Shown here: positions 1 to 18,326 of the stretch, in pieces | Layout of the letters: every line of letters starts with the position of its first letter | Position numbering within the stretch: the stretch's first letter is position 1 | DNA from: Myxococcota bacterium | GTDB lineage: Bacteria; Myxococcota_A; UBA9160; PR03 | Assembly (NCBI GenBank): GCA_041611735.1 | Contig: JBFIML010000057.1 | Location: forward strand, 1-18,326 | DNA length: 18,326 bases | Reading direction: 5' to 3' | Program-made: the position numbers and the translations under genes | The notes under the pieces: model-generated | Databases searched by the model: none | What the model was told of the DNA's origin: nothing | Seen by the model: only the letters and a program-made list of their open reading frames with translations

Positions 1-25
1 CCTGGTTCGAATCCAGGAGGGCCCA
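1..25 (+). tRNA. 3' part of a tRNA gene (T-arm, 3' acceptor strand, discriminator); the 5' part lies upstream of the window. Identity undetermined (Ile or Lys plausible)
   Basis: CCTGG(1-5)/CCAGG(13-17) is a perfect 5-bp T-stem around the canonical T-loop TTCGAAT(6-12). AGGGCCC(18-24) fits a 3' acceptor strand, A25 is the discriminator, and CCC follows rather than CCA. The anticodon is not in the window. Confidence 0.75.
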
Positions 26-29
26 CCCG
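5..29 (+). repeat. att-like core, copy 1 (25 bp, tRNA 3' end)
   Basis: GTTCGAATCCAGGAGGGCCCACCCG, identical to 3745-3769 and 6742-6766. Confidence 0.95.
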
Positions 30-31
30 CC

Positions 32-44
32 TAACCCTCTGAAT
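32..44 (+). promoter_or_regulatory. IHF-like box downstream of core 1
   Basis: TAACCCTCTGAAT resembles YAANNNNTTGATW. Near-identical CAACTCTCTGAAT sits at the same +3 offset after core 3. Confidence 0.45.
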
Positions 45-65
45 CGTCTCGACTTTTCAGCTGCG

Positions 66-93
66 CCTGGAAGAATCCAGGAGGTACCCACCG
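66..93 (+). repeat. Degenerate fourth copy of the tRNA 3' end/att core
   Basis: CCTGG-AAGAAT-CCAGG-AGGTACCCACCG versus CCTGG-TTCGAAT-CCAGG-AGGGCCCACCCG at 1-29. Confidence 0.75.
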
Positions 94-128
94 AACCACC
101 CGACATCGCGGAGGTTCTTCGGCGGTTT

Positions 129-149
129 CTTGTCGCTCGCTTGTCGCTC
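129..149 (+). repeat. Tandem TTGTCGC doublet (putative integrase arm-type sites), left end of cassette 1
   Basis: CTTGTCGCTC-G-CTTGTCGCTC, 11-bp period; same motif as 3668-3685 and 6664-6681. Confidence 0.65.
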
Positions 150-274
150 TAGCGGTGACAGCTCGCAGCCGAAGGGGCGAGATCCAAAGGCCTCGGTCGC
201 AGAGACGACTCGGCTCTCCCAGAGACTGTCGCCGGCCCGTACTACACTGGAGCGGCCACGAAGGGGCTCTCCAG

Positions 275-3200
275 ATGAGCTTCATCGACACCGTGCGCCG
301 AGCCCGGGAGCTCCTCCGGGAGGAAGGACGCATCAGCCTCCGCGGGCTGAAGCGCGAGTTCAGGCTCGACGACGAGGCCCTCGAGGAGCTGATCGAAGAG
401 CTGGTCGACATCCAACAGGTCGCGGCGCGGGAGGGGAAGGCCGTCGCGTGGATCGGCGGTGCAGCGCACGACCGGGCTGAGGCGGTCGCGAGGCCTTCAG
501 CGGGAGCCGAGCCCGCAGCCCAGGCCGAGCGCCGTCAACTCACGGTCATGTTCTGCGACCTGGTGGGCTCGACGAATCTCTCCCAGCGTCTCGATGCCGA
601 GGACCTGCGCGATGTCGTGCGCGCCTACCAGGAGTCGGTCTCCGCAGTCATCGAGCGTTACGAGGGCCACGTCGCCCAGTACCTGGGCGACGGCCTCCTC
701 GTCTACTTCGGCTATCCGCAGGCACACGAAGACGACGCAGAGCGTGCCGTGCGGGCCGGGCGCGAGATCCTGGCAACCCTGGGCACCTTGAACGACCGGC
801 TCGAGCCCGAGCACGGCATCCGCCTCGCTGCGCGGGTGGGCATCCACACCGGCCCCGTCGTGGTGGGCGAGATGGGAGGCGGGGCGAAGAGCGAGACCCT
901 CGCCCTCGGCGACACCACGAACATCGCGGCACGGCTTGAAGCCATCGCCCATCCCGACTCGGTCGTGATCAGCAGGGCGACGCTGCGACTCGTCCCTGGC
1001 CTCTTCGCAACGAAGGACCTCGGCACCCCGGCTCTGAAGGGGATCGCCGAACCGGTCCATGCCTACGCCGTGCTCCAGGCGACCGGCGTGCGCAGCCGCC
1101 TCGACGTGGACCCGAGCAAGCTCACTCCGCTCGTGGGACGCGACCAGGAGCTCGGGCTACTCGTCGAGCGCTGGGAGCAAGTCGGGGAGGGCGAGGGCCA
1201 GACAGTGCTCGTCTCGGGCGAGGCGGGTCTCGGGAAGTCGCGGCTGCTCCAGGCGTTCCGCGAGCAACTGGCCGAGACGCCACACGGCTGGCTCGAGTGC
1301 CGTTGCTCGCCCTACACCCAGGGCAGTGCGTTCCATCCTCTGATCGAGCTGATGGAGCAGGGCCTGGGCATTCAGGCGGGAGACGATCCGGAGACGAAGC
1401 TCGCGCGCCTGGAAGCGGGCCTCGCGGCCGCCGGTTTCCTGATCCCGGAGGTGGCTCCCCTCCTCGCACCGCTCCTCTCGCTTCCGCTCCCGGATCGCTA
1501 CCCGCCACTCCAGTTCAGTCCCGAGCTCCAGCGCAAGAAGACGATCGAGGCGCTGGTCGCCTGGACGTTCGGGCTCGGCGAGTCGCAGCCCGCGGTGCTG
1601 CTGGTGGAGGACCTCCACTGGTGCGATGCCTCGACGTTGGAGGCGATCGGCTGGCTGGTGGAGCAGAACCCCACCGCGAAGGTGCTCACGCTCTTGAGTT
1701 TCCGGCCCGACTTCGAGCCGCCCTGGCCGGCCCGCTCCCACGTCACACCCCTGGCGGTCAAGCGCCTCTCCCGCCGTCAGGCCACGGATCTGATCGGAGG
1801 GATGACGCACGACGCGCCGCTCCCAGGTGCGGTGGTGGAGCGCGTCGTCGAGCGGGCTGACGGAGTACCGCTCTTCCTGGAGGAACTCACCAAGACGGTG
1901 CTTGAGTCGGATCTCGTCGAGAAGCGCGAGGGCCACTACGAGCTTACCGGCCCGATCGCGGAGTTGGCCATTCCAGCCACGCTGCAGGACTCGCTGATGG
2001 CCCGCCTCGACCAGCTCGACGAGGGCAAGGGAGTCGCGCAGCTCGGCGCCGCCCTCGGGCGCGAGTTCTTCTACGAGCTGCTGCGCAGAGTCTCGCTCGA
2101 CGAGGAGTCGCGCCTGCGCGCCGGCCTGGCCCAGCTCGTGGACGCCGAGCTCCTCTACCAGCGGGGCTCCGTGCCTCGGGCGGAGTTCACCTTCAAGCAC
2201 GCGCTGATCCAGGAGACCGCATACCAGTCGCTCCTGCGCAGTGTGCGCCAGCCGCTCCACGCGCGCATCGCGAAGGTGCTGGAGGAGCAGTTCCCGGAGC
2301 GGGCCGAGGCGGAGCCCGAGGTCATAGCAAGGCACTACGACGAGGCCGGGCTGGCCGGGCCGGCCATCGCCCACTACCGACGCGCGGGCGAGGGGGCCAT
2401 GCAGCGCTCGGCCCACGAGGAGGCCATCGGTCACCTGCGGCGTGCGCTCCAGCTGCTCGCGACCCTGCCGGAGACTCGTGAGCGCCACCGGCAGGAGCTG
2501 GCCTTGCAGATCGCGCTCGGGACTCCGCTTGCCGGAGTCCGGGCGTGGTCGCATCCGGAGTACGAGCAGACTTTCGCCCGCGCGCGCGAGCTGGCTTCCC
2601 GGATCGGCGACGCGCCCGAGCTGGCGCGGGTGCTCGTGGGGATGGCGCAAGCGCCGTTCGTCCAGGGTGAGGTCACTGCCGCCGCCGAGATCGGGCGGCA
2701 GGCGCTGGCAGCTGCCGAGCGCACCGGAGACGTCTTCGACCAGCTCTCGGCCCACTACCAGATCGGCATGGCATTGCTCTGCCACGGCCGGGTCGCTCCG
2801 GGCCTGCGGCACTTCGAGCAGACCCTCGCGCTCTACGATCCCGCCGCGCACGGCGCTCGTGCCAACGCGATGGACATCAACCGCGGCCTCGCAGCCCGCG
2901 ATTTCGCGGGCCTCGCTCACGTGCACCTCGGCCACCCCGACCGGGCGCTGGCCGTGGTCGATCGGGCGGTCGAGCTGGCGCAGCACTCGGGGCACCCCGT
3001 CAATCGGGCGGACGCGCTCTTCCACGCCTTACTCGTCCACTTCGAACGCCGCGAGTTCGACCGGATGCGGGAGCGCGCCGAAGCGCTCATCGATCACTCC
3101 GAGCGGATCGGGCTTCCCTTCTACCTGAACTCCGGACACGTGCTTCGAGGGAGGGCACGGGTCGAAGCGGGCGAGGTCGAGGCGGGTGTCGAGGAGATGC

Positions 3201-3646
3201 GGCGCTCGGTCGACGAGCTGGCCCGGGCGGGCAGCGGGATCGTAGCGCCCTGCCGCCACGTGCTGCTCGCCGAGGGCCTCCAGAAGCTCGGACAGCCGGG
3301 CCGGGCCCTGGACGTCATCGAATCCGGTCTCGCGCAGGCGCAGGCCCAGAGCCAGCTCCTCAATGCTCCCGACCTCCACCGGCTTCACGCGGAGACCCTG
3401 CTCGACCTTGGACGGCATGCGGACGAGCCGGAGGCGCCCCTGCGCCGGGCCCTCGAGCTTGCACGACGGCAGGAGCAGAAGACCTACGAGCTCCGCGCCG
3501 CCACGTCCCTCGCCCACCTATGGCAGCGCCAGGGAAAGTCCACCGAGGCCAACGACCTTCTCCAGCCCGTCTACGACTGGTTCACCGAAGGCTTCGACAC
3601 GCGCGACGTGAGGGAAGCGAAGGCGCTGCTCGAGAATCTGTCCTAG
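275..3646 (+). CDS. Class III adenylate/guanylate cyclase - STAND (AAA_16-like) ATPase - TPR protein with a small N-terminal winged-helix-like domain (about 1123 aa)
   Basis: Likely start ATG275 (MSFIDTVRR). Cyclase motifs ERRQLTVMFCDLVGS, QYLGDG and GDTTNIAARL; Walker A GEAGLGKS; Walker B LLVEDLHW; FKHALIQETAY; helical repeats ending in the family-typical YDWFTEGFDT. Confidence 0.92.
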   Translation: MSFIDTVRRARELLREEGRISLRGLKREFRLDDEALEELIEELVDIQQVAAREGKAVAWIGGAAHDRAEAVARPSAGAEPAAQAERRQLTVMFCDLVGSTNLSQRLDAEDLRDVVRAYQESVSAVIERYEGHVAQYLGDGLLVYFGYPQAHEDDAERAVRAGREILATLGTLNDRLEPEHGIRLAARVGIHTGPVVVGEMGGGAKSETLALGDTTNIAARLEAIAHPDSVVISRATLRLVPGLFATKDLGTPALKGIAEPVHAYAVLQATGVRSRLDVDPSKLTPLVGRDQELGLLVERWEQVGEGEGQTVLVSGEAGLGKSRLLQAFREQLAETPHGWLECRCSPYTQGSAFHPLIELMEQGLGIQAGDDPETKLARLEAGLAAAGFLIPEVAPLLAPLLSLPLPDRYPPLQFSPELQRKKTIEALVAWTFGLGESQPAVLLVEDLHWCDASTLEAIGWLVEQNPTAKVLTLLSFRPDFEPPWPARSHVTPLAVKRLSRRQATDLIGGMTHDAPLPGAVVERVVERADGVPLFLEELTKTVLESDLVEKREGHYELTGPIAELAIPATLQDSLMARLDQLDEGKGVAQLGAALGREFFYELLRRVSLDEESRLRAGLAQLVDAELLYQRGSVPRAEFTFKHALIQETAYQSLLRSVRQPLHARIAKVLEEQFPERAEAEPEVIARHYDEAGLAGPAIAHYRRAGEGAMQRSAHEEAIGHLRRALQLLATLPETRERHRQELALQIALGTPLAGVRAWSHPEYEQTFARARELASRIGDAPELARVLVGMAQAPFVQGEVTAAAEIGRQALAAAERTGDVFDQLSAHYQIGMALLCHGRVAPGLRHFEQTLALYDPAAHGARANAMDINRGLAARDFAGLAHVHLGHPDRALAVVDRAVELAQHSGHPVNRADALFHALLVHFERREFDRMRERAEALIDHSERIGLPFYLNSGHVLRGRARVEAGEVEAGVEEMRRSVDELARAGSGIVAPCRHVLLAEGLQKLGQPGRALDVIESGLAQAQAQSQLLNAPDLHRLHAETLLDLGRHADEPEAPLRRALELARRQEQKTYELRAATSLAHLWQRQGKSTEANDLLQPVYDWFTEGFDTRDVREAKALLENLS

Positions 3647-3666
3647 CCGAGATCGCGACGCAGAAG

Positions 3667-3732
3667 CTTTTCGCTCGTTTGTCGCTCGCGAAGAACCGAC
3701 CCTGTAAGTGCCTGATCTACTTGTCTTTCTTC
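3667..3732 (+). promoter_or_regulatory. Conserved right-end signal block of cassette 1 (arm-type doublet, IHF-like box, CTTGTCTTTCTTC)
   Basis: TTTTCGC(3668-3674), TTGTCGC(3679-3685), TAAGTGCCTGATC(3705-3717) and CTTGTCTTTCTTC(3720-3732). Same order and internal spacing as the block before core 3. Confidence 0.65.
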
Positions 3733-3744
3733 GGATCCCTCCTC

Positions 3745-3769
3745 GTTCGAATCCAGGAGGGCCCACCCG
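3745..3769 (+). repeat. att-like core, copy 2
   Basis: Exact 25-bp match to 5-29. The 5' T-stem strand reads CCTCG, so the stem is broken and this is a fragment, not a tRNA. Confidence 0.95.
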
Positions 3770-3821
3770 TAGCGTCTTGCGTTCGCTCGAGCGTCGGTGC
3801 GGAGCGCGGCCAGCCCCGCCG

Positions 3822-4901
3822 CTATTCCGAGCGGCGGCGACCGGTCACGTAGACGGCGAAGATCGTCACAACCGTGAACGGGATCACGAACTCGAGCATC
3901 ACGGCGCTGAAGCGCGAGAGGGCAGCGTGCTGCTGCGAGGCAAACACGAGGTAGAGCGTGTACGCGACGTAGTACGCGACAAACAGCACTCCCTGCCAGC
4001 GCGGGATCTGGTGCTTGCGCGCCATCAACGGTAGACAGGCGGCGGCGACTGCTGTCATCACGGGCAGGTCGAAGCTCTCGATCGCGGGTGACACGATCAG
4101 GCCTCCGGGTGACGCCATCGCGCAGACACCGAGGATGCCGAGCAGATTGAAGATGTTGCTGCCGATCACGTTGCCGACGGCGATGTCGCGCTCGCCGCGG
4201 AGCGTCGCCATCAGCGAGGTCGCGACCTCTGGAAGACTGGTGCCCGCCGCGACGATCGTCAGCGCGATCACGGCCTCGTCCACGCTGAGCGCGCGTGCCG
4301 TCTCTACCGCCCCGGAGACCAGGAGGCGTGCGCCGACGACCAGCACCGCGAGCGATGCCACCACCACCCCGGCGTCGAGCACCATTCCGCGGCCGACCGA
4401 CGGCCCGGCCGGCACGCCGGCCTCGTACTCGTCGCGGATTGCCGCGCTCTCGCGCCGGCTCACGCGCACCGAATCCCAGCAGAACCACGCGAGGCCCGCC
4501 GCGAGGAGGCCCCCTTCGACAAGAACGATGCGCCCGTCGAAGCCGAAGAGCAGCACCACGAAGGAGACGGCGATCATCACGGGCACGTCGCGGAACACGA
4601 GCTGCTGCGCAACCGCGAGCGGCCTCAGCACGGCGCACACGCCGAGGATGGCCAGGACATTGAAGATGTTGCTTCCCACCACGTTGCCCACGGCGATGTC
4701 GGGCTTGCCGTCCGCCGTGGCCGCGACGCCGACCACCAGCTCGGGAGCGCTGGTGCCGAAGGCCACCACAGTGAGGCCGATCACGAGCGGCGCCACGCCG
4801 AGGCGGCGCGCGATGCCGGACGCGCCGCGCACGAGCCCCTCTCCACCGGCAACGAGGAGCGCGAGGCCACCTGCGAAGAGACCGAGCGTGGCGAATTCCA
4901 T
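3822..4901 (-). CDS. yrbG: Calcium/sodium (Ca2+/cation) antiporter, YrbG/CaCA family (359 aa)
   Basis: Two alpha-repeats: GLTVVAFGTSAPEL...GNVVGSNIFN and ALTIVAAGTSLPEV...GNVIGSNIFN; many hydrophobic segments. Confidence 0.93.
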   Translation of the reverse strand: MEFATLGLFAGGLALLVAGGEGLVRGASGIARRLGVAPLVIGLTVVAFGTSAPELVVGVAATADGKPDIAVGNVVGSNIFNVLAILGVCAVLRPLAVAQQLVFRDVPVMIAVSFVVLLFGFDGRIVLVEGGLLAAGLAWFCWDSVRVSRRESAAIRDEYEAGVPAGPSVGRGMVLDAGVVVASLAVLVVGARLLVSGAVETARALSVDEAVIALTIVAAGTSLPEVATSLMATLRGERDIAVGNVIGSNIFNLLGILGVCAMASPGGLIVSPAIESFDLPVMTAVAAACLPLMARKHQIPRWQGVLFVAYYVAYTLYLVFASQQHAALSRFSAVMLEFVIPFTVVTIFAVYVTGRRRSE

Positions 4902-5021
4902 GGCGGGTGATAATCACCTCCTGCGGTAGGCCAGCACGCGGGACTCGCCACTCGGCTACGCTTCTGCCACGTCTTGCGCGGGTTCGCCTGCCGCGCGGGC
5001 CAGGCGCTGGGGGGAAGTGGT

Positions 5022-6527
5022 ATGGTGGCGGTTCTCCTGCTCGTCGCACTGCTCCTGCTGCTGCTCAACGCATTCTTCGTCCTTGCGGAATTCGCCGCCG
5101 TGAAGATGCGGCCGACGCGCGTCGAAGAGCTCGCTCGCGCCGGGGATGCGCGCGCGCTGTTGCTCCGCCACGTCCAGGAACATCTCGACGAGTACCTTTC
5201 GGTGTGTCAGGTCGGCATCACGCTGGCGAGCATCGGTCTCGGGTTCGTGGGAGAGCCGGCGTTCGCTCGTCTGATCGAGCCCCTCGTCGCATGGTCAGGC
5301 GCGGCATCCGCGACGGTAGCGCACTCGCTGGCCATCGGGATCGCGTACGTGGTGATCTCCTTCCTGCACATCGTCCTGGGCGAGCTCGTGCCGAAGTCGA
5401 TCGCCATCCGCGGCGCCGAGCGAGCCGGCCTGTTCGTGGCGCGCCCGCTCCGCATCTTCCACCGCATCTTCCTGCTGCCGCTCGTGCTGCTGAACGGCTC
5501 GGCGAACTTCCTGCTGCGATGCCTGGGCTATCCCGCTCGGCCGATCGAGCGGGGCCCGTCGGAGCGCGAGCTCAAGATCACGCTGTCGGGCCTGCAATCC
5601 GAGGGCCGCATCTCGTTTCAGCGCGTGCTCCTGCTCGAGAACGTGTTCGATCTGGCCGGCATCAAGGTGAGGGACGAGATGCTCCCGCGCGACCGGGTCA
5701 GATCGCTGCGCATCGGGATGGCCTGGTCGGAGATCGAGCAGATCGTGCGCGACACCCGCTACTCGCGCTACCCGGTGCTCGACGCGTCCGAACGGGTCAT
5801 GGGGGTCCTGCACGTGAAGGATCTCCTGTACGAGGCGCTGGGACACGGACTCGAGATGCGGACGGACCTCTCGGCCGTGGCGCGACCCTGCTCGAGCGTC
5901 GACCCGGAGATGCCCCTCGAGCAGCTGCTGCGCGAGCTGCAGCGCAGCCGCTCCCATGGGGCCGCGGTGGTCGACGCGCGCGGCCGCTGGATCGGCTGGA
6001 TCACGCTGGAGGACGTGCTCGAGGAGATCGTCGGTACGATCGAGGACGAGTTCGAGCGCGAGCCGTCCTGCTTCCTGGGTGACGCGTTGCGCGAAGATCG
6101 CATCCTGCTGGACCTCGACGCGCCGTCGATCCGCGACGCGATCGCGGCGGCGATCCACGCGCTCGACCCTCTCGCCCTGCCCGCGCCTCCGGAGGAGATC
6201 ATCCGGCTGGCGCAGGAGCGGGAGGATGCGATGGGCACCTATCTCGGGAGCGGGGTGGCGCTGCCGCACGCGCGACTGCCGGGCGTCTCGCGTTCGCTGC
6301 TCGTCTTCGCGCGCTCTCTCGCCGGCGTTCCGGTCGCCTCGACGGGCGGGCGTGCCCACTTCCTCTTCATTCTGCTGACGCCGGCCACCCGTCCTCGCGA
6401 GCACGTGCGACTCGCGGCCCGTGTGGCCCACCTCTTCGAGAGCGAGTTCATTCCCGAGCGGCTGCGCCTCGCTGCGAGCCGCAGCGAGATCCTCGAGATC
6501 ATCCGGGAAGGCGACCTCAAACGTTGA
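5022..6527 (+). CDS. CNNM/DUF21 (HlyC/CorC family) membrane protein with a CBS pair and C-terminal PTS EIIA (Ntr/Fru-type) domain (about 501 aa)
   Basis: Likely start ATG5022. LNAFFVLAEFA, QVGITLASIGLG and LGELVPKSIA (DUF21); YSRYPV and GWITLEDVLEEIVGTIEDE (CBS); then EREDAMGTYLGSGVALPHAR (EIIA phospho-His motif). Confidence 0.88.
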   Translation: MVAVLLLVALLLLLLNAFFVLAEFAAVKMRPTRVEELARAGDARALLLRHVQEHLDEYLSVCQVGITLASIGLGFVGEPAFARLIEPLVAWSGAASATVAHSLAIGIAYVVISFLHIVLGELVPKSIAIRGAERAGLFVARPLRIFHRIFLLPLVLLNGSANFLLRCLGYPARPIERGPSERELKITLSGLQSEGRISFQRVLLLENVFDLAGIKVRDEMLPRDRVRSLRIGMAWSEIEQIVRDTRYSRYPVLDASERVMGVLHVKDLLYEALGHGLEMRTDLSAVARPCSSVDPEMPLEQLLRELQRSRSHGAAVVDARGRWIGWITLEDVLEEIVGTIEDEFEREPSCFLGDALREDRILLDLDAPSIRDAIAAAIHALDPLALPAPPEEIIRLAQEREDAMGTYLGSGVALPHARLPGVSRSLLVFARSLAGVPVASTGGRAHFLFILLTPATRPREHVRLAARVAHLFESEFIPERLRLAASRSEILEIIREGDLKR

Positions 6528-6558
6528 GCGCGACTGCTACGGATCGAGAATCCGAGCG

Positions 6559-6580
6559 GGATCTCGAGCCCTCGAGATCC
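6559..6580. other. Inverted repeat downstream of the CNNM gene (possible hairpin or pause site)
   Basis: GGATCTCGAG-CC-CTCGAGATCC, perfect 10-bp arms. There is no U-tract, so it is not a canonical intrinsic terminator. Confidence 0.4.
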
Positions 6581-6662
6581 GCAGACCTCCGATCGTGACG
6601 AGTCGAGGGGATCGAAGGAAGGGGCGGCGTCCGCAGAAGTGGGTCACGCGACGCGCTCGCAG

Positions 6663-6728
6663 CTTGTCGCCAACTTGTCGCCAGGCCCGATCCGCTCGCG
6701 CAACTACTTGGAATCCTTGTCTTTCTTC
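6663..6728 (+). promoter_or_regulatory. Conserved right-end signal block of cassette 2 (arm-type doublet, IHF-like box, CTTGTCTTTCTTC)
   Basis: TTGTCGC(6664-6670), TTGTCGC(6675-6681), CAACTACTTGGAA(6701-6713) and CTTGTCTTTCTTC(6716-6728). Confidence 0.65.
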
Positions 6729-6741
6729 CCCTTCCCGTCCG

Positions 6742-6766
6742 GTTCGAATCCAGGAGGGCCCACCCG
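6742..6766 (+). repeat. att-like core, copy 3
   Basis: Exact 25-bp match to 5-29. The 5' T-stem strand reads TCCGG (imperfect) and no D-arm or anticodon arm lies upstream. Confidence 0.95.
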
Positions 6767-6956
6767 TGCAACTCTCTGAATCCATGGCGGCTTTCAATCT
6801 CAGCTCAGATCCAACCAAGGACTCTGAAACCCTTGACCCGCGTTCGTCTCGCGGAACCGGTTGCCGCCGGCAGCGATAGGTGCTCGGAATGCGGGTACTC
6901 TCATCGCCTTCCGATCCCCCTGCTACGCTGCTTGGGCAGCACCAACAGGGTTCGCC

Positions 6957-7391
6957 ATGCCTCATCGCAGCGCCGACGAAAAGGTCGCCGAGGAGCTCTC
7001 GCGGCACGGTCTTCGTGCCACGCGCCAGCGCATTGCGGCGCTCCGCCTCCTCCGCCGCCTGAAGAGCCACCCGACTTCGGCGGAGCTCCACGCGCGGCTG
7101 CTTCCCGAGCACGAGAACTTGAGCCAGAAGACTGTCTACGAGATCCTGGATGCCCTGGTCCAGGCGGGCCTGGCTTCTCGCGTGACGGCGGTGGGTGGCC
7201 CGTACCGATACGAAGCGACGCCGGAACCCCACTATCACGCGACGTGTCGCGTTTGCGAGCGGCTGTACGACGTTCCAGCGGATGCGGACGCCCAGATCCG
7301 TGGGCGTGCGAAGCTGCCCGAAGGCTTCCAAGTGGAGAAGATCGACGTCACGATTCGCGGCGTATGCCTTCGCTGCCGGGACGAAATCTGA
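6957..7391 (+). CDS. Fur-family transcriptional repressor, PerR-like (144 aa)
   Basis: Likely start ATG6957. GLRATRQR, SHPTSAEL, LSQKTVYEIL, HYHATCRVC...LYDV and C-terminal CLRC (two CxxC, PerR-type Asp). Lies directly upstream of katG. Confidence 0.88.
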   Translation: MPHRSADEKVAEELSRHGLRATRQRIAALRLLRRLKSHPTSAELHARLLPEHENLSQKTVYEILDALVQAGLASRVTAVGGPYRYEATPEPHYHATCRVCERLYDVPADADAQIRGRAKLPEGFQVEKIDVTIRGVCLRCRDEI

Positions 7392-7434
7392 GGCGGATCG
7401 CCCCAGTCCGGCGACAGGGCCGATTGCCCTCGCC

Positions 7435-9795
<2,361 letters not shown>

Positions 9796-9924
9796 CCGTG
9801 GGGAGGTAGGCGCTCGAGGTCGACTACGCCCAAGGGCCGCCTCGACGAACTCGCCGACGGGCGGGTGCGGCGGTCGCCCGGTTCGAGCATGCTTGCGGGT
9901 TCGACCGAGCGAGAGGATCCCCCC

Positions 9925-11400
9925 ATGAGCGCCAACCCCCCGCGCCCGAGCGACTGGACCTCCACGGCCTGCATCCTGTGCGAGTGTAACTGCGGGATCG
10001 AGGTGCAGCTCGGCGGGGCGGATGGCCGCCGCTTCGTGAGGATTCGCGGGGACAAGGCGCACCCGGCCTCCCACCTTCCTGCCGCCTACTCGCGCGCGAC
10101 GCGGGCCGCGCTCGGCTCCGCGTACCGCTCGAACGCGCTCGCCCAGGAGAAGACCGGCGAGTTCTGGGTGAGCGCCAGGATGATGGGGGCCTTCACGCGC
10201 GCGGACTTCGAGCACTGCGAGGTCGGCGTCTTCATCGGCAAGAACCCCTGGTTCTCCCACAGCATCCCGCGCGCCCGCGTCACGCTACGAGAGATCGCAA
10301 AGGACCCGGCGCGCTCCCTGATCGTGATCGATCCGCGGCGCTCGGAGACCGCGGACCTCGCGGACTACCACCTCCAGGTTCGCCCCGGCGGCGATGCCTG
10401 GCTGCTGGCGGCGATGGTGGGGGTTCTGGTCCAGGAGGAACTGCTGGCGCGGGACTGGCTGGCGGAGCACAGCGAGGGGCTCGAGGAGGTGCTGCCGCAC
10501 TTCGAGTCGCTCTCCGTGTCGAGCTACTGCCAGAAGGCGGGGGTTCCCGAAGCGCAGGTGCGCGCCGTGACACGGCGCATCGCCACCGCCTCCAGCACGG
10601 CGTTCTTCGAGGACCTGGGCGTCCAGATGAACCGGCACTCCACCCTGGTGAGCTACCTGCATCGCCTGCTCTGCTTCGGCACCGGGAACTTCGGCAAGCA
10701 GGGCGCCGCGTACTCGCCGGCGAGCCTCCAGCCCCTGGCCTCCGCCTCGAGCATCGAGCGCAGGAGCCCCGTCACGCGCTCCCGCATCATCTCGGGCCTG
10801 GTCCCGTGCAACGTGATCCCCGACGAGATCCTGACCGACCATCCCAAGCGCTTCCGCGCCATGCTCTGCGAGAGCGCCAATCCGGCCCACTCCCTGGCGG
10901 ACGGCCCGCGCATGCGCGAGGCGATCGAGGCTCTGGACCTGCTGGTGGTGATCGATGTGGCGATGAGCGAGACGGCGCGGCTCGCCGACTACGTGCTCCC
11001 CGTGGCGACGCAGTTCGAGAAGGCCGAGGCCACCTTCTTCAACTTCGAGTTCCCGAACAACTACTTCCACCTGCGGCGTCCGCTGCTGGAGCCGCCCGAG
11101 GGCCTGTTCTCCGAGGCGGAACTCCCTCGAGGCGCTGGGCGTGTTGCCGGAGCCCGCGGTGGAGAGCCTGCGCGAGGCCTGGGAGCAGGGACGCGAGCGC
11201 TTCCGGACCACGTTCTTCGAGCTGATCGGGCAAAACCCCGCCTTCTTCGCCATGGCGCCCTGCCTGCTGTACCGCGCCATCGGCGACAAGCTCCCCTATC
11301 GCCTGGGATAAGGTGCGGTGCTCTGGGCGCTGGCGCAGATCGCCGCCCAGCGCTCGCCGGATTCGATCCGCCGCGCTGGCTTCGAAGGGGAGGGGCACCG
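9925..11400 (+). pseudogene. Molybdopterin-dependent oxidoreductase (DMSO reductase superfamily), disrupted
   Basis: RBS GAGAGG and ATG9925. CILCECNCG lacks the fourth Cys (abrupt jump HPAS|HLPAAYS at about 10072). IGKNPW, IVIDPRRSETA and DVAMSETARLADYVLP are present. Frameshift at about 11125 (continues LEALGVLPE... in another frame), in-frame TAA at 11309-11311, and no C-terminal dinucleotide-binding domain. Confidence 0.82.
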
Positions 11401-11478
11401 CGGCCCGCGTCGAAGCCGTGTAGGTCTCTGGTCGCGAGGCCGTTCGACCGGGTACCATGGCGACGGGAGGACGGTCGC

Positions 11479-11838
11479 TTGGCAAAGACGAGCAAGCCCG
11501 GCGGCGGCAAGCTGCCCGGCACCTTCAAGCGCTTCGTGGAGCGCTTTCCCGCCCTGGCGAAGACCCACGAGGACGTGGCCCAGGCCGTGGAGCGCATGGG
11601 ACCGCTGGACCGAAAGACCTGCGAGCTGGTGAAGATCGGCATCTCGCTGGGCGCCGGGCTCGAGTCGGCACTGCGCAGCCACGTGCGCCGGGCCGTGCAG
11701 GCGGGCGCCAGCGTGGAGGAGATCGAGCAGGCCATCATGCTGGGCATGAACACCACCGGCTTCCCGCGCACGGTGGCAGCCTGGAGCTGGGCGCACCAGC
11801 AGTTCGCGCGCGACACGGCCGAGCGGGAGGGCGCGTGA
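11479..11838 (+). CDS. Carboxymuconolactone decarboxylase (CMD/AhpD-like) family protein lacking CxxC (119 aa)
   Basis: RBS GGGAGGA(11465-11471) before TTG11479. GPLDRKTCELVKIGISLGAG...SHVRRAVQAGASVEEIEQAI...TTGFP. Confidence 0.82.
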   Translation: MAKTSKPGGGKLPGTFKRFVERFPALAKTHEDVAQAVERMGPLDRKTCELVKIGISLGAGLESALRSHVRRAVQAGASVEEIEQAIMLGMNTTGFPRTVAAWSWAHQQFARDTAEREGA

Positions 11839-12086
11839 GCGTCTTGACGGTGAAGCTCTTCGGACGCGAGGCTGAGCTCGCGGGCCGTCGCGAGGTTTGC
11901 GTGCGCGTGCCGGATCGGGCGCTGACCTGCGCCGACCTGGCCCGCCTGCTCGCGGAGGCCGAGCCGAGCCTGGGCCCGACCCTCGCGCATTGCCGCTTCG
12001 CCGTGAACCACGTCTTCGCCAGGGACGAGGCGAGCGTGGGACCGGACGACGAAGTGGCGCTGATCGGCATGGTGAGCGGCGGATGA
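11835..12086 (+). CDS. moaD: Molybdopterin synthase sulfur carrier subunit (83 aa)
   Basis: GTG start overlapping the upstream TGA. VKLFG, FAVNH, and C-terminal DEVALIGMVSGG. Confidence 0.92.
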   Translation: MSVLTVKLFGREAELAGRREVCVRVPDRALTCADLARLLAEAEPSLGPTLAHCRFAVNHVFARDEASVGPDDEVALIGMVSGG

Positions 12087-12490
12087 AGCTCGCGGTGCGG
12101 ATCGTGGACGGACCGCTGGCGGAGACGGCGCCCGTCTGGGCGCCGCCGGGCGCGGGCGCCGTAGTATGCTTCGAGGGGGTGGCGCGCCCCACCGAGCACG
12201 GCGAGCCGATCGCCACGCTCGACTACGAGGCCTACGAGCCCATGGCCAGCCGTGAGCTCGAGCGCCTGGCCCGGGAGGTGCTGCACGAGTTCGGCCTGCT
12301 CGGGGTGCTGGTCGAGCACAGCCGCGGGCGCGTGGCGGTGGGCGAGCGCTCGTTCCGGCTGCGCGTGGCGGCGCTCCACCGCAAGGAGGCACTGGCCGCG
12401 CTGGAGCGCTTCATCGACCGCCTCAAGCAGGACGTGCCGATCTGGAAGCAGGCCGTGGCCTTCGACGGCAAGGGAGCGTTGCGCACGTGA
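12083..12490 (+). CDS. moaE: Molybdopterin synthase catalytic subunit (135 aa)
   Basis: ATGA overlap. GAVVCFEGVAR, LDYEAYEPMA, HRKEA and LKQDVPIWK. Confidence 0.93.
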   Translation: MKLAVRIVDGPLAETAPVWAPPGAGAVVCFEGVARPTEHGEPIATLDYEAYEPMASRELERLAREVLHEFGLLGVLVEHSRGRVAVGERSFRLRVAALHRKEALAALERFIDRLKQDVPIWKQAVAFDGKGALRT

Positions 12491-13695
12491 GAGGCCAGGG
12501 GGCTGGCTTCGCGTTCCCGGCGCCGCGCGATGCCCTCGACGCACTCCTGGCGAGCATCGAGCCGCTCGGGAGCGAGACCGTGGCTTGGAGCGAGGCGAGC
12601 GGGCGTGTCCTCGCCGAGGCGGTCGTGGCGGACCGCGACAGCCCGTCCTGCGACGTGAGCGCGATGGACGGCTACGCCGTGCGCGCCGCCGACCTCGCGC
12701 AGGGCGTGCTTCCGGTGGTCGGCGAGGCCGCGATCGGCCGGCCTCCCCCGCCGCTTCCCGCGGGCCGGGCGCTGCGCATCTTCACCGGGGGGCCGGTGCC
12801 CTCGGACGCCGACGCGGTGGTGCGTCGCGAGGACACCGAGGAGCACCCCGACCGGATCCGCGTGGCGCCCGACCTGCGCCTGGCGGAGGGCGCGAACATC
12901 CGGCGCCGCGGGGAGAACGTGCGCGCGGGCACCCGCGTGGTCGCGCCGGGCGCACTGCTCGACCCGGCCGCAATGACCGCGCTGGTGAGCTTCGGAGTGG
13001 CGCGCGCGCGCGTGCACCGGCGGGTGAGAGTGGGCGTCCTGGTGACCGGGGACGAGCTGCGTGAAGTGGGTGCGGACGTCGCGCCCTGGGAGCTGCGCGA
13101 CTCGAACGGCCCGGCGCTGCGCGCGCTGCTGGCGTCGCGTCCCTGGCTCGCCCTCGAGGCCGTCGAGCGGGTGGCCGACGACCTGCGCGCCACCACGGAC
13201 GCGGTGGGTGCGCTGCTCGAGCGCTGCGACGCGCTGGTGCTGACGGGCGGGGTCTCGATGGGCGACCACGATCACGTGCCCGACGCCGTGCGCAAGGCGG
13301 GCGCCGAGGTCGTGTTCCACAAGCTCCCGATCCGCCCGGGAAAGCCGCTGCTCGCGGCGCTCGGTCCGCGCGGGCAGGTGATCCTGGGACTCCCGGGCAA
13401 CCCGGTCTCGGTGATGGTGACGGGACGCCGCTTCGGCGTGCCGGCGCTCGCGCGGCGTGCGGGAGTCGCGCGGGCCGAGCGGCCTCGGCCGGTGCTGGAG
13501 CTCGTCGATCGCGATGCGCGCACGCTCGGGCTGTGGTGGTACCGGATCGTCGAGCGCGTGCAGGACGGCCGCGCGCGCCTGGTGCCGAACCAGGGCTCGG
13601 GCGACCTGGTGGCGGCCGCACGCAGCGACGGCTTCGTCGAGATCCCGCCCGGCGACGCGGGCGCAGGTCCGTGGCCCTTCTGGACCTGGCGATGA
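12487..13695 (+). CDS. moeA: Molybdopterin molybdotransferase (402 aa)
   Basis: [43 protein letters not shown] and GLPGNPVS. Confidence 0.95.
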
Positions 13696-14195
13696 GCGAG
13701 CCCAAGCCCGCGAAGCTCTCCCACGTGGACGAGAAGGGGCGGGCGCGCATGGTGGACGTGGGCGAGAAACCCGTGACCGCGCGCCGCGCCGTGGCGGAGG
13801 CGCGCGTGCGGGTGGGCGCCGAGCTGGCGGAGCGCATTCGTGAGAACAGTCTGGCCAAGGGCGACCTGCTCGCCGTGGCGCGCCTGGCGGGCATCCAGGC
13901 CGCCAAACGCACCTGGGAGCTGATCCCGCTCTGCCATCCGCTCGCCCTCGACCACGTGGACGTCGAGGCGTGGGTGGAGGGCGATCGCGTGCACCTGCGC
14001 GCGGAGGCGAAGACACGGGGGCCGACCGGCGTCGAGATGGAGGCGCTCACCGCCGCATCGGTGGCTGCGCTCACCGTGATCGACATGGGCAAGGCCATGG
14101 CGCGCGACATGATGATCGAGTCGGTGCGCCTGGTCGAGAAGACGGGCGGCCGGAGCGGCGACTACCGCACGCCGAGCGGAGGAACGGGCGCATGA
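13692..14195 (+). CDS. moaC: Cyclic pyranopterin monophosphate synthase (167 aa)
   Basis: [36 protein letters not shown] and KTGGRSG. Confidence 0.95.
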
Positions 14196-14680
14196 CGCTC
14201 CGCCTCGCGGTGCTCACGGTGAGCGACCGCTGCTCGCTCGGACAGGCGGAGGACACGTCGGGTCCGGCGCTGGCGGAGCGGGCGCGGGGCGCGCTCGACG
14301 CCGAGATCGTGGCGCGCTCGTGCGTGCCCGACGACGTGGAGCGCATCGCCTCGACGCTGCGTGGCTGGGCGCTCGAGGCGCCGCGTCCCGAGCTGATCCT
14401 CACCACCGGTGGGACGGGACTGGGTCCGCGCGACGTGACGCCCGAGGCGACGCTCTCGGTGCTCGAGCGGCGTCATGCGGGCCTGCTCGAGCTGGCGCGA
14501 CTGCGCTGCGCCGAGAAGACGCCGAAGGCGTTCCTGTCGCGCGGCGAGGCAGGGAGCATTGGACGCACCCTGGTCGTCAACCTGCCCGGCTCCGAGCGCG
14601 GCGCGCTCGAGTTCCTGGACGCGCTCGTCGACGTGCTTCCGCACGCAGTCGCGATGCTACGGGGCGAGAAGCACGCTTGA
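14192..14680 (+). CDS. mogA: Molybdopterin adenylyltransferase, MogA/MoaB family (162 aa)
   Basis: [30 protein letters not shown] and NLPGS. Confidence 0.88.
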
Positions 14681-15894
14681 CGCGGGCGCGGCACCCGGCG
14701 TCGTTTCGCTTCACGCTGACCGAGCTCTCCGGCGGGCTCGGCGACCTCGGTACCTTCCTGCCGCTCGTGCTCGCGATGTCGATCGTGTGCGGCCTCGACT
14801 TCGGCGTGGTGCTGGTCTGGGCGGGGGTCGCGAGCATCGCGACGGGCGTGTGGTCGCGTCAGCCGATCCCGGTGCAGCCGATGAAGGCCATCGCGGCGGT
14901 CGCCATCTCGGAGCGGCTGCTGGCGGGCGAGATCGCGGCCGCCGGGATGCTGATGGGCGCGGCGATGCTGCTGCTCGGCGCGACGGGCGCCGTCGGCTGG
15001 GCCGGTCGGCGCGTTCCGCGCGCCATCGTGCGGGGCATCCAGCTCGGCGTCGGCCTGAAGCTGGCGCTGCGCGGCGCCCAGTGGCTGGCCGGCACGGGGA
15101 GCGTCCCCGGCGGGTCCGGGGGGCTCCCGTTTCTAGGCTGGGACAGCCTGCTGGTGGCGGGGCTCGTGGCGGCCGTGCTGCTCGCGCCCGCGCTGCGGCC
15201 GGCACCGGTGCTGCTGCTGGTGTTCCTGGCCGGCTTCGGCCTGCTCTACCTCGGCGAACCGGCCGCCTTCGCGGGCCTCGCGCTGAGCCCGCCGCGGTTC
15301 GCGTGGAGCCTCCCGGACGGCGCGCAGTGGCTCACGGGCCTGGGGCGCGCAGCTCTGCCCCAGCTCCCGCTGACCCTGCTCAACTCCGTGATCGCCGTCT
15401 GCGCCTTGAGCGCCGACTACTTTCCCGGCCGCGGCATCCCAGCGCGGCGCATGGCGACCAGCATCGGCCTGCTGAACCTGCTCTTCGTGCCCGTGGGTGG
15501 CGTGCCGCTCTGCCACGGGGCTGGTGGACTGGCGGCTCAATACCAGTTCGGGGCGCGCACCGGGGGGAGCATGATCCTGCTCGGCGCGCTGAAGCTCGTG
15601 GCGGGGCTGTTGTTCGGAGGGGCGCTGGTGGGGCTGCTCTCGGCGTACCCGGTATCGATCCTGGCGGTGCTGCTGGTGTTCGCGGGCGCGCGGCTGGCGT
15701 CCGCGGCGCGCGACGTGCGCGGTCGCCAAGACGTCGCGCTCGTGGCGCTGACGGCGGTCACGATCGTGGCCGTGAACACGTTGGCGGGCTTCGTCACGGG
15801 GAGCGTCGTAGCCCTGGCTCTGGCCGCGCCGCGCCGGACGCAGCATGAGCGATCGGCCGGCGGTCCGGCGCGGGCGGGAGAGCGCGAGGTGTGA
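14677..15894 (+). CDS. MOT1-family molybdate transporter (about 405 aa)
   Basis: Likely TTG start overlapping the mogA stop. ELSGGLGDLGT, PIPVQPMKAIAA, LPQLPLTLLNSVI and PLCHGAGGLAAQYQFGARTG are MOT1-type motifs. Confidence 0.88.
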   Translation: MTRARHPASFRFTLTELSGGLGDLGTFLPLVLAMSIVCGLDFGVVLVWAGVASIATGVWSRQPIPVQPMKAIAAVAISERLLAGEIAAAGMLMGAAMLLLGATGAVGWAGRRVPRAIVRGIQLGVGLKLALRGAQWLAGTGSVPGGSGGLPFLGWDSLLVAGLVAAVLLAPALRPAPVLLLVFLAGFGLLYLGEPAAFAGLALSPPRFAWSLPDGAQWLTGLGRAALPQLPLTLLNSVIAVCALSADYFPGRGIPARRMATSIGLLNLLFVPVGGVPLCHGAGGLAAQYQFGARTGGSMILLGALKLVAGLLFGGALVGLLSAYPVSILAVLLVFAGARLASAARDVRGRQDVALVALTAVTIVAVNTLAGFVTGSVVALALAAPRRTQHERSAGGPARAGEREV

Positions 15895-16517
15895 GGCGGG
15901 TTCCGGTCTACATCCTGGCCGGAGGGCGCAGCCGACGCTTCGGCTCGGACAAGGCGCGCGCGCTCCTCGCCGGCGAGCCCTTGCTGGTGCGCGTGGCGCA
16001 CGCCCTCGAGCCGGTAGCGCAGCGGATCGCCGTGGTGGCGGACCGGGCAGACCGCTACCGGGATCTGGGCTGCGTCACGCTGGCGGACCGTGTCGCGGAG
16101 TCCGGTCCGCTCGGCGGGCTGCACGCCGCGCTCCACGACCGCCTCGAGCGCGACGGGCCGGGCTGGCTGCTGCTCGCATCCTGCGACCTGCTCGAGATTC
16201 GGCTGCCGTGGATCGAGCGGCTGCTCGCGCGCGCGACCAACGAGGTCGCCGCGGTGGCATTCCGCGACGCACGCTGGCAGCCGCTGCTCGCCCTCTACCA
16301 CACGGTGCTGCTGGAGGCGGTGGAAGCGCAGCTCGGCGCAGGGCGCCGCGCCCTGCACGAGCTCCTCGAGCGGGGCCCGAGCGCGGCACTGGCGCCACCC
16401 GCGGATCTGCCGGCGACCTGGCAGGCCAACACGCCGGGCGAGCTCGCGGCGTATGCGCGGAGCGTCAGAGAAGCGGTGCACGCGCTAGGCCAGGCGGTGC
16501 CTCGCCGGCGTCGCTAG
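15891..16517 (+). CDS. mobA: Molybdenum cofactor guanylyltransferase (208 aa)
   Basis: ILAGGRSRRFGSDKA, GPLGGL, SCD, QPLLALY and ANTP. Confidence 0.92.
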   Translation: MRRVPVYILAGGRSRRFGSDKARALLAGEPLLVRVAHALEPVAQRIAVVADRADRYRDLGCVTLADRVAESGPLGGLHAALHDRLERDGPGWLLLASCDLLEIRLPWIERLLARATNEVAAVAFRDARWQPLLALYHTVLLEAVEAQLGAGRRALHELLERGPSAALAPPADLPATWQANTPGELAAYARSVREAVHALGQAVPRRRR

Positions 16518-17536
16518 CCGCCGCGCGTGTGCATCTCCAGGTGCGGCTCGGCGCGCAGGGCGTCCGCGTCCACCAATGGAGCCCGTCCTGCCAGGGCGAG
16601 GCGCTGCTCGGCGCCGCGGTCGCGCCGGCCCCGCCAGCAGCGCGCGATGTGCTCCCGGAGTTCGTCCCGGGAAGCGCCTCCGCGCAGCAGCGCGCGGAGG
16701 TCCGTCCCGACCCGTGCGTACAGGCACAGCAGCAGCTGGCCGTCGGCGGTCAGCCGCGCGCGGTCGCAGGTGCCGCAGAAGGGCGACGTGGTGGAGGGCA
16801 CGATCCCGAAGCGGCGGCCATCCGGCAGGCGGTAGCGTGCCGCGGGCGCCGACGCGTCGGTCTCGGCGGGCTCGATCCGGCCGTGGCGGGTCGCGAGGCG
16901 GTTCAGGATCTCGTCGCCCGAGACCACCTGCTCCGACGACCAGCCCGTGGCTCCGCCCACGTCCATGTACTCGATGAAGCGCACTTCCGCGCCGACCACG
17001 CTGCCGTAGTCGAGCAGGTCATCGAGCTCGTCGTCGTTCAGCCCCCGCACCACCACGCAGTTGAGCTTGAGGGCGCGGAAGCCCGCGCGCCCGGCGCTCT
17101 CGATGCCGGTCCGCACCCGGTGGAGATCGGTGCGCCGGGTGAGCGCCCGGAAGCGCTCCGGCCTGAGCGTGTCGAGGCTCACCGTGACGCGGTGCAGCCC
17201 GGCCTCCGCGAGTCCGTCGGCGGCGTGAGCCAGTAGAACGCCATTGGTCGTCAGCGCCAGGTCGCGGATGCGCGGCTCCGCGGCCAGCATCCGCACCAGC
17301 ACCGGCAAGGCGCGGCGCAGCAGGGGCTCGCCGCCCGTCAAGCGGATGCGCTCGAGGCCGAGGTCTGCGAACACCCGGACCAGGGCGTGGATCTCCTCGA
17401 AGTGCAGCAGATCCTCGCGCGGCAGCCAGACGTAGTCGCGCTCCGGCATGCAGTAGCCGCAGCGCAGGTTGCAGCGGTCGGTGACCGAGATGCGCAGGTT
17501 CCGGAGCGGCCGGCGCAAGCCGTCGTGGAGGGGCAT
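16514..17536 (-). CDS. moaA: GTP 3',8-cyclase, radical SAM (340 aa)
   Basis: Likely start ATG at 17536. LRISVTDRCNLRCGYC, LTGGEPLLR, FCGTCDRARLTADG...CL and C-terminal RGG. Converges on mobA with a shared CTAG. Confidence 0.96.
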   Translation of the reverse strand: MPLHDGLRRPLRNLRISVTDRCNLRCGYCMPERDYVWLPREDLLHFEEIHALVRVFADLGLERIRLTGGEPLLRRALPVLVRMLAAEPRIRDLALTTNGVLLAHAADGLAEAGLHRVTVSLDTLRPERFRALTRRTDLHRVRTGIESAGRAGFRALKLNCVVVRGLNDDELDDLLDYGSVVGAEVRFIEYMDVGGATGWSSEQVVSGDEILNRLATRHGRIEPAETDASAPAARYRLPDGRRFGIVPSTTSPFCGTCDRARLTADGQLLLCLYARVGTDLRALLRGGASRDELREHIARCWRGRRDRGAEQRLALAGRAPLVDADALRAEPHLEMHTRGG

Positions 17537-17726
17537 TGCGGACCGCAGTATGCCGTGCCTGGAGACGTCGGCCCACTGTGCCGGCCTGTCACAGCGCGTT
17601 GATCGACTGAGGCACGTTTGCACTCCCTCGTGCTCGCACCCTTGCGAGCGCCGGAGCGAAAGTTGCAACTGGCCCGTCCCTGCAGGGGAGGGTGCACTGG
17701 TGAACCATCGGCAGCGATCCTGGAAG

Positions 17727-18069
17727 ATGCGCGGCCTCGCGCATGCGTGCGCGTTGCTCGCGCTGCTCGGCGCTCGCGGCCGCGGACCTCGAGACGGCTC
17801 TCGAGACGCTTGCCTCGGCAGCGCAGGCCGAGGAGAGCCTCTCGCCGGCGTTCCGCGAGGCGCTCGGCGGCGTCATCGACGCGCTCCGCGCCGAGGCCGA
17901 GGCGGGATGCTCACCGGTTGGAGCGGCCGCAGCGGCGGGCGTCGCGGCCGCCCCGGGGCGCCCGTGCCTGGCCGAGCGCATCCATCCCTTCGGCGACATT
18001 CGGCTGCGCTACGAGCACGACCGCAATCGCCCGCGCACCGACGACCGCAACCGCACCCGCGCAAGAATG
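17727..18069 (+). pseudogene. 5' fragment of a putative outer-membrane porin
   Basis: Signal-like MRGLAHACALLALLGA from ATG17727, then a frame change near 17770 (alternative in-frame ATG at 17743) to LAAADLETALE...RIHPFGDIRLRYEHDRNRPRTDDRNRTRARM. This resembles the GD-x-RLRYE...RxRxRxR beta-strand start of putative porins and stops abruptly. Confidence 0.55.
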
Positions 18070-18326
18070 AGCTCTGGGTCACCAACGGCCGCATCAACGA
18101 GGTCTGGCAGTCCGCCTTCGACGACGTGCGCAAGCCGTACATCAACCAGCGCTGGCCGGATACCTTCGTCGAGCTGCATCCGGAGGGCGCGCGCCCCCGC
18201 GGCGTGGAGAGCGGCGACGAGGAGCACTTCACGCGCCTCCAGGAGGCCGGCGGTGGCGATCGTGAGCGACGCGGTGCGCCCCGGCGTGCTGTTCCTGAAC
18301 TTCCTGCACCTCGACAGCCCGGCCAA
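18069..18326 (+). pseudogene. C-terminal fragment of an AioA/IdrA-family molybdoenzyme large subunit; runs off the window
   Basis: ELWVTNGRINEVWQSAFDDVRKPYINQRWPDTFVELHPEGARPRGVESGDE from 18069, then EHFTRLQEAG, then after a frameshift near 18250 AVAIVSDAVRPGVLFLNFLHLDSPA. The NGRxNEVWQ motif is typical of arsenite-oxidase-family domain IV. Confidence 0.72.

Follow-up and report, generated by a model that had tools for sequence, protein, structure and literature searches.

Cis-mobilizable elements (CIMEs) and tandem site-specific accretion have been described for elements related to ICESt1 and ICESt3 in Streptococcus thermophilus (Pavlovic 2004 and Bellanger 2011, cited in PMC5704250); in the model set out in that source, an element integrates, decays to a CIME, and a further element then accretes into the resident att site. 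Arrays whose members are separated only by partial tRNAs, and which hold fragmented integrases, are reported for the tycheposons of Prochlorococcus, where new arrivals are proposed to displace the older members farther from the tRNA (bioRxiv 10.1101/2020.12.28.424599). Islander gives 125 tandems of at least two islands, with four of at least three (PMC4383910). An attP inside the int coding sequence is described for IntP of the myxophage Mx8 (PMC6070905; PMC4383910).

Here we analyse an 18,326-nt stretch of DNA (the window), which is the entire contig C57 of a Myxococcota metagenome-assembled genome. Its positions 1–6766 appear to be the distal part of an array at a tRNA-Met(CAT) gene found on another contig, C64, on the reading that C64 and C57 are neighbors in the chromosome. 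They likely arose by tandem site-specific accretion, after which deletions removed the integrases and left CIME-like units. Accretion and decay at a tRNA gene is a known route of bacterial genome growth rather than a new cassette-capture machine.

Core repeats and the tRNA-Met gene

The 25-mer GTTCGAATCCAGGAGGGCCCACCCG occurs exactly, on the plus strand, at 5–29, 3745–3769 and 6742–6766, with spacings of 3740 and 2997 nt; these are the positions and spacings at which the earlier note had placed three exact copies of a tRNA 3′ end. No match was found in any of 200 dinucleotide-preserving shuffles, even allowing three mismatches. Copy 1 (1–29, plus strand), at the contig start, is a tRNA-Met(CAT) 3′ fragment consisting of the T-arm and the 3′ strand of the acceptor, and copies 2 (3745–3769, plus strand) and 3 (6742–6766, plus strand) are the exact 25-mer. 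That all three copies have stayed exact over 25 nt would not be expected of inert remnants of great age; they may have arrived recently or may still be in use. The repeats delimit two units, unit 1 (30–3744) and unit 2 (3770–6741), and a decayed extra core at 66–93 (plus strand; CCTGG followed by AAGAATCCAGGAGGTACCCACCG) is the left core of unit 1. Copies 2 and 3 are each preceded by a stretch of about 105 nt, and these two stretches are homologous. ARAGORN found no tRNA in the window, since the contig begins inside the T-arm.

The earlier note had proposed searching the genome for the 25-mer and for a tyrosine integrase near the tRNA or elsewhere, and both are present on C64. There an intact tRNA-Met(CAT) ends in the fourth exact copy and is directly followed by an integrase gene; window positions 1–29 are identical to C64 1518–1546 (minus strand), and ARAGORN detected no other tRNA of the genome that ends in this way. 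The tRNA-Met is followed by a sequence doublet 63 nt on and by a gene for a 415-aa tyrosine recombinase (PF00589, E 9e-15), whose reading frame passes through both doublet and core to a stop codon within the tRNA, so that its last ~32 codons span doublet and core. Because the frame crosses these two sites, integration would supply a new 3′ end to the gene. Residues 1–125 matched no Pfam or NCBIfam model. The best NCBIfam matches of the whole protein were generic XerC-/XerA-like models, all far under their cut-offs, and the integron-integrase model TIGR02249 scored 27.8 bits where its cut-off is 265.

This integrase is 90–92% identical in MAGs of three other families, which indicates that the integrase family moves horizontally. 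The C64 integrase, of the CCAA subtype defined below, is the sole member of its family found in this 95%-complete genome, and its element, an intact CCAA-subtype one, is probably the tRNA-proximal and newest member of the array, provided that C64 adjoins C57.

The attP grammar and the units in the window

In this family the attP core is the tRNA 3′ end, and both arms carry a TTGTCGC-N4-TTGTCGC doublet in direct orientation. The integrase-side doublet lies 63 nt after the core start at every such site examined (a set of 8 sites and 9 loci, three of the loci repeating earlier sites), and the far-side doublet lies 77 or 78 nt before the core at 14/14 far-side sites, including window copies 2 and 3. 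Arm-type repeats at fixed distance on both sides of the core are a feature of lambda-type arm-dependent integrases. We distinguish three doublet subtypes (CCAA, TCG and GGTGG); subtype tracks integrase clade, and both arms have the same subtype in all three intact islands (G041, 18.6 kb; G026:C62, 17.4 kb; G026:C14, 14.2 kb). The doublets thus spaced behave as arm-type sites of one Myxococcota integrative element family, and would be bound by the integrase N-terminal domain. The TTGTCGC doublets, for which the earlier note had proposed a genome search, are real arm-like signals, and that note's identification of the repeats as tRNA-derived att sites of tyrosine-integrase elements also stands.

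The core was found in 74 of the 193 genomes of the order, 17 of the 74 having 2 to 15 copies. What intact relatives have in common is limited to the right arm and the integrase module (~1.5 kb, or 2.9 kb for the pair G041 and G160), and no conjugation, mobilisation or phage module was identified in them. An integrase-like gene is present in 4 of the 12 core-bounded intervals examined and absent from 8. The integrase-free units of G170, G026:C62 and G026:C69 have well-kept right arms and no integrase-side doublet. Integrase fragments adjoin the core in G005:C75 (residues 7–65), G026:C69 (310–413), L100 (362–414) and L099.

Unit 1 opens with a spacer (30–65, plus strand) that resembles the core-proximal portion of an integrase-side (P′) arm, and whose first 16 nt are ~90% like the flank after copy 3. 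Beyond the decayed core, at 129–149 (plus strand), is a P′-type arm doublet of the TCG subtype, TTGTCGCTCGCTTGTCGC; the distance from core to doublet is 38 nt, where intact sites have 41 nt. The cargo is a single signalling protein of 1123 aa (275–3646, plus strand) combining a class III cyclase, an AAA_16 ATPase and TPR. Its stop codon, described in the earlier note as close to the end signals, is complete at 3646; 22 nt on, at 3668, comes the doublet TTTTCGCTCGTTTGTCGC, which is also of the TCG subtype and lies 77 nt before the core. This right (P) arm (3633–3744, plus strand) is 83% identical to G041:C3 61–196. A TCG doublet and a core are thus found both in the decayed left site (66–149) and in the right site (3633–3769, where the core is exact), so unit 1 holds the two ends of one element, which we take to be a TCG-subtype element reduced to its shell. 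The only family integrase in the genome is of another subtype, CCAA.

Unit 2 begins with ~45 nt (3770–3814, plus strand) that may be a core-proximal P′ arm remnant lacking the doublet. The similarity is weak: in tblastn the reverse strand of 3731–3814, which takes in copy 2 plus the 14 nt preceding it, resembled integrase residues 387–414 at 17 of 28 residues, nine of those being core-encoded. The cargo is a 359-aa Ca2+/Na+ antiporter (Na_Ca_ex; 3822–4901, minus strand) and a 501-aa CNNM-CBS transporter fused to a PTS EIIA-2 domain (5022–6527, plus strand). The right (P) arm (6652–6741, plus strand) has the doublet TTGTCGCCAACTTGTCGC at 6664, of the CCAA subtype and 78 nt before the core, and has 83–84% identity with the right termini of the islands with integrases in G041:C3 and G026:C62. 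Unit 2 has an exact core at either end and keeps its right arm but no integrase-side doublet; we take it to be the shell of a CCAA-subtype element.

Neither 30–3744 nor 3770–6741 contains a PF00589 domain or an integrase-like ORF. The integrase-free state that the earlier note had ascribed to the units was confirmed over 1–6766 by Pfam searches of the three main ORFs and by tblastn with the family integrase, which matched only core-encoded residues. The cyclase-ATPase, the Ca/Na antiporter and the CNNM-EIIA protein are the only cargo of the two units, a feature of CIMEs. GC content is 69.3% in unit 1 and 68.6% in unit 2, with a genome mean of 72.3%.

A third integrase-free unit probably follows copy 3. 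The adjoining P′-like flank (6767–6860, plus strand) has a decayed doublet, TTGACCC..TTCGTCTC, at 6833–6850, in a region where, aligned by eye, 20 of 25 positions match a TTGTCCC doublet upstream of fur-katG in G026:C52. The unit itself (6957–9795, plus strand) encodes a Fur-family regulator (6957–7391) and KatG (7477–9795); its GC content of 66.9% is at the 2.5th percentile of 3-kb genome windows. It is 88% identical in nucleotides to a MAG of another family, in which tblastn found no family integrase in the 17 kb around fur-katG. Such identity between two families, in an integrase-free segment, would be more readily accounted for if small units could travel with no integrase of their own.

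Origin of the array

The accretion and decay that we favor would have proceeded as follows. The parent elements would each have carried a tyrosine integrase, with its own attP inside the reading frame, and variable cargo. They would have integrated in succession, each recombining within the T-arm region of the tRNA and leaving one copy of the tRNA 3′ end. Deletions would then have removed the integrases, and in unit 2 the integrase-side doublet as well, so that the cargo now stands between core copies and right arms, as in published CIMEs. We infer the order of these events, and any remaining mobility of the units would likewise be inference. Since no integrase fragment lies within units 1 or 2, integrase loss is deduced from the arm remnants and from the relatives: the right arms of both units have 83–84% identity over 106–137 nt to the right ends of G041 and G026 elements, and the elements so matched include integrase-bearing islands of 18.6 and 17.4 kb. 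The earlier note had named, as something that would refute its own proposal, relatives showing each unit to be a deletion remnant of a large integrase-bearing island, and these arms, with the truncated integrases of the relatives, come close to that case. A classical CIME origin, from a conjugative or mobilizable integrated element (ICE or IME), is unproven, as the intact relatives yielded no conjugation or phage module.

The proposal in question was that the units are working non-autonomous cassettes, moved in trans by one integrase, which would make the locus an integron-like capture platform. In a broader form, the integrase-free, arm-bearing units would themselves be what is exchanged, and tRNA-Met loci of marine Myxococcota would be such platforms, where a resident family integrase takes out and captures units of 1–3 genes between tRNA-derived cores. 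An intact family integrase does sit at the tRNA, and the right arm of unit 2 shares its CCAA subtype. Units without an integrase have exact cores and well-kept right arms both in the window and in G170, G026:C62 and G026:C69, the majority of the core-bounded intervals examined (8/12) lack an integrase, and fur-katG, also integrase-free, still has an arm with a doublet and is shared between two families at 88%. We nevertheless regard this proposal as quite improbable. The arms of unit 1 are of the TCG subtype and so differ from the only family integrase found in a 95%-complete genome, its left core is decayed, and the integrase-side doublet is missing from unit 2 as from the integrase-free units of the three relatives. 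The truncated integrases show decay in progress. The nearest homologues of the cargo of units 1 and 2 among the 193 genomes of the order are only 77–78% identical in nucleotides and are on contigs with no core copy. Finally, the integrase is not an IntI, given its TIGR02249 score, and the repeats are not attC-like. Purpose-built cassettes served by one integrase, as an analogue of the integron, are therefore not supported, the island-like right arms adding to these points.

A possible objection to linking the window with C64 is that copy 1 might be the end of a second complete tRNA-Met lying just upstream of the contig, with an array unconnected to the C64 element. The contig begins exactly at the T-stem, and the earlier note was right that within the window only copy 1 has a perfect one, with CCTGG 5′ of the core where copy 2 has CCTCG and copy 3 TCCGG. 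C64 and C57 also share no contig-end overlap, whereas 104 directed pairs of contig ends elsewhere in the assembly overlap by 141 nt. However, CCTGG is also read at 7 of 13 aligned right-end sites of the study genome and its relatives, so a perfect T-stem is no proof of a real tRNA end, and the genome has a single tRNA with this 3′ end. One contig that the source run yielded with short words likewise begins at position 1, which we attribute to the 30 nt repeated on C64 rather than to a real end. We consider a second tRNA unlikely. Still less credence, indeed very little, is due to the idea that the repeats are an assembly or binning artefact joining unrelated pieces at a shared tRNA fragment. 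The genome is a MAG with many contig breaks at tRNAs, but the final assembly word length was apparently 141 nt, far above a repeat of 25–30 nt. Separately built contigs from run X1 (possibly the source sample) span copy 2 (3573–4500) and copy 3 (5022–7188), 92% of the words sampled from 1–7000 recur in a run from a different study, and each copy is flanked by arms with homologues in other genomes.

Read as accretion followed by decay, the locus is a clean example, in an uncultured lineage, of a tRNA hotspot that gathers adaptive genes (signalling, ion transport and peroxide defence) through repeated integration and decay. The analysis also defines a Myxococcota integrative element family with a readable attP grammar, made up of the core, fixed-spacing doublets and three clade-following subtypes, which can be used to delimit islands in MAGs.

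Comparison with described systems

Like the window units, CIMEs have lost their integration genes and kept their att sites, and lie next to an element that still has its integrase, in a tandem array at the target gene's 3′ end (PMC5704250). The host here is an uncultured marine myxococcotal bacterium rather than a Firmicute, the target is tRNA-Met, the parent elements have no known conjugation module, and unit 2 keeps one arm. A CIME would also be able to leave and transfer with a neighboring functional element; among the junctions listed from assembled contigs of public runs, none joins two att sites. In the tycheposon arrays, as in those of this family, older events are recognised by broken integrase genes and surplus partial tRNAs, and the cargo is ordinary adaptive genes (bioRxiv 10.1101/2020.12.28.424599). 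They differ in that we see no replication module here, and the fixed-spacing TTGTCGC doublets are specific to the Myxococcota family.

The tDNA islands of Islander (PMC4383910) resemble the window taken together with C64 in having an intact tDNA, displaced direct 3′ fragments and a repeat over the T-stem region, the intact tDNA and the fragments lying here on the separate contigs C64 and C57. Islander, as presented there, demands an own integrase for each array member, a feature absent from units 1 and 2 and present only in the C64 element. By that rule units 1 and 2 would be rejected or merged, so integrase-free members go uncounted; island finders of this kind miss such units. The C64 integrase is like Mx8 IntP in having attP within the int reading frame, and the host phylum is shared. 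Among 50,697 phage records it has no close similarity to phage integrases: the best matches are mycobacteriophage integrases, at ~24–25% identity, Mx8 is not among the best 12 of the 282 records matched, and all matches have <60% identity.

Integrons share with the window array an ordered stack of small integrase-free units, possibly with one integrase at the fixed end, and if the units still moved they would represent a second cassette-capture route besides integrons; the evidence here favors remnants. The recombinase is of another kind than IntI, and the sites are direct tRNA fragments with doublets ~78 nt upstream rather than folded attC. Unit 2 consists of two divergent genes with their own intergenic region, and the units look like the shells of autonomous elements.

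Core repeats and gene content of the units

The exact 25-bp core GTTCGAATCCAGGAGGGCCCACCCG occurs in the window at 5-29, 3745-3769 and 6742-6766 (spacings 3740 and 2997 nt), just as the earlier note had read it by eye; none of 200 dinucleotide-preserving shuffles matched it with three mismatches permitted. The window is the entire contig C57 of a 4.09 Mb, 118-contig metagenome-assembled genome (MAG), and a fourth genomic copy, on contig C64, closes an intact tRNA-Met(CAT) gene at its 3' end; the proposal that these repeats are tRNA-derived att sites was right. The tRNA label follows the anticodon, which fits either an elongator tRNA-Met or a lysidine-type tRNA-Ile. ARAGORN found no tRNA in the window, because C57 starts within the T-arm; among the three window copies CCTGG directly precedes the core only at copy 1.

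Unit 1, between copies 1 and 2, has as main ORF a gene for a cyclase-AAA_16-TPR protein (275-3646); unit 2, between copies 2 and 3, has a Ca/Na antiporter (3822-4901, minus strand) and a CNNM-CBS-EIIA protein (5022-6527). Both had been described as lacking an integrase, and this holds: none is found among the main ORFs of 1-6766, and tblastn with the family integrase found no integrase fragment inside either unit, the matches being core-encoded residues and, at copy 2, a short stretch beyond them. A weak plus-strand similarity between integrase residues 295-372 and window positions 170-394 came from a small database with composition correction off, disappeared in a whole-window search, and was rejected as spurious. 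The GC content of the units is mildly low, only at the 9th-11th percentile, and composition alone was set aside as evidence for them.

The unit 1 cyclase gene has a 73% nucleotide-identical paralogue in the same genome (C60, 1-1927) and many relatives at 64-78% across the order; the NCBIfam model nearest to its product is the TOMM system kinase/cyclase fusion, at 610 bits, short of its 706-bit cut-off. The 5022-6527 product is a CNNM-CBS transporter with a C-terminal PTS EIIA-2 (PtsN-like) domain, an unusual regulatory fusion; in a metagenome scan with this protein, all that came up were relatives sharing 42-54% identity with it, strain-level variants being absent. In the 193 genomes of the order neither unit's cargo had a near-identical copy; the best hits were paralogue-like (77-78% nucleotide identity), none of them on a core-bearing contig.

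The tRNA-Met integrase and its attachment-site architecture

The tyrosine integrase that had been anticipated near the tRNA or elsewhere was found on C64 (PF00589, E 9e-15). This 415-aa recombinase gene reads toward the tRNA with its stop codon inside it, and within its 3' end, beginning 63 nt past the core start, sits a doublet, TTGTCGCCAACTTGTCGC, the same as in the window. In the phage collection searched the protein has no close match, with about 24-25% identity in the best 12 of 282 matching records and less than 60% in all 282. Nine PF00589 matches occur across the genome.

C64 runs out 1519 nt beyond the tRNA. Most contig ends of this assembly have 141-nt overlaps, and both this end of C64 and the start of C57 lack a partner, so the order C64, gap, C57 is plausible but unproven. 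In run X1, too, an independently built contig begins at window position 1, which we take to be an effect of a 30-nt repeat common to C64 and thus uninformative on the upstream sequence. When the interior of the C64 element was sought in the genome with islands from three other genomes of the order (G041, G026 and G160), a 1.5 kb integrase module alone was in common, so that the comparison did not reveal the gap piece. In a search for an empty site, homologues of the gene upstream of the C64 tRNA were only about 40% identical within the family, and none lay beside tRNA-Met.

Further exact TTGTCGC-N4-TTGTCGC doublets lie in the same genome around 1022 of C92 and around 13557 of C5 (minus strand), each with an antisense piece of the T-arm of another tRNA, GGGAATCGAACCCG, at a distance of about 63 nt; these are probably remnants of sister elements inserting in the opposite orientation. 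Displaced tRNA 3' fragments were also seen for tRNA-Arg(TCT), tRNA-Arg(CCT), tRNA-Gly(CCC) and tRNA-Thr(CGT), at loci listed as C39 2855-5365, C58/C32, C85/C72 and C5 22684-41753; the displaced tRNA-Arg(TCT) copy is only 2.45 kb away, and the tRNA-Thr repeat and its integrase were found in the genome-wide check.

The C64 integrase has 90-92% identical relatives in MAGs from three further families of the order and is therefore horizontally mobile; matches at E <= 1e-20 were found in 62 of the 193 genomes. Cores, doublets, tRNAs and integrase matches were mapped on the loci of integrase relatives. On the integrase-side arm (P') the doublet starts 63 nt after the start of the core at every site examined (8 sites in one set and 9 loci in another, three common to both), and on the far-side arm (P) it starts 77 or 78 nt before the core does at 14 of 14 sites, window copies 2 and 3 included. 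Both arms are alignable between genomes. The doublets fall into three subtypes, TTGTCGCCAA, TTGTCGCTCG and TTGTCGGTGG, and the subtype is identical on both arms in all three intact two-core islands (G041:C3, 18.6 kb; G026:C62, 17.4 kb; G026:C14, 14.2 kb). Intact islands have in common the integrase module (about 1.5 kb; 2.9 kb for G041 versus G160) and the right arm, the remainder being variable cargo. Integrases sharing 61-100% identity with the C64 protein are accompanied by doublets of the CCAA/CCAG subtype, those at 63-65% by TCG doublets, and a single one at 63% by the GGTGG doublet; judged from these sequences, doublet subtype appears to track integrase clade. The layout is that expected of the arm-type sites of lambda-like integrases, which would bind here, and it is useful to have this attP grammar made explicit.

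Two integrase relatives at 57-61% identity (loci L094 and L096) lie at tRNA-Glu(TTC) beside oppositely oriented doublets, of type TTGTCCC in L094 and TTGTCGG in L096; here the family is retargeted to another tRNA with altered arm motifs.

Unit ends in the window and core arrays in relatives

The P arm of copy 2 has its doublet at 3668 (TCG subtype) and that of copy 3 at 6664 (CCAA subtype). Over 106-137 nt these arms share 83-84% identity with element right ends in G041 and G026, among them those of the 18.6 and 17.4 kb integrase-bearing islands. At the left end of unit 1 we find a decayed core (66-93; a fuzzy match with four substitutions and two insertions), and 38 nt after its end (canonically 41 nt) a perfect TCG-type doublet at 130-147; with the TCG P arm on the right, the ends of unit 1 are therefore the cognate pair of one TCG-type element. 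The cyclase gene occupies the expected place of the integrase, and no TCG-type integrase cognate to unit 1 was found in the 95%-complete genome, where the family is represented by the CCAA-type integrase on C64 only. The 36-nt stretch from copy 1 to the decayed core resembles both the TCG-type core-proximal arm and the copy 3 flank, and we read it as a putative stub of a further element. To the right of copy 2, the left end of unit 2, there is no doublet; about 45 nt resemble the core-proximal arm, and 17 of the 28 integrase residues 387-414 are matched at 3814-3731, nine of them core-encoded (E 5e-5 against the window), a weak candidate for an arm remnant.

What follows copy 3 resembles a further junction rather than chromosomal flank. 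It contains a P'-like stretch and, at 6833-6850, a decayed doublet that agrees at 20 of 25 positions, aligned by eye, with the TTGTCCC-N4-TTGTCCC doublet lying upstream of fur-katG in G026:C52, a contig of a MAG of another family. The fur-katG block itself (6902-9818) is 88% identical in nucleotides to that contig, and its GC of 66.9% (2.5th percentile) is lower than anywhere else in the window. No family integrase was found by tblastn beside it in the window or in 17 kb around the G026:C52 copy, and no synteny of its flank was seen in the relatives checked for an empty site. Positions 6767-9818, with a Fur-family regulator and KatG, thus look like a third integrase-free unit.

The core (<=1 mismatch) is present in 74 of the 193 genomes, in 17 of these at 2 to 15 copies. 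We examined 12 core-bounded intervals, defined as two cores, or tRNA and core, on one contig. Four have an integrase-like gene (G041:C3; G026:C62 B-C; G026:C14; and G106:C6, by a C-terminal match only). Eight have none: the two of C57, and those of G170 (3.7 kb), G026:C62 (5.4 kb), G026:C69 (5.7 and 7.1 kb), G005:C75 (1.6 kb) and G160 (0.75 kb); these calls rest on Pfam searches, which took in ORFs of 130 aa or longer for five of the intervals and the main ORFs for the C57 units, and on tblastn only for G160. Cargo of the integrase-free intervals includes a CsbD-like protein, a GH5-like hydrolase, an APH-type kinase, a short-chain dehydrogenase, an MFS transporter, a TetR regulator, a P450, a Na/H exchanger, a CBS protein and a RES-domain protein; in the relatives these are ordinary genes. 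Truncated integrases adjoin cores at G005:C75 (residues 7-65), G026:C69 (310-413), L100 (362-414) and L099 (two fragments).

G026, of another family, is an extreme hotspot with 15 tRNA-Met core copies (<=1 mismatch) on 11 contigs, C62, C69 and C14 among them, and nine integrase matches. The G005:C75 interval (locus L052, 3937-5487) runs from tRNA-Met to a second core and is followed by the integrase stub; its RES-domain ORF is possibly part of a RES-Xre toxin-antitoxin pair.

Probable accretion, improbable cassette mobility and known systems

We consider it likely that the window is a tandem accretion with remnants resembling cis-mobilizable elements (CIMEs), a known kind of array. Elements would have integrated site-specifically at tRNA-Met one after another, each integration duplicating the tRNA 3' end, and later deletions would have taken the integrase and, usually, the P' arm, which would go with it because its doublet lies inside the integrase reading frame. 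Counter to such accretion, units 1 and 2 hold no integrase fragment of their own, all three cores are perfect, and the remnant at copy 2 is weak.

The earlier note had instead taken the small integrase-free units to be themselves mobile, in the manner of integron cassettes. While its att sites, integrase-free units and integrase at the tRNA all stand, the integron analogy is not supported, and we hold such mobility improbable. What keeps the idea alive is the fur-katG block, so similar across families and integrase-free at both places, which is the best hint that small units of this kind may travel. Several modules of the G026:C69 array recur in other genomes at 81-92%, but no cores were found at the inspected junctions, and some of these modules look like native neighbours of tRNA-Met. 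With its mosaicism, that array is not a clear case of site-specific cassette exchange. Among the joints listed for public-run contigs (85% likeness, noisy) none was att-att, a result uninformative on excision since assembled contigs lose rare variants.

Accretion by integration and subsequent decay fits the three steps of the CIME and accretion model, as set out in PMC5704250. Islander (PMC4383910) accepts an array member only with its own integrase, so that units such as 1 and 2 would go unlisted. Tandem ssrA islands in Dehalococcoides are the subject of PMC3146451. An integrase ORF spanning attP has a precedent in myxophage Mx8, according to PMC6070905 and PMC4383910; the C64 gene has the same arrangement, although its product is far from the phage integrases searched.

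Follow-up and report, generated by a model that had tools for sequence, protein, structure and literature searches.

Paired 11-nt repeats beside tRNA-Met 3′-end copies in a Myxococcota bacterium: candidate arm-type integrase sites in a probable tandem array of decayed genomic islands

The window analysed here, an 18,326-nt stretch of DNA from a Myxococcota bacterium, contains three copies of a short core sequence, with TTGTCGC doublets beside them. This arrangement raises the question of what the doublets are and what kind of element the cores delimit. The initial annotation had read them as a lambda-type attachment architecture placed around unrelated cassettes. In the present study, we compared the locus with the rest of the genome, with related genomes and with known recombination systems.

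Arrangement of the repeats around tRNA-Met 3′ ends

The features of the window are listed in Table 1. TTGTCGC was found at 130/141, 3679 and 6664/6675, and the doublet partner of the 3679 copy was TTTTCGC at 3668, with one mismatch. The YAA-N4-YTG box occurred as TAAGTGCCTG at 3705 and as CAACTACTTG at 6701, the 13-mer CTTGTCTTTCTTC at 3720-3732 and 6716-6728, and CGCGACGC at 3654 and 6647. Spacings were measured to GTTCGAATCC at 3745 (core 2) and 6742 (core 3); the distances were 66 and 67 nt for the second TTGTCGC, 40 and 41 nt for the box, and 12 and 13 nt for the 13-mer. All these elements and spacings agreed with the initial annotation, as did the third doublet that it had placed inside the left end of cassette 1.

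The core 23-mer had three exact matches in the window, versus none expected, and the three cores, at 5-29, 3745-3769 and 6742-6766, are tRNA-Met(CAT) 3′ ends. ARAGORN detected no whole tRNA in the window. The intact tRNA-Met(CAT) gene is located on contig C64, and the cores are identical to its 3′ end. On C64, TTGTCGCCAACTTGTCGCC begins 41 nt after the core 23-mer and is followed by a tyrosine integrase gene on the reverse strand (PF00589, E 9e-15, 55.3 bits against a cut-off of 27.1). The same layout of tRNA, doublet and integrase was observed at L010, L012, L014, L022 and L026-L036. The window contig starts at base 1 within the core 1 repeat, and the join from C64 to the start of C57 was absent from the assembly. 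The annotated repeats were real, but the "cores" are tRNA-Met 3′ ends, and the "cassettes" are read as decayed tDNA islands and not integron-type units. An integron gene-cassette array was rejected: TIGR02249 scored 27.8 bits against a cut-off of 265, the repeats were tRNA fragments, and the inter-cassette sequences folded no better than shuffles.

The degenerate core at the left end of cassette 1 was missed by the core search at up to 3 mismatches. The P′ profile gave a weak match to the window at 94-147 (E 0.61), and the P′ doublet there was of the subtype common to the P′ arms of L033/L035. The ortholog of the cassette 1 P doublet in L028/L054 was TTGTCGCTCGTTTGTCGCTCGC, and the P-arm profile, whose training set included this copy, matched 3667-3742 at E 1.5e-12. 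No doublet was found after core 2; in tblastn, the read-through tail of the integrase matched window 3814-3731 with 61% identity over 28 aa (E 5e-5). Core 3 was followed by fur-like, katG and molybdenum-cofactor genes, and no integrase remnant was found within the window.

Table 1. Features at the left end of the window, with positions counted from its first nucleotide.
Feature	Position	Strand	Basis or remark
Core 1: tRNA-Met(CAT) 3′-end copy of 25 nt, spanning T-loop, 3′ T-stem and acceptor strand	5..29	+	Exact 23-mer match; same as tRNA on C64
Short flank after core 1, like the flank after core 3 (common CTCTGAATC and CTTT(T)CA..CT)	29..66	+	By-eye reading of alignment rows L021+4 and L047+1475
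Degenerate core copy, T-loop changes included	67..93	+	About 23/28 aligned columns identical, by eye
Cassette 1 doublet on the integrase-side (P′) arm, subtype II: TTGTCGCTCGC + TTGTCGCTCTA	130..151	+	37 nt after degenerate core
Cassette 1 cargo: 1123-aa adenylate/guanylate cyclase, AAA ATPase, TPR protein	275..3646	+	PF00211, PF13191, TPR
Cassette 1 doublet on the P arm, subtype II: TTTTCGCTCGT + TTGTCGCTCGC	3668..3689	+	First copy with one mismatch
IHF-like box GATCAGGCACTTA	3705..3717	-	7/9 specified consensus positions
Pyrimidine-rich 13-mer CTTGTCTTTCTTC	3720..3732	+	Exact match; ends 12 nt before GTTCGAATCC
Core 2, junction of cassettes 1 and 2	3745..3769	+	Bridged by run X1 contig (3573-4500)
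Core-proximal P′ arm remnant, without doublet and integrase gene	3771..3814	+	tblastn
Cassette 2 cargo: Na+/Ca2+ exchanger family protein	3822..4901	-	PF01699
Cassette 2 cargo: CNNM/CBS transporter-like protein with PTS EIIA-2 domain	5022..6527	+	
P arm doublet, subtype I: TTGTCGCCAAC + TTGTCGCCAGG	6664..6685	+	Subtype as P′ doublet beside C64 integrase
IHF-like box TTCCAAGTAGTTG	6701..6713	-	7/9 positions
13-mer CTTGTCTTTCTTC, second copy	6716..6728	+	
Core 3, last tRNA-Met 3′-end copy	6742..6766	+	Bridged by run X1 contig (5022-7188)

Rarity, conservation and subtypes of the doublets

TTGTCGC occurred 262 times on both strands of the 4.09 Mb genome (G000), and only five pairs of neighbouring copies lay within 60 nt. 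All five were exactly 11 nt apart, compared with about 0.01 pairs expected at one fixed spacing by our own arithmetic from the genome counts. Each of the five pairs adjoined tRNA-Met or tmRNA-like 3′-end sequence. The exact 13-mer was confined genome-wide to its two window copies. The relatives are kin and cross-genome counts are thus not independent; with this in mind, the exact doublet was present in 8 of 16 family relatives, all 16 sites of the doublet scan adjoined a tRNA-Met or tmRNA-type end, and a reversed control pattern had 0 matches in all 17 genomes. A closed 5.8 Mb relative had only two doublets at up to one mismatch, both beside cores.

The spacing was similarly constant. Downstream (integrase-side) doublets started at +41 from the core in 15 of 15 cases, and upstream doublets (n = 10) started at -76 (4), -77 (5) or -80 (1) before displaced cores; these values recurred in a second comparison. 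This constancy, together with the integrase that lies beside the true tRNA with the same doublet, upheld the annotated scheme of helically phased, lambda-type arm sites around the core. In an alignment of the arms, the doublet stood out as the best-conserved block outside the core; the 11-nt period of the repeat was also retained, as were the box, a pyrimidine tract and the distances. Distinct arms numbered 17 on the P side and 19 on the P′ side. The pyrimidine tract occupied the position of the 13-mer and read TTTGTCTTTCTTC in subtype III arms. The cargo enclosed by the arms was unrelated and varied from element to element, while integrase and arms were kept. It had been claimed that conservation of motifs alone pointed to selection on recombination signals rather than duplication. 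The selection part of this claim was supported; conservation was not limited to motifs, because each whole window P arm shared about 83% identity with an ortholog from another genome. For the arm at 6664, doublet included, this counterpart (83%) was the P arm of an 18.6 kb element that is complete in G020. The P-arm profile found no full-length arm copies elsewhere in the genome.

The arm repeats consisted of two adjacent 11-mers with the variants TTGTCGCCAAS, TTGTCGCTCGY or TTGTCGGTGGC. These subtypes tracked integrase lineage: integrase identity was 69-100% with CCA[AG][CG] spacers, 64-69% with CTCG and 63-68% with GGTGG. In addition, the subtype was alike at both ends of all five units having both doublets (window cassette 1, G020 C3, G021 C100, G022 C14 and G022 C62), and these results further supported the annotated scheme of arm sites. 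More distant integrases at tRNA-Glu had GGGACAA or CCGACAA doublets, again with an 11-nt period. Among 35 aligned homologs, of which all 31 classifiable ones fitted the pattern, the aromatic residue at N-domain position 36 was Y in 10/10 TTGTCCC-type and W in 21/21 TTGTCG-type integrases; this pattern may follow clades and nothing more. No subtype II integrase was found in the assembly, which is 95% complete.

The box and CGCGACGC gave more mixed results. As a pattern, YAA-N4-YTG is loose and matched 2078 times in the genome; the box nevertheless sat in a block that aligned across 17 distinct arms, and the best IHF-like match was at one fixed offset in 10/17 P arms and 11/19 P′ arms. Scored against the E. 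coli consensus (nine specified positions), the arms were barely above shuffles: P arms reached 6.18 versus 5.82 (sd 0.70), and P′ arms 6.53 versus 5.49 (sd 0.76). The host genome encodes IHF alpha and beta (ihfA, ihfB) above the NCBIfam cut-offs. An IHF site is plausible for the annotated box as a conserved block at a fixed position, although its score is marginal. CGCGACGC did precede both P arm doublets of the window, but it occurred 1381 times in the genome and was absent from the closest orthologous arm, L028/L054, and its position is probably due to chance.

Integrase and proposed use of the arm repeats

The AlphaFold model of the C64 integrase (mean pLDDT 81.7) showed N-terminal strands at 11-17 and 22-28 and a helix at 46-61, followed by a normal recombinase body. 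The matches in a fold search with the N-domain included 3jtz_A, the HPI integrase arm-binding domain (Z 3.5, rmsd 2.6, 52 aligned, 21% identity); this match was weak and ranked 27th, unrelated folds scored as high as Z 5.5, and AP2 domains also matched weakly (Z 3.2-3.8). No Pfam arm-binding family matched the integrase at E 0.001 or better. In the catalytic region, R222, H351 and Y360 were each kept in 34/35 homologs, while E325 (32/35) and K328 (35/35) aligned to the catalytic His-II/Arg-II of XerA, an XerC-like recombinase and XerD. PMC8138268 gives the tyrosine recombinase pentad as RKHRH plus a Tyr nucleophile. With Glu and Lys at His and Arg positions, the chemistry of this integrase would not be textbook.

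Based on these results, we consider that the window represents a tandem array of decayed genomic-island remnants at tRNA-Met(CAT), in which the doublets would be arm-type sites of a lambda-style integrase family (probability roughly 0.78). Each unit would terminate in a displaced tRNA 3′-end copy, and the 11-mer pairs would be sites of one heterobivalent tyrosine integrase family, with the P′ pair on the integrase side from 41 nt after the core 23-mer and the P pair on the far side from 76-80 nt before it. The small N-terminal domain may grip the arm repeats, while the core-binding and catalytic domains may work at CCTGG/CCAGG, the inverted halves of the T-stem on either side of the 7-nt T-loop; strand exchange probably takes place in this loop. 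The A/T-richer boxes that lie between arm and core may be bound by host IHF; by bending the DNA, they could bring both sites within reach of a single protein. Cassette 1 keeps a matched subtype II arm pair and seems to have lost its integrase, and all that cassette 2 keeps is its P arm (subtype I) with a P′ stub. The initial annotation had further suggested that a circular cassette 1 would carry arm-IHF-core-IHF-arm. Both arm doublets are indeed kept, but such a site would be damaged: one P repeat is mutated, and the spacing to the P′ doublet is 37 nt if counted from the degenerate core, or 103 nt from the intact core 1, versus the usual 41 nt.

The binder of the doublets might instead be another protein of the element, such as an excisionase/directionality factor or a regulator, with the repeats still serving as recombination signals. 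Excisionase sites, too, typically consist of direct repeats in tandem and in helical phase, and the weak fold match of the integrase N-domain leaves room for such a protein. We regard this as unlikely, in that the repeats lie at fixed distances on both arms, stay beside integrases whose neighbouring cargo wholly differs, and co-vary with both the integrase lineage and the N-domain residue. It is less likely again that the shared motifs are inherited leftovers of related dead islands, their order and spacing reflecting common descent and not ongoing selection or function. The alignment of each whole P arm to an ortholog elsewhere, the decayed state of the integrase-less window units, and the finding of no joint between cores in the contigs of four public runs (assembled contigs drop rare forms) all fit with such leftovers. 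However, the sequence between the conserved elements differs among subtypes I, II and III, the doublet exceeds every other block beyond the core in conservation, and intact integrase-bearing elements have the same layout.

The remaining explanations concern a coding or an RNA function. The P′ doublet could have been kept as coding sequence for a C-terminal tail of the integrase, since the open frame on C64 runs on through doublet and core into the tRNA and database proteins of the family have such tails. This is very improbable: residues 371-415 were predicted to be disordered (pLDDT <50), and P arms carry this DNA repeat as well, despite containing no integrase frame. Moreover, tmRNA- and tRNA-Glu-type relatives have the repeat inverted relative to the gene, and the peptides differ (GDKLAT, LSPACRQ, LSRTCP, GGLSV), which indicates conservation at the level of the DNA rather than of the peptide. 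Because the tail is predicted to be disordered, high G+C probably accounts for the extension of the frame over the attachment site. Least probable of all is a structured small RNA or tRNA-derived repeat element formed by the unit of about 110 nt that holds doublet, box, 13-mer and tRNA-like end. The unit does end in tRNA T-arm and acceptor sequence, but Rfam gave no match at E up to 1 (window 1-7500), ARAGORN found no gene, the unit folded no better than shuffles (z -1.40 and +1.22), and full-length arm copies are absent elsewhere in the genome.

Relation to known integration systems

The preferred reading, an island array with integrase arm sites, has a close counterpart in lambda Int and attP (P1, P2, P′1-3; H1, H2, H′). 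In both systems, the tyrosine recombinase has an extra N-terminal domain, and each arm carries short direct repeats that differ from the core. As on the lambda P′ side, the core is followed by an A/T-richer IHF-like box and then by adjacent 10-11-bp arm repeats. By our own count, the arm repeats lie at about +59 to +80 from the crossover centre, distances that we take to be close to those of lambda P′1-P′2. Foldseek matched the full integrase model to lambda Int (1z1b_A) at E 1.9e-8 with about 14% sequence identity. Unlike lambda with its free-standing attB, the present system targets the T-loop of a tRNA; each arm has two repeats versus 2+3, the catalytic His-II/Arg-II positions are Glu/Lys, and IHF use and arm binding are predicted from sequence.

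In myxobacteria, the integrase of myxophage Mx8 is a tyrosine integrase that targets a tRNA gene; attP lies inside int, and the int frame crosses the attachment site. The integrase reading frame on C64 likewise runs across the attachment site. Among phage records, no Mx8-like match to the C64 integrase was found, and the best matches were mycobacteriophage integrases at about 24% identity.

The array as a whole resembles tandem tDNA islands (Islander-type; Dehalococcoides ssrA), with an intact tRNA or tmRNA gene at one end, displaced 3′-end direct repeats between units, variable cargo, some units without an integration module, and insertion that would fall in the T-loop. PMC3146451 describes multiple islands in tandem with a conserved motif just upstream of each repeat, and 15 islands without integration modules; PMC4383910 also bears on this comparison. 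The Dehalococcoides islands have a serine recombinase, whereas a tyrosine recombinase with arm repeats is found here, and the target here is tRNA-Met (and tmRNA), in Myxococcota.

With its matched arms and no integrase, cassette 1 is also comparable to CIMEs and site-specific accretion (ICESt1/ICESt3, Streptococcus thermophilus). Cassette 2 differs from CIMEs in having no P′ repeats, and any mobility of the window units is putative. The related integrase-bearing elements examined carried restriction and other defence-type genes and no conjugation genes. Taken together, cassettes 1 and 2 read as decayed, CIME-like units, which at best would be mobile only with the help of the subtype I integrase on C64. 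Such stacking of islands at a tRNA end is a known arrangement, encountered here in an uncultured myxobacterium.

TTGTCGC doublets and the tRNA-Met cores

The window makes up the entire contig C57 of its assembly, G000 (4.09 Mb, 118 contigs, 72% G+C, 95% complete). All the elements listed in the initial annotation were recovered where it had placed them, and the distances that it had claimed to GTTCGAATCC (3745, 6742), namely 66/67 nt for the second TTGTCGC repeat, 40/41 nt for the IHF-like box and 12/13 nt for the 13-mer, were confirmed. It was observed that the three cores are identical over 25 bases, which match the end of tRNA-Met(CAT), from the T-loop through the 3' T-stem to the acceptor strand. 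The only complete copy of this tRNA gene in G000 lies on contig C64, and ARAGORN detected no whole tRNA in the window. On C64, TTGTCGCCAACTTGTCGCC begins 41 nt past the 23-mer GGTTCGAATCCAGGAGGGCCCAC of tRNA-Met, and the opposite-strand gene beyond the doublet matches the PF00589 phage-integrase family (55.3 bits, cut-off 27.1; E 9e-15). A tRNA-integrated island carries the restored gene and the integrase at attL, with displaced 3' fragments farther on at attR; the C64 layout is this usual picture of an island inserted in a tRNA gene. The 7-nt T-loop, which the inverted T-stem halves enclose, is the most likely place of strand exchange, since the identity between arm and tRNA begins at GGTTCG and the element-derived left half retains a CC(Y)GG-like partner of CCAGG.

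Coordinates of cores, repeats, boxes, matched-arm units and further tRNA/tmRNA-type ends
Feature	Location	Position	Remark
Core 1	window	5-29	
Core 2	window	3745-3769	
Core 3	window	6742-6766	
TTGTCGC	window	130/141, 3679, 6664/6675	
TTTTCGC	window	3668	partner of 3679, one mismatch
13-mer CTTGTCTTTCTTC	window	3720-3732 and 6716-6728	
CGCGACGC	window	3654 and 6647	
IHF-like box TAAGTGCCTG	window	3705	
IHF-like box CAACTACTTG	window	6701	
Matched unit, subtype II	window, cassette 1	130-151 and 3668-3689	
Matched unit, subtype I	G020, contig C3	172 to 18774	18.6 kb
Matched unit, subtype II	G021, contig C100	75 to 22445	
Matched unit, subtype III	G022, contig C14	42565 to 56761	
Matched unit, subtype I	G022, contig C62	20247 to 2887	
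tmRNA 3'-end copy	G000, contig C5	13540-13632	TTGTCGC doublet ~52 nt away, inverted relative to tRNA-Met sites
Other tRNA-like end	G000, contig C92	1005-1100	doublet ~52 nt away, inverted relative to tRNA-Met sites
tmRNA gene	G000, contig C78	8-374	end 8 nt from contig end

TTGTCGC occurs 262 times in G000 on both strands together, and only five neighbouring pairs lie within 60 nt of each other, all five spaced by exactly 11 nt. Three of these pairs are on C57 and C64 and the others on C5 and C92, where they also sit at tRNA/tmRNA-type ends. The tmRNA- and tRNA-like ends on C5, C92 and C78 are a second target of the same system. At two loci of relatives (L011 and L020), the order is integrase, doublet and tmRNA end. 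Assemblies break at such sites, as seen for C57, which starts inside a core, and for the tmRNA gene of C78, 8 nt from the contig end. A search of all contig ends of the assembly found no contig that precedes C57 or links it to C64; because C57 begins in a core and is joined to C64 by no contig, the order tRNA, integrase element and window is only presumed. Cores 2 and 3 were bridged as assembled in contigs of public runs. By eye, the 38 nt past core 1 (29-66) resemble the flank past core 3 (6767-6810); both flanks share CTCTGAATC and a CTTT(T)CA..CT stretch, and a degenerate core follows at 67-93. The stretch 29-93 appears to be part of the original downstream flank, duplicated or carried along together with an old core.

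Arm layout, subtypes and the integrase in relatives

Eight of the 16 genomes from the same family contained the exact doublet, and a reversed control pattern gave 0 matches in 17 genomes. All 16 sites of the scan adjoin a tRNA-Met or tmRNA-type end: five read tRNA-Met/doublet/integrase, six doublet/~59 nt/displaced core and two integrase/doublet/tmRNA end, and three were further sites in G000. The same layout was present at 17 more loci encoding integrase relatives (54-92% identity) in genome records, titled mostly as Myxococcota or delta-proteobacterial MAGs and in some cases with other taxon labels. Downstream doublets, which form the P' arm on the integrase side, begin at +41 in 15/15 distinct core sites. 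Ten upstream doublets, which form the P arm before a displaced core, start at -76 (n=4), -77 (n=5) or -80 (n=1), and a further set of sites gave the same values (+41; -76 to -80). In the closed 5.8 Mb chromosome of the relative G017, only two doublets were found at ≤1 mismatch, both beside cores. These are an integrase-side site (L044, ~1.8746 Mb) and a far-side site (L043, ~3.0171 Mb), 1.14 Mb apart on the same strand. The G017 integrase-side core lies outside any tRNA, ~730 nt downstream of a tRNA-Met with a different T-stem; an unannotated open frame occupies the interval, and no P arm is present there. In the relative G022 (L053, L058, L061, L064, L066, L068-L078), 16 cores at ≤2 mismatches are spread over 12 contigs; one is a tRNA and 15 are fragments, at least eight of which have upstream P doublets, and several P-core-P' junctions mix subtypes I and III. 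The G022 cores belong either to one very long array or to a single hot spot represented by several strain variants. Visual inspection of the window had suggested a degenerate P' arm past core 3, around 6820-6850, but the profile scan gave no match there at E ≤10.

The repeat unit is 11 bp long and occurs as TTGTCGCCAAS (subtype I), TTGTCGCTCGY (II) or TTGTCGGTGGC (III), with the heptamer TTGTCG[CG] common to all; the two window arms are of different subtypes, which explains the differences between them. Repeats with CCA[AG][CG] spacers stand beside integrases 69-100% identical to the C64 protein, type II repeats beside integrases at 64-69% and type III repeats beside integrases at 63-68% identity to it. 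The subtype was equal at both ends in 5/5 units with doublets at both ends on one contig. More distant integrases at tRNA-Glu genes are accompanied by GGGACAA or CCGACAA doublets with the same 11-nt period in opposite orientation. Among 35 aligned homologs, position 36 of the N-domain is Y in 10/10 TTGTCCC-type and W in 21/21 TTGTCG-type proteins, with four unclassed; this pattern is compatible with an arm-binding domain that co-evolved with its site, although it may simply follow clades.

A search of a large protein collection returned 173 integrase homologs at E ≤0.001. The model of the C64 integrase (L024:315-1562) had a mean pLDDT of 81.7 and showed an N-terminal unit (strands 11-17 and 22-28, helix 46-61) followed by a recombinase body, which Foldseek grouped with XerA, Tn1549 Int, integron integrase and lambda Int. 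The N-terminal 78 residues folded alone reached a pLDDT of 75 and gave weak fold matches only. The N-terminal unit matched 3jtz_A, the arm-binding domain of the HPI integrase, at Z 3.5 (rmsd 2.6, 52 aligned, 21% identity), and AP2 domains at Z 3.2-3.8, with unrelated folds reaching Z 5.5. These matches are consistent with an arm-binding domain but not decisive. When aligned to XerA, an XerC-like recombinase and XerD, the His-II and Arg-II positions were occupied by E325 in 32/35 and K328 in 35/35 proteins, which, in a tyrosine recombinase, would make an unusual active site. The integrase open frame crosses the P' doublet into the tRNA (L024:1425-1562 on C64; homologs P0005-P0117), and the read-through tails spell the arm repeats and the T-arm (GDKLAT...GFEPG, LSRTCP, GGLSV, LSPACRQ). 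Tail 371-415 was predicted to be disordered and is therefore probably high-G+C read-through. Many database proteins of the family include this read-through, so that the repeat type can be told from their C-terminal tails, a handy arm-subtype marker in protein databases. The 95%-complete assembly yielded no type II integrase; the type I gene on C64 and a short remnant on contig C60 were all that it contained.

State of the cassettes and the core-proximal elements

Cassette 1 (core 1 to core 2) carries a single gene, for a cyclase/AAA ATPase/TPR protein, and cassette 2 (core 2 to core 3) carries a Na/Ca exchanger and a CNNM/CBS/EIIA protein. Cassette 1 retains a matched type II arm pair without an integrase; its first P repeat is mutated, and its P' doublet lies 37 nt past the degenerate core and 103 nt past the intact core 1. 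Cassette 2 has a type I P arm, and after core 2 no more than a 44-nt stub, homologous to the part of P' nearest the core. From these features, both cassettes look like decayed islands in a tandem array. In this they resemble streptococcal elements, for which a CIME/accretion picture has been described (PMC5704250), and the ssrA islands of Dehalococcoides, for which it has been proposed (PMC3146451). The window shares only two arm-plus-core stretches with the relative G020 (83% identity in each, over 137 nt and 117 nt), and C64 shares only the integrase region (87%). The integrase-bearing elements of G020 and G017 encode restriction-modification, helicase-nuclease, HNH and Fic genes, and no phage or conjugation genes were recognised among their scanned genes. 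The loci L080:2118-16047 (G020) and L051 (G017) contain a Type ISP restriction-modification enzyme, a PLD-helicase, Mrr-N, Fic, HNH nucleases, an SF1 helicase-nuclease and a type III-like methylase/res pair, together with an IS3-type transposase and an HTH-M78 regulator. The arms and the integrase are kept while the unrelated cargo between them changes, which supports the proposed selection on recombination signals. The accompanying claim of motif-only conservation was overstated, since a clear ortholog of every whole arm exists elsewhere.

The exact 13-mer has no other copy in the G000 genome. It is identical in the type II and type I arms of the window; orthologous arms elsewhere differ at this position, e.g., CTATCTTTTCTTTTTC (type II, G020) and CTTCTTCTTTTTCC (type I), and the type III arms of G022 read TTTGTCTTTCTTC. 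The identical 13-mers may have arisen by local homogenisation between the adjacent arms close to the core, or may mark a third site that contains TTGTC. The motif CGCGACGC, considered as a possible signal, was taken as chance because it has 1381 genome copies and is missing from the nearest orthologous arm. The IHF-like box sits in a conserved block, roughly G-Y-A-A-S-T-A-N-C-T-G-G-A-A-T, and G000 encodes both IHF alpha and beta above NCBIfam cut-offs. When scored on a 9-point scale against the E. coli consensus WATCAANNNNTTR, the best match fell at the same minus-strand offset in 10/17 distinct P arms (7/9 for the window copies, 9/9 for one relative), and a second box occurred 3 nt past the core in 11/19 P' arms, with scores up to 9/9. 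However, mean scores were barely above those of shuffles (6.18 vs 5.82 for P arms; 6.53 vs 5.49 for P' arms). The box positions make sense for a DNA-bending protein.

Interpretation and significance

Collectively, the sequence comparisons supported the main interpretation of the initial annotation, that the doublets would serve as arm-type sites of a lambda-style integrase. Other readings were weighed against it. Viral contigs did not contain the pattern of a doublet, 45-75 nt and GTTCGAATCC, and viral collections held no relative by the integrase-family profile; there was thus no sign that the elements are phages, which is not proof. A structured RNA was rejected by tRNA, RNA-family and fold checks, and an integron by integrase-model and fold checks. 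An empty site, that is, an uninterrupted tRNA-flank junction, was not found in 16 family genomes; the flank 6767-7500 has no close DNA match there, the best match to the flank after core 3 being 69% identity over 119 nt. None of the 15 joints listed from assembled contigs of public runs connects two cores, and the short sides of these joints (21-40 nt, at 90% likeness) appear to come from other organisms. In run X5, a tRNA-Met body is joined at a loose end to position 6741; it was rejected as an empty site because its anticodon stem differs from that of the C64 tRNA and equals that of another genome (L058), and it was read as a tRNA from a different organism aligned to the shared core.

Beyond the arm-type sites, we considered a broader and, in our judgement, improbable proposal: the tRNA-Met locus of these marine Myxococcota would be a gene-capture platform, at which a resident Glu/Lys-variant integrase shuffles integrase-less matched-arm units in trans, so that arrays grow and reassort like integron cassettes. 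Integrase-less units, down to a single gene, would retain matched P and P' arm sets. The shuffling would be lambda-style, arm-dependent recombination at the tRNA T-loop, which differs from integron cassettes despite the similar growth and reassortment of arrays. The 16 cores of G022 with many mixed-subtype P-core-P' junctions, the recurrence of the cassette 1 arm in another genome beside a different neighbour and the heptamer shared by every subtype fit gene capture without showing it.

A literature search of limited reach for prior descriptions of the myxobacterial site, or of arm-type sites in tandem islands, yielded nothing beyond general or unrelated papers. The system is already known in kind, both as lambda-style arm sites and as tandem tDNA islands; its mechanism is a textbook one, so that the gain lies in annotation and parts rather than concepts. 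The analysis provides an att layout with a core, two arm pairs, spacings and three specificity subtypes for a myxobacterial integrase family that is still uncharacterised, embedded in tandem tDNA island arrays of up to 16 cores in one relative. The site map allows precise calling of island boundaries at tRNA-Met, tmRNA and tRNA-Glu genes in myxobacterial MAGs, and the matched integrase/arm subtypes could give orthogonal site-specific integration tools for high-G+C bacteria. Because the integrase-bearing islands examined in relatives carry restriction/defence-type genes, these sites may be hot spots for the exchange of defence and signalling genes.
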